Below are positions 1 to 64,000 of a DNA stretch of 64,000 nucleotides, one piece after another. The DNA is taken from positions 1,887,524-1,951,523 of the forward strand of contig MU057744.1 in assembly GCA_013265495.1 (NCBI GenBank), in the 5' to 3' direction. Source of the stretch: Vicugna vicugna. Its lineage: Eukaryota. The number at the start of each line of letters is the position of its first letter. The first letter of the stretch is position 1. The notes under the pieces were generated by a model, which was not told where the DNA came from, did no database searches, and saw only the letters and a list, made by a program, of their open reading frames with translations. Both the position numbers and the translations under genes were made by a program.

Positions 1-894
1 GGTGGAGGCTAGGAGAGGGCTGTAATGGGAAACAAACCCAGAAGTGTTTCTTTCTCTATTTCTGTATTCTCTGAGTGCCTTCAAATGCTTAGGGAGAGAG
101 ACTAACTCAAAATCACACGTATGAAGTAGAAAATTGCAAATGGTATTAAGGAGAGCAGAGGATACGGGGAGTTTATCCAGTTGACAGGCCGCAAAGGCTG
201 ATCTGATGAAGCGCCACTGCCCTGTGGCCTGCGGGAGGAGTGGTGGGAAGAGCATCTCAGACCGAGGGAACGGCACAGACGAAGCCTGTGGTGTGGGTGG
301 ACAGGGTGAGAGGAGAAACTTGCCGAAGGCCAGAAGGCTGAGGGGACAGAACTGGGAGGTGGGCTTTGAGGAGGCCAGACAGAAGAACTTCTTGCAGGTA
401 GGTAAGGGGCAGTGGGACTTCGTGCTCAGTCAGAGTGTGAGTTTGTAGTCGCTGCTTTTTACATCTCAGTTTCATGCCTAGAAAGCAGGGATGATGGCGC
501 CTCCCATACAGAGTGGTTGCTGAGACACGTGCAATGGCTGCATGTCAGTCACTCACGTGTAGTGGAAACTCAGTACATGGTCATCATTGCTTATTTTGAA
601 ACCTACTGGGGACCAAACTGCATTAGATGACAATTTAAGGGCATTTCATTTTGAGAAAATATTGAGACTAATTCTAAACCATTGAAAATTAGGTGTGTTT
701 TCCATACTCACACACACACGTACTGCAGAGTGGAACTTGAGAGGCAGGCAGACTGGAGTGGAGCTGATGGCATGGCTGTGGCTGTTGGGGACTTGTTGCA
801 TGTGGCCAGAACTCTGCTGTTGCAAAGACTCGGCACTCACCCATCCCCCGGAAGATTCCACTGTGTAGATCTGTTTTCTTTTCCTTTCTTTCAG

Positions 895-1016
895 GTCGTT
901 CTTCCTTTAATTGATCAGTATTTCAAAAACCATCGTTTATACTTCTTATCTGCAGCAAGCAGACCTCTCTGTTCTGGAGGACATGCTTCAAACAAAGAGA
1001 AAGAAATGGTGACTAG
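895..1016 (+). CDS. RYR2: RYR2 exon ~62 (122 nt) [40 protein letters not shown](S)
   Basis: Pyrimidine tract + tcag acceptor; AG|gtaaac donor; RyR2 peptide. Confidence 0.97.
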
Positions 1017-1779
1017 GTAAACGGCTCTAAAAAATAAAGACTGTGGTTTGAGTGAAGTGTCTTTGCATTTGAGAAGGAGCATCTCAGGATCCTGGAGTAG
1101 GTGCAGCCTACTCCCGGCTCCTGGCCCCGTGGAGTCAAACACTAGGGGAGGACAGTTTGGGCAAGTAAATACATGTGTTCAAGGTGTTGTGTTTTCTTGA
1201 ATTTGACTGCTAAATGTAATGCTGGACAGAAGGAATAAGACACCCAATCCAGGATCTGTAAGTGGAGGCTGGAGATGCATCACCGTATTAGTATGTTTGA
1301 TAAATGATGCTTTTAGAATTGGCCTCTTTAAAATTTATTCAAATCTGGTATTTTTGCCAGCATGTATTTTTCTGGAGGGCAAAATCTCATTTACAGAAAT
1401 TATAATTGTAATCTTTAAAAAAAATGACTAATCTTGGAATGAAATGCAGTAAACTTACGTACCTTCTGGAGGCTTCCCCTCACGCCACTCGAGCCAGCGT
1501 CCTAGCGATGCCTTCTCAGTTCTGTTTAAACCCAAGTATGTTTTAGAGATTTAGCTGTGATTGTGCTGGGGTTATCAAGTCTAAGTCCTCAGAATTCTGC
1601 CAGAATGTCGTATACGTGAGAATCAATGACTGAGAAAGTCCGCTTCTGGGGTTACACTGGGCAGGAGTTCACACCGAGCTTTTAGACTGGATCTGAAAGG
1701 AGTTTCTGTGACAGTGATGCCCTGTCATAAAGCAGAATGCAGGCTCTCCTATGACCTTACCTTTTTTTCCTTTTTTTTA

Positions 1780-1960
1780 GTTATCTATTACTATTTAGCA
1801 ATACTACCACAAGTTCAGTGTCTTTAAAGGACCTACATTGATTATCTCACAGTGTGTGTAGGTCTGGACCCTGGGCACAGTTTGACCAGGTCCTCTTTAA
1901 GGCTGCAGTCAAGGTCTTGACCAGGCCTGAGCTGTCATCAGCAGCCTCTCGCCTGGAGAA
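1780..1960. mobile_element. MaLR LTR fragment (MLT1-like)
   Basis: actaccacaagttcagtg...attatctcacagt...ggctgcagtcaaggt motifs typical of MLT1; boundaries approximate. Confidence 0.6.
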
Positions 1961-3149
1961 CAAAACTCTTTTTTTTTTCTTAAGGCCTTTTTTTAGCGCG
2001 TTTTAGGTTCATAGCATGGACTTGACTTTAATGATATGCGGAGGGGCAGTGCAGGACCAACCTGCTGGACAGGGGAGAGGAGACCGACAGTCTGTGACCA
2101 CAGGGAAAGTAAGACCCCACGTTCACTGGGGGCAGGATGTGCAGCTTATCTCTGCTCAGATTTACTGTTTTACCAGCCAGTAAGTAGCCAGCCATGTGAT
2201 GTAGGACTGCAGCGGCATTATAAATGTTTCCAAACTTCTTCAAATAAGCATCATCCTGTGAAGCTGATAAAATTGATTATAGTTAAAATATCAGAGAATC
2301 CATCGCAGTGACGTACTTTGTTTCCACAAACTCCGTTTCCCAGAAGGAAAAGGAAGGAGGAGCTACTTTCCAAGGTGCAGACCCCCTCTCCCTCCCCACT
2401 TCGGCACGGCCTTCTTTCCTTCTCCCCAGGGGAGAGAGCACCCGTCCCTTCTTGTCCCACACGCGCACTCACCCACGTGGCTGCCCAGCGGCCCCCGTGG
2501 GCTGGCCTGGGTAGCCAGACAGTGCCATGGCACCAAGCTACCATCAGACCTTTGGGAGCCTGCAGTATCTCCGAGTCTTCCCTGGCTCCGGTTAGCCTTC
2601 TGTAACAGAAACTTTGTTCCTAGTGAGTGTTGTCAATTGAATGACAATTACATAAATCGAGAGAAAATAGAGAATGTAGGAAAAAATGCAGATAAAGCTC
2701 TGCCTGCCAATTCTGCTCCTCCCCCTCCTCCCGTTGTGCTTTGTTGTCACTGTTCAGTGTTCAGGCTCACGCTCAGAACTAGTAACTAACCTCAGATGTA
2801 ACTGATTTCCCTTACCAGCTGTATCCCTCCCAGAGCGAGTCAGCCGGCACCACTCTGTGCTAGCCTCCGCCTGTGGTCTGGGGCCTCCCCCACCCTCCGA
2901 TAGCATTGCCCCCGTTTTTAATGATTTCGTCTCCATAGTTTTCTTTACCTCTTGGAAAGGGGTTGGTAAATTTTACTTCTCCCACGAGCACTTTCAAAAA
3001 AGGAAGATATGCCATTAAAATTTCAGCGCACGGGAACGCCTAATAACAGAAGTAACTCATTTCTTTACAGTAATTTAATGCCAAACATAGGGAGAATTTA
3101 ACCTCAGAAAAATTCAGGACTTATAAAATGAGTAAGGTGATGATAAATA

Positions 3150-3420
3150 AATTACAGTACATGTTGTTCAGTCATTAAAATAATGAGGGCTACAAATACA
3201 TAATATCTTAGGAAGATGATCATGTAAGAAATAAAATACATGTTCAAGTGGCATCAATCTGGATTTTTTAAAAACCCTAAATTTGTATGTGTAGAAAAAT
3301 ATTGGTAAGGAATAAACTTAATAGTCATTTCCTTTGGGTAGTGCATTATAGATTTTGTATTACTATTTTACGTGTTTCACAAATTTTTTAAATAACAAAA
3401 ATCTTGCTTTTACAATCCAA
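3150..3420 (+). mobile_element. Ancient L1 (L1ME-like) 3' end fragment
   Basis: AT-rich L1 3'UTR-like motifs (cagtcattaaaa...tagtcatttcctttgggtag); approximate. Confidence 0.45.
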
Positions 3421-3949
3421 AGAATGCATTTCAGAACAACCAATATTTGTTTGGTATGTTGATATGGAATCACTGAAATTTATAAATCCCTGATTTCTTA
3501 GCACTTTAGTTAAATATAACGTCAGTGAGGAAAACAGGTGAAAAATAGGGTAAAATAGGTAATTTTACAAAGCCCACCCAAACTGGCCCTGCTGCCTTGA
3601 GCAGACAGGCATACCCCCGTACCCACGCTGAGCGCTGTGGTGAGCAGTTTCAGTTCGTATTTTACGTGTGTGCAGCAGCCGTCGTGGGTCTAAGCTAACT
3701 TCTCCACCGTCAGACCCAGGTTGCTCCTGTTAGTTGTTTAGATTCGGGCACCAGGAATTACGTTTCGAGCAGTCACTGTGCTTAAAGTCAGTGCGCTCGT
3801 GTCTACAAAGAGGAGTGCGGGGGGTCTCCGCACTCAGGAGTGTACCCGGCGGGGCGCAGTCTATGAGGATACTGTTGCAACCGCAAAGAGCCGGCAAGCG
3901 CTGTGTGATTCGCAGTAAAGCAAGGCCACCTCGGGTGGGTATGGACGGG

Positions 3950-5400
3950 CCAGGGAGTCACAGAAGTCAGGACATCCAGAGTGGAGCTTAAGGACTGTGT
4001 AGGTCGGAGATCAAGAAAGGCGGATCGTTTTTGGTGTCAGTAGCAGCGTGAAGTGTGGAAGCCGGTGATTTCGGGGAAATCCGGGTTCTGTGGGTTCACC
4101 GTGGAACACTGATTGATAGTGACTGCCAGAATAGTGTCTTAACATCTTTTTCCATTTTACTTTTTAAGAATTTGTTTCGACTTAATTCGTTAGCTCTAAG
4201 ACACCGTGGAAGCTCTTTAGATGGAAGAGGGGGCTGGGCTGGCAGCAGGAGTGGATATGGGAGTCGGAGGGCGAGGGCGCGGAGGCCACACGCGGTGCGG
4301 CTGCTGTCACCCACGCGCTACCTCGGGGGCGCTGCCCAGGGCTTTGTTCAGCTCAAGTCCTGAGAGCCTGCCGTGTGCAAGGCGCTGCCCCAGGTCTGCA
4401 GGTAAACACACACGCGGCAGCACGGTTCCTGACTTCGGTGGACTTAGACGTACAGCTGAGGGGACACATCTGTGTAGACTGGCCACGTGCCGCGCTACGA
4501 TGAGAGTGGGGGGAGCGCACAAGTGCTGGGAGCGCAGTGCAGGTGCCCGCGCGGAGGGGCTGGGCGCGAGAAGCGCGGGGGAGTCAGCTCAACTGGGCAG
4601 TGAGCCCTGTCCAGACAGGAAGGAGGCAGCCAAGCCCGTGCTGACGCTTCAGTGCTGAGGGGCTGAAACAATGCTGGTGTCACTGGCAAAACCAGGAAAC
4701 TTCGAAAGGACTAGTTTTGAGACGAAGAGGTTACACTTGGCTCGAGAGGTATTTATGGGGGTGTAAGGACTGACGGGTCGTTCAGCTGGAGGGCTCCAGC
4801 AGGCAGTGGGAAGCAGGTGTTTGGTGTTGGTGGAGAGATGGGGGCAAGAAATGGCACATTTGGGGATGACCTGTGCCCGTCTAAGGCTCAGAGCTCTGAA
4901 AGCAGATGAAGCCAACGGAGAAGCTGAGGGAAGCAAAAAGCTTTCTGGGAACCGAAACTCGGAGAATCTTCCTACTTCTGGAGCGCTTTCACAAGTGGAT
5001 CTTTGAAGAATTTAGAGAACGTTAATTGCAGAGGAAGGGAAAGATTACTGTGAAACAGAATCCAGGGCTTCGGCTTCACAGATTTAAGTAGTTAGTGATG
5101 CCACGTGTGGCAGAGAGCTCTCCAGGACGGAGGCTGGCAAAGCAGTGATTAGCTGTGGGGTCCAGACGGTCTTGAGGACTTGGGGGAGCGTTTCAGCACA
5201 GCAGTGAGGTGGAGGGCAAGCCCACAAGGCAAGGAGTCGCTGAGGAAACTGCAGATGTGTTATGAATTCTTCATGTTAGTCATGAAGGGAGAGAGGAAGG
5301 GATGATGGGGTTCTGGAAGATACTTTTAGAGAAACTGTGCGCCAAAGCTGATGATAACCAGACCTTCTAGTCTGTGCAGAAACTGCAGCTGAAGGGAGAT
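3950..5400 (-). mobile_element. Degenerate L2 LINE relic
   Basis: Purine-rich antisense L2-like texture; family and limits approximate. Confidence 0.4.
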
Positions 5401-7529
5401 GGCGCAGGAGGGAGACACAGTTTCTTCTGTGAGGACCTAGCTTTCTGTGTGTCTGCATTTCTCTCTGGTGGCACGGCTGCTGCTAATTAGGAACAGCTAG
5501 GTGTTGTAAGAATTCATTTCCTCTGACAGATTCTCAGACATAAATGTGATCCAACAAAATGGGACACAGAGCAGTTCCGTTTTCTATCATCACAGAACAT
5601 CCTAGGTCTAGATTAACTGGGTTAAAACATAATCCCAGTATTACAAATTCAGCATCATCTCAGAATGTTGCACCCCGGATGGTGAAGGGTGCCAATTAGT
5701 CAGAAGGAAAAGATGCTGCTTCAAACAGACAGGAGCCCAGGACTCCAGAGGGCACAGCTCCAAGGTGGGCTGACTCCCTGTGGATGGAGACAGGGCCTTG
5801 CTGAGTTAACGTGCATGCAGCTCGGTGGATGAGGGCCCCTGGAGAACCTGGCTTGTTTCATTGTCTTTGAGTGTTTAAATGATAGCATGAAGATAAATAT
5901 GCAGCTCAGAGGCTAATGTCTAATCTGATGTCTAACATCTACTCAAATAGATTATTGTTTTTTTAAAAAATAGCAGTGATAAGAGATTTCCCAAGACGTG
6001 AAATTCACTTAAGCACTTGCTGATGAATGTTTTCTTGGAGAAGCCATGCAATGCCCTATATGACTGATTTTCATCCATAGATTATCTCCCACTGTTACTG
6101 AAGTGAGAGATAATGGCCAGAACTCACTGTAAGAGCGGTCAGCATCACAGATGTCACTGTCTCCTTGCTCCTGTGCTACTGCGAGCAGTTGCCTTCAGTT
6201 TTTTCCCATGGCACAGCCCGTGTCCCCAGTCCTGAGTGTGCACCTGCCCACTGCTGGGACTCGGTGAGCTCTGCAGGGGAGGGTGGGGCCATCGGGACGT
6301 AGCTGTCGTCACGGTGGGAAAACCGAGCCGAGCATGGGCGCTGCTACACAAGTGGATTGTCAGGGTTAGCATTTGGGGGAGCTCTGACTGGAGGCCCGTG
6401 CACTCCAAGTGTTAGGAAGAGTGTGGGTAGCTGTGGGCCTGGTGTCAGTGGTGACGTGGGAGGTTGCCTGTCATGGGCCTGGCTGGGAGGGGCTTTTCTC
6501 AGCTTGGGTTGGGAGCGCTGAAGGAGCACCAGGAGTTAGAAGAGGTTTCTCAGAAGAAATGTGTCCTGAGCTGGACCCGCAGGGGCGTGTAGAAGGGCCT
6601 GGAGCAGGAAGTGAGGGGCATGTGTTCCTGAAAATAGGGCCCGACAAGGCGCCCGCCAGACAGGCCTGGGGACGGACAGGACAGGACAGCAGCAGGTGGT
6701 GCCCCGGCTCTGGGTCCTGCCGTGAGCAGCAGTGCCCACCGGTGCCCTCCTGCTGACGCGGGACGCTGGGCACCGTACTGGGCACCGTACTGGAAGTGGC
6801 CCGCTGGTGACCGCCAGGAAGGGCGCCAAGACCCAGGAACTCGCTGGTCGTCAGCTCCTGCGTCAGCACGAGAAGCCCTTTCATAGCCCACCTGTAAGGT
6901 TTTCTCTGAGTCGTCACTATCAGCTGTTTATATTCTGTCTCTAGTTCGTGGTGGTCAGATTCACTGCATGCTCTGGTATATGTGGGACAGTGTGGTCGAG
7001 GTCAGGGAGAGGGAAGTTCAAATGATAAGACGTATGAAACCTTAAAAGTAACACTTTATGCCCAAAGCACTACACTTCCGTTGTAAAGTGCTGCCCATAA
7101 GAGCAACAAAAAGGGAATTCTAGAACTTCAGTAGTGCTTTGGGGCAGATAAAACTGAATTTTTTCTTATGGTTTTCTAATTGTTATATTCTTGTGGGGTT
7201 CATATAGATTGCTTTTATATTAATTAGCTTTGCTTTTGTTTTTTTTTGGTTTCTTTACTTATAATATGTGCTTTTTTAACCATGTTTGTTAAAGATATGC
7301 ACTCAGAGACTTTCTTTAATACCTTTACTCCACCTTCTGCTCAGAGAATTGATTCTTTCTGCGTGACATCATGTTGCTTTTTCCGGCTCATGTATCAGCT
7401 GTTTATTTTTCTTTTTTCTTTCTTCTTTTTTTTTTTTTGTTTTATTTTGTTTTAATTTAATTTCTCCCTGTCTTTTCTACCTTCCCTTCCCCTTTTCCCC
7501 TTTCTCTTTTGTTTTTCTTTTGTCTTCAG

Positions 7530-7579
7530 CCTATTCTGCAAACTTGGAGTTCTTGTCAGGCATAGGATTTCACTGTTTG
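7530..7579 (+). CDS. RYR2: RYR2 exon ~63 (50 nt) (S)LFCKLGVLVRHRISLF(G)
   Basis: Long pyrimidine tract, ttcag acceptor, G|gtaagg donor; phases fit neighbours. Confidence 0.96.
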
Positions 7580-8929
7580 GTAAGGAGCCCCTTGAACAAA
7601 TACTAGCATGGCCATCACTTGGTTTTCTTTGCCATTTTTGCACCGTGTTGTGTGCTGCGATGTTGCATGGATGCACGTTTGCACGGCTGCATGCATGGTC
7701 GTCATGGGCCAAGATAAGGTCCTCAGGGTTGTCTGCAAGTAGCATTATCTGTGGTGAAATTGAAGACTGTAACTTTATACGCTAATCCAAAGCACACTTG
7801 AAAATCAAAAGATTATGTCATTAAAGAGCAAATGAATGAACATGGCATCTTCTTTCTGAAGGGAGGAGCAGAACGGGGCCCTGGAGTTTGGAGTGGCTGT
7901 TTCTGAGAGACTGAATGACGAGCTGTCACACATCAGCAGGTTCTAACTGCACTCACTTCTTTTTAGTGCTCCTGACTGCAGACCTGGTGTCGCCTGTGCG
8001 CCAGACACTGGAGCCGCAGGGTAGACAGGGAGGCCTGGGTCGGGCAAAAGCGGCTTTTCCAGCACCGCTCACCCCGAAGCCAGCTTTTGTTCATTTCTGA
8101 GAATTTGGGTAGCTCAAGTCCATGTTCCCAAACACCTGCTTTCAAACGGCCATGCGGGGCAGTCACGCACTCTCCACAGACCCTCCTCGATGTGAGGCAT
8201 TAAGACTTTAGAGCAATTGGCAGAACTTCTGTTTTACACGTTCCTGCATCAGCGTTAATAAACTGCCAAGGCGCATTTTAGCGCAGTGCTCTGTAGGTTC
8301 TGAGACAGTGTTGGGGTGACTTCAGCAAGAAAACATTCAGTGTATTGATAGAGATGCTGTGCATTCTAATCCACTCACAGGAAAAACTAAGGATCAAGTC
8401 GCTTCTTTGAAAGCCACAAGGGATAAACTGAGGAACAGGCTGATGTGCACAGTGTGTGTATGTGCACGTACGTGTACGTGTGCAAGTAGCTTTTAAGTTC
8501 TTTACAACATGACTTTTTTTGAGAAATGATAGTTTCTGGGTATGATTATTTAATGCTGTATTTGGTTTCTAATGTATGGTTACATATTAAGGAATGTTTC
8601 CCATAAATTGCCTGAATTTTTGCATTACCGTTTCAGTTTTCCTAACTTCACGTGGAAATTATCTTCAGGATGATTTCCAGTCGACTGGCTTGTGTTCGAC
8701 TTCTCTTCCAGACAGGAAAATTTCTGTGAAAACTGTTCGGACAGAACTTTCATGTGCTTTTAACCTTCTCATAAGGACGGGGGTTCAAAACTTCTTTGTC
8801 TGTCTTCAGAGTGCTCTCTGCTTGTATCTGGCTCTGTTGGAGACCCCAGAACAATACCCTGTTGTGTGTCTCTAGCTTACATACTGTGACTTCTCAGTTC
8901 CCTACGTTATGTATCTAACCATAACTTCA

Positions 8930-9160
8930 TTTTTTTAATTTTGAAATATTCTGTATACTGAGCAAAGTACACAGATCTCAAGGACAGCTGGATGGCATGG
9001 CTTGATGAATTTTTACACGCATGTGCCCGTGTTCTCAGGTCAAGACAGAACATTTTCAGCATCCCAGGAGCCTGCCTTGTGCCGTTTGCAGAGTGTAACC
9101 CTCTGCAGAGGAACTGTGTGCACACTGACCTACTGCCACTAACGTAGACTTCCGTCACCG
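8930..9160 (-). mobile_element. Ancient L1 3' end fragment
   Basis: ttttaattttgaaatatt...aagtacacagatctcaag...gatgaattttt...caggtcaagacagaacattttcagcatccc pattern. Confidence 0.55.
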
Positions 9161-9624
9161 TGTATTCATCCTGCCTGGGGTTTAATCTCCTTTTTTCCCC
9201 TCCAACGATGTTAAGGGTTCAGTGATTGAAGATAAATGCATAGTATAACTTGTCGTACCGGTCAGAGGAGAACTGGGTTTTAACATTCGTTCCATCTCTC
9301 TGTGACTCTGATATTTCACTTAGGCACTGCATATTAAACCCCTTTGCCTTTAAATACTGTTATTTTTGTTTTTAACAGGAATTTATTGGAGAGCTACTAT
9401 GTGTCTTTGTCTCAAAAGCGTATTTTAATGCATTCTTTCTATTCTAGTGTCTTATTGTTTCAAATTTGCTTTGGCATTTGCCTGTAAAACTTTAAGAATT
9501 CTTTATTAATCAAACATACTGTAATACAGATGCATCAGAGTATTAGCATATTTAAGTCTTACACACGTAAACTTCGCATGTTACGGTTATAACTGGGCTT
9601 TCGACGTTCACATGATGTCCTGGA

Positions 9625-9812
9625 TCAGGAAAAGCCCACTTGTAAGTCCTAGATCTGTAACTAAACCAGCTGAATGATTTGGACAAGGACTTAACTTTTC
9701 TGAACCTTTTAAAAAATTTTAAAATAGGTTAAAGTAACTACTAACTTGAGAGATCTGTTGCATGTGTCGAGTCTCATGGGAGGTGATGAATGCTGAAGTG
9801 CTATGTAAGCTG
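9625..9812 (+). mobile_element. MIR SINE
   Basis: agctgaatgatttggacaaggacttaacttttctgaacct MIR core. Confidence 0.55.
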
Positions 9813-11479
9813 CAGCCGCACAGCTTTCAAATCTGAGGTATTCCTAGTCTTGTTTGCAAGCTGTTATTTAGATAAATCAGATGACAGACCGACTGCACTA
9901 GGGGGCTTGGCTGTTTAAAGCACGAGCGCAGTGAAGCCTTCATGACATAGCATTCCCAGACGGAAGCAGGAGTCTTGCTGCCAAGCACGTCCCTTCTGAA
10001 GGCCCAGTGCTGCCGCTGGTGTCCCTAGTGGGGCCTGACAGCATGCATGCCGCGGTCTTTTGTAGACAGGCATATTAATCTCTCATTTTCTCTTTCGTCC
10101 TACTTTCACATTATATTTTTTTTCTATATTCTGGCAGACAGTTAACAGATGATTACATGTTTTTCCTGTACTTAGTTCAAAAAATTGCTCGTGACCTAAC
10201 CTAAGAATAAATTAAGACAGAAGTGAAGGTTGAGGTTAACAAAGAAATACTTGGGCTTCGTGTTGGTGAGCGAAAGTAACAGATATGGGAAGAGACCCAC
10301 TGACCTTCCGCATGTCAGGAGGGTGGGGTCGGAGACAGGAGGAGCAGTGAAGTCAAATGAGCTGAGGACCAGCAATGGAATGTTTATTCCAAGGTGGCTG
10401 TCAGATTGCAGTTAAATGCCCAAACCTCATCTCTAGTTCCAAGATTTTTTCCAATCTGTAAAACGAGGATTCCCAAATCGTGGACTTCTGTATTTGTATT
10501 TATCTTTTATCTACTTTATTTTCTATACATTGAAGCACACTAAGAACTAAAGAGATTAATTATGTTTTTATGCCTCATGAATTCTTTTTAAGGTGTTTAA
10601 ATCACTTCATTTTATATTGGAAAAAGGTGGGGTTTTTTTAAATGAGGAAGGAGCCACATTCCTTAGAGAACAGTAGTTCTGGTGTCTCTATTAAAACATT
10701 TTATGGGAAAAAATAGTAAGGAAGATGGCGTCTGTGTTATATGTAGACGTCCCACTGAACTCTGAAATGTTTGCTGGTGATCACAGGTCGGTGCATGCCT
10801 GTATTTTGGAAGGTCAGTTAGGACTGGATGACCCAGGCAGGTTGACGAAGGAGAAGGACATACCTTTTTCAGGGACACATTGTGAGCAACAAAATATTGC
10901 TTTTAATCCCACCACTTCCCCTGCCTTTGCTAGATGGAAATTCTGGTTCTCTAACTGCCTAATTTTAAGGCAATCAGAGAATACTTAAGTCCTACTATTA
11001 CAGCTCACTTAAGACTTTGTCACTTTTAGAGGAAGGAGAATCTGGTAACCAGAGCTCCAGCAGGAATAGCGCAGGTGCATGTGTGTCAAGACCTCTTCAG
11101 GGCCGTATTTTCACATGTGTGAATGAATCTCCTGCCGTAATGACATTCAGGTTAGGCACTCAGTCAATAAACATCTGTGTTTGCTGTGTGTGAGGCATCC
11201 TCTTAGGCTGTGAGGATGAAAAAACGAAGCTTTCTCTCCCTCTTCACCGCCGCCACCGCAGGCTGATGCCCGGGTGTCTCCCACCTGCCCTCCTCCGAGA
11301 ACGAACGCACTAACCCTTCTCCCCTCTCGGCTGTGCTCCAGAGCCATCCCCCCACCCCATCACCGCGTGGCTCCGTGTGTCCAGTGGCCTCCCCCTTCTG
11401 TAGAGCAAACCTGAGGACCCTTCACCTGGCCCGCTGGTGTCCCATCACCTCCCACTACGTACCACGCATCCTCGTTTCC

Positions 11480-11890
11480 CAGCATGCTCTCGTTTCCTCA
11501 TTATGCCTCAGCTTAAATGGCCTCTCTGCTTCTTGAGTGTGTCCTGTTCCTTCTTGTCTTTGCATGTGCTGCAATGGCTGCCTGGAACAGGATCCCAGAC
11601 ACCCCCCCCCCCCCCCCCAACTCATCCTTCAGATTTCAGCCTGGATGCTGCTGTCTCGGGAAGTCCATCCCTGACCTCCCTGGGGACACTCTCTCCTGCT
11701 ACTGTGATATGTCCTCATAGCTCTGCGTACCTGGCCTTCACCTCTCTGGTCAGGTCACCTGGTAATGTCTCTCTCTGGCACCAACTCTCAGCTCTTGGAC
11801 GGATTATTTTGTTATCCTCAGCACCTAGCAGGAAGTCTGAGGCACACACAGTGCTGTTCTATAAATATCTGATGACTGAATGAATCAACC
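11480..11890 (+). mobile_element. L2 3' end
   Basis: Ends cagcacctagcag...ataaatatctgatgactgaatgaat (L2 tail). Confidence 0.55.
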
Positions 11891-13499
11891 AACCAGGTCC
11901 TACCTTTAAGAAAAGATAGATAAGTCAGCAGATGTTTCCTACAGTGAGATAAGCTGTCAATTTGGGATTTTCTTACATTCAAGAAAAATGTAGTATCCAC
12001 TTGTCTTACAATTTCGAGAATCACTTTTTTAAAATTCCTTAAACAATCCATGAAGACACTTAGGGCACTTCCATTGAAAAGGAAATGACACATAATTGAT
12101 GACTCTTCGAACAGAAAGATCCGTAAACTCTACCAACAGTGACGCTTTCAGTTTAAGGAACTATTGGAGAAGGCTGGCACAAACTAGCCATCATTTAAAG
12201 GCCTTTTCTACCTTCCTGTTTTCTGGTGAGTTGTTAATGTTAATTAGCAAGCTGGTTAATTGTCCAGAGACTCCCCAGACTTACTGGAGAATGTCTGCAT
12301 TTGGTGACAGACTTGTAGGAACGTGGGGAATAGAGCAAGCTTTTGGCAGCACAAGGAGTGTAGTGTCCATGTTCCTTCTGGTGACCTCGGTGTCCCCGGA
12401 GCTCAGCAGGTCCACACCGTTCGTGCAGACCGCTCCAGCGTTCGCTGCAGGAACGTTGGACGAGACAAGTATTAGCATGTGTTTAAATGAAGCGGTAGGT
12501 CTTGCTAAAATATTTATTTTTCTCCAAGGTGAGTATGATTTGTTGTTATTATTTAGAGAGTTGTGCTATTGTATGAGAGTTGGTAACAATGGTTTTAAAA
12601 ACCCAGTGCTTGCTGTCTGTTGTTAGATTCAGGTGTGAGCTGTGATTTTCATCCTGTACCTTTTATGCTTGCGCACACACACTGATGCAAACACACAGGT
12701 CTTAAATAGGCACTCCTTAAGCATTTGGAGGAAGTAGCTTGAATCTTGAAAAAACTAAGTTGAAAGTATCAAACTTTTGGTTTTTATGCTACTCAGAGCA
12801 GTTAAGAAGTTACAGATAGTAAAGAACACGGAAATACAGTCATCACTGTAAAATTTTACCATCTCTCTGCCCTCTGACTGGCCTTCCTGCTCTCGCTGAC
12901 AGGTGACTGGTGTTTCGGTTGTGTGCTCTGGCTGGCCTCGAGAAGGGCTGTGTTCATAGTCCTGTGCTGGTTTTCCCTCACTGCGTGCTGTGTCTCTTCA
13001 AGACTAGCCATCAGTTCAGGCTTTTACACGTGCCAAGAACACTGGTGCTTTTGCTTGGCCTACACATGAGAATGCTGAGGATTCAGTTAATACTTTCTCC
13101 GCACCCCTTAGGGTCCCTTCGCACCCTTTTTACAGTGAGGTGCCTCCATTTGGAGCTGTCCTGTACCTGACCTGGGGTGTGCCGAGGTGCGCAGATGAAT
13201 GAGCTCATGGGTGTGTGCCGTGAGCCATCACAGAAGTCTCACACTCACCGGACACGTTTTCATCTGACCCACAGAACGTGTCTGGCCACCAATGCCCCTT
13301 CCTCTTGGTCTCACTCACTTCCCGCCGTCAGCCACGAACACTTCCCTGAGCGCCTGCTTGTACCAGGCACTCTCCGGGGTGCCGGGCTGCACCTCACGAG
13401 CTCCTACAAATGGAAGTTTAAACCACCCGCCTCCTTTGGGAAAAGGCCTGCGTAGGCCCAGTACAAAGTACAAGCGCCGGTCATCCATATGAAGGGACA

Positions 13500-14740
13500 G
13501 TGGCACTGTGGCTTTTTGGAGGAGTGTGGAATCAGTCTCTCTGATTTGGTGCTAAACTCGGTTTCATGAGACTCGTTTGCACTCCTGTGTCCCCTCTTCC
13601 TCCTGGGCCTTTCCTCTTTCATTTTCTGTGTTGCAGCCTCCTCAGCTGTTCTACCTCCACACAGTGGAGACTCTGGGACCTTTCTGCCTCTGTGTTTATG
13701 CTCATGCTAGCTAATTTCATTCAGGTCCGTGATTTTTAAATTATCCATATGCTTACAAAGCCCACATTTGTAGCTCTAACTCAGATCTCTTCTCTGCACT
13801 CTAGATTTTTGTCAGTTGTCTATGCCACGTCCCTGCCTGAATTAATAGGCCCACCACACTTAGCCTGTTGAAAGCACAAGACCCAGCCTCCCCTCCTTCC
13901 ATGTTCTGGACCCCCCGGGCTCTCTCCACATCATTAAATCTACCAGCATTCCCCTACTGCTCACCCACGGTTCCTCACCCAAGTGGTCACAGAGTTATCC
14001 TAGTCTCCTCTCCTTCCCACCAACTTGCAACCCATAAGCAAAAACTTAACATACATTCTTAATTTCTTCACTGCTAACATCCTAACCCAAATTCACCACA
14101 ATCCATCCATTCGTTCTAGACTCCTGCACTAGCTTCCACTCTCGCCCTTCCAGAATTGGGCACATTGGAATTACTCCTTTTAAAATATAAATAAGTGCAC
14201 ATCCTGTTCAAAACCTAAGAATGTCCTCCTGCTGCACTCAGAAAAAAAAAAAAAAAAAAAAGAAAAAATCCAAAGCACTTGCTCTGGCCGCAAGGCTCTA
14301 GAAGCTGGTTCCCATCCTCTCCACCTCACACCCTCCTCCTTTCCCCCGAACCTACCCACGTCAGCCATCTAGCCGTCCTTCCCTGGAACGGCAGGTGCAT
14401 TTTCTGCCCCGGAGCCTTTGCGTGTGCTGTTTCCGCCGCCTGGGCCCTTCTCCCAGATGTACACGCGGTTTGTGCGTACGCTTCCTCAGGTCTCTGCCCA
14501 GATGTCACCTTCTTGGGGAGGGCCTCGTGACCACTCACCCTACTGTTCTGTCCAGTTGCTCTCATCCCTCTCCCTTGCTGTATATGTTTTTACTGTGGCC
14601 GGACGTTATGTGACATACTGATTTCTGTTTTGCTTAATAGTTCATTGTCTGTATCCCCTATTAAAATGCAAGTACCCTGAGAACCCTGGGAGCTTAAGAG
14701 TGCCTGGTATTTAACACGTGTGTATTGAGTGAATGAGCAT
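13500..14740 (+). mobile_element. L2 relic with 3' end
   Basis: Pyrimidine-rich L2 body; ends agagtgcctggtatt...tattgagtgaatga. Confidence 0.55.
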
Positions 14741-15952
14741 ATGAGTAATACTCCTAAAGGCTACAGGAGAAGCCCTTGCACTCCCACCAGCCAGTAGACA
14801 GGGACATAAATTTCAGCCGGTCTCCTCTTCATTGTTACCAGAAGTTCTGAAATTTAAAGCGCAAGATTAAGGGACATTTGATGAAAAAACTCAGTCTCAA
14901 CAATGAATGCCTTCATGTTTTTCTTTCTTGCATCACATCACTAAACTGGTGTGCCCACATTCTACGGCAGTCATTAGTTTCCCTGTGTATTTAATTCATT
15001 CACTTTAGGGTACTTTTGTGTATAAAGAACACAACATGCTCAAGTGTTTTAAAAACTGACATGCAAATCCTGGTTGTTAACCTAAGGACTCAGGCAGTGG
15101 CTGTGCCTGAAACGCAAAGGACGGCATGGAATGAGAAAGTCAGGGTGTCAGACCATTGTGAGTGGTCCAGTCACTTTGTTTCTTCAGATTCATGTTTTAT
15201 TTTATTTTCTGTATCCTTATCACAAAGTAAAATATATGTGTTCATTATGTAATCCTATTTCTGTACTTCATGATAAACTGTGCCAATCAAAATGACTGAA
15301 CTTCGTTTTATTTTTAAGAAGAGTCACCCCTGTTTCAAATACCTCAAAAAGGTAACATTTAGCTTCTTCAGCCTCTGATGCTTTTTACACAACAGTTTGG
15401 TGCTTCTTTTCCACCAAAGAGCAACGACATTCAGACAAATTAGCTCATTTCAGTGCAGTTGAATTCAGGCAGATTAATTCATCCTAATGCAGTTGATGCA
15501 ATAAGGAAGCAGACCTGCTTGGGGTAATCAGTAGAATTACATTTATTAGACTTACAGCCCACCTCGTTTCGTAAAGGCTGTCACTGACCTGACAAGTTGT
15601 CGTGCAGTATGACTTTAAACTCAGAGGAGCTGGTGCGGGGAGAGCTGGTAGTGGGGAGGGGGACACACCTGAAGAGCCCAGCTGGAACCCGAGCCTGGTG
15701 CAGCGCTGCGAGTGCTTGTTGGGCGTGTCAGCTGTTCGATGAGACGTGCTTTACTGCTTTCCTACTTACATTCGCGTAACCACTTTTAAGCAGAGAAACT
15801 GCATGATTTCAAACCTGATTATCAAAAAACTTTTAAATTGAGTTATCATTATTGAGTTGTGTTATTGGCTAATTTTTGGAACACAAATATTAATAGAAAA
15901 AAAGTTGAGAAATTCTCAAGACAATTTATACAGCGTTTTGTTTCCTCTTTAG

Positions 15953-16013
15953 GAAATGATGCAACATCAATTGTCAACTGTCTTCATATTTTGGGTCAGA
16001 CTTTGGATGCAAG
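15953..16013 (+). CDS. RYR2: RYR2 exon ~64 (61 nt) (G)NDATSIVNCLHILGQTLDA(R)
   Basis: tttag acceptor, AG|gtaaat donor. Confidence 0.96.
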
Positions 16014-17193
16014 GTAAATGACTGTATTTTTACTTAAATCAGTGAGTGTAACAATGATAGGAATGATAGGAATATTAAGAGTGCTTTGATTTTATTCTTT
16101 GGAATTAAAGATGTTGGTGTAGACAAAAAAGTGTTTTGTAAATTAGTAGTACAATAACATTGTATTTTTTTATGATCATTTGTAGATTGTTATTTAAATT
16201 TCAAGTAAGTTCTGTAATTGAGGGTTGAATTGGGACAATACTGAGGGGAGTAAAAACGAAGAGCTCCGCCTCCAGAGGTCCGCGTCCAGGCGTGGTCATG
16301 CTCCGCGTCGGGAACAACGTTTAGCTTTACAGAAGACACAAGGGTTGTGATCTGAGTTTACAGATGAGAAAAGAGCAGTGTGAGGTCTCACAGTAGGTGT
16401 GGAGGTAGACCAGCTTCCAGGTCTGGGCGCTTCCTGCTCTGCTGCCAGCATGGCCGGAAAGCCCACGCGAACCCCATTTGGTTAGCACGGTTGTTTCAGC
16501 CTTTAAGCCGCACATGTAACTCAGTTACTGTAAGTAAAGGTTCCTGAAAGTCTTCTACAGAGAATATTCCATGGTGCTCTCGATGATTGATTTTTGTGTT
16601 TAAAATTTCATTTGAGGTGTTTTATATAATAAATGAAGAAAGGAGATGCTATTACACGCCTCCATTTTCTGCCAGAAGTAGCGGCTTTAGCATGTCACCT
16701 CTGCACAGGCTCAGTCCCCAGAGGCTTGTATAGAAAAGACTTGATTGCTGCCCTTACAGTGAAAAACAGCTGTCACTTGGTGACTTGGTTTGGCCGGCAC
16801 TAAGTGTTTCTTTCCCACCCGTTACCTCAGAAAGCATTCTAGTTTTGTTGGATTTGGGATTAGCTAGACTGGCTCAGGAGCTGTGTTTTGTTAGTTGTCA
16901 AATAGTCTCAGAACTTAAGACCACGGGTGGAACACGTAAAGCATCAGGTCTGCCTTTTGCTCCGAGGTCCTGACTACATGGACTAGGAAGGCGTTTAGGA
17001 AGTTTACGCATTTGCAGAGTCATGTTGCTGTGAGCTCAAGTACACAGGAAAAAATAGTTAGAAAGTGGGTTTTAAAAATCTGGTTGCCTGGACGTGGCCG
17101 TGGACGAATAGACGTCGTGTAGAAGCCGGTTTCGTTTGTCTGCTGCTTGCCCCTCCCGAGGCCCGCGTCCTCCCTTCGGTGTTTGCATCCTAG

Positions 17194-17432
17194 GACCGTG
17201 ATGAAGACTGGCCTGGAGAGTGTCAAGAGCGCACTGCGGGCTTTCCTGGACAGTGCCGCCGAGGATCTGGAGAAGACGATGGAGAACCTCAAGCAGGGCC
17301 AGTTCACCCACACCCGAAACCAGCCCAAAGGTGTTACTCAGATTATCAATTATACCACGGTGGCACTGCTGCCAATGCTGTCGTCCCTATTTGAGCATAT
17401 TGGCCAGCATCAGTTCGGAGAAGATCTGATAT
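17194..17432 (+). CDS. RYR2: RYR2 exon ~65 (239 nt) TVMKTGLESVKSALRAF...QHQFGEDLI(L)
   Basis: cctag acceptor, T|gtatgt donor; within ORF 17147..17440. Confidence 0.97.
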
Positions 17433-18886
17433 GTATGTAAACCTGTTACTCAGAGTTTCATTACCTAAATAGTACAGTCGAAAGTTGTAACAGCGCATCT
17501 AGGTTGCTCAAGCGCTGCTTTTACCTTCGCGTGCTTTTTATTTGTTTTTGCAGAACCTCGTAGGGTGACATTTGAGTTACAGGCGTTTGAGTTTCTGAGT
17601 CACGCGGGTTCAGAAGGGACCAGGAGGTGGTGGTTATGGACAGCCACCTCCACGTTGTTGAAATACGAGTCCCAGATTTTACTGTTTCTGTGGTGGCTCT
17701 TTCCATGGACATTTTCTAAGGCAGTGTCACCATACGACCTGCAGCATTAAGTGGTTTCAGGTTATTTCTGAGTCGATGCAGGTTGTCTCCACAAGCAATC
17801 CCACTGATAAGTATGAAGAGACACTCGAGACGAAGTCTGTGCCTCAGTAACTGATCTCCTGGGGTGGCTCGGACATCCTGTGTTTGCAGGGTTCTGTCTG
17901 TTTTCATAGGGGGCTTAATCAGCTGTTTGGGGCTGGGATTCTGTAGCTATTAAGAATGTCGGCAGGGTGCCCAAGGTAGCTGGGAAAACCGGCAGGACCT
18001 GGTCTCCTGCGCTGCTGCTGGTATGAATGCAGGAGAGGACACGAGCCCGTGCTGGGCAGTCACGTGCGTCTGGCCCGCACACGCTCAGTGTTGTAGGTCT
18101 CCCGGGCCAAGTGCCACTCTGTGTGAGCACACTGCGTTCCTCTGAGGGGCCCGACCCCGAGCGGCAGAACACTGACATTGATGTTGACACTCCTTGGTTC
18201 AGCCGTGGGAGCATTGCTCGCAGCCCCACGTGGACGTAGAGACAAATGTGGGGAACGAGGGAGGTTTCCCTACTCAGATCATGCTGTGTCCTCCGGGGAG
18301 GGGTGGCCCAGCTGGAGTTAGAAATCCAAGGTTCTTGGATTCCTTTGCCTGTTGAACAGATTTTATTGGACCAAAGATCATCTATAAGGTTTATTTGATT
18401 TTCCAGCTTTAAAAAACTTCCCTTATGCCTGGAATTTCAGGTCGTTTCAGAAATCACTGACATACCCCATTCTCCGGCATTACTGTTGTTCATTAGAGAC
18501 TTAAAGTAAAAGGCAGTCTTTATATACTTTTGGAGCAGGAGTCAAACTGACCTGTCTTCCCAGGTATTTTTGGTCTTAGTTTTATTCTTGAAGAAATCCT
18601 TTATTCTTGTACCTGAAGAAAAATGATAAATTGTTCCTGATAATATTCTGTCTGATGATCAGAGCACAGTTCTTTAGAATGCTTTCAGCTCCTGAAAGCA
18701 AAGTTTTGCTTGAGAAAAAGTTTTAAAATTCTATTTTATGCATGGTTGTTCTTGTATTGCTTTTTTCAAGTATTAAAATGTTATTGTGCCTTTAATCTGG
18801 AATTTTGTCTTTGGCCTGAACTTTCTCAGGGCAATGTATCGATAACAAGTTTATTTTTTTTTAAGTGAGACTCTCTCTTTCCTTAG

Positions 18887-18968
18887 TGGAAGATGTGCAG
18901 GTGTCATGCTATAGAATTCTGACTAGCTTGTATGCTTTGGGAACTAGCAAGAGTATCTATGTGGAAAG
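18887..18968 (+). CDS. RYR2: RYR2 exon ~66 (82 nt) (L)[26 protein letters not shown](R)
   Basis: ccttag acceptor, AG|gtaaga donor. Confidence 0.96.
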
Positions 18969-19589
18969 GTAAGATTTTAAAAGTTTGACTTCGTATTAGT
19001 AGTTATTTCGAGTGTTACGATTATTTATTCCGAGAGTCTTCGCTTCATAACTTTTTACTTAGTCGTAAAAAACTAAAACAACCAGATTGACACATTGAGT
19101 TAGTTCCTTGGGAGTAATTAGACAGTCTTTCGGCCAAATGTAAACTGATGTAATAAAAACAAGTGCATTATGAGAAAAAGTGTAAAGCAATAATGGTAAA
19201 GAGCATGTTTAACATAAAGTTTAACCTTAGCGTGTTTATGAACTTTACGAAGGAATCTGCTAGTGCTGTTTCTGGTTATACATCAGAAATACAAAATAAA
19301 CATGAATATAGGCAGCTGTGAAAACCCATTCAATTTCTGTCCTGTCCTCAAGGTCCAGAGGGAAGGATTAGCAGGATGAGGCGGTGTGGACAGGTCAGGT
19401 CGGGCCACGTGCCCCCCCGACCTGGGCAACGGAGATCACTGGCAGCTTCAGTCAAAGATTTCTGTGGAAGGGAGAAGGGAAAGAGGGCTTTCAAATGCTA
19501 GAACAAATAACAAGACACGCTGGTGGGAGGCTGGTCAGTGAACTAAGCGAGTCAGAGGTTGTTCTGAGAGAAGAATATTCAGTAGGTAT

Positions 19590-21330
19590 AAATTCTCCCC
19601 CAGATGAATCTTAAGTATAATACAATTTCAAGTAGAAATTTGCTTTTTATTGAACTTGAAAAAATAATTAAGAAGTTCCTTTAAAAGAATAAATGCATGA
19701 GACTAGCCAATAAAATTTTGAGAGAAATAAGAGTAATAAAAGGTTACTCATATGGTCTACCAAATATTAAAACTTCTAAAGAAGCAATAATTAAGAGTGA
19801 CAGTTGCAAAGGGATAGGAAAGCAGATTAATGGGAAAAGGTAATTGGGTTCACTCGGAATATTTTTGAAGTTTTACCTGCATTGTAGGTTAAACTCTGTT
19901 TTCATATGATTTTCGTGACTATAAAATATTTTATCTGACGGACGTATTATGATTTACTGAAATGTGCCTTTATTTTTCACATATAGGCTCTTTTTTCTTT
20001 TTTACTCACATGAAGGATGCTAGATGTATGTTCATAGTTTTCTGTGTGTTTTTATTTTGTTTCCTTTATGAGAATTTGGAAACTTAGGTTGAAGAGTATG
20101 CATATATTAAAGGATTTTGATACGAAATTGATTCAGTTTGCACTTCAGAGTTTTACGAGAATTCTCATCTCCTCACATGTTTCTCATTTTGATTATTATT
20201 CTTTTTTACTATTTATGAATTTAATAGTGAAAAACGGGATCCATTTTTATTTTCAAACGCATTTCCCTAATTACCAGTTACTAGCGATTTTTGTGTCTTA
20301 CTTTGCCATTTGCATTTATTTTATAAACTGCTTTTTCCTGTCGTTTGCCCACTTTGCTATTAGTGCTGTTCTGCTGATTAGTACTAACATTATATTTGTC
20401 AACTGTTAACCTCTTGCTTATCTCTCCCGTTTTTATGGCTCTCAGCATTTTTGCTCCTTTATAGTGTTTATATATAAAACATCATGTGCAGATTGTGGTT
20501 TATGACATGAGAATTTTGAGTTTTTATGTAGTCGGATCTACCAGTTATTTCACGTATGTTTCTTCGCCTTCGTTTCATAATTTTTGAAAAAGTTTATACT
20601 GCACCCTCAATTAATAACTAGAAATTCTAGTATTTGTTCTCCCAGGTTTCCCACGCTTCCAGTTGTTTAGATTTTCTTTTTAATCCTTTTGTTCATTCAG
20701 TAAATACTTACTGAGCATCATGTAACAGTGGACAAATAGATCCCTGCTCTCACAGAGCTTGTGTCAAGTGGGAGAAGCAAAACAAGCAGGCAAACTGATG
20801 AACACAGTAGAGGCGAGTCCCTGTGACAGTAAGCACCCAACGCAGAGTGACGAGGGGCGGTCAGGAGCGTGTCCTTTGGACTCGGCTTTCTCTGCTCAAC
20901 AGAGAAAGGCTAGACGATAAGCCGGGCGTAGACTAAACATGCATCTGAATTCCGCGTTTCTCTCTGGGATTATGTAGAGTTCAAATTCGCTTTTTAAATC
21001 ACCCACCATGTCTGATCTCACAGTTTATTAAATATTTCTTTTACTCGCTGATTTCAGATCAGCTCTTCACCGTATGCTGCATATACTTGCTAGGTTATAT
21101 TTCTAGAATTTCTATTCTGTTCTGTTACTTGACTTTTTAAGTAATTGGAACGGTACCATGGAGCCTGAATTGTTGGTGTTTTATAATATTTCTGAGTATC
21201 TGGTAGTCAGATTCTCTGCCACCTCAGCACTTGCCCTTTATTGTTGTTACTGTCCTTGCTGGGGCGTTTTTCTTGACAAGATTCGGATCATTCTGTTAGA
21301 TTCTAAGTGTGTATATTTATGCATATATAT
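19590..21330. mobile_element. Ancient L1 ORF2 fragments: + strand ~19590-19840, - strand ~19900-21330, interrupted by an L2 end at ~20690-20800
   Basis: Degenerate L1 ORF2 C-terminal-like sequence in both orientations; approximate. Confidence 0.5.
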
Positions 21331-21679
21331 AAAATTAACTTTGCAATTACAAAGTGAGAGAGAATATAAAAATAAAAATTTGAAGATGAGTAAGAAGATT
21401 TGGAAAATATGACACTATACTAAAAAAAGTTATTTTAATACAAGTCATCTAAAAGAAAAATTAGTATTTCCAGACTACCAGCACAAATGGTCCAAGTTAA
21501 TCTGAGAATTCCTAATTGGATTTGTATTTTAAAGTAAATTATTAAATAATTCACATGAATTATTAATGAAGTAAAAGGACTAGTCCAGTTAAATGTCAGG
21601 AAATAGATTAGCTGCTTTGGGATCATACATGGAACATTTTAGGCTACTAAGTTCTTAAATTATTTCTCATTATTTTAAA

Positions 21680-21848
21680 ACATTTATTGAACCTATACTG
21701 TGTACCAAAAGTTTTGCAATTCTGTCTCCATATTTTTAGTTAAGGAAAGAAAAACTTGAAAAGAGTAAGCAATTTTCCTATAATGAGTAACTCTAGTGTT
21801 AGGACTAAGATCAGGACTTGGGTCTGCCTGAATCTAAGCCTGGTCTTT
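21680..21848 (-). mobile_element. MIR SINE
   Basis: catttattgaacctatactgtg...agtaagcaattttcc...ggtctgcctgaatctaagcc. Confidence 0.5.
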
Positions 21849-22818
21849 GTAATTTACTAGATTATTTTTAGTAATGAAATTTTATTAGATGTTTGAATAG
21901 AACTTTATTTTACTCATTGGCGTTCTGTGAAGGGCCATTTTCTCCTAGCTGGACAGGTGTTTACTAGTTTTTAATGAAAATATTAGATAGTCAGACATTG
22001 TTTAAGTGTGTTTTTCTAGTGAGAAATTTAAAACTACCTAAGAGAGTTATGTAATCTTTTCTTAATTAGAGCCATTTTATTGACTTCCAAATAAAATCTG
22101 TGTACAGTCATTTAAGGAGTTCTTAAACTGCTGAAATCACTCTCCTATTATTCTATATTTAATAAACACTTACTGTGCTCATAAAGCCTTGGATTAAGTA
22201 GATAACTAAGGGAGAGAGGATTTATATCAGGAGCAGGGGAACCTGGGTCATAACCTGCCTTGAGTAAATTGATCACAGTCTGATTCCCTAAGGACCTTCC
22301 TTCCCTTGAAAATGATAAATCAATTTTAAGTGTTATCAACAGTTTATAGCATTTGTCATATCTTAGTATTTCATAGCTGCCCCGAAGTTACTTATACACG
22401 GTAAAGTTTCAGAAATGCTAATATTTGCTTATTAGTGTCAGTATTTTATTTTTAAATTTGTTACCAAAATCCATTTGTTCACGTGGCAAGAATTCTTCCT
22501 TAGATCATCATATTAAAAAAGAAAGAAGACAGCACGTGAAATATCCAAGCTTGTGGGGCAGTTTACACGTTTTTATTTGTTATTTTAGTCTGTACTGTTT
22601 TTAGCTTCTTTTTAGCTAACAGATAATTTAGCTTTTTTGGTGGTAGAGAAGTTGCTATTGAAAGTGTATGATTTTTGCAGTATAGAAATTGGGTTTAAAG
22701 GTTAGTTTTATCAGGAGCACTGTTGTTGCCCTTTTAGGTAGAACTTGTCAATTTTCACGTAACTGCTTCAGTTACTCACTTAGAAGACTTAAAAAATACA
22801 AGCATTTTCCACTTACAG

Positions 22819-22949
22819 GCAACGTTCTGCATTAGGAGAATGCCTGGCTGCCTTTGCTGGTGCGTTTCCTGTAGCCTTTTTGGAAACTCATCTGGACAAA
22901 CACAACGTTTACTCAATCTACAATACAAAGTCTTCACGAGAGAGAGCAG
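22819..22949 (+). CDS. RYR2: RYR2 exon ~67 (131 nt) [43 protein letters not shown]
   Basis: tacag acceptor, G|gtaacg donor. Confidence 0.96.
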
Positions 22950-23949
22950 GTAACGCAGAAGCACGTGCGGCGTTTCGTATCTGAAGCTAAAATGTCGCGA
23001 CATTTGTTACTTGTTGTGTTTTTTAATGGGCCATTTTAATTCATGACCTCCAATGCTGTTTGTTCTTAAGAGTTATTATTTGGCATTTTTTGGAATGCAG
23101 AATGCTATTCCCGTGGTGTTTCTGAAAGAAAATTAATTTCTTCTACGTTAATGAGCCACAAATTAACAATCGATAATAAGACAAAATAATCAGCAGATAC
23201 GGAAAAAATCAGTCATTCCGATTCCTGACTCAGTTGCCGGGTACAGGTGGTCGGTGAGCAGACAGCATTCTTGCTCATTGTGTTTCTGGGTTTGTACCTG
23301 CCATTGTTCTTCGTTTACCTGTTGTGTCTACCTTAGTGGGACAGCTTTATTCCAAGTGTTTTTTCCTAGCGGTTTGGTCCCCTAAGTCTGATAAGTCTCT
23401 TGTATTTTAGTTGTTTTCCAAAAGCCCTAAAGAGTTCCCCAAACGTAGACAAGAAGCATTTGCTGCTCACAAACGCATTCATCTCCGTTAACGAGATCGT
23501 TTCTTTGCGTAATTCATGTTTTTATGGGACCTACTGGTTACACTGATTTTATAGTGAGTTCTGTCAAGTAAAAACCTTTTAAAAACTTCAAAAAAAAGGT
23601 CACTATTGAATTAGCCTATTTTATGATTCTAATTTCATATAGCAGAGGAGGCTAAAGAAAAACATGCTGAGTATGACCTAGCGGTATTTTTCTATGTAAA
23701 TTCCACAACGTATCTGTAAACGGGGAAACACAACTGAGTTTGGATCATTAGTTATCTGTGTAAGCGCGTCTTACTGAGTTGTCTGACTAAGGATTTTTGA
23801 CCCGTTACTGTTTTTGCCATGAGTCAAGAATGAAGCAGATCATTCTTTCATCACAGTGAGGATATGCACAGAGCAGATCGTCTACCTGCTTATGTTTCCA
23901 TAGCACATTTGCATAACAAAGCAAAGGGACTGAATTTAATGTTTCTCTT

Positions 23950-25200
23950 TCACTCATTGTTTAGGCAAGTCGTTCAACAAATAACCACTTGTGATGTATA
24001 CCTGTGGTGGATGGAAGGGACATGATACCAAGATGAATGAGATTTGAGTCTTTTCCTCGGGGAGTTTCTAGGTGATAAACACATGTGACAGAATTCAGGG
24101 TGATAAATAACATGTGACAAAATTCTGACAGTGGACACTGAGGACACAGAAAAAGCAGTCAGCGCTGAGAACACCTGGGAAGATTCAGAGTTGGCACAAG
24201 ATGAGCCTTGAAGTTAGAAACACTGAAACTTGGGTCTTTTAGGAGAAACTTCAGGTACTTTGAGAAGGAGATAGCTTTTAGGGGAAGAAAGAGAAAAGAG
24301 GAGGCAAGGATGGAAAAGCAAGATGAGACAAGGAAGGCTTTCTGTGTCAGGTCAAGAGTGGAGCCTGTACCAGTGCAGAAAGGGTCCTTTTACTGGCTTT
24401 GAAAAGGGGAGTACCACAAGTAGACTTGCATTTTAGAAATCCATCGTAGCCACGATGAATGAGCGAGCATCACCAATCAGAAAATGATTGCAGTGATTCA
24501 CAAGAGCTCTGATGGGGGCCCGGCCCCTCAAGTGGAGTGAGGAGATTGTGAAAGATCTGAGAGGCAGAAGCATCTCCTGCAGGAGATGAAGGGACAGCAG
24601 AGCCTAGAATTTCTCCTGGGTGTCCAGCCGAGGTGACTCACTGAATAATGTCCTCACTGAGGTCGTGGTGCCTGCTCAAAAGATAGGTTGCAGAGGAAAG
24701 GCCAAGTTTAAATTCAGACCCATGGTATTGTAGTTGTTTTTGAGACATTCCTTATGAGACACAAAAGAACTTTAGGAAATAATGGCTTCAAGTTATTAGC
24801 TGATAGCAGAAGCCCATGGGAATGGCCAAAATGGCCTAGGCAAACACCGAAGCTGAAAAAGAGAGGTGAGGTAAGGGTAAGTCCCCAAGAAAACCCACAT
24901 TTACAAGTTCAGCCAGAGGACAAGAGTTGGCCAAGGAGAGAGGCTAAATTCAGAAGACAGTCAAGAAAGACCATGCGTTGAGGTGAAGGAAAAGAGGTTT
25001 TTAAGAAAAGGGAATCAGGTGAGTGATGTGAGGTTCCACTGTAACCCTTAGTAAGATAGGACTGTGGAAGACTAAACTTGCTGAGTGGTGGAAGGCGGAG
25101 GCTGTCATTTCTGTGGCTGGGAGAGCACTTGGAAAGGTCAACAGTCTAAGAGAGACTTGCGCTTCTGAAGCGGGGCAGGAAGGGGCTGAAAATCCAGGCC
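23950..25200 (-). mobile_element. L2 relic
   Basis: Starts with ttcaacaaata (antisense L2 tail), followed by purine-rich L2-like body. Confidence 0.5.
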
Positions 25201-25620
25201 TGAGTGAGGCCATGCTGCAGGGTTGGTTCGGTGTCGGGAGCACAGGTGGGACCATGAACAGGGACCTCAGGACCCCTTCCTCCGGAAGGGGGTGTGAGCT
25301 TGGCTGTGGACCGGATGCGGGAGGCTTGTTGGCACGAGGGGCAGTTGGAGGAGGAGACTTTGGCTACCCCTGTGAGCTCTGAAGTGGAAGGGACGGCTGT
25401 CGGCTGGTCCTCAGGGGGTAGGGTGAGGACTTGGGGAAAAGGAGTTTGGAATCGCTGCTGGGAGAAGAGGGAGAGGGATCCAGCTGCAGGCACGTCAGGT
25501 CTGGCAGGGCTTGGGTGCCCATGTGAAGCGTTGTAGCTGGGGGCTGCTGTCCGCAGTGGCCGTGTGACCGCCCCGTCTGCTCTCACTGCACACTGTTCGT
25601 GTTTATATGTGCCTCCCTAG

Positions 25621-25941
25621 CTCTCAGTTTGCCAGCTAACGTGGAAGACGTTTGTCCAAATATACCGTCTCTGGAGAAGCTCATGGAAGAAATCGTGGAG
25701 CTGGCTGAGTCCGGGATCCGCTACACTCAGATGCCACATGTGATGGAGGTCATCCTGCCCATGCTCTGCAGCTACATGTCCCGCTGGTGGGAGCACGGCC
25801 CTGAGAATCACCCGGGGAGGGCAGACACGTGCTGCACGGCGCTGAGCTCAGAGCACATGAACACGTTGCTGGGCAACATCCTGAAGATCATATACAACAA
25901 CCTGGGGGTGGACGAGGGCGCCTGGATGAAGAGGCTGGCAG
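25621..25941 (+). CDS. RYR2: RYR2 exon ~68 (321 nt) [20 protein letters not shown]...[12 protein letters not shown]
   Basis: ccctag acceptor, G|gtgagg donor; within ORF 25599..26012. Confidence 0.97.
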
Positions 25942-27190
25942 GTGAGGCTGCGCCGGAGTGCCGCTTCCCGGGGGATTCGGGATACGGGGCACTAGCGCTG
26001 CCCCCGTTTTAGTCTTTTTTAATACTTGCTTCCACACTCAAACAGTATTCCTGGTTACTTCTGTCATGCTGTTCTTTAGAAGACGCAGGTTTGATCAGAC
26101 ACTGGGTAACTTTCCACAGGGTTACTGCTCTCAAGTGAGTAAACATTTTCTTGATTTGACAGTGTCTCCAAGAAGAATCCGTGAACACAGCAGTAAAAAG
26201 TAGTGATTCTGTAGACAAAGACAAAAATAACACTGAGCTTTGACACACCCCACTTTCAGTAATCTGCCTTACCGGGATTTGGGGAGGATAATCAGAAGAT
26301 ACTCACATTTATCGATCGTTGCTCTCTCTGTACTGAGTGACTGGAAGCAGCTTGAACGCCCGGCCACTGGAGGATGGTCGCGTTGATTGTGTGCACCCGT
26401 GCACCAGAGTGCTGTGCCACCTTCAAACATTAAGGTTTCAACAATGTTTTATGACTTGGAAACTGTTCAGAATATCATGGAGGATTAAACTAAGAGTTTT
26501 AAAACTTTAAGTTCAGAAATATACATATGAATTTTTTCATTGATAAAATTTCCCCTGAAAAAATACACCAGTGTCTTACTAATGTGGTTAGAGTGATTAT
26601 GGTTGATTTTAACATTTCCCTTTTATACATTTCCCCAATGTTTATATGTATGTTACTCTTAGGAGAAAAAATTCCTTTTAAAAAAGGCCTAGCCAGGTGT
26701 AGAGCTCTTGCTGACCACTGCGGTGATCACGAAACACACGCGCAGCGCTGTGTGTGACCTGGCTCGTCCGCTGGGGCAGGGGCGGGAACACCCAGGCAGG
26801 TGACGATGAGCAGTGGCAGAAATGCAGTCTCCTGTGCTTTAGGAAGAGGGCCAGAGGGACCTTTTCCATTTGGGGACTTTGCTTCTTTGTGTGAAAATAA
26901 TTGATTTCCAAAGTGAGTGAAAGTCTTTTCTTAAATTCTGAATTAGCTGCCAGTTTCTTTTTTAAAACACAAGGAAGCACAGCAAATTCCGTTCAGTAAC
27001 TGTTTTGAACAGCAGCTGTGTAATCAGGTCTGGGGCCAGGAAGACGACCGAGGCGCGAGCTGGGTGCTAACGGAAGCCGTGGGCTGCAGGGGAGGGAGGC
27101 TGAAATCATGCTGCAACTGTGGTGACCGTCTGAGCCTCACTTTAATGACTGTTCATGCAGAGCCGAACAGTAATGTCTGTCTTCAAACAG

Positions 27191-27431
27191 TGTTTTCCCA
27201 GCCCATTATAAACAAAGTGAAACCTCAGCTGTTGAAAACTCATTTCCTGCCATTAATGGAGAAACTCAAGAAAAAGGCGGCGATGGTGGTATCGGAGGAG
27301 GACCACCTGAAGTCCGAGGCCAGGGGGGACATGTCCGAGGCGGAGCTGCTCATCCTGGACGAGTTCACCACGCTGGCCAGGGACCTCTACGCCTTCTACC
27401 CGCTCCTGATTCGATTTGTGGACTACAACAG
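27191..27431 (+). CDS. RYR2: RYR2 exon ~69 (241 nt) (V)FSQPIINKVKPQLLK...LLIRFVDYN(R)
   Basis: aacag acceptor, AG|gtagag donor; within ORF 27064..27435. Confidence 0.97.
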
Positions 27432-27749
27432 GTAGAGTGTCCGAAAGTCGTTTCACTTCTCTAATCCGGTCGCAACCTCACTGGGTTCTCGTGTCCCAGT
27501 TGAACTGCCTCATTCACTACTGCTTAGCGATGAGCTTGCGCGTGATTATGACTTAACCAGAGGTGGGTAGGTAAGTTAATTTCACAGCCTGCCTTAAGCA
27601 CGTGGAAGTTAGCAGTTTGATGGTGACAACGTTGAAATTATTTCACATGTTCCAACTGTGCGCTAAAGCCATTTATGAGCTCTGTGGGCGAGCGTGCCTG
27701 CCTCTGGTTTCCTTGGTTTCAAATTTAACTTGAGAGGGTGATTTTTCTC

Positions 27750-27752
27750 TTT

Positions 27753-27818
<66 letters not shown>

Positions 27819-27862
27819 TTTTTTTTTTTTTTTTATTTTTTTTTTTTTTCTTTTATTTTTTT
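27750..27862. repeat. ~110-nt near-pure poly(T) run abutting an assembly gap
   Basis: Direct inspection. Confidence 0.9.
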
Positions 27863-27913
27863 NNNNNNNNNNNNNNNNNNNNNNNNNNNNNNNNNNNNNN
27901 NNNNNNNNNNNNN
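27863..27913. other. Assembly gap (51 N)
   Basis: Run of n characters. Confidence 0.99.
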
Positions 27914-27992
27914 NCCCCCCCCCGATTTTTCTCTTTTCTTTCATGACTTTAACAAGTGACTGAGAAGCTGCTTTATGTGTTGCGTGATCCAG

Positions 27993-28080
27993 GGCAAAGT
28001 GGCTCAAGGAGCCTAACGCAGAAGCAGAGGACCTTTTCCGCATGGTCGCTGAGGTGTTTATCTACTGGTCAAAATCCCAC
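27993..28080 (+). CDS. RYR2: RYR2 exon ~70 (88 nt) [29 protein letters not shown]
   Basis: tccag acceptor, CAC|gtaagt donor. Confidence 0.96.
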
Positions 28081-30294
28081 GTAAGTCGGAGCTTGTTGAC
28101 CCTGCCCACTCTTTGTTGTATGTTGAAGACTTTCGAAATTTAATCAACTTTCCAAACCCCGTAGTCAACACCTACCAGCGTGTGTCTCAGGCTCGTCTCC
28201 TGAGTGTCACGTAACTGGTGAGGTGACAGAATAGGTTCCCCTGGGGAGCTTGAGTTTTGTAGTTTATCCTTCAACAATCGCAGAAGGTATTAATCACACT
28301 CCATAAACATCACCATACCCTGGCCTGTAAATCTCAGGGCTGTGTGCCCACAGAGCTGTGGCGCTCCCCCGACCTTCCCTCTGCTGGTTTGGCCGCCTCG
28401 CCCCCGGGAGTCAGAGGGCCTGGGATGGGCTCCTGTTTCCCGGTCACTTGTGAAGGTGCTGCTTCTTTGAATTCGTTCCGCCATCACACACGTTTATTTC
28501 CCTAGGAGTTTAGTTTTGTTCACTCATTAGAATAAAATAAAGCTCCTAGGAATCCTGGCAGTAGAATTTACAAGTACGTGTTTAGTGAATTTGCACTGTT
28601 TTGTATGCTACACGTAGAACTATGTATTTCTAAATCTGAAAAAGATTTTAATCGTAAGAACTTTGTAGTAAAATCTATTACAAAAATAAATACTTACAGG
28701 TAAAGAAGGAACTTTATAGTGTCCTATAATTATTTCCAGTGACTAGTAGAATATGGATAAATGAACATTAGTGTCCCAGATTGTTTCAAAAGCTTTGAGT
28801 TTTTGTGTCGGTTATTATTCTGTGGTGCTATGTAAAAGGGGGACTGTGAGAAAGTAAAAATAAACACCTCAGCCTCAGTGTGTCATTTAAGGTCGCTTCC
28901 CACTTTATTTCCTTATATTGTTATACAAGTCTGATTAATGTGAAAATGTAGTATTTTTTAAAAATAAAACTTTTCTACTTAATATTTAGGATAATAATTA
29001 TTTGTTGCCTACCTCTGAGGAGTCTGTCAAACTTAATACCAAGATGTATATAAAAACGTACATTAAAAAATATAATCACATAGAGATAATACATGAAATA
29101 ATGGCTTTTTAACACGTAGACTTGTCTCTTCACACTGACATTCGCTCTCTGTGGCATCACGGGAGATTCTCTCAGACTCTTTATGCTCCTCTCATAAAAG
29201 CACATGATTTCTTATCCTTGGTAATTCACCTTAAGGGGGATTAGATCATTCAGGGTACTTCCGAAGGGAATTTTGAAATCCAGAGCCACGAGTAAATCAC
29301 TTAAGAAAACTAGAAACAGCATATTTTTCCTTGAAGAACTGAGAATCTTCAACTTCATCAATAGCTAAAACACCAAAGAAGTATCTTTAAATTTGTAAGC
29401 AACACAGAACTTTGAAATGAGTGTATTTGTCATAATCAGTAGGTTTTTGGATGAATGCCTAATGATACTTTCAAGAATAAGAAAAAAATCTGAATGTGTG
29501 CATTTGAATCTCATGGGTATATTTAGAACACACATCTGTTAATATGTGTCATGCATATTCTTCTGCAAATACTTAACTATGTGAACAGCCATAGTATTAT
29601 TAATAGTAAGTTGGCATGTTAACATGAGCTGAATGAAAGTTGACGCATGGTCTGCTCACTGTCCTTCATACAAACCTTTATTACTCATCGATTATTAACA
29701 TATTTACATGCTTTAAAATTATTTTATTTGGGTTTTGCTTATCTGAAAGAGGAAGATCATTTCTTTCTCTTTGAAAACTCTGGTTATTTCTGCTTTTATT
29801 CTGTATTTGCTTTCACTCCTACCACTGCTCAAATTTTGCAAGTGCTTTTATGTTCCTAAATTAAAAGTGAATAAGATAATGTTACGGTATTTGAAAATGT
29901 AGGTGGAATAGCTGACGGAACGGGAAGTTGCGTTATGGTTGTGCATGCCCTTAGGAAATCTGTTTTTATCCCAAGAGGCAATATATGCTTTTCACCGTAG
30001 CTGGGGTTTGAATATTCATTCCATCCCTTGATAGGTGTATGACTTTACTTAAACTTTCCTCACCTTAGTTTTCCCATCTGTGAAACATACATATTTATGT
30101 CTAGTTCCCAGAATTGTTGCCCGTGGCCAAGCAGCCTCATTGGATATTCAACAACTATGTGTCTCCCTTCTTCATGTCTTATACACCACATGGGTCCTTA
30201 TCTTCGTAGAAACTTTGGGGTCCTGTGTAACCTCTAATTCCATGAACTTCTTATCTGCGTGACTTTAACTGACATTCCCTTTGGAACTTCTCAG

Positions 30295-30387
30295 AACTTC
30301 AAAAGGGAGGAGCAGAACTTCGTGGTGCAGAATGAAATCAACAACATGTCTTTTCTCATCACGGACACCAAGTCAAAGATGTCGAAG
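30295..30387 (+). CDS. RYR2: RYR2 exon ~71 (93 nt) [31 protein letters not shown]
   Basis: ctcag acceptor, AAG|gtacaa donor. Confidence 0.96.
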
Positions 30388-30532
30388 GTACAACTATGAT
30401 CTGTTTGATTTTCTAGCAGATGTCTGAATGCAACATTCACTAGTTGAATGAGTTGATTTTTTAAAGATCTCTTGAAGGTTTACAACTGGGATTTGGTTAT
30501 TTGATCATAGTGTCTGCTGGTTAAACACACAC

Positions 30533-31041
30533 CGTTTTAAGGGTGCCTGGGCCTTGTTTTACTCAGGTGTGGCAAGACGTGCAGACACAGAAACGAGGGT
30601 CACGGGGGGAGAAGTTTTTACTCACAGCTCCCTAGAAATGGAAGGCACAGCATGGAATGGGGACACGTGGGGGAGCACCAGGGTCCGTCACGAGGCGGGG
30701 GAGCCGGGGGGCCGTGGACAAACACCTTCACTGTGGTGTCTATGGGAAGGGCAGGCGAGACAGGGTAGGCAGGGTTGGGGTTGACTAGTCTGAATAACTC
30801 GACTGGGCTCTGTTCCCGGTTGTCTGGAACCTGGCCTCGGTGTTAGGGCCGGTGGCTTGAGGTTCGGGTAAGGGAGGAGACTGGGGAACGTGAGCTCTGG
30901 ACTGATTGGTTCGCATATGAAAGGCGTGCTTGCAGGCAAGTGTTTTTCTATCTCTAGGGTTTGACAGCCCTGGAAAAGACAGTCAAGGACCAGTAGGGCC
31001 CCAAAATGTCAAAGCATCAGAATGAAAAGACACACTTAACA
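30533..31041 (-). mobile_element. ERVL-class LTR, MER74-like
   Basis: Reverse complement reads ...attctgatgctttgacattttggggcc...cctagagatagaaaaacacttgcctgcaagcacgcctttcatatgcgaaccaatcagtccagagc..., resembling the recalled MER74 consensus. Confidence 0.65.
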
Positions 31042-32074
31042 GGCACACTCGCACGACTGCCAATCAGTAGAAATATACATATAATTAGTTAATGTCATGT
31101 ATGCGTCAGGAGTAAATATATGTGCATTTATGTGTGTCAGATACATACGTTTCAAAATAATTAGCTGAATTGTTTAAGAACCACGTGGATAGATTCCAGG
31201 TTATCACATATGAAGTGGAAAATTTTGTCTTCTCAATCACTCATGTTGGGGAAAGAAGAACTTCCTTTCAAAACACTAAAAAATCCTTGCTTTTATCTTT
31301 TGAATTGCCACTAAATATGAAAATGAATATATTACATGGAATAAAACAAAATATGCTGCCAAATGGCCAAAGATGCAAAACAGTGTGGTACCCTGGCCAA
31401 GGAAATCAGTTCTGGGAAGACAGGCGCTGGGGCGGTAGGCCCACCCCCTGAACCCCTAGAGTCCATCTGACTTGCTTCACTGGCGACCGCCAGGACCACA
31501 ACATGTCGTCGCCCATACCCTGTCTTATTTGGAGGTATACATGCATGTACTTGATGTGTTGCCCACGAACTCAAAGCTAACGCCCGCCGAAGCGGTGCGT
31601 GCTGGAACATTTGTGTGACCACTGCCGGCTGTCACTTCGTGTGGCTGTGCTCCCTAAAGACTCGTGAGAGATGAGACACTTTCCTCTGGGCCGACAGTCC
31701 GCCTCAAGAGTGGGGAGCACCTCCTCCAGGAGGGGCTGTGCTCAGAGCACACACTTCACACAGGCTTTGAACTGAAGACTGTTAGTGAATTTCTCTGCCT
31801 GGTCAGCATGTTGCCGGCTCAGACCGGTGTCAACAGAGGCACAGAGAGAGGCCGTGAGAGGTCAGCGCTTCCTGCGGGAGGATGACAGTGACTGCAGGGT
31901 GTCAGCACACTCGAGGAATCAGAGGTTTTCCGAGCAGAGGTCTCCAGCTGGTCCCCCACACAGGGATTGTCTGGAGTGCCATTTCCAAAATCGGGAGGGA
32001 ACACAGAACAGGCGACGGGGCCAGCTGACCAGCCTGGAATGTGGGAGCCTGGGGCAGGGAAGTCCTTCCGCTTC

Positions 32075-32285
32075 AAGCCCAGTGTGTGTAGCCCGGAGAG
32101 GCTGTGCGTGTGTGGCTGGCCCCGGTGCTCTGGTGGTCCTACTTTTCTTCTGTTTTGAGGAACTACCATGCAGTTAAGAGCGGCTGAACCAATTTGCCTT
32201 TCCACCCACAGTGCGTAGGGGTTCCCTTTCTTCCGCATTCTCACCAAAACTTGTGATCTCTTATCCTTTTTATGAATAGGCTCAC
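32075..32285 (-). mobile_element. L1 ORF2 3' fragment
   Basis: ttttgaggaactaccat...ggctgaaccaatttgc...gggttccctttcttccgcattctcaccaa is a typical antisense L1 segment. Confidence 0.65.
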
Positions 32286-32550
32286 TTCCATGCTTAGTAT
32301 GTCCAAATTCTCAAAAACCACAGGTATCTATGTCTGGGGGGGGTCGTGGGCTATTTCACTGCAGGAGTATTAGAAAGTGCTTCCCTTTTCCTTGGTCTTC
32401 TCCCGCCCTAAATTTTAGACGAAGTTGTTAGAGCTGTATTTGTGGCGCATGCTTGTGTGTGTGTCAGAGAGAGACAGGCAGACAGAGACACACGCACGCA
32501 GACTGACTTAAGAGAGAGGTCATTTATCCTGCTTTCCTCCTTAAACATGC

Positions 32551-33181
32551 TGCCGACAGAAACCATCAATGAGCAATCTGTAATAGGAATAGGAAAGAGT
32601 TTTATTTGAGCCAAACTGAGGACTGTAGCCTGGGAGACACAGATTCAGGAAGCACTTGAACTGTGTTCCGCTGGACTACGGCATAGGGGAGGCTTATAGA
32701 GGCAAGAATCGCAAGCTACGTAAGTTGTTTGTCAATTATAATTGGAGCTGGCAAGACGTAAGGGTGCTTGTTAAGTAAGGATCGGTTAGGATCTGAAATG
32801 GTTGCATAGTAACCAGGGGAGACCTTGAGACCATAAGGTCGCAGCTGGCAGCAGCGGGCAGATACTGTTTTGGGAATGGCTGGTGGTCTCCTTGAGTCTG
32901 ATACAGCTCAGAACTTTCAGGTTCTCAGGGCTGCAGGAACGTGTCTGAAACCACATCCACAGTGGCCACCTGGCACCGCTTTGGATGCCTGAACCACAGT
33001 TACTCCATTTTACTTTTTTAAATGCATTATTGTCTTTAATGGTTAAAGCAGATGTACAATGCACATTTGACAGGCCGCAAAATAGGCTACTCTCCCCTGT
33101 TTTAGCATAAAATTTAAGTTAAATCGTGTATAAGCCAGAATGACTTCCCCGTACCTCAACACGTGAGAATTTCCTCCATCA
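32551..33181 (-). mobile_element. Solo ERV1-class LTR (MER4/MER41-like)
   Basis: TG...CA ends, about 630 nt, flanks atgc/gtgc (4-bp TSD with 1 mismatch). The ttttatttgagccaaa motif is a reverse-strand poly(A) signal region. Family assigned from recalled resemblance. Confidence 0.6.
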
Positions 33182-35137
33182 GTGCCTACATATTGACTGT
33201 GTTATTGTGTATTCATATCAGCTTCAAATGTTAAGGAATAGATGGAAAATGAAATCCAAATTCAATAGCTTTAGCAGTTCTGCTCAATTATTGAGCAGCT
33301 CCTGTGGGTGAGGTGCAGTGCTTGGTTCTGCATATACAAAAAGGAGCAAAATGGCTTTGGCCACTTCCCTAATGGAGCTCCATAGTCCAGGGAGGAAACG
33401 GGCCCTGAGCGAGCCAGACCGACCGGCAGAGAGGTGCAGGGGGGTCTGTGATGGCTTGTTAAATTTTTTCATACCTGCGGTGGACTGTGTCACCCATATT
33501 GTTCAGAGATTTATTAACTATTCTTTTCTGTTTTCAGACTTCGTGTGGTATAGAAAACAAGATTCTATTTTGAGCATAAGTAGGAATTAATTTATCTAAT
33601 GTTTCTCAAAATCAAACAATGTATAGTTTCCTTTAGGGTTGGTTTAAATTATTTTTATTATAAGGTCACTTAAGGAGTTCCTCCTTCTATAACCGTAAAA
33701 CCAAAAACAAAGCTTTACAGGTTAAAATCAAAGAAAACTTGGACACCAATAAAATTTAGACTTTAATGTATTGAGTAATACTGTTTTGCTAAAACTAAAT
33801 TACCAGTATTAGATAGAAATATGTTTGCATAATTTGTATCAGCTTGTTTAATTTTTAGGATGGTGATTCCTTGTTTGGGTAAGTATTTTTGTCACTGTGG
33901 TTATGTTTCCTTTTAGCAAAGAGCTCATTTAAAACCACTGATCCATTGTTTTCATGGGTTAACTAATTTAATAGTACAAATTATTATTCACTGTTCTGCT
34001 TCTACTTACTGAGAATAATGCCTTACAAATTGATACAGATACAAGTGGGATCCGTGCAATAAGTCATCTCTTTGGAATGTGCAGAAAAGCATGCTTGCTG
34101 CTACGGTTCTGATATTAAAGGTTTGATGTATCAATAGATATGTGACATACGTAGTGATATATTTATTACATATGTTACATTATCAACATGACACATCAGC
34201 TGCCATCACTGTATGATTTCAGTTGTTTCAGTACTTTGACCATGTAAAGAACTTCTTTCACCATCACGTTGTGATAAATTTCGCCTTCCTTTGGGGAAAG
34301 CAAATCATTTGTATATTAAATTCTCTTCTGCTTTTTTCTCAGCCCAAAACTATTACAATATGTCATTATAGTGAAACTGTCTTCAATGTTTGATTTGTTG
34401 CTACAAAGAAATTTAACATGCACAAGAAGTGGCGACGGGGCAGTAGTTTTAATTTTAACCTGGGAATATGCCTCCGTAATAGGAGGAGGAATACTCACTA
34501 CGCGGGGAGGGTTAGACTGTGTCGGTTGAGGTGACCCTGCCGCAGGCGTGATTCTCAGCGAATCACAGGAGAGCTCTGCAGGGTCTTGGCTGTGCTCAGC
34601 TGGGAACAGGTCGTCCAGAGGTCGTCCTGAGTGTTTACGTCACATCCGTTAGCATATTGTTTCTTTCCACCGGGTGGGGGTTAAGGCCTCGGGAGACAAG
34701 TCCTCAGCCTGTATGAAAGGCAGGCGTGCTTTATGAGAGTTTGATATATACCACGTGTGTGCATGTGTATCGCAAAGCAAACATTTGTCAGAACAGAGAA
34801 CATTTATTCTTAAACGTGTTTCCTCTTAAGCGTTGAAAATTATGAGGCATACAATATCTGAAATTGCCATGGGTTTTTCATACGTCCACCTGCCTCTCTA
34901 AAACTACAATGTGCGTTTTCCTTCTCAAATCATAGAGAAATAGCTCCCAGTGCAGGCTAGTGACCGGGGACTCTTCGAGTAGGACTTGACGTCGGCAAGG
35001 GATGCCGAGAAGGAGAGGAGGTGTGTTCCTAGCAGGATTTTCAAATTAGGGACCAGCAGAGAACGAGGAAGGGGAGGCTATAGTCGAGTCAGAAGGCCCC
35101 TCCCTCACCCTGTGACATGTGTGTCGTCGCTCCGCAG

Positions 35138-35308
35138 GCAGCCGTGTCTGACCAGGAGAGGAAGAAGATGAAGCGCAGAGGGGACCGGTACTCCATGCAG
35201 ACATCGCTCATCGTGGCGGCGCTGAAGCGGCTGCTGCCCATCGGCCTGAACATCTGCGCGCCCGGGGACCAGGAGCTCATCGCTCTGGCCAAAAATCGGT
35301 TTAGTCTG
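35138..35308 (+). CDS. RYR2: RYR2 exon ~72 (171 nt) [19 protein letters not shown]...LAKNRFSL
   Basis: cgcag acceptor, CTG|gtaagg donor. Confidence 0.97.
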
Positions 35309-36324
35309 GTAAGGGTCCTGTCCCTCCTGGTGGACGTGACCACTCCCCCTCCACACGGTCTCTGACAGCATCTCATTTGCTTCGACTGTTTTATTAATAA
35401 GCAGTTTCTCTGCACAGGCCCTAGTGCTCAGACGCAATGACTGCTTATATGTTTTTTTGGAGGCTGTTTTTATTTCTAAATTATGTTAATCACCTCCAGG
35501 GCGTATTGAGAAACCAATAAAAAAAAGTGGCAACAAGTCACTGGTAGTGGGAAAAAAATGGATTTCATCCGAACTCCTCTATAAAATTTGTCGTGAGAGG
35601 TGGCTGCGCATTTATGAGGGGTGATTTTTCAGTGTTGGAAAGATGATGTCCTGTGCCAACGGAGGCTGGATAGGATGTTGACTTTTAAATCAGCAGCCTT
35701 TCCCCTGCAAGCAGCGAGGTTGATGTTCTCAAGATTTCTTCGTGGCCTCTCTTTTTATTCTTCATGGCTACACAGAGAGGATGCAATTTTTGGAAAATAC
35801 CCGTTGGAATAGTTCTGTTATGTCCACATGACTGGAGGACGCCCCTCCCTCCCCATCCCCACACGGGACGCCTCCTTGTACACCCAGACCGCAGGAGCGG
35901 GCTGAAGGCAGGTTGCAGCAGACGATGCGGGCCCGCCGGCCACTGCCTAATAGCTGACTGTCGGGCTCTGCTCCTCATTATTCCCGGGCCTCTGGGGGTG
36001 GTGTTGGGTGCTATGTGACTTCGTGGAGGTCCAGAGACGGCTGGAGACATACTTGTGTCTGAACTCAGGGGAATGCGCTTCTGCCCGCTGCTGCTGTGAA
36101 CTGAGCTCCACTGAGTCTAGTGCACCTTCTGTGGAGTTAAAGCAGGCACTTGTTCCATTTCAGGTCACAGCAGTATCGGGAGGTTATCTGAGCACGTGTT
36201 AATAATCCTACAAAGACGCTTGTTCAGACGTGTGCCATTGCAAAAGAGATTCGGGTTGCTTCTGTTGACTTGAGACAGTTGCGCATTGTAAGACTTCTTT
36301 TAGGTAACATTTATTTCTTGACAG

Positions 36325-36384
36325 AAAGACACTGAGGATGAAGTACGAGATATAATCCGCAGTAATATTCACCTTCAAGGCAAG
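36325..36384 (+). CDS. RYR2: RYR2 exon ~73 (60 nt) KDTEDEVRDIIRSNIHLQGK
   Basis: gacag acceptor, AAG|gtaagc donor. Confidence 0.96.
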
Positions 36385-38830
36385 GTAAGCCAGATGTCGC
36401 TCTAGAGCACACTCAGTCAGTCTGTCTTGAGAACAGTACTAGACGAATGTCACTTCAGCAGATAGGACAGTGGAAATACATTACTTCAATCAGTTGTCAT
36501 CCTGCTTGCAAATACTGTTGGATTAAAGACGCGCAAGACACCAAATTGTGTATTTTTAAAGCAGACCATCAGAGACGGTCAAACTTTGTAAAAAAAGGTG
36601 TCTCCAGTTGAAATAAAGGTTGACTATTTCCTCACATAGCAGTTGAGAACCTTTGGGGCATGGAGACAGGTGTCTATGAGAATTTGAGATTTTACACCTA
36701 GTGCTCAGAAAGTAAATATGTGTACTTACGAGTCATTAGTACGCAGGAGACAGTAAGGGTTACTGTAATGGGAAAGCCCGTGTACGCGTCTGCTTGTGCT
36801 CTGCAGAGAAGCGTGAGTGGAGATCAGGGCGACACCTGTGTTTCAGTGGTGGGTAAAGCACTGGCCAGAGGTGGCTTCTGTATCCCAGCATTTACCATTG
36901 TTTGGAAATGCTTCACACTGGAGAATGAACTGTTGGTTTGTTTACAGAACCTGCTATGTGATGTGAGAAGTCAACGATGTATTGTTTTGATGCAACTGTT
37001 TGCTTCTTTTCTGGTGTCCCTTCTGGGGATTTTTTTTTGAATTATGAAGATGTCCAAATGTCAACAACTATTGACTACAGTATAATGTATCCCTCTCTGG
37101 GTATTAAAATGTTTCTTTCCAAAGACCCAAACCATACTTTTTTCTTTTAACACTTTGGAATAAAATGATAAAAATGCAACATGCTTTCGTTTATGCACGG
37201 TACATGAGTATTACGTAGAACAAGTTTCATGTGCGCTTTGTTGTGTACTCAGCCCTACATTTAGTAATAACTTTAACAGAGGAGGAGATTCATTCCTGTT
37301 AGAACAGGGTCTCTTTTCAGGTGGCAGAAAGATTTTGAACGTTTTTTAGAATGTTCGTAGAGCCTCCAGCTGACCCTCAGGTTTACACCACGTACATATG
37401 TCTGAGGAGGTCACGTGCCCCTACAGGCTCTCGCAAGCCCCGGGGGACTTGAGGCCACACCCTGAACGGAGAAGGGGAGCGCTGAGCACCTCTTAGGGAG
37501 CTTGTGCTGCTCTCAGGAAGCGGTCAAACGGAAAGCTGCGCCCTGGATAAGCAGAGGGAGCCCCTCCCACTGCGTTCTAGAGGTCACTTGGGCAGTTGAC
37601 GTTGTGGATCGGGGAGATGGGAGAGGGAAGAGCAGAGAAGGAAACGCACTTACACCAGCATCTCGCCTCCAGACGTGAGCCTGCGGTGAGGGGCTGTGAG
37701 CTCTCAGTCTCCCTGACGTTTCCTCCTGTGCTTTCCATGCCCCAGATTAGGCACCAGACTGTGGGAGTATGCACACTTGAGAGAGTGAGTTCTTTTTGTT
37801 CCCAGCTCCTCCTTCAGTACGTTGTCCTGAAATTGGAGGAATGGTAATTCTAGGGCCAAGGGGGAGTAATTTTATGTTGGAAGGAACAGAATCTAGAAGT
37901 ACCATAGTCCTCAGATGAGAAAAGGTACATGGAGAAAAAGCACTGTTTTATCAGAGGGCAGACGGTGTCTGCAGGTCATCCAGTGCTGTACCAAGCCCCC
38001 GCTCTGCCGCCAGGTGAAAGCTACTTCTGACGTTTCAAACTGTGCTCTCTCAGGTAGGAGCTGGGGAGTTCTGGATGTTTTCCATTCACTTCCGTTTCAT
38101 TACTTTCAGCCTCCCATTTTTAGTGGAAGTATTTCATGGGAGGAGAAACGTAAGGTACTGCTCTGCCTGTTTCTAATGGCAGTTATTCTGTGTTATTTCT
38201 TTGAGGTGCTCTCTTCCTCTAAAGATGCTTGTAATTGTCAGTTTCTGTGATTGAAAATAATCTTTCCTAAACATACTCAGAGTTCATTTGTATCTTTCAC
38301 TCAGGAAATTTGATAGTGTTAAAAGACGTAGTCCGCAGTTGCCTTGATTCTAGGACTATGATTTGACAGGCCTCCACTGATGCACACTGATCAATGTCCT
38401 CATTTCAGTGAGACTGAGTCTCTGTTGCAGAGTCCCTGTGTCCATAGAGGTAAATTGCCTATGAAAGGAGAAGGAAGAGGTAAAAGACTGCTTTGCCCAT
38501 TTCCTTTCCCTGGCCCTCAAATCCTGGTTGAAACTGCACCTGTTTAGGGAAATCTTCCAACCACCGACAGATCAGGCGAAAGCTCGAGGTACCTTCTGTG
38601 TCCGTCTAGCAGCCCTGGTCACCAGGGCAGACATTTGTTCGACATCTGCCCTCCTCATGGGATGACCGGCCTCACAAGGCCAAGGCATTTCTGGGTTTGG
38701 TCTCTGGGTGATGATCAGGCGCTGCGCCGTGCTCGGTAAATCGCTGTGGATCGACTCTTCAGAAGGGGGTCTTCGCTCTGTACGTTGTAACCCGGTGTTT
38801 TCTGAACTCTTCTCTCTCTTTGTCCTGCAG

Positions 38831-38965
38831 TTGGAGGACCCCGCCATTCGGTGGCAGATGGCCCTTTACAAAGACCTACCAAACAGGACTGAAGACACTT
38901 CCGACCCCGAGAGGACAGTTGAGAGGGTACTGGACATAGCAAACGTGCTCTTCCACCTTGAGCAG
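38831..38965 (+). CDS. RYR2: RYR2 exon ~74 (135 nt) LEDPAIRWQMALYKDLPNR...IANVLFHLEQ
   Basis: tgcag acceptor, CAG|gttaga donor. Confidence 0.97.
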
Positions 38966-41709
38966 GTTAGACTCTGTGTCAGCTCTCTCACATTTGCCTT
39001 AACTGCATAGAAACATTTTAAAAACCGATGTGTGCAGCTTGTGAACTGTGGGCCAGAAAACATATGGTCAGCATGTTCATTACAGAGAATCTGTGACTGA
39101 GGAGCGCTTAGTCGCTAATCAGCGTCGTCTCCAAGCCTTGATTTTTGGAGCAATAGGATCGATGGTGTGTTTTGGTGGATCAAGGCCTCTGTTTCATTGT
39201 CTTTTTCAAAGTATTTCCAAAAGTAAACACATCATGAGGATTGTAAACTCAGTTTTAAATCACCCTAACAAAAATGTCAGGGCTTACACCTGATTTCAAG
39301 TGTTTTATACTTGGGTCATTTTTCTCTGCTGCTCATATCAATGTTGAGATGCTTTCTTTCCCTGGCTTAATGTTTGATTTTTTTCTGTCAGTTGCTTAAC
39401 CTTTCTTTTAAATATTTTGAAGCTAATTTTTCCACAAGATCAGCAATAAATTATATTTAGAGAAGAGCAATGCATTGCTGTTAAAACCACCTGAGAACAG
39501 TGTTTTCATATCGTTTCCCAGTTGTATTCCATTTTGATCTACAAAGCTCACTGTGTGTTTGATTTTCTTCTTTATCACCTCTGCTCAAGAGTTCCCAAAA
39601 CAATAATTCCTGAACATTATCAGTCGGTGGGTTACGTTTTGGGGTGAGGGATCTCCTGGCTTAGGTAAACTATCTGCAGTGTGGAGACAGTCCCTGTTTC
39701 CCATGAGGTCCATTCAGGAAGATGACACCATGAGGGTGCTCAAGGTGGACCCCAAAGTGTGCTCTGTCACTGGCCGAATTGGTTCACGCTGAACATAAAA
39801 TGACAAAGTGTCCCATGGCATCTCAGAAACGCTGTCATCTGAATGCTTTGCAGAATATTTCAGTGTAGCAATAATAAACATGTTTCTTTGGTTCCTATTT
39901 TATATTATCTGATCATCTCCCATCCCTGGCCTGGCCAGTTAAATAAGCTAAGGATACATCTAATGTAGTATCCTCTTAATTTCCTTCTTGCTTACTCAGA
40001 TGCCCCAAATGCTAATCACTTCTCCAGTGCCAAGCAGTTTATCACTCGAGCTGATGAGATTAAAGTAGGAGACTCTTAAACCACATTCTGTAACACCATA
40101 ATATTAATAAAATATTCTTTAGAGAACTCAACACTTCTAAGTGTTTTCATGATATATTAAATAAATACAAGTTAGCATCCAGTCAGCAGATGACGAAGTT
40201 TGAGACAATGGAATGTTAAGTGATACATAAAGTCATGGAGTTTGTCTCCAGAGTGCTGTGCACATGTAAGAAGACTGCTCAGTGTTAACGGAACGGCTGC
40301 TGGAGAGCCACCTCTGAGCCCATGACTCTGTCAGCAGTTTCTAACCCTCCCAGGTTTTCATGGACATATCTGGATTTGCATGAGTGATTTTAGATACACT
40401 AAGTGAGGTTCCTTGAAATCTGACTGTGCTTTACTATTTTACTATAGTCATACGTTGCGTATGCATAGATCTGTGTGATCGTGATGATGTCGTCTGTAAA
40501 GCAGTGAGGTTCCTCTTACTAAGCAGTTGGTCTGTGCTCTGCCATACGGCAGCATTGTCCCCTGGGAGTGCGGGCACTGACTTCTGTTCCTCTGCTCAAG
40601 CAGAGGGTGTGGACAGGTAGATAAACATGTAATGATGGAGATGTGCTGGGATACCAGATGTACTGACAAGAGAATAAAAGGGGCCCACGCTTGATCTAGT
40701 TTGACTGACGGGGCCCCTGTGTAAATCCTAAAGAAAGAGGAATCACCCAGGGAAAGGGAAGAGGGTCAGATGTTAGTTAAGGCCATGTATGCTTCAGAAT
40801 GTTAAGGATACCCACGTGTGAAGAGGAAAAAACAAAGAATGTGAGTAAAAAGAACTAGTCGATTATCAAAGAATAGGAAACAGTGGAAGTATGTTGAGTT
40901 CGTGCCTTTAAACCTCTGTTCTCGTGTTAATTTGTAACTAAGCCGTAGAACAGTTTGTAAAGAATATTTCTGGGTGCCCAGGAAATAGTTCATTTAGTTT
41001 ATCTCCAGTATCAGCGACCTTTGCAAATGAACACTCTGTACTGCACACCCGGTAATTTTTCTCGTGAGAGTAAGCTGTCTCCTTGGAGTTTTCGGGTCGT
41101 CACACTCTAGTCAGGCTGACACGTCCACACACCCAGGCATTCAGACGGGTACAGGACACATCTCGGCGTCTCCCCTTGGCTCACAGATCTTACTGACATC
41201 TATTTACTGGACGTACAGGGAAAACCACTTATTTAAGGTCTTCCCTTGGGTAGTAGAATGCTCTGCGAAATGGTAGACTTCATGGAAGCAGAGGCCTTTT
41301 CTCCCGTGTTCACGCTTCTGTCTTCAATGCCTCGAACTTAACTGTGTTGACTGTCACCCTCGCTGATCAGACTGCCCTGTTCTAGTTGAACAGCACTACT
41401 CTCGATTCTGTTTTCACCTACAACGTTAAGTCTCAAACATGTTGTGTTTCGCTTAACATAACGGAGAGGAAAATCGACGTTGATAATCATCAAAAAGTGT
41501 CTCCTGATCCAGCGGAGGGAAGAGGATCACAGAGACAGGGGCCTTCAGATTGTACTGGCTGCTTTGTTAAAGGTTCCAAACCACTGTCATCCAGACATTC
41601 TTAATGTTTTCTTCAAGCATGATTACATTTGTATTTTGACCCTTTACTGCCAAGGATAATAAATTTAGTTTTTCTGTTTTAGCTAACGTAACATTTTCGT
41701 TTTTTCCAG

Positions 41710-41745
41710 AAATCTACATCAATGCACCGGAGATATTACAATCTG
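41710..41745 (+). CDS. RYR2: RYR2 exon 75 (36 nt, alternatively spliced) KSTSMHRRYYNL with non-canonical GG donor
   Basis: gctaac branch-like motif and tttttccag acceptor. The peptide aligns with the 12-aa RyR2 segment between ...FHLEQ and VEHPQ... It is followed by ggaagt instead of gtaagt. Confidence 0.88.
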
Positions 41746-42468
41746 GGAAGTACAGTGTTCAGTTGCCTAGAAATTACTAATTAATGTAGAATTACATGTT
41801 GAAATTTTTTCTAATACTTACAATTAATCTCTTTTTCTTCTTGAAATTCCAAGCACCATTAGCTAAACAGATAGCTTGCTTGCAACATTTACTGCAACGT
41901 CTGAATTCTCGTTTGTCCCCGTCTAACAGAACAATTATATGTTTTAACATTTTTGCAAAATTGAATTCTTTTTCTCACTCCTAGTAATGTGTTCATGAAG
42001 ACTCGTCATCTCTCCATCCGGTTATGTTACAAAACAGTTGACTTTTCTTTAGGATTTTCTTTAGCTGCTCTAACGCACAATAAAATTGAGTATATAAACA
42101 AGCATAGGTGAATTTTTCTGAGTAGAGAGAAAATATGTTTTGGCACCATATCCAAATTCTGTAAAGGATGCAGAATGGTTTTATATAGAGTGGTTTTCTA
42201 TTTCTTTGAGTTTAGAGATGACATAGCTTCTAAAGTGCACATTATTGGGAAAATACTATATTTTTACTAAAGAACATAATGTAACATCTGAAACTATTTC
42301 AGACTGAGCATTTGGTAGCTTTTAGGATGTGGGTTTGTCTATAAGAATTGTGGGGTCCCCTTGGAATTGAAAGTCTAGAAGTCTTCAGCTAAAAGGTGCA
42401 GCTGCTGAACACTGTGTGTCTGAGGGCAGTTGGGGTCTGAGTGTGTGCGCCTTTGTGTCCTCCCTCAG

Positions 42469-42581
42469 GTGGAGCATCCGCAGAGATCCAAGAAGGCCGT
42501 GTGGCACAAGCTGCTCTCCAAGCAGAGGAAGCGGGCGGTGGTGGCCTGCTTCCGGATGGCCCCCTTGTACAACCTGCCGAG
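42469..42581 (+). CDS. RYR2: RYR2 exon ~76 (113 nt) [37 protein letters not shown](R); calmodulin-binding helix
   Basis: ctcag acceptor, AG|gtcaga donor; canonical RyR CaM-binding motif. Confidence 0.97.
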
Positions 42582-44962
42582 GTCAGAGTCCCTCTGCTGT
42601 TTGTGGTGCAGCTGCTCTGCCCCTAGCCAGTGACAGGACTCTGGCCCACCTCGGCATGAGCACAGCGGTCCGAGGGGTGGAGGAGACCTGCTGGCTCTTC
42701 CGTGTGGCACTTGGGTTTTCTTCTTGGGTCTTCTTGTTGGTCTGTAATGTCATTGCCAAATGCCTTTGAAACGCTGAGGCAGCTCTGCACACACACATGA
42801 GGCAGGAGAGAGACTAGGGACACATTCTTCAGGGGCCACTGCCTCCGTTCGACCCCTCACCTCCCAGCTTAGAGATGCACGAGCTTGGTCGAGTTTCTTG
42901 CCTGACTTTGTTACAGGTTTCTCTGTACCGTAAGATCTGCCCCCTCAGGTTGTTCAGAATGTTCAGTGGGCTGAGGTATACAGCGAGCTTAGAGCGGAAC
43001 GCGACGCAGTAGACGTTCCTCACCGTTGGTTATTTCTGTGAGGATTAGCCTTGGGGGAAAAGAACCTGCAAGGAACTAAGTCACGGGAATAACGCCAGTC
43101 CGTTTGGCAGCCCCACCGGCCTTGTAGACGTGCAGCAGGCGTGCTTGTTAACAGGGAAGTGACCGGTGCACTGAAGTCCAGCCCATGGCGCCACCCCCGC
43201 CTGCCTGTGGCGCTCCTGAGAGACTGCGCCTTCCTGCTCTGAGCGTTATGCACGTGGCGTCCGCCCCGTGTCTGGCCCACGGCTCAGCCCGGCTGCATCT
43301 CTTTTAGAGCATCTCTGCCCGGGCCACGCCCTCCTACTTCTTGCGCAGGAATGCTTCCTCCTCTGTTCCTGGGACACTTTTATGCACCTCCAGTTGTGTG
43401 CACTTCCTGTAGGGTTAGAGCTGTTTGTGTCCCTGATTCAGACTTCGAGACCCTTCAGAGCTGTGTTCAGTTTCAAACTCTCAGTAGCCAGAACTTCGCT
43501 GCCTTTCAGTAAGTGTTTGAATGAATGAATAATATGTCAGGGAGTTAAAAAACAAAACCAGAACACCAAAAAAATCCCCACCCCACCCCCACCACCAACA
43601 AAGCAAAATGAACAAAACGTCACACCTTCCCCGCCCCCTAAGGCAGGTGCGTTCCTTGCCATCTCCTCACTCACTGAGTAGAAAATACATTAAACTTCCT
43701 CCTCAGCCAATGTGCTGCTCCTCAGTCCTCTGACTCAGTCACGGCGTCACAGTTTACTCAAGTAGAACACTGGCCTTGAATTCCTGTTCTCAGTCTTCTT
43801 CTGGTCCCTCCTACCCAGCCCTCCTCCGGGTGCCGTCAGATGCGCTCTGACCCGTCCCGCACCGCCGCCCTTCCCTCACCGGCCCCGCTCGCGTTCACTG
43901 TGCCGCCTGCTCACGGCACGTGGGTGCAGCGGATTGTGAGTGTGTTTCTACCGTGTCACAAGTCTGCGGCCCACTCTCTCCAGTGTGACGTACTCAAAAT
44001 CGTATCCCTTGTTCCAGGGCTTTTAGGAAATACACTCAGGCATCATTTGAGAAATATCTAAGCCTCAGCCCATTGAATCGGACTTTCTCCGAGGGCTTAG
44101 CACGGGCCCTGTTTCAGGGCCGCACAGGTGATTATGCTGCACCACTGAGGTCGAGCATCTGCCCGCACACGGATCTCTGGTGGGTTCTGGCCGCTCCAGC
44201 CGCATCGTCAGTTCCTCTCCCCGGTGTCAAGGCCCTTCGTAAACCTGCCTGACCTGACGCCCGTGAGCCCTCGGCCCACCTTGGTATCATTCAGCGCCCC
44301 TTGCCCTGCGGTGCCGGCTGGTTCTAACACTCCGACGCTCTCGTATCAGGTCCCCTTGTTGCCACGACTTCCTCTGCCCTCTCTTCAGGGGGGCCTCCCC
44401 CGCTTCTCTCGTCGGCCGCACGGTCGGTTTACGTGCTCGTGGTCTTCGCTGGTCTCTCCCCGCAGGCAGCCGCGTGTCGTCAGCGCTGCAGGGCGTGGTC
44501 TTGGAGTGCAGGCCCCCCCCCATGCAGTCCGCTGAACACGCGGTGCTCCACAGTCCTCGGGGCCCGTCTCTGCCGAGAGCTGGAACACGGTGGCGCATCC
44601 TCTCTTGATGTTTATCACATGGTTGATCCTGAGTCAACCTTATGCCGTAAGAGCTGCCGCTTCGTGAGCACCCATCCCACGTGCTCTCCATTCTTGGCCT
44701 CAGTTTGAGTCCCACAGAACTTAAACTCGAGGGCGTTACCCTAATTCTGTAAGTGACAGAAGTGAAAGCTGACAGAGTCGGATGACTACTAGACCCAGGT
44801 CGGCATGTGGCCGACACGTCTTGCCTCCCCAGTCGAGAGTAGGAAGCCTGTTTATTTTATTCTTTTAGCGCACAGGTAATCCAGAGATAGATAAAGCACT
44901 ACTGAAAACCCTTTCCGTTAATTTTTTCAAACTCTTTGTTTGAATCTGTGCTTATCTTTTAG

Positions 44963-45059
44963 GCATCGAGCTGTCAATCTCTTTCTTCAGGGATATGAGA
45001 AGTCTTGGATTGAAACAGAAGAGCATTACTTTGAAGATAAACTGATAGAAGACTTGGCG
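44963..45059 (+). CDS. RYR2: RYR2 exon ~77 (97 nt) HRAVNLFLQGYEKSWIETEEHYFEDKLIEDLA
   Basis: tttag acceptor, GCG|gtgcgt donor. Confidence 0.96.
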
Positions 45060-46602
45060 GTGCGTTCTTGGTGGGGTTGGGAGGCGAAGGCGGGCCTGGC
45101 CTGGAGGGTGACGGTGGTGCGAGCAGCTGTAGCAGGGGGAGACCCCGGGCGTGGACTGGCCCTAGGAGACTTCATTCTCGGTCTTACTGCGCTCAGGGTG
45201 GAGGGCCGCTCTCACTCGCCTTGTTTCAGAGAGCTCTCACCAATGCCAGGCAGCTCAGGAGCTAACTCTTTTCTTCTAAATTCTTGCTCAAAGCACCTTC
45301 AAATGCCTCAGAACCAGGATAGAACTCTAAAAGCTGAACCATAAAGAGTAAGCCGCAGGTTGCACGAGCCAGTGAGAAGGAGCTGGTGTTTAAACAATGC
45401 AGGGCAGAGAGCGCGAGACCGGGCACAGGAGGAGCCCAGGTCGCGGTGAGCGTCGCGGGGGCGGCTGGGCTTGGGCCCGGCCACCCCGACGAGGGGGCTT
45501 GTGTTCCTGGCAGCGCTTTGCTCGGGGGCCCTCGTCCTATGTTTTCACAGGCTGTGGGCCTGTTAAAAACCTGACAAAAAGCCAACTTCTCAGGAACGTT
45601 CGCAAGCACGCAGTCCTGCAGAATTTTGCAGACCAGTTAAAGGCTTCATGACTCCCAACTCAAAGACCTCTTGTCTAAAAGTTTCTGTTGTTTTTTTTTT
45701 TTAACTCACAGATTATCAGGGAACATAGAGGGTAAACAGATCTAGTTCATTATACCTTAACGCTGGTTACCTCCATGTATTTTTAATGAATTTCATTTGT
45801 CTTCAGAATCAGCCCGCCCGTAGAGCAGTAGATACCTTGTAGGCGTCTTCCGAGTACCTGCAACATTAAACCTTAAATCTGGGAAAGGAGACCGTTTCTG
45901 TAGAGAGACAGTCACTGTGAATGGGTGAGTCTCATGGAGACACAGAACTCATTCAATCACTCACTAGAAAGTCAGGGTTAGTTAATTCTACAGGGAGTAA
46001 AATGCTGAATAATTTTCCTCATGGTGTAAGTTCTATCCAACAGAATGAAATCTTTTCTAAGTTTTAGCAGTAACCAAATATGAGGGAAGTTAATGTGGAA
46101 GTGGTTCAAACATTAACTCCATCAGCATTTTTTGCTTATCTTTGTCTGTGTAGGCAAAGAAAGTGTTTCATTGGATAATCAATTTGCATTGCTATGTGAG
46201 CTAAATTTTTATGCTTGGAGTGACATGCAGCTTTATTGCAGGTCTCTGTAAACCGAGCGCTCCCTGCAGCTGACATCCACGTAGCAGATGGACTTCCAGT
46301 TACGAATCTGCTCCTAAGAGCAGCGTTCAGAATTTTTAAATGATGTAACTCATTCTTGCCCGTTGTGTTTTTTGGTCCTATTATTAAACTGCTTTTTTTT
46401 TTTTTAAAGCTGCATGCTTTGGCATTGATAATACAACACACACATATGTGCAGGTCCAACACATGATGCATACACACACACCACAGCAGGAAGAGAAGGG
46501 CCTGGTTTTGAATACTTGTTGCTCCTGGCCGTCGTGCTGCTCCTGGGTCTGGGGGAGCATTTCACCTAAATGTGAAATTTATGAATTTGACTTTCTTTGT
46601 AG

Positions 46603-46706
46603 AAACCTGGAGCAGAGCCTCCGGAGGAAGATGAAGGCACTAAGAGAGTCGATCCTCTGCACCAGCTGATCCTTCTGTTCAGTCGAACGGCTCTGACGGA
46701 GAAATG
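46603..46706 (+). CDS. RYR2: RYR2 exon ~78 (104 nt) KPGAEPPEEDEGTKRVDPLHQLILLFSRTALTEK(C)
   Basis: tgtag acceptor, TG|gtatgg donor. Confidence 0.96.
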
Positions 46707-48250
46707 GTATGGCGGGGAGGGTTCTCAGGAGGCGTAGGAGGAACAGAGCCCCCACGTCTGCGTGTCCTGTGTGTCGCACGCTCACACGTCGCGATTGCAT
46801 CTCGTTCTTGGTAGGAGAGAGGGTTGTTCAAAGACGTGACCAGCCTGGCATCCACCTGTGAACCAGAACCATTCCATTCCGGCTTTGACACATACCTATC
46901 AAGTAGTTACGTAGCTCTGGTCTTTCTTAACGGCTCTGTAATTAGCTGGTTGAGTTGATTCTGAATCTTCTTGTAAAATGCTTCTCCCCTCTATCACAAA
47001 CAGTCTTGATAAAACAAAACCGAAGAACCCAAAGCAAATGCCAGTGCCAAAAATGCTGAGAGGACACGAGGGACCCTAAATTTCCTGGGTAGACTCTGTC
47101 TCTGTTATGCAGTGAGTCTTGGGAAACCTTAGGAGACAAGTGAGCCATCATCTCAGTGGGTGGGGTGGAGGGTGTCTATTCTAAGGGCATTCTCCGTTTC
47201 TCTTGGCTCCTGTGGTCTGGCTCACGTGAATTCACCAAAGCCACAAAGGGCAAACCTCTCTGGAGTTAAATGAGAAATGCACTCGTAGACCGATAAGCCA
47301 GTTGTGCTCTGCACCTGCGGCTTCCAGGGACACCGCATAGCTTAACTTTGCAGATGAGAAGACGTGTCAGGGGCTCTGACGCCTCCATCTGCTTCCCTGC
47401 CATGGGGGGAAAGCCTGCTTTGCCCCAGGCCCCCCTCGTCTTCTGCAGAAGCGGGGAGAACATTTAATTGTCATTCCGCATCCACGGGAGTTGAAGAGCT
47501 CGCTTGACCTCCAGGCACGTGCTGTGCGTGTACATGTCTCCCTCTTAGCCAGCGTGCTCACCCTTCTCTCCCTCTCTCCTGCTCTTATTATTTCCTAACT
47601 ACAAAGCCATCTCACCCCTAAGCAGAGAGCAGCCCTCTGTCTGGCACGGCCACATAATGAGGTGTTTCTCATAAGTGGTCTTTCCGAGGGCTGAAGTTTA
47701 ACTGCTGAGATGACTTGGCAAACATCAGGTATTTTTTTGATGGGCCTTTCTTCATGAGTTAACAGTTTCCACACTTTTTAAAAAGAGGATAATAAACGTA
47801 CTTTAACCTTTCTTAGTTTTTAAGAATCACTCTGACCGCTGTATTGTTTAACTACAGAGCAGCGCAGCGGTTTGGGGAGTCTTTCCAGCAAACGTCAGGT
47901 ATCACTTCTGCTGTCGGGAGCCTCTGTCTCGTTGAGATGTGCTTGTCTCAGCTTTTGTAGTTCCAAGAAAATGACAGCTGTCGCATTTGTGTGTAAGTCA
48001 GGATAGACCATCTGTCTCTCGAGACCTGGGCCTCTTCTGTAAGGAAGAGTGGGGCCGCTGTTTAGGAAGCCAGAGGTCTTTGCTTCTTATTCTGCAGTAT
48101 TCTTGAATGATTCCTTTGCCTAAGTTTGTGTTTGTTTTCCTTTAAAAAGAGATACTTGTTGAAAAGCAAAGATTATTTCATACAGTGGTGGTACTTTTGC
48201 GTATGACTAGCCTTCTACTTCAAAACTGATTTTTTTCTTGTTTTTCATAG

Positions 48251-48302
48251 CAAACTGGAAGAAGATTTTTTATATATGGCTTATGCAGATATTATGGCAA
48301 AG
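48251..48302 (+). CDS. RYR2: RYR2 exon ~79 (52 nt) (C)KLEEDFLYMAYADIMAK
   Basis: catag acceptor, AAG|gtaaat donor. Confidence 0.96.
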
Positions 48303-48539
48303 GTAAATAAATATCTTGATTCTAATATTTAGTTTTTATAAAGGGAAATCATTTTCATCTGGCAAAGCATAAGAATCTATGTATTTCTGGATTAAGATTA
48401 AATATTAAGTTTTAGAAACTTTAAGGGACACTAATCTGAACATCCCCTTGTTTTATAAGTATCTGTTCTGACTTTGTTGACAGGTTATTATTCTTTCTTC
48501 CTTTAGCATTTTACTTATGGGGGACTCACTAATTTTCCA

Positions 48540-48790
48540 AACATTCATTCATTCAACAAATACTCATGAGCATCACAGTATTGGAGACACATGGTGAGTG
48601 AGACAGACACACATGCTGCCTGAGTGGAGTCTGTCATCTGATGGAGAAGACGAATCTTGACAGACTATCATAGAAAGCCCTGCCTGACAAGCCCAGTGCA
48701 GAGGAACTGTCAGGAATATTGGGAGCAGGTCGCACAGCTGGCTTAGTCTCAGTTCAAGGGAGTCCTCCACTGTGGAGTGACTGTTGCAGG
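48540..48790 (-). mobile_element. L2 3' end
   Basis: cattcattcattcaacaaatactcatgagca, an antisense L2 tail. Confidence 0.6.
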
Positions 48791-50719
48791 GTGACCACGT
48801 GAAAACTGTAAGAGCTGGTGTTCACTGTGTGCTTATTTCATTTAATCCCATAACAGAAGAAAGGCTTGAGGGAGGAGGATGAAAGAGGAGTCCGGTCTCC
48901 CTGAAGCCGCTGGCTCGGGCACAGGGCACACGGTGGCACCAGAGGCTGGGATGGGAAACCCCTGGACAATTGCACGCCTAGAGTGAAGAGGAAGGGTGGC
49001 AGGTTAGACTGTGGACACGGCGGTGAGGTGGCTGGGCGGAGACCTCAGACGTGTGAAAGGAGGGTCGTGTCCGACACCCACACCTCCCGGCAGGCTTGTG
49101 AGTAGGTTGGGATCCATCAGCACAGGAGAGAAGTGAAGGCAGAAGATGGCTCAGCCAGGCAGGGAGGGCAGCACAGGGAGCAGGAGGCCCAGGGCCTGTT
49201 CCTCCCAGGCCTCCAAAGACGGGGATGCTAAGAGATGTTAGAAGAAAAAGACCCTTCTCCACAAAAAACAGGAGAAACCTTACATGTGAGCATGTATAAG
49301 GCCCCTGGGAGTGTGTGGTCAACAAAATCATACTCTGCTGAGGGGCTGAACACAGTAAGGACTGAAAACTCTCCAGGATTTATCGCATTTGTCGGGTGAC
49401 GGTGGCGAGCACGGCGGCAGAGGGTGAGGAGATGGAGCAGTAGAGGTGCAGGTGCGGGCGGGGCCGGTGTGGCCTGGACGTCTCCACTGAGAAGACCAGG
49501 AGTGCGGCTGGGACGGGGGTGGGACATGTCTAGATGGGGTTGTGAGGTTGGCGGGAGATTGTTTTTTGCTTCTTTGCCATTTTTTACCTTTTTTTTTTTT
49601 TTTTAAAGAGAGGCTTGAGTATGCTTCTATTCTGGGCCGAAGGACCCAAAAGAACAGACAAAGGAATAGTTTGAGGAGTGAAGCCTTGAGTGGGTGGGAG
49701 CAGAGGGGCTGGCCAGATTACAGAGCATAAGCGGAAAGGCCTGGCTCTCCAGCCCCTTTGGAACCATGGCCCGCAGTGAGAGACGCCTTTGCCCAGCGTG
49801 TTTACAGAGAGACCAAAGCAGATACCCTGGGAAGAAAGCTCCCATGAAATCGCACCTGCGCCACGGGCGGTGTGGGCTGATACTGTCTGTTCTAAGTTAA
49901 AAAGTTGCTTGAGATCATAACTCACTAAGCAGATTTACGTCCAGTTAATGGGTTGAAAACCATAGTTTAAAGAACATGGATGGAGAGATAAGAAGGATAT
50001 TTCCTTCTGCGGAAATTGGCCTGGAGGGAAATACTGCGCAGGTAATCTTAAGGAGCAGGGCAGCCATAATTCCTCCGTACCCGACTTTAGAGGTACGGTA
50101 TTCATGGAGGGTTACAGACTTGCCTTCCAGATATGGTTTGTTAAAGTTCTCATGGGTTTTTATTTTCAAAGTGCTGGTTAACTGACGACACGGGAGTCAA
50201 GGTGACCTTGGCATATAGCAGACAAGCTCCTGTGTTCTGACGGACAGTTAACATCTTGGTTTCTGTGGTGGAACCCACTCTTTAGCAACCTGTCCGTGCA
50301 GTGAAGTTGTCATGGGGCTGTTTTCTCCTTCGCAAACCGCGTGCACATTCTCCTGAAGTGGAAAGGGTGATGCCCGGTGCGTATCTGTTGAATGAATGAA
50401 GGAACGGAACATACCTTGTAGAATTTATCACTGAGTTGGGGGAAGGATGACATTTTGTACCCTCGCTCCCATTCCCACTTCAGAGTACCCTGAATCATCG
50501 AGTCAGAAGTACTTTCCTGACTTGTAACTTACATCTAACCACTTCCTCCGTGAGCTTCACTGCTGCACTGAGTGTCCCAGCCGTAACAGTCCCTGAGAAG
50601 GGCTGGAATCATCGAACTTCGCAGAGCAGCGGCTTCTTCCTGCCACAGGCACCGCTCGCTGAGCAGCTTCCTTTGGTCAGCGTGGTGCTTCTAGTGCCGA
50701 GCCACGATGAGAACAGCAG

Positions 50720-50910
50720 TCGAGGTTTATTACAGGTTACTGTTTCTCAGACACTGTGCCAAAGTGGCCAGCACTTCACATGCATTAATTCACGTGGTCC
50801 TCTCAGGACCGGCTTCCCTTCTTAGTATTGTCCATTTTACATACGAGGGGTGGAGACCCAGAGAGAGAAAGGAACGTGCCCTGGGCCAAACAGCCAGTAA
50901 TTGGCAGGCG
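50720..50910 (-). mobile_element. MIR SINE
   Basis: agcacttcacatgcattaattca...tccattttacatacgagg...cacagcc-like antisense MIR motifs. Confidence 0.55.
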
Positions 50911-51581
50911 CTCTGCAGCCTCAGGCCGTGTTCCTCATCCGCTCAGCTCTGCTTCATCCGGCAAGGTCTTCAGCTGCGGGGATCAGATCACAGTGCCTCA
51001 CGAGACCTTCGCCATGTCTGGGAAAATGACTCAAAATAATGAATTGTCAGTGTTACCACTTTGGTAGAAAAGAGTAATATTCGTAGCCGGTGGGATTTCG
51101 CTTTCCTCCCTTAGACTAAATACAATAAAAAACTGAACTTACCAAAAAAAAAAGATGACAAGATTCACTTCAATTAATGGACACTGCTTTCCATTAATTT
51201 TATTCATGGTTATTTACTGTATCTGTATTAATGCCTTATAAAGGCAGCATAATAAAGAGAAAACAGTGATCCTTGTCTTTAAGGCTTGTGATTTGGTTTG
51301 AGCAAGGAAAGCGCATGAGTGAGCAGCACGCGCAGCACGACACGGACCTCGTGGATGTCCCCGTGATGTGCGGAAACTGGTAACTTAGCATAAGCACAGC
51401 ACAGGGTTCCTTTCGGTCACAATCTCGTCAGTCATGTCGTCTAAGCTTATTGTGTGTGTATTTAAACAATATTGGTGAGAAATTAGCACAAGTAATTGGT
51501 GTCCCTTGCTCAGTGACCTTGCACTTCCTGCCTCAGCCTGTCCTAACCCTGTTGACCTTTCTTGTGTTCCTGGCACATCAG

Positions 51582-51635
51582 AGCTGTCATGACGAGGAGG
51601 AGGATGACGGCGAAGAGGAGGTGAAGAGCTTTGAA
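51582..51635 (+). CDS. RYR2: RYR2 exon ~80 (54 nt) SCHDEEEDDGEEEVKSFE
   Basis: atcag acceptor, GAA|gtaaga donor. Confidence 0.96.
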
Positions 51636-52381
51636 GTAAGATGGCCTTTTCCCACGCCCGTCCCTGTCACCTGGAAACATTGTCTCATAGCTTCTAACTG
51701 ACATTTATGTTTCTTGCTTCATGGCTTACTGCAGCTTATTGTGTCAAGGAACTGCATGTCACAAGCTGGATGGACGAATCTGAGTCCTCACGTTTGCTGA
51801 AGTTAAGACCGAGGGACGTAGAGTAGTTAAAGAAGCAGGTGAAACCCATATGTTCAGGATGAGTGTTCCCGGGAGCCTCGGAGACGAGGCTGCTTCTGTC
51901 CTCAGCTCAGTGCGTGTCGTGCTCGGAAATTCCCAGCAGACACGGGAGAAAAATAGTTCCTGAAAAGCAACACGACGTCCAGGGTTTAATTAAACCCTCG
52001 GTCTGATGTCTTTTCCTGACTCGAAGAAGTCTTAACGATTTGGCCTCTTGCCTTCCGCCCGGTTGGGCCACTCATCCCCTGCACATATGTCGACGGGCAC
52101 CAGGGCTGCCTGCTCGCGTGAGGCAGGGCGCGGTAACCGAGGGCTGCCTTCTAGTGCACCAGTGTTTCCTCAGGTGGCCTCAGTTTAAATTTCCACGAAA
52201 TTTGAAATACTGCTCAATATTAATTAGCCAAAGGGAAAGTAAATACTATTTTCCCCTTTTGATTAGACTAGACTTTTGCTTTTTATAAGAGAGACAAGTT
52301 GTTGCTAATTACCACTCCATACTTATTGGTTCTTCTTTTCTTTTTCCTTTTTTTCTTTTTTTTTCTTTTTGAATTTTTCAG

Positions 52382-52402
52382 AAAGAAATTCAATGGAAGG
52401 AG
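52382..52402 (+). CDS. Candidate 21-nt in-frame microexon KEIQWKE
   Basis: About 80 nt AG-free pyrimidine-rich stretch, ttttcag acceptor, GAG|gtagat donor, phase 0/0. No transcript evidence available. Confidence 0.35.
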
Positions 52403-52887
52403 GTAGATTAGACATTTCTTTTCTTCTGTTAATTTACATGTCAGCTTTGGAAAGCTAGAAGTCTAGAAATGTATTAGTAGGCAGCAGTAAGTCTTTAATT
52501 ACAGTGGACCCACCGAGAAGCGTAGGTGAGGAGTAGACATGGAGTCGTGCTCCTTTCAGGGACAGTCTGATGTGAGCATCTCTGAAGCGCTGAAGTCGCT
52601 GTGTGAAAAAACCTCAAAATGAACTAATTTGAGAATAACCCATGAGTATCGCTGACTGAGAAAAATGCCGTGAGGTTAATTTCCTGTGTGAACTCTAATC
52701 TTTTCTAATGTATGTGTATTCTATTCTCAAATCCATCATTATTGCTGAGAAACTGAGCCAAGTTAGAATGAGCTGTGAGCAGCAAGCGATACTGTCTTCC
52801 TGAAGTGCACACCATTTGTGGCCTGTTGGTTGTGTTCCGAGCAGTTGTTTATTGCTCTTTTGCTTCTTGTCCTCATTCTTTCTGAAG

Positions 52888-52911
52888 GTCACAGGATCGC
52901 AGCGCAGCAAG
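52888..52911 (+). CDS. RYR2: RYR2 24-nt alternative cassette exon VTGSQRSK
   Basis: Pyrimidine tract + gaag acceptor, AAG|gtaaaa donor, phase 0/0. Peptide is identical to the known RyR2 24-bp splice insert between SFE and EKEMEK. Confidence 0.93.
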
Positions 52912-53460
52912 GTAAAACGATACGTATGTGTGTATTTGTCTGGGTCTGAGTTTTAGCTTCTCGTGACATTTACCTTTGTTAGACCCAACGTCTTCGATTC
53001 TTTTGTTTAAAAGAAAAATCAATCTCTCTACCAGTTTGCAGCTCCAGCGCAATTGGTCTCTTCAGTGTCCCTTCCTTGACACAGATTTGTTGTTCTTTAG
53101 TTTACCTGACTCACGATCTGACACTTTACCCTCTGTGCTAACTCTGAGCTGCCCACGGCCCTGGGATGAGAGTCCACCCTTCAGTGATTTAGCTTTAGCT
53201 GTTGACTTCGGTGCCGCGTTCCGGCCTCACCCTCTTGAGGGTCCTCCTGCCGGGCTCATTTCCTGGAGGGCGCTGCGACGTGGCGCTGCTCGTGAGGGGC
53301 AGTAAGTCTGCTCTCCCGCCGAGCCCGGCACACCTGCAGTTGGCATCTAGAGATGCTGCTCACTCTGTGTCTCTTTATAGGGAGAACTAGGGGAGCCTTC
53401 CTCGCTCTTAACACTCTAAACAGCTACGTCTCAGGGAAATTTGCTAGGACAAAACATTCT

Positions 53461-53653
53461 TTTTTTTTTACATTTTTTATTGAGTTATAGTCATTTTACA
53501 ATGTTGTGTCAAATTCCAGTGTAGAGCACAATTTTTCAGTTAATACCTGAAGATACATATATTCATTGTCACATTTTTTTTCACTGTGAGCTACCACATG
53601 ATCTTGTATATATTTCCCTGTGCTATACAGTATGATCTTGTTCATCTGTTCTA
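53461..53653 (-). mobile_element. Young 5'-truncated L1 3' end (camelid-type) with target-site duplication
   Basis: T-tail followed by an L1 3'UTR-like sequence (ttttattgagttatagtcattttacaatgttgtgtc...tttccctgtgctatacagta). Flanked by taggacaaaacattct (53445-53460) and taggacaaacattct (53654-53668). Confidence 0.8.
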
Positions 53654-56600
53654 TAGGACAAACATTCTAATCTCGAATTACAAAAGTTTTACTTCCATAT
53701 GAACTCTGTTAAGCTTCCATTTTGCATTCATGAGACTATTTAGTAGAAAAATAGATCATAAACATCCCAGGAAGAAGATACCCATTATGACTTTAGTTAA
53801 AAAAAAGAAAAAAGCCTTTTCAGTTTGGAAGTGCAGTCTTCTTTTTTGCCTTCTATTTTTAAAAAAGTGAAATATTTGCTGTTAGGGTGAATTTAGAATG
53901 TCACAAAGAATCTACTTAGAAGAAACAAATTGTCATGATTTTTACTCACTATTATATTTGGGGGAATATATTGTTCTTACATGATTTTAAAATTTGAGTT
54001 CATGCAGAGGCTATCGGATTTAGCTCTAATCAGATGGACGTAATTTAATGTCACACAACAGGCATAACACTTAGTAGTATTATGGGTTTATAATGATAGG
54101 TATGGACAGTGTGATCCTAATGTGTAGATTTTATAGTTTCATCACTAATTGTCTCAGACAGGATTCCTGTGACTTAGTGAGGGTTGAAAACATGGAGAGA
54201 CCTCGTAACATCCACCAGAGGTTTGATCTCATGGATAGCACTGAAGTTCACGTCCAGGATATGCACGGAAGGGGGTGAATGTGGAAGGCCAGGATGAGGG
54301 GTGTTGCTGGGTAAGAAAACCGTTTTACTTTGAAAGAGGACTGCAGTTTCAGGGAGACCTAAGAGCAAATCCCATTTGGCAAATAGGGTCCTATTTGGTG
54401 ACGTTAGAAGGTCCCCTATTGAGGCAGGAAGTCTGGGAATAACTAGTCGTGGAGTCTCAGCCTGTGGAGCGCAGGACCCGGGCCGTCCCGGCAGGACTGC
54501 ATGTCTCGGAGGTGAAACCTGGTGATTAGTCCCCGAAAGGAGACAAGAGACCGGCGAGGGTGACTGTCCCAGCACGAGACCGGAATTTGAATTTGCAGTG
54601 ATTGCCCGTGTTCACGTGTGTAACACAATAGACAAGATTTGGAAATTTTCACTTCTTAACCGATGTTTTACTGACCCTCCATGTGAATTTCAGACTGTAA
54701 CTTATTATTTATGCCTAATCTGTGTAACAGTCTACTATTTGCGAAATATGTACTCTGTAAGTAAACAATATGAACCCTTCCCAAGTTGAAAAACAGTCGT
54801 GTTTGTCAAAATTGACAGTCGATCACTTACGAAGATAAATTTGTCTGAGGTTGACCCTCTAAACCAACAAAACCACTGAAAGATTTGACCAGACAACTGG
54901 ATTATTACTTTCTCTTAATAAATTTAATAATGTACCAGACTTTTACATTGAGTTGTCTGGCTGTTTAACATCATTTAGACGCAGTCTGATAGTGGAATTT
55001 TTCATCTAAGCTGTACTGAATTCGAAAGGTTGTTTGGCAGCTTCATAATCCTTAAAACAAACTACGTTACGTGAATTTGGGGGTCACAAAATTGTGTGAT
55101 AATTGGATGTTATCCCTGTAGCTGGCTGGTTATTAACGTTTGCTGTACCTCCTACTTAAACCTGTGGTATCTGTAAAGATACTGAGAAGGAGGAAGAAGT
55201 AGCTGTAAACAGGTGGCACTGTAAGGAGAATTCCCGTGAGGAGTAAAAGTAAAACTCAGGAAGCGTGGGGAACGGGGTGGAAGCTGACGCGCCGCAGACT
55301 GGCCAGTTCTCTCTCCTTCCATCACGTTTGTTTCCTGGTATGATCCTGTTGAACTTGCCTGCTTTAAGCTGACAATTTAATTCCCAACTTCATCGATAAC
55401 CTATGTGTACTTTTCCTACAACTGCTTATTTAAAATTGTATTGCGTATTTAGTTGGTAATTATATGTAGTCTTTTTATTGAGACTGCTTCCATATTAAAA
55501 CTACAGAAAGGGACAGTGAAGTCTTACAAAGAGGCCAGTACTAACTGAAAGGGAAGAAGCGTTTGAGCAGTCCCCTGAAGTGTTCGTTACTGCACTGGAG
55601 CGCTTTGTTTAGCTTCGAGTTTTTCATGAGCCCAAACAAATGATAACAGCAACAAATAAACCGTAATGTGTCAAGTCAAATATCTTCATTTTTCTGAGCG
55701 TGGTGGGCTTTTCTCACCTAGAACAATGAGGAACTCTGGTGCCGGAGTAGACCGCATTGTCACATTACGATTTGGCAAAATGCACAGAAACATCCTCCAG
55801 ATGGCTGCTTCTCCTCCTGCCGCTCTCTCAGGTCTGAGGGCTCAGCGCTAAGGACGATGCAGTGACAGCATTTCTGTGGGATGTTAAGGACCGTAGCATA
55901 GACTTACTACTTATGGAAAACCTGAGTGAATGACCATGGAGCGTAAGCGAGCAGAGGTTGACCTTTGACGCGCCTTCTAGACCATGCTTCTCAAGCGCGC
56001 AGTAAGGTGCGTTGCCCGCTGGCAAGTGCCCGACTCCTGATCCACAGACGAGACTTCTCCGCTGAGTCCCCAAGGCCCTCTTACTCTGCAGTACTGATTA
56101 AAGAGAACTTCTTGAGTCTTACATGCCAAATATGCCTGTGGAGGAGCTGATAGTCTGCAGTAAGAACATAGGGGACTGGCCTGAATTCTCTCCCAGCTGG
56201 GCCTCAGTCCCAACTGAAGTGACAGCGTTCCTGCTGAGAGCTCAGACCGGCGCCCCGCTCGTGTCCCACAGTCGGCGCCACTGAGTGCAGGAGTCCACGT
56301 AGGTCCAGAGAGCCTTATGGGCCGATGGCTCTACACAGTGAGAAGACCACCTTTGTCTGACCCCTCCAGTGATCCAATTTTTGAATAGAACTGAATTTTT
56401 TGGAAGTTCTCTAAGAATGAGTTGGCCCTGAGAAGATCCCTCCCCAGTAGCTACCTAAACTGAATGGGCTTCTTTACTTCTGCTCATAGGAGCACAGCAG
56501 GTTAAGTTAGAGGGGCTTCCTGAATCTTACCTAAAAGAACCATCAAATATTAAAAACTAAAGATACAGCTATGAATATAAAACACTGAAGCAGTGACCTC

Positions 56601-57604
56601 TTTCATCAAGAACATTTATACTTCTTTAGTTTCTACTGCAGAAGATCTGTGGTATCAAGATACGGACTGGAGTGTTGAGTTGCTTGTCCTACTGTTGAAT
56701 CGTAGAGGGGAGGGGGAGGGAGCTCTGACGGCCAGTGTTCTCCAGTGCTCGTGCCTGATGCTGCAGTCTGCCCACTGCACGTTCAGATACTGGAATTGGT
56801 GATCTCAAGGAACGCCCTCAAGTCTTAGCCCAGGTTCCCTGGAGAACAGAGCAAAGAGGCTGTTTGCTGACACTATGTTGGGGCTGGAGGTGTTACAGTC
56901 TCAGGGAGGTAAGAGTGAGGGGCAGAGAGCACTGAAGCAGGGAAGCTGGGAGAGCACAATAATGCCTCCTTGAGCTGACCGCTGACCGCTGACCGCAGCT
57001 CCCAGCAGGACAGCAGCCACTCGGCTGTGCCGGACGCCCCTGGGAGGCCGTGCGCATCATGGAGCAGTGCCTCCTGGGAAGGAAGACTGAGCACTTTATC
57101 TGCTGGTTCCGTCCCATCTCCTGTCTCTTACTGGTCTGAGGGAGTTCATTTCTTCCTACGTCCTGCTGATACTAAGCAGCTGTTCCAGGGGGACCCCTGG
57201 GGAAGCCAGAGCCAGCTCGGGCCCAGCCTGCCCAGGGTCCAGGCACTGCAGTCTCTCCACAGTCATCAGCAGGTGGTCTCCTTACACAGTGGTGTGGTTA
57301 GGAGCCAGCTTGTCACCACACTACTGGTGCAAGCCATTTCTAGGGCCACGGTGCCTCAGAAGCAAGGCAGATCGCTAAGGCTTGGAGAGAAGGGGGCTTA
57401 GGGTGGGTTGGGGTACTAGTCCCGATACAAGGAAGATTCCATGTACAGCACAGTCCTCTATATTATATATGGGAATTTACGCCTATGAACGTGTGGACCT
57501 AAATAGCAAACTACACGGAGGCACACGCTAAAGCATAAAACTGCATTGTGTCCAGTACTGGACGTGTCCACATGACGTCCAGTAAACAGGATACAACAAA
57601 ATCA

Positions 57605-57810
57605 TTCAGAGCACAGGCACTTGGACAGACCACCTGTGTTTGAATCCCAGCTTCACCGTGTGGCTGTATGATCTCAAGCATCAATGTTCCTATCTATAAA
57701 ATGAGCCTAATTAAGGTCTCTACGTCACAGGATTGTGGTGACAATTAAATTAGTTGTTACATGTAACGCACTCAGAACACTGCCTATCACATAATGAGCT
57801 CTGTAAGTAT
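57605..57810 (+). mobile_element. MIR SINE
   Basis: tttgaatcccagct...ttcctatctataaaatg...caggattgtggtgacaattaaatta...cactcagaacactgcct. Confidence 0.65.
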
Positions 57811-60800
57811 TCTCTAGTGTCATTCTATTTGATCAGTTTCACTTCCTTACCAAAGTCAGGTCAGAGAAGCCCACAAAGGAGATTTTTCAGCACAGTGAGC
57901 CCGGAACCGAACAAGGCAGGGGACCTGAGTTCTCATCCGGTGCTAACCGGGTGCCCTTAAGCAGGTCACATTTAATTCCTCTGTACTTTTTCCCTTTGGA
58001 CTGAAAGCTTTGAACTGGATGTTCTCGGGGGTAATATCCACCTTTAAACCTGTCTGATTTGCTGTTTTTGAGTAAGTCCTTTTCATTTTTCAGGGCAATT
58101 TCCTAATTCTTCTAAATGCATAAACACTGATTAGAAGGATGCAAATTTTCATTACTTTTCTTCTGATCTTTCATGAAAGGGCAAAAAAGAAAATGAACTC
58201 CGTGTCTCTTAGTGCAGGAATGTCGCAATAAAAACGATTTATAGAAAATGACATCCAGCTTCTGTACATGTGTGTGTTTCTCTACCTGTTCCTAGATTGG
58301 TAGTTAAACTATCACATAATTATACATAATATGGTTAGATGAATAAAAAAGTGTTGAGGGCTAAAAAGCATTTAGGGACACAGAGAGGAGCCCCCCAGAA
58401 ATGGGATTAATCCAGAAACCTCTGCCACAGTATCTTGCTGATTTGCTGCAGGTTGTCAGTACTACTGATCCCAAACTTCCTAGGAGTCAACATAAAATCA
58501 CATAAATGTAAAAATTTACTCTGTCAGTAAAACACAGACAATCTCCTTCTTTGGGAGAAACAAATTCCTGAAGCATTTTCCCCCCAAGGGTCTTTGTGGG
58601 AAGACAACGTGTGATACGATGAAGAAGGCCTCCAGCAGTTCAGTAAAAGTAATTATTTGAGAATTTGTACAGTGAAGTCCAGGGATACAGGTGCCGTCTG
58701 AGGATGCCTCAGCACAGAATGAGCACCGAGGGGCTGGGAGGATGGGGGGCTCTGCGTCCTTAAGACAGTCTTCAGAAAGACCCTCCTCCCAGCTGAACAC
58801 GGAGCCCTTGGCGAGGAATCCGAGAGTGGATCAAGTGCTTACTTAGAGTGCAGCGGTTTCTCAGGAGTTGATCTGGGGCAAGATTAATAACCATTTGTGA
58901 AAACTTAAGAATTGCCGATACTGAAACTGCTAGAACTGGGAGATCTGAAAATCCAAACGGTGCATTGCTGTGATCTGTTCTGTGATAAAATCTACCGACT
59001 GCTGCTTCTCACTGACTGTTCCAGCTTCCTGGCACCTTCTGCTCTAACGGCTCCTCCCTGGGGCTGGAGGTCGTCAGTCCCCCAGTGCTCTCATCCTCCC
59101 CTCTGTCAGGCTATCCTAGTAGGACTGCAGGGCACGTACGTTCCACATTCAGGGCAGTATCCAGGGCTTCTGCGGCTTAAACAAAGAAACAAATAGGTGA
59201 AGGCTTTTGAAAATCAGTACTGTGCTCAGGATAAACACACTCCCTCTAGTGACAGATCAGCCTCACTTGGCTAATTTGATAGCCTCTGATTCTAGAGTCA
59301 CTCATTCCTTCATGTTGTACTTTGTTAACAGGGCTTTTGGTGGCGTAGCCTAAGTTTTGTCAGCAGGACCTTGAAATAGAAAACCGTTTCAGATCAGCTG
59401 GTTTCAGTGCTTTAGCATAGTATTGATTAGTTCTAAATATGCTGAATCCAGGGGAAACAGAATTCCAAACGAAATGGAAGTGTATCTGATACAGGAAGAA
59501 GTCAGCCGTAAAGTCACACTACGCAACACATCTGACCACTTTGAGAGCCTCCAGCGCGTTAGCTGAGCTGCATTTCTGTGGTTCAGTGTTTTTGTTGTCT
59601 CTTATATGTTAGTAAATCTTAGGCATTTAAACAAAGTTTGCTTTGGGTAAGCCACATTTTTAAAAATTTTCTTACTTAAAGAGAACATTAGAAACACGAT
59701 CATCCTATTGGGAAGTAGAACTCTAGAAGGTTACTGTACTATGTGATGGTTCAACAACAAAGAGAATGCGCAGTAATGAAAGCTACAGACAAAAAATAAG
59801 CTAAAAGCTACAATTTGAGAATTGTTATTTTTTGTATGTGTATAAATCTAGACTTTTTGGACCCTATACTAAAAAGTAAACTACATAAAATTTTCACATT
59901 GCACTAGCTTTGTAGCTCTTCAAAGGAAGGATAATATTTGTAAAACTTTGGATTAATTTTGCATACTACATGATAGCACATTATCTAGTTCTCTGATTCA
60001 TTTACACTTTCTTGAACATTTTTTATGTGCAGGAAACTGTACTGGATATGCAGTATATGTGTACTCGAGTTGTGTTTAATAAGCAAACCAGCTATGGCCC
60101 CTTTCCTCATGGAGCTTTATTTCTAGAAACCTCCATGTTCATTTAATTTTTAAAAATTAAATTTAAAAAATCTTGTGGAACCATCTATTATTGAGTAAAG
60201 TTACAATCTTATAAGTGCTTCCCTGACGCCGTGAGTCATCTTTTGATGAGTATGACTCCCCTGTAGTTTTGGAAGCTAGGACAAAGAACAGAACTAGTTG
60301 GAGTTCTGGAGATGTGACTGCTGTCTATACTTTCAGTTTTCCTTAGTGTGAGTTGTCCTGTTTGTATTTTAAACCAGACTGTTAGTACCATATCACTGTC
60401 TTTCAGCTTTGTCCTTAAGTTATCCAATTAAATCTTCTATATTCCAGTGTCTTCTTTTTGGTAATGTTAAGATTCAACATCACCTTGTAGATTACGACTA
60501 CATTTCAGATGCCAGATAAAATTATTTAATATTGACTTACAACATTGCTACATTATGGGAAATACTTTTAGAAAGAGTTCAGCTCCTGGAAACTTCTGTT
60601 CACTTATACTGTAACTAGCTTGCACATGAGTTTAAGAGGAAAAGATTATGATAACTTTTTCAATAGTTGCTGAAGGCTTAGAAGTACCAAAAAAGTACAA
60701 GCTAGTGGCTCCTTTGGGGTGATGCTCAGAGTGTAGACTTGGCACCCTCAGCTTGTGATGTACTGTGCTGCCCTAAATGCCCATAAACTAGAAAGGTCCC

Positions 60801-62727
60801 TCAGAAACAAAGTGAATTTCTTTGCTGCCATCAGTCTGCCCTGGTTTAAATCATATTTGTGTCTTCATTATGGGGATAAACTATTTTCTCCACCAAGAAA
60901 CAAGGGCTGATATAATTTAGTCTTATCTCAGCATTTTTTTGAATTGAAAGGATGTTTTTCTTCAAGCCTTTCCCTACCACCCCCCCACCATCAAGTGCTG
61001 AAAGCTTGAGAAACTTTTAGACAAAATAGAAGATTTTTAGCAATTTTCTTACAAACTTCAGTTATACTAAAAAAGCAAATCATGATGCTGAATGCTCCCA
61101 TTCAATGACTGATTTTATCATAGGTCCAATATATGATCACCCTTGACCTTGGAAAGACTCGTAACAATCTTATTTAGAAAACAGCTGGTAATTCTTGGTT
61201 GCTTTTGGCAATCAGAACTTTTTGCCTAAGGGAAAATTTAAATTGTGGAGCTGCTCCTTTTTAATATAAATTTTCTTTCCCTTAACCTCCCTTTGTAACG
61301 ATGGAAAAATTTGAAGACTAAACTACAGGTTGAAGGTATAGTGTTTAAAGACCCTTTGGCAGTTTAAGCAGAATATGGAATGCGGTGGGATGAGGAACCC
61401 TACTTTGAAAAAGGTACTTTCAAGGTGCTATTTCCTTGAGTAAGATACTTTTAAAAGATCTGTCTCCAGTTTGCTTGGAAAAGCTGATCTGCAGTAAATT
61501 TGGAATGAACGAATTTTTTCCTTTCTACATAACCCATGATTTTATTGCCTAAAAATTTTCTAGTTTAGCTTTAGCTTTCGAGGTTTTATTTTTTTATGTA
61601 GTGATAAAATTTCCAGTGAGGAGATTCAATTGTATCCCCAGAAGCAGTTCTCAAAGGAACACAAGGTACCAAAAGAAGTAATATTAAAGGTATTCTGAAG
61701 AGAGAGCTTCCAACTCAATCTAACAAGAAATTTGAAAGAGTAGCTGGCCCCATCTGTCTTTATGAAATAAGGCTTTCCTACTTCTGAATCAGTATATCTA
61801 TTTTTGCTCAATATTTTTTTTTGAAATGAGTCTCATCTCCCCTAAAATATTTACTGTTATTATTGACAGGTATACGTTATGTAAGAAAAATGAGAGCGAT
61901 CTTTGCTCAGGGAGTTTACTTTTTAAAGAAGGCGGTTTGATGTCCAGTCTTTCTTGACCCTCCAGAGGTCCATCCATCATGAGTGGTCTCAGTTCCCGGA
62001 GAGGTTGCTGGGACCTTAGATCCTGTTCCACAAGCTGCTGTGGCAGACCTTTGAGCTGGTCTGTCTTCTTTGGGAGCGTAAATGGCAAAGAGTTTTGGTT
62101 TTTGTTTCTCCTCAAAGCTATGTGGCATACTGCCCTCTTGCATCTTCTTTGGGTTTCCTGATGGCTACCTTTACATGCTCTACTGAGCCAGCAGAGCTGC
62201 TCTTTCTAACTCCCTTGCCTCTCTAGGTGATGAAAATAATGGTGCAGTTCCTTAAGCCAGTAATCTCTCACCATTGTTTTACTGGAACACTCTTTACAAA
62301 GGGAGTGGGTTAAGCTGGGAAATAAAAGTTCCACCAGTAGCTCTGAAAATGGGAGGAAAGTGAAAGATTGTTGGGTCTAAAAGGAAGAATCAAATGTTGC
62401 TCACCAATTTTCAACAACACCTGAAGAGCAGGCGCAAGGGGCTCCTTTCAGTTTTCTTGAGGCCGTGTTGTAATGACAATATGGTTTTGTGTGTCCGTGT
62501 GATTTTGTTTTCGTTTTGTTTTTGACTTCACAGGAAGAGGTTTAAACATGAAGGCAAACCTTTTAGATGTTAGCATGGCTACATATAAAGCAAAGCTGCC
62601 TTTTTTTTTTTTTTCTTTTCTCTGCATCCATTTAGGCCTATCACATAATTTAAGAAAAAATAAAAATTTAACCGCAGGAGCTCTAACTATAGTGTGAAAA
62701 AAACCCTGATCAATTTTGTTTTCGCAG

Positions 62728-62784
62728 CACGATATTATCAAAGATTTAAGAGACAAATTTGCCAGCCTCGGCGAGAACTCTCTG
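62728..62784 (+). CDS. Candidate 57-nt in-frame cassette exon HDIIKDLRDKFASLGENSL
   Basis: ccctgat branch-like motif, ttttgttttcgcag acceptor, CTG|gtaaca donor, 19 stop-free phase-0 codons. No transcript evidence available. Confidence 0.5.
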
Positions 62785-63942
62785 GTAACAGCATAAATGT
62801 CTGTGTTGGTTGCTTTTGATTTAAAGGTTTCTTTTTTTTTTTTTCATTTGTTTGAGCCCATTTCTTTTCCCCCTCTTTTTAGTTTCCTTTATTTTTCATA
62901 TTCTGTAACTAGCAAGCCTTCATTTTTTAAACCTCTTCCATCTTCCAGTGTCTATTTTCCGTACTTTGGATGGAAAGTTTACGGCAGCAAAGCTGTCACC
63001 CTGGCTACTTCTGCTGCAGCTCTTCCTGCTCTTAGGTCATACCTGTTTGGCCGTTGTGTTTATGGACATGATACTACTTGACTGTTTCATGTCCCGTTGA
63101 CTCAGCTTCTCTCCACGCCATTGGATGGACTCGCTGTCCTCGGGCTCTATGCAACTTCCATTCTGCAACTTATACTGCTTGGTTCCGTCTAATTCCAGCG
63201 AACTGGGTAGCTCAAGTGAATGATCCTACCAGTCCTGAACTTGCTGTGCCTTTATATTTTACTTCTATTCCCGTCTGTGCTTTCAGTGGTAGTTCAAGTG
63301 GAAAAGAGCAGTCCAGCCGCCGCTCTGGCAGTGCCATGCAGTATCGTTTGTTACCACCGGAGAATACAAAATATAAAGGCACACTGCTTCTTTTACCCTC
63401 GGGGGGCGGGACTGGGGGGGGTGCGGTAAGTCCACCACTTAGCTGAAGCCTGCCCTTCTCTGCCTATCAGCTTTCAATTTTGCTTATACTCCAACACGTC
63501 TCAGTTACTGTTTCTCTGTCATTCCGTGATAACCTCCTACTCGAGCCATTTGCTGAGCAGTATCAAGTTATGGCCATGACTTGGGAGATGACTAAAAACG
63601 TACAAACTTATGCACAAACGCATAATTCAGAAAGTGGAAGTTTCGATGATGAAGTACAGTCCTTCAAAACTCTGATACAGGCTTTGGACTAATCAAATAA
63701 TTACAATTGAGAAAATTCATCCTGATCAACCAGTACCAAAAGCATATCATGAGAAATATAAAGGGGAAAAAAAACCCCAAGAGTTGAATCCGTTACCACC
63801 TGCTGAGTAACATTGTTGGTGTTGAAATGGTCCATAATGTTGTCATAGAGCCCATACATGAAGAGATGACTGAAAAATACGGTTTATAAAGCCGCTCTGC
63901 TTAATGACAGCCGCAACATAAACGGTTGGGATTTGTGTTCAG

Positions 63943-64000
63943 GAAAAGGAAATGGAGAAGCAGAAGCTTCTGTACCAGCAAGCCAGGCTGCACGACCGCG
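63943..64000 (+). CDS. RYR2: RYR2 exon ~81, truncated by window end: EKEMEKQKLLYQQARLHDR
   Basis: ttcag acceptor; phase 0 continuation of exon 80. Confidence 0.96.

Follow-up and report, generated by a model that had tools for sequence, protein, structure and literature searches.

Few functional 5′ splice sites are, to our knowledge, as rare as GG donors. The GG donor of RyR2, the cardiac calcium-release channel, governs the placing of 12 residues directly before the calmodulin-binding helix. The exon concerned, exon 75, is described in two reviews from the discovering group, which credit the feature to Takasawa et al. 2010 (PMC9033130, PMC8553518). In the passages that concern exon 75, both reviews report a rat islet RyR2 cDNA without the 7 residues of exon 4 and without the 12 residues of exon 75, and likewise for human and mouse islets. 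The short RyR2 form, which has no exon 75, was found as mRNA in islet, cerebrum, cerebellum, pituitary, and adrenal, and the long form, which includes the exon, was found in the heart (atrium and ventricle) and also in the kidney (PMC9033130, PMC8553518). The rat RT-PCR bands measured 144 and 108 bp and were therefore 36 bp apart, according to a figure legend (PMC8553518). The donor of intron 75 is given as ‘gg’ in rat, mouse, and human, and the remaining RyR2 introns are given as gt/ag (PMC9033130, PMC8553518).

The heart form and the islet/brain form are described in this literature as differing in cADP-ribose sensitivity and in their effect on insulin secretion. In human 1.1B4 cells, editing of gg to gt lowered glucose-induced insulin secretion, as the review recounts from its ref 69 (PMC9033130). 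Impaired insulin secretion in mice expressing exon-75-containing RyR2 is cited by PMC12109991. The first-pass annotation of our locus had described RyR2 exon 75 as an exon with a GG donor and with tissue-specific skipping of the islet/brain type, and these publications confirm that such a literature exists for rat, mouse, and human. A text search of the literature returned no paper naming ‘RyR2’ together with ‘GG-AG’. For human, rat, and mouse, the GG donor of RyR2 exon 75 is on record in the literature; we describe its orthologue in one more mammal, within a window of 64,000 nucleotides (the whole stretch of DNA that was analysed).

We know of neither conservation nor cassette-exon control for the GG-AG junction of CPSF3. 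That testis-specific junction belongs to an unrelated gene and shares with the RyR2 site the GG-AG dinucleotides and a tissue-restricted use (PMC4176328). In the table of the same survey of human non-canonical splice sites, ‘GGAG’ occurs 161 times (PMC4176328). The GA-AG introns of the FGFR genes and ITPR1, cited in the survey, resemble the window site in having a U2-like donor that is wrong at +2, an otherwise consensus-like context, evolutionary conservation, and proneness to misannotation, but their +2 base is A, whereas the window site has G (PMC4176328). The FGFR site reportedly requires a canonical GT that lies 6 nt further upstream (PMC4176328), whereas the GTs near the window site are weak and lie 4 and 9 nt downstream. 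Independently of the two reviews, supplement file 3 of the survey lists an RYR2 junction with an 882-nt intron, the dinucleotides ‘GAGG’, and the class ‘Non-U2/U12’; it was covered by 47 reads from thyroid, brain, colon, and heart and was unannotated in GENCODE v17 (PMC4176328).

Gene identity and the exon 75 slot

By tblastn and exact-word chaining, 20 RyR2 exons were placed in the window, covering approximately residues 2965–3741 of camel RyR2 isoform X1. The 20 junction-spanning segments were identical to this isoform at 745 of 748 residues, and the Camelus RyR2 proteins were the closest named proteins to the gene. The window probably comes from a mammal near Camelus. An assembly gap of 52 N (27863–27914) lies in an intron between two of the RyR2 exons.

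The RyR2 exon preceding the cassette (38831–38965, forward strand, 135 nt) ends with ...VLFHLEQ (CTT GAG CAG|gt) and has a GT donor at 38966, as obtained from its translation, PDB phmmer, and the junction analysis. Against solved chains, this exon scored 83 bits with RyR2, 45 bits with RyR1, and 30 bits with RyR3. The exon following the cassette (42469–42581, forward strand, 113 nt, its 3′ end taken from the junction analysis) begins with VEHPQRSKK after ...ctccctcag and encodes the calmodulin-binding region. Its top score was again RyR2, and 6y4o, 2bcx, and 6xxf, which contain short calmodulin-binding peptides of RyR2 and RyR1, were among its PDB matches. Judged by these matches, the window gene is RyR2, and neither RyR1 nor RyR3.

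Between these two exons, the solved RyR2 chains of 4968, 4967, and 4966 aa hold exactly 12 residues. The 4968-aa chain carries KSTCMRRRYYSL and the 4967-aa chain KSKRVGRRHYCL, each joined straight to VEHPQ, and the solved RyR1 and RyR3 chains had zero residues in the exon 75 slot. In the window, the slot is occupied by an open 36-nt cassette exon at 41710–41745 (forward strand), which runs from phase 0 to phase 0 and translates as KSTSMHRRYYNL. The window letters at the cassette are ...cgttttttccag|AAA TCT ACA TCA ATG CAC CGG AGA TAT TAC AAT CTG|ggaagtacagtgttc.... The peptide was 11/12 identical to the Camelus insert KSTSMRRRYYNL, which sits at the same place and is annotated in several isoforms. 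By sequence, inclusion of the cassette places a 12-residue basic-aromatic linker (K-S-x4-R-R-Y-Y-x-L) eight residues N-terminal of the calmodulin-binding helix.

The intron upstream of the cassette (38966–41709, forward strand) is GT-AG, and its junction 38965|41710 agreed with camel isoform X1 at 28/28 residues. The cassette acceptor reads ...cgttttttccag|AAATCT with the boundary at 41709|41710. Upstream of the AG, 15 of 20 bases are pyrimidines, which is ordinary for the RyR2 gene (range in the window 10–18). The motif CTAAC at 41683–41687 is a candidate branch site, and together with the pyrimidine tract and the AG it spans 41683–41709 on the forward strand.

The locus is like the gg/ag intron 75 of human, rat, and mouse RyR2 in its gene, its 12-codon cassette before the VEHPQRSKK exon, the G at +2, the AG acceptor, and the GT-AG neighbours (PMC9033130, PMC8553518, in the parts that treat this intron). 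The presence of an orthologous exon, proposed in the first-pass annotation, was borne out by the 12-residue slot directly before VEHPQRSKK in RyR2 and by GG at +1/+2. The peptide differs from that of human exon 75 (KSTSMHRRYYNL here, KSKRVGRRHYCL in human), and the intron has 723 nt here, whereas the human intron measures 0.8 kb and the rat intron 1.0 kb. Tissue pattern and junction use are described in the literature for rat, mouse, and human.

The RyR1 and RyR3 paralogues of the same genome were located on other contigs, at C1298:1056899-1057608 (forward strand) and C9176:1059172-1059881 (reverse strand). Their equivalent introns are about 470 nt long and GT-AG. No cassette-like frame was found in these two introns, whose best scores (12 and 17) did not exceed the shuffle medians (18 and 17).

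The donor of intron 75 and competing readings

For each pair of neighbouring exons, we tried every donor and acceptor position and kept the best fit to the camel protein. A GT-AG solution was among the best for 19 of the 20 junctions of the window, the lone exception being 41745|42469. The gt/ag rule reported for the rest of the gene held at all 19 other junctions of the window, which covers part of the gene. The exceptional junction gave three equal-scoring registers, GG-CA, GG-AG, and GA-GG, which yield an identical mRNA. Of these, GG-AG is the sensible choice, because the AG then stays behind the pyrimidine tract (...tgtcctccctcag). In this register, intron 75 covers 41746–42468 (forward strand, 723 nt, GG...AG).

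After the exon end AAT CTG, the window reads GGAAGT at 41746–41751 on the forward strand, with GG at +1/+2 (41746–41747); the letters and coordinates are as the first-pass annotation had given them. The reference donor consensus is CAG|GTAAGT, and a G at +2 is strongly disfavoured in U2-type donors. The donor CTG|GGAAGT matched this consensus at 7/9 positions, including +3 to +6, which agrees with the earlier description of a donor that is consensus-like except at +2. The 19 GT donors of the window had a mean of 6.4 matches (range 5–8). With its consensus-like context apart from the dinucleotide, the site is a U2-like non-canonical 5′ splice site in the sense of PMC4176328.

The nearest GT (41750–41751, forward strand) matched the consensus at 4/9 positions and gives a 40-nt frameshifting exon, as had been predicted; the test reading reached a stop at codon 107. 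The second GT (41755–41756, forward strand) gives a 45-nt exon that is in frame and adds Gly-Ser-Thr. The earlier statement that only the 41745 boundary keeps the frame must therefore be dropped.

It is highly probable that 41710–41745 is the orthologue of the alternatively spliced 12-codon RyR2 exon 75, and that 41746–42468 is a U2-type intron with G at +2 of its donor. The agreement goes beyond chance, because the cassette is 11/12 identical to the Camelus insert at the same place and 19 of the 20 window junctions are GT-AG.

The in-frame GT at 41755 nevertheless allows the cassette to be read as a 45-nt exon (41710–41754) in which the GG is exon sequence, and this form, with a 15-aa insert ending in GST, is found in 11 database models from 10 other species. 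Its donor, ACA|GTGTTC, matched the consensus at only 2/9 positions and falls under the 5–8 range of the window's other donors. In the solved RyR2 chains the slot holds exactly 12 residues, the two rat RT-PCR bands lie 36 bp apart (PMC8553518, figure legend), and the insert is 12 aa long in 113 of the 120 best hits that carry one, so the 45-nt exon is very unlikely; the 15-aa forms look like the product of annotation pipelines forcing a GT. A sequencing or assembly error at 41747, with GTAAGT as the true donor, is hardly credible. GG has been published for human, rat, and mouse (PMC9033130, PMC8553518), Gly (GGN) stood at that codon in 16/16 models of other species reading past the exon, and the assembly has a single copy of the donor region; it is very unlikely that an error would reproduce precisely the oddity of the orthologues. 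When 24 sequencing runs were compared by sampled words of the window, the DNA runs shared 0.86–1.00 and the RNA runs 0.05–0.21 of them, shares that are silent on the junction and on base 41747.

The exact peptide KSTSMHRRYYNL was absent among the 380 protein models examined, so that an annotated product of this very species was not among them, which would suit a conserved-looking relic that is always skipped in the present species. We regard such a relic as very unlikely, since the frame is open, the acceptor, the tract, and the context of the donor show no damage, and the peptide is one residue in 12 off the Camelus insert, which several annotated isoforms contain. The donor box of U12-type introns is purine-TATCCTT, and GGAAGTAC is unlike it by eye while matching the U2 consensus at +3 to +6. 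Recognition by the minor spliceosome was rejected on this ground and has next to no probability, although non-canonical dinucleotides are stated in general to be commoner in U12-type introns (PMC4176328, discussion).

The window junction shows the same GG-AG/GA-GG ambiguity that would turn the RYR2 ‘GAGG’ row of the human survey into GG-AG. We therefore read that row, from its gene, length, and dinucleotides, as human intron 75 with GG-AG shifted one base to the right; the RNA-seq survey apparently registered the junction one base off, as ‘GA-GG, non-U2/U12’ (PMC4176328, supplement file 3). The class ‘Non-U2/U12’ looks like an artefact of the alignment register, and a one-base shift to the left would give GG-AG with a U2-like donor.

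Conservation of the insert and of the GG donor

Two protein searches were made, both shaped by their query and neither gauging isoform frequency: with the query without insert, 119 of the best 120 hits had no insert and 1 had 4 unrelated residues, and with the camel query carrying the insert, all of the best 120 hits had an insert at the site, with a length of 12 aa in 113 hits and of 15 aa in the other 7. Taking all fetched models together, 180 were without insert and 161 had 12 residues, of which 5 were read-ins of intron 74 and not exon 75. The insert-bearing list spans camels, pig, dog, rhinoceros, muntjacs, bats, anteater, donkey, tenrec, lemurs, monkeys, apes, aardvark, and colugo, and also echidna, many passerines, and a turtle. 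Platypus, sloth, armadillo, rodents, and carnivores were further cluster members with the insert. None of the 14 gar, paddlefish, and bowfin models spanning the site had an insert, nor did the single caecilian model; these are models and not proof of absence.

The insert peptide was highly variable between nearly constant flanks (KSTSMRRRYYNL, KSKRVGRRHYCL, KSKYTGRGYFSL, KPTYMGRRYYSM, KSACVGRGYFFW, and RSSKTCQRFFCL). Its length was constant at 12 apart from one 15-aa vole model. This model, Microtus oregoni RyR2 isoform X3 (P0362), has the 15-residue insert KSKYTEYTGRRYFSL, which looks like an internal duplication of 3 codons and not like the GST extension.

Sixteen models ran past residue 12: the 11 15-aa ‘GST’ models (10 species) and five read-throughs (two human, one mouse, one bowhead whale, and one other). 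In 16/16 of them, the next residues were Gly-Ser. As Gly is encoded by GGN, +1/+2 would be GG in those genomes, provided that the models translate the DNA faithfully. This implies that the GG donor is probably conserved across many mammals and placental orders. When the cassette is read on into the intron in the GG register, the window translation runs on as GSTVFSCLEITN*, and the read-throughs start the intron with GSTVFNCLEITN in the bowhead whale and GSTVFNYLETTN in the other model. The three continuations are alike, so the intron start appears to be similar among these mammals as well.

The expectation that gene predictors will often miss this exon was borne out in several forms: 6 of 38 shorter models fused ...HLEQ to VEHPQ, and elsewhere 11 models used the 45-nt exon and 5 models ran on through the donor. 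The lesson for annotation is that exon 75 is routinely lost, extended to 45 nt, or read through.

The window adds one further mammal with the same arrangement, together with an indirect sign that GG is held across placental orders, and no new principle. The first-pass observation is real apart from its claim of a unique frame, and its interpretation is supported. The exon 75 GG donor is real, conserved, and already known; the +2 G was read from the assembly, and use of the junction in the present species would follow from its orthologues.

Going further, the GG donor, rather than being peculiar to a few mammals, might have arisen together with the RyR2-specific cassette over 300 million years ago and act as a switch throughout the amniotes, with regulated weakness, and not the residues, as the selected trait. 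The cassette is missing in RyR1, in RyR3, and in all 14 ray-finned-fish RyR2 models examined. As part of the same joint and doubtful proposal, selection would fix the +2 G, the 12-codon length, and the first intron bases, and the peptide would drift (KSTSMHRRYYNL, KSKRVGRRHYCL, KSACVGRGYFFW, RSSKTCQRFFCL).

A metagenome scan gave three loci (L008–L010) that matched the downstream exon only. In L008, the upstream 1500 bases held no exon-75-like frame, and the upstream exon lay outside the locus. The three loci are contigs of 3.7–16 kb with vertebrate RyR exons (RyR2-like; RyR1- or RyR3-like) and are probably host or prey DNA.

Putative regulation and a neighbouring micro-exon

The good match at −3, −1, +1, and +3 to +6 would make the donor recognisable, and the G at +2 would make it inefficient and slow. 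The default would then be direct splicing of 38965 to 42469, which would skip the 36 nt, keep the frame, and give the ‘islet/brain type’. By analogy with the literature on rat, mouse, and human, inclusion would occur where the cell compensates, e.g., in heart and vessels.

The acceptor at 41702–41709 (UUUUCCAG) and the donor region at 41743–41750 (CUGGGAAG) are partly complementary and pair across the tiny exon in the predicted fold. For the fold of 41690–41810, this acceptor–donor stem was predicted with z = 0.74, and 158/200 shuffles folded at least as well. Local RNA structure as a regulator was rejected, because the fold was no better than the shuffles.

GCATG is an RBFOX-type core and ACTAAT is a Quaking-type core. 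The motif scan around the cassette found one GCATG at 41617–41621 (89 nt upstream) and one ACTAAT at 41776–41781 (31 nt downstream), which are motif matches only. The same scan near the cassette gave no G-runs beyond the donor and no convincing regulatory motif.

Further downstream, a micro-exon of 24 nt lies at 52888–52911 (forward strand). It encodes VTGSQRSK, has GT-AG junctions on both sides, and corresponds to residues 3715–3722 of camel RyR2 isoform X1. More inclusion of a 24-bp RyR2 exon is reported for the hearts of Rbm20 mutant mice (PMC9691496), and the micro-exon in the window is probably that Rbm20-responsive exon.

Follow-up and report, generated by a model that had tools for sequence, protein, structure and literature searches.

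Evidence for a Conserved 57-nt Alternative Exon of RyR2 in the Intron That Also Holds the 24-nt Cassette

RyR2 is the Ca2+-release channel of heart and neurons. Among the ryanodine receptors, RyR1 (ASI and ASII) and RyR3 possess alternative exons that are short cassettes within cytoplasmic domains, regulated during development or by tissue; unlike the 57-nt exon considered here, they are situated at a different junction. Within RyR2 itself a close described system is the 24-bp exon, which goes back to George et al. 2007 (as cited in PMC7230170, PMC11263117 and PMC8168789). In the passages that deal with it, this exon is reported as a target of repression by RBM20 with effects on localisation and Ca2+ release (PMC7230170, PMC5793171, PMC8168789, PMC11263117, PMC8440945), and as mis-spliced in RBM20 cardiomyopathy (PMC7230170, PMC8168789). 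It shares with the 57-nt exon the host intron, the 0/0 phase and the insertion point, and both are small, frame-preserving cassettes; they differ in being separate exons with unrelated peptides.

Exon 75 of RyR2 is likewise a small, frame-preserving cassette (36 nt), and it falls within the same window, by which the whole stretch of DNA analysed (64,000 nt) is meant. Its position in the protein is about 150 residues upstream of the 57-nt exon, and its donor is of the non-canonical GG type, as published for this exon (PMC9033130; bioRxiv 10.1101/2025.09.04.674271), whereas the 57-nt exon has a canonical AG acceptor and GT donor. Together with exon 4, exon 75 separates heart-type from islet/neuroendocrine-type splicing (Takasawa et al. 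2010, as described in PMC9033130 and PMC12109991); the sections of the sources that treat it state that exon 75 tells heart-type from islet-type channels (PMC9033130) and that it is QKI-dependent in human cells (bioRxiv 10.1101/2025.09.04.674271). A QKI-type motif (ACTAAT, i.e. ACUAAU, positions 41776-41781) was observed in the window 31 nt 3′ of exon 75, consistent with the reported QKI dependence. As presented in these sections, the exon 75 system indicates that tissue-specific cassettes of this gene region change channel behaviour. The parts of the literature that were covered discuss only the 24-bp, 30-bp, exon 4 and exon 75 events of RyR2.

The window and its RyR2 exons

Comparison of a full-length primate RyR2 protein (P0032) with the window by tblastn gave 19 exon matches, in order and on the + strand, spanning residues 2961-3732, and so places the window in the middle of the RyR2 gene. 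Among the RyR2 proteins in the set described below, the nearest to the window were two cluster representatives of Camelus dromedarius (98.9% over 10 exons). The window and Camelus are not identical; the 12-aa peptide of exon 75, for example, differs at 1 of its 12 positions. The features of the window are collated in Table 1, in which exon 80 is numbered with the 36-nt exon taken as exon 75; on this count the intron that holds the candidate is intron 80.

Table 1. Positions of RyR2 exons, splice signals and flanking tracts in the window.
Feature	Positions	Strand	Description
36-nt exon 75 (12 aa)	41710-41745	+	KSTSMHRRYYNL; GG donor ctg/ggaagt at 41746-41747
Constitutive exon 80	51582-51635	+	SCHDEEEDDGEEEVKSFE; ends ...EEVKSFE; donor GAA/gtaaga
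24-nt alternative exon	52888-52911	+	VTGSQRSK; ctgaag/GTC...AAG/gtaaaa; same intron as the 57-nt exon, 9.8 kb upstream of it
U-rich tract	62600-62623	+	c t14 c tttt ctct; about 105-125 nt 5′ of the 57-nt exon
Branch-point-like CTGAT (yUnAy)	62706-62710	+	A at 62709, 18 nt before the acceptor G
Polypyrimidine tract and acceptor	62713-62727	+	attttgttttcgcag; pyrimidine fraction 0.70 over -23 to -4; CAG
57-nt cassette exon (candidate)	62728-62784	+	Phase 0/0, stop-free; peptide HDIIKDLRDKFASLGENSL
Donor of the 57-nt exon	62785-62790	+	CTG/gtaaca; 6 of 9 consensus positions, +5 = C; weak-to-moderate 5′ splice site
Pyrimidine/UCUU-rich intron	62828-62905	+	3′ of the 57-nt exon
Next constitutive exon (start)	63943-64000	+	EKEMEKQKLLYQQARLHDR...; continues past the end of the window

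The host intron (51636-63942, 12,307 nt) separates the exon that ends in ...EEVKSFE from the exon that starts with EKEMEKQK. The 3′ end of exon 80 (51635) reads ...GAGGTGAAGAGCTTTGAA and is followed directly by gtaaga; the downstream exon begins at 63943 with GAAAAGGAAATGGAG, preceded by the acceptor cag, and encodes EKEMEKQK.... Because both flanking exon boundaries fall between codons, an insert of 57 nt keeps the reading frame. A reading of the letters made beforehand (the sequence-only reading) had likewise numbered this intron 80 and had held that a 0/0 exon fits it exactly; the two boundaries bear this out.

Some features of the window were recorded in passing. In the acidic stretch encoded by 51582-51635, the window and Camelus read DEEEDDGEEE, compared with DEEDDDGEEE in most amniotes, and Tandem Repeats Finder reported a 15-nt imperfect repeat (51589-51619) within this stretch. 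An assembly gap of 52 N (27863-27914) lies inside a very long poly-T/T-rich tract (27742-27960), which is located in the intron 3′ of the exon that ends in ...RFVDYNR.

Anatomy of the 57-nt segment and comparison with chance

The candidate begins with CAC GAT ATT, ends with TCT CTG and comprises 19 codons with zero stops. The sequence 5′ of it reads ttttgttttcgcag, the acceptor AG occupying 62726-62727, and there is no AG between the CTGAT motif and the acceptor. A second branch-point candidate (CTAAC, 62683-62687) was found farther upstream, with an AG intervening before the acceptor. The individual signals on which the candidate had been picked out, namely the CTGAT motif about 18 nt upstream, the acceptor, the 19 open codons and the donor CTG/GTAACA, are all present in the letters. 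The stop-to-stop open frame that surrounds the exon is only 28 codons long. The 57-nt stretch occurs once in the 2.03-Gb genome and is therefore not a repeat. Two other assignments were considered and rejected. A poison exon, inducing nonsense-mediated decay, is not compatible with the lack of a stop, the length divisible by 3 and the 0/0 phase; identity with the 24-nt exon does not agree with the separate coordinates of the two, nor with the 44 protein records in which their peptides stand side by side.

The simplest rival is that the segment is a chance pseudo-exon, i.e. an open frame within the intron that has AG and GT at its borders by coincidence, and the host intron supplies many such frames: 587 phase-0, stop-free AG...GT segments of 10-80 codons were counted in 51636-63942. 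These were passed through a crude splice filter (pyrimidine fraction ≥0.70, YAG acceptor, donor agreeing with the consensus at ≥6 of 9 positions, the consensus being taken from recall and applied with no trained model). Two of the 587 segments passed, the candidate and a segment of 37 codons at 59025-59135 (LPGTFCSNG...). The splice sites of the candidate are themselves ordinary (donor 6/9, pyrimidine fraction 0.70), and the sequence by itself is weak evidence that exceeds chance only weakly.

The sequence-only reading had further taken the spacing of hydrophobic residues to be a helical periodicity unusual for random intron, a view that the statistics do not support. At 100 degrees the hydrophobic moment of the window peptide is 0.417, a value reached by 7.6% of 5000 shuffles, which is not significant and to that extent leaves the pseudo-exon its ground; for the orthologous peptides the moments are 0.373 in chicken (10.6% of shuffles), 0.356 in Myotis (14.3%) and 0.229 in the teleost Denticeps (46.9%). 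The periodicity argument therefore carries little weight. The case for a real exon accordingly has to be made from cross-species conservation, not from the features first listed from the sequence, and it is there that the pseudo-exon fails. The peptide of the other filter-passing segment, 59025-59135, which is probably a pseudo-exon, matches 0 of 377 RyR proteins, whereas the 19-aa insert of the candidate recurs at this very junction in 20 species, a teleost among them, with 56 records in all. Agreement among fish, birds and mammals in length, phase, position and peptide is beyond what a chance intronic frame can explain, and we consider this rival effectively refuted.

The insert in RyR2 proteins of other species

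The protein set comprised 377 RyR proteins, many of them automatic gene models, and the junction was readable in 335. It was assembled from searches and from cluster listings (8 RyR2 clusters in a first listing, a second listing later) and is biased by search ranking; as the sample is not random, fractions of records are no measure of exon usage. When insert-free sequences served as queries, two protein searches brought up, among the 147 proteins collected to that point, only insert-free forms or forms with the 24-nt exon. This reflects ranking bias, not absence, since insert-free forms score best against such queries. The exon first surfaced through cluster members (rat isoform X7) and then through a search with the corresponding region of the rat isoform.

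A 19-aa insert was found exactly at the junction between SFE (or VTGSQRSK) and EKEMEK in 56 of the 335 readable RyR2 records, from 20 species. The records divide into those that join SFE straight to EKEMEK (187), those with the 24-nt exon only, as VTGSQRSK or ATGSQRSK (91), those with both cassettes (44), those with the 19-aa insert only (12) and one with an aberrant junction. All four combinations of the two cassettes are thus annotated, and the two exons are annotated independently. Whether alone or with the 57-nt exon, the 24-nt exon is present in 135 of the 335 records; in bats and mink its annotated peptide is ATGSQRSK. In 44 of the 56 insert-bearing records the 57-nt exon stands directly 3′ of the 24-nt exon, so that the commoner annotated junction is 52911->62728 and not 51635->62728. 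These counts agree with the expectations voiced beforehand that 19 residues would be added between SFE and EKEMEK and that the peptide would be missing from canonical RyR2, the direct junction being the one seen in 187 records.

The comparison with isoforms of other species that had been proposed as a check yielded a match in rat RyR2 isoform X7 (P0181, XP_063132825.1, 4991 aa), which reads ...EEEVKSFE-VTGSQRSK-HDIIKDLRNKFASLGENSL-EKEMEKQK... and is identical to the window peptide at 18 of 19 positions; 55 further records carry the 19-aa insert. Rat X7 is one of 3 mammalian records with the insert, the others being from Theropithecus gelada (P0268) and Myotis brandtii. Birds contribute 44 records from 16 species (Gallus, Phasianus, Centrocercus, Cygnus, Apus, Aptenodytes, two Phalacrocorax, two Zonotrichia, two Ammospiza, Catharus, Ficedula, Pithys and Indicator); the chicken isoforms with the 57-nt exon include X1-X4, X6, X8 and X11. 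In the teleost Denticeps clupeoides, 9 isoforms (X1-X8 among them) contain the insert, with the peptide RDIIKGLSLKIASNEENSM. Identity to the window peptide is 18/19 in rat, gelada and most birds, 17/19 in the chicken group and Cygnus, 15/19 in Myotis and 11/19 in Denticeps. The insert is 19 residues long in all 56 records, and 8 columns are invariant (D2, I4, K5, L7, A12, S13, E16 and S18). Position 9 is D in the window versus N, A or L in other species.

One could suppose instead that the segment is a conserved intronic element, for instance a splicing-regulatory sequence or RNA structure that controls the 24-nt exon, and that its coding annotation in several genomes is an error of gene predictors. 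Automatic models do make up many of the records, and the passages on the 24-bp exon place the host intron under RBM20-dependent regulation (PMC7230170, PMC5793171). An element of this kind would nevertheless have to have kept the exact length of 57 nt and the phase from fish to mammals, as well as both splice sites, with conservative substitutions at the protein level (I/N, F/I, L/I/N, D/N), and we consider it very improbable.

The distribution of the insert bears on another alternative: the exon may be real in other lineages, notably in birds, and silent or nearly so in this mammal, where slow decay or some non-coding function would account for its persistence. The 57-nt exon is missing from all 13 Camelus isoform records (the 24-nt exon is in 7 of them, neither cassette in the other 6), most mammalian records in the set are without the insert, and the 3 mammalian records with it compare with 44 from birds. 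In the reptile and amphibian records examined (alligator, turtles, lizards and axolotl) the insert is absent. The weak donor (6/9) points in the same direction as the Camelus and mammalian counts. Absence from gene models, however, may only mirror the tissues that were sequenced, and, when compared with rat and birds, the frame, both splice dinucleotides and 18 of 19 residues have remained intact through ~300 million years of separation, an intactness that is hard to square with lost constraint. Silence of the exon in this mammal is therefore regarded as unlikely, albeit less so than an intronic element.

It was also asked of the genome whether the paralogues carry the cassette. A search with the downstream RyR2 segment located two further ryanodine receptor loci, C1298 and C9176, whose sequences and compact introns suggest that they are RyR1-like and RyR3-like, respectively. 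The introns equivalent to intron 80 measure ~1.35 kb in C1298 and ~1.1 kb in C9176, and when the 19-aa peptide was compared with both by tblastn (E up to 20), no counterpart emerged, the only result being a weak 'IIKK' match. The site of this match, in the RyR3-like intron (L014, G000:C9176, ~1162-1200, minus strand), is a fragment translating as ...YHSTPVRMAIIKKSINNKY, which we take to be similar to the tail of LINE-1 ORF2 and not a homologue of the cassette. The cassette thus appears to be specific to RyR2.

Taken with the alternatives above, the protein records argue that the 57-nt stretch is a genuine, conserved alternative exon of RyR2 that is usable in this genome, a reading to which we assign a probability of roughly 0.85. 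We further infer its inclusion in mRNA of this species. A search of sequencing runs with two sampled words matched 22 rows from 6 organisms, all typed as 'RNA?' or '?' and none on record as RNA, and is counted neither for nor against inclusion.

Proposed role and meaning

The 57-nt segment would then be an evolutionarily ancient optional cassette whose inclusion is probably regulated. Seven UCUU motifs were counted in the 250 nt 3′ of the exon, where the intron mean would predict 1.9, and a T-run lies 45-65 nt 3′ of it; UGCAUG and ACUAAY were not found by motif count within 250 nt on either side. The U-rich tract 5′ of the exon is a possible silencer of the PTBP/RBM20 type, and the UCUU-rich region 3′ of it could act as a silencer or an enhancer. 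This pattern gives a hint, compatible with the motif counts, of repression by UCUU-binding proteins (PTBP or RBM20); RBM20 is also the repressor reported for the 24-nt exon nearby. Modest splice sites and U/UCUU-rich flanks are consistent with a regulated, probably tissue-restricted exon.

Inclusion would add 19 residues alone, or 27 together with the 24-nt exon, within the acidic linker SCHDEE(E/D)DDGEEEVKSFE and just before the helix beginning EKEMEKQKLLYQQARL. With hydrophobic residues at I4, L7, F/I11 and L/I/N14 and two serines that never vary, the insert may form a short helix and offer phosphosites. By analogy with the neighbouring 24-nt exon, one may guess that the insert modulates gating, regulation or targeting.

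These elements can be combined into a more far-reaching proposal, which we put forward tentatively and hold to be rather doubtful. The insert might be an overlooked, functionally distinct regulatory module of RyR2: a short helix whose two invariant serines stand in the contexts K-x-A-S and E-N/H-S, placed where the central domain begins and adjoining the 24-nt cassette, co-regulated with it by UCUU-binding repressors (RBM20/PTBP) and changing gating, partner binding or targeting wherever it is included.

As an object the exon is already known, in that it is contained in public predicted RyR2 models of at least 20 species. In the literature covered, we found no paper on the 57-nt exon or with its peptide, nor a reported function or regulator for it; that the exon is undescribed in the literature is not thereby established. 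To our knowledge, it is absent from the constructs that have served for RyR2 structures and functional work. The result is mainly a validation, namely that a true exon was recognised from raw sequence, and its kind is unsurprising; the exon is nonetheless a cheap and well-defined target, of moderate interest to RyR2 specialists.

Its meaning for the channel lies in a second cassette at the insertion point of the 24-nt exon, one with deeper conservation (fish to mammals), which could explain isoform-specific behaviour of RyR2. Variants of the human gene near the 57-nt exon would currently be read as deep-intronic. If the proposed module were real, its conservation from teleost to mammals would define an ancient second type of RyR2 channel.
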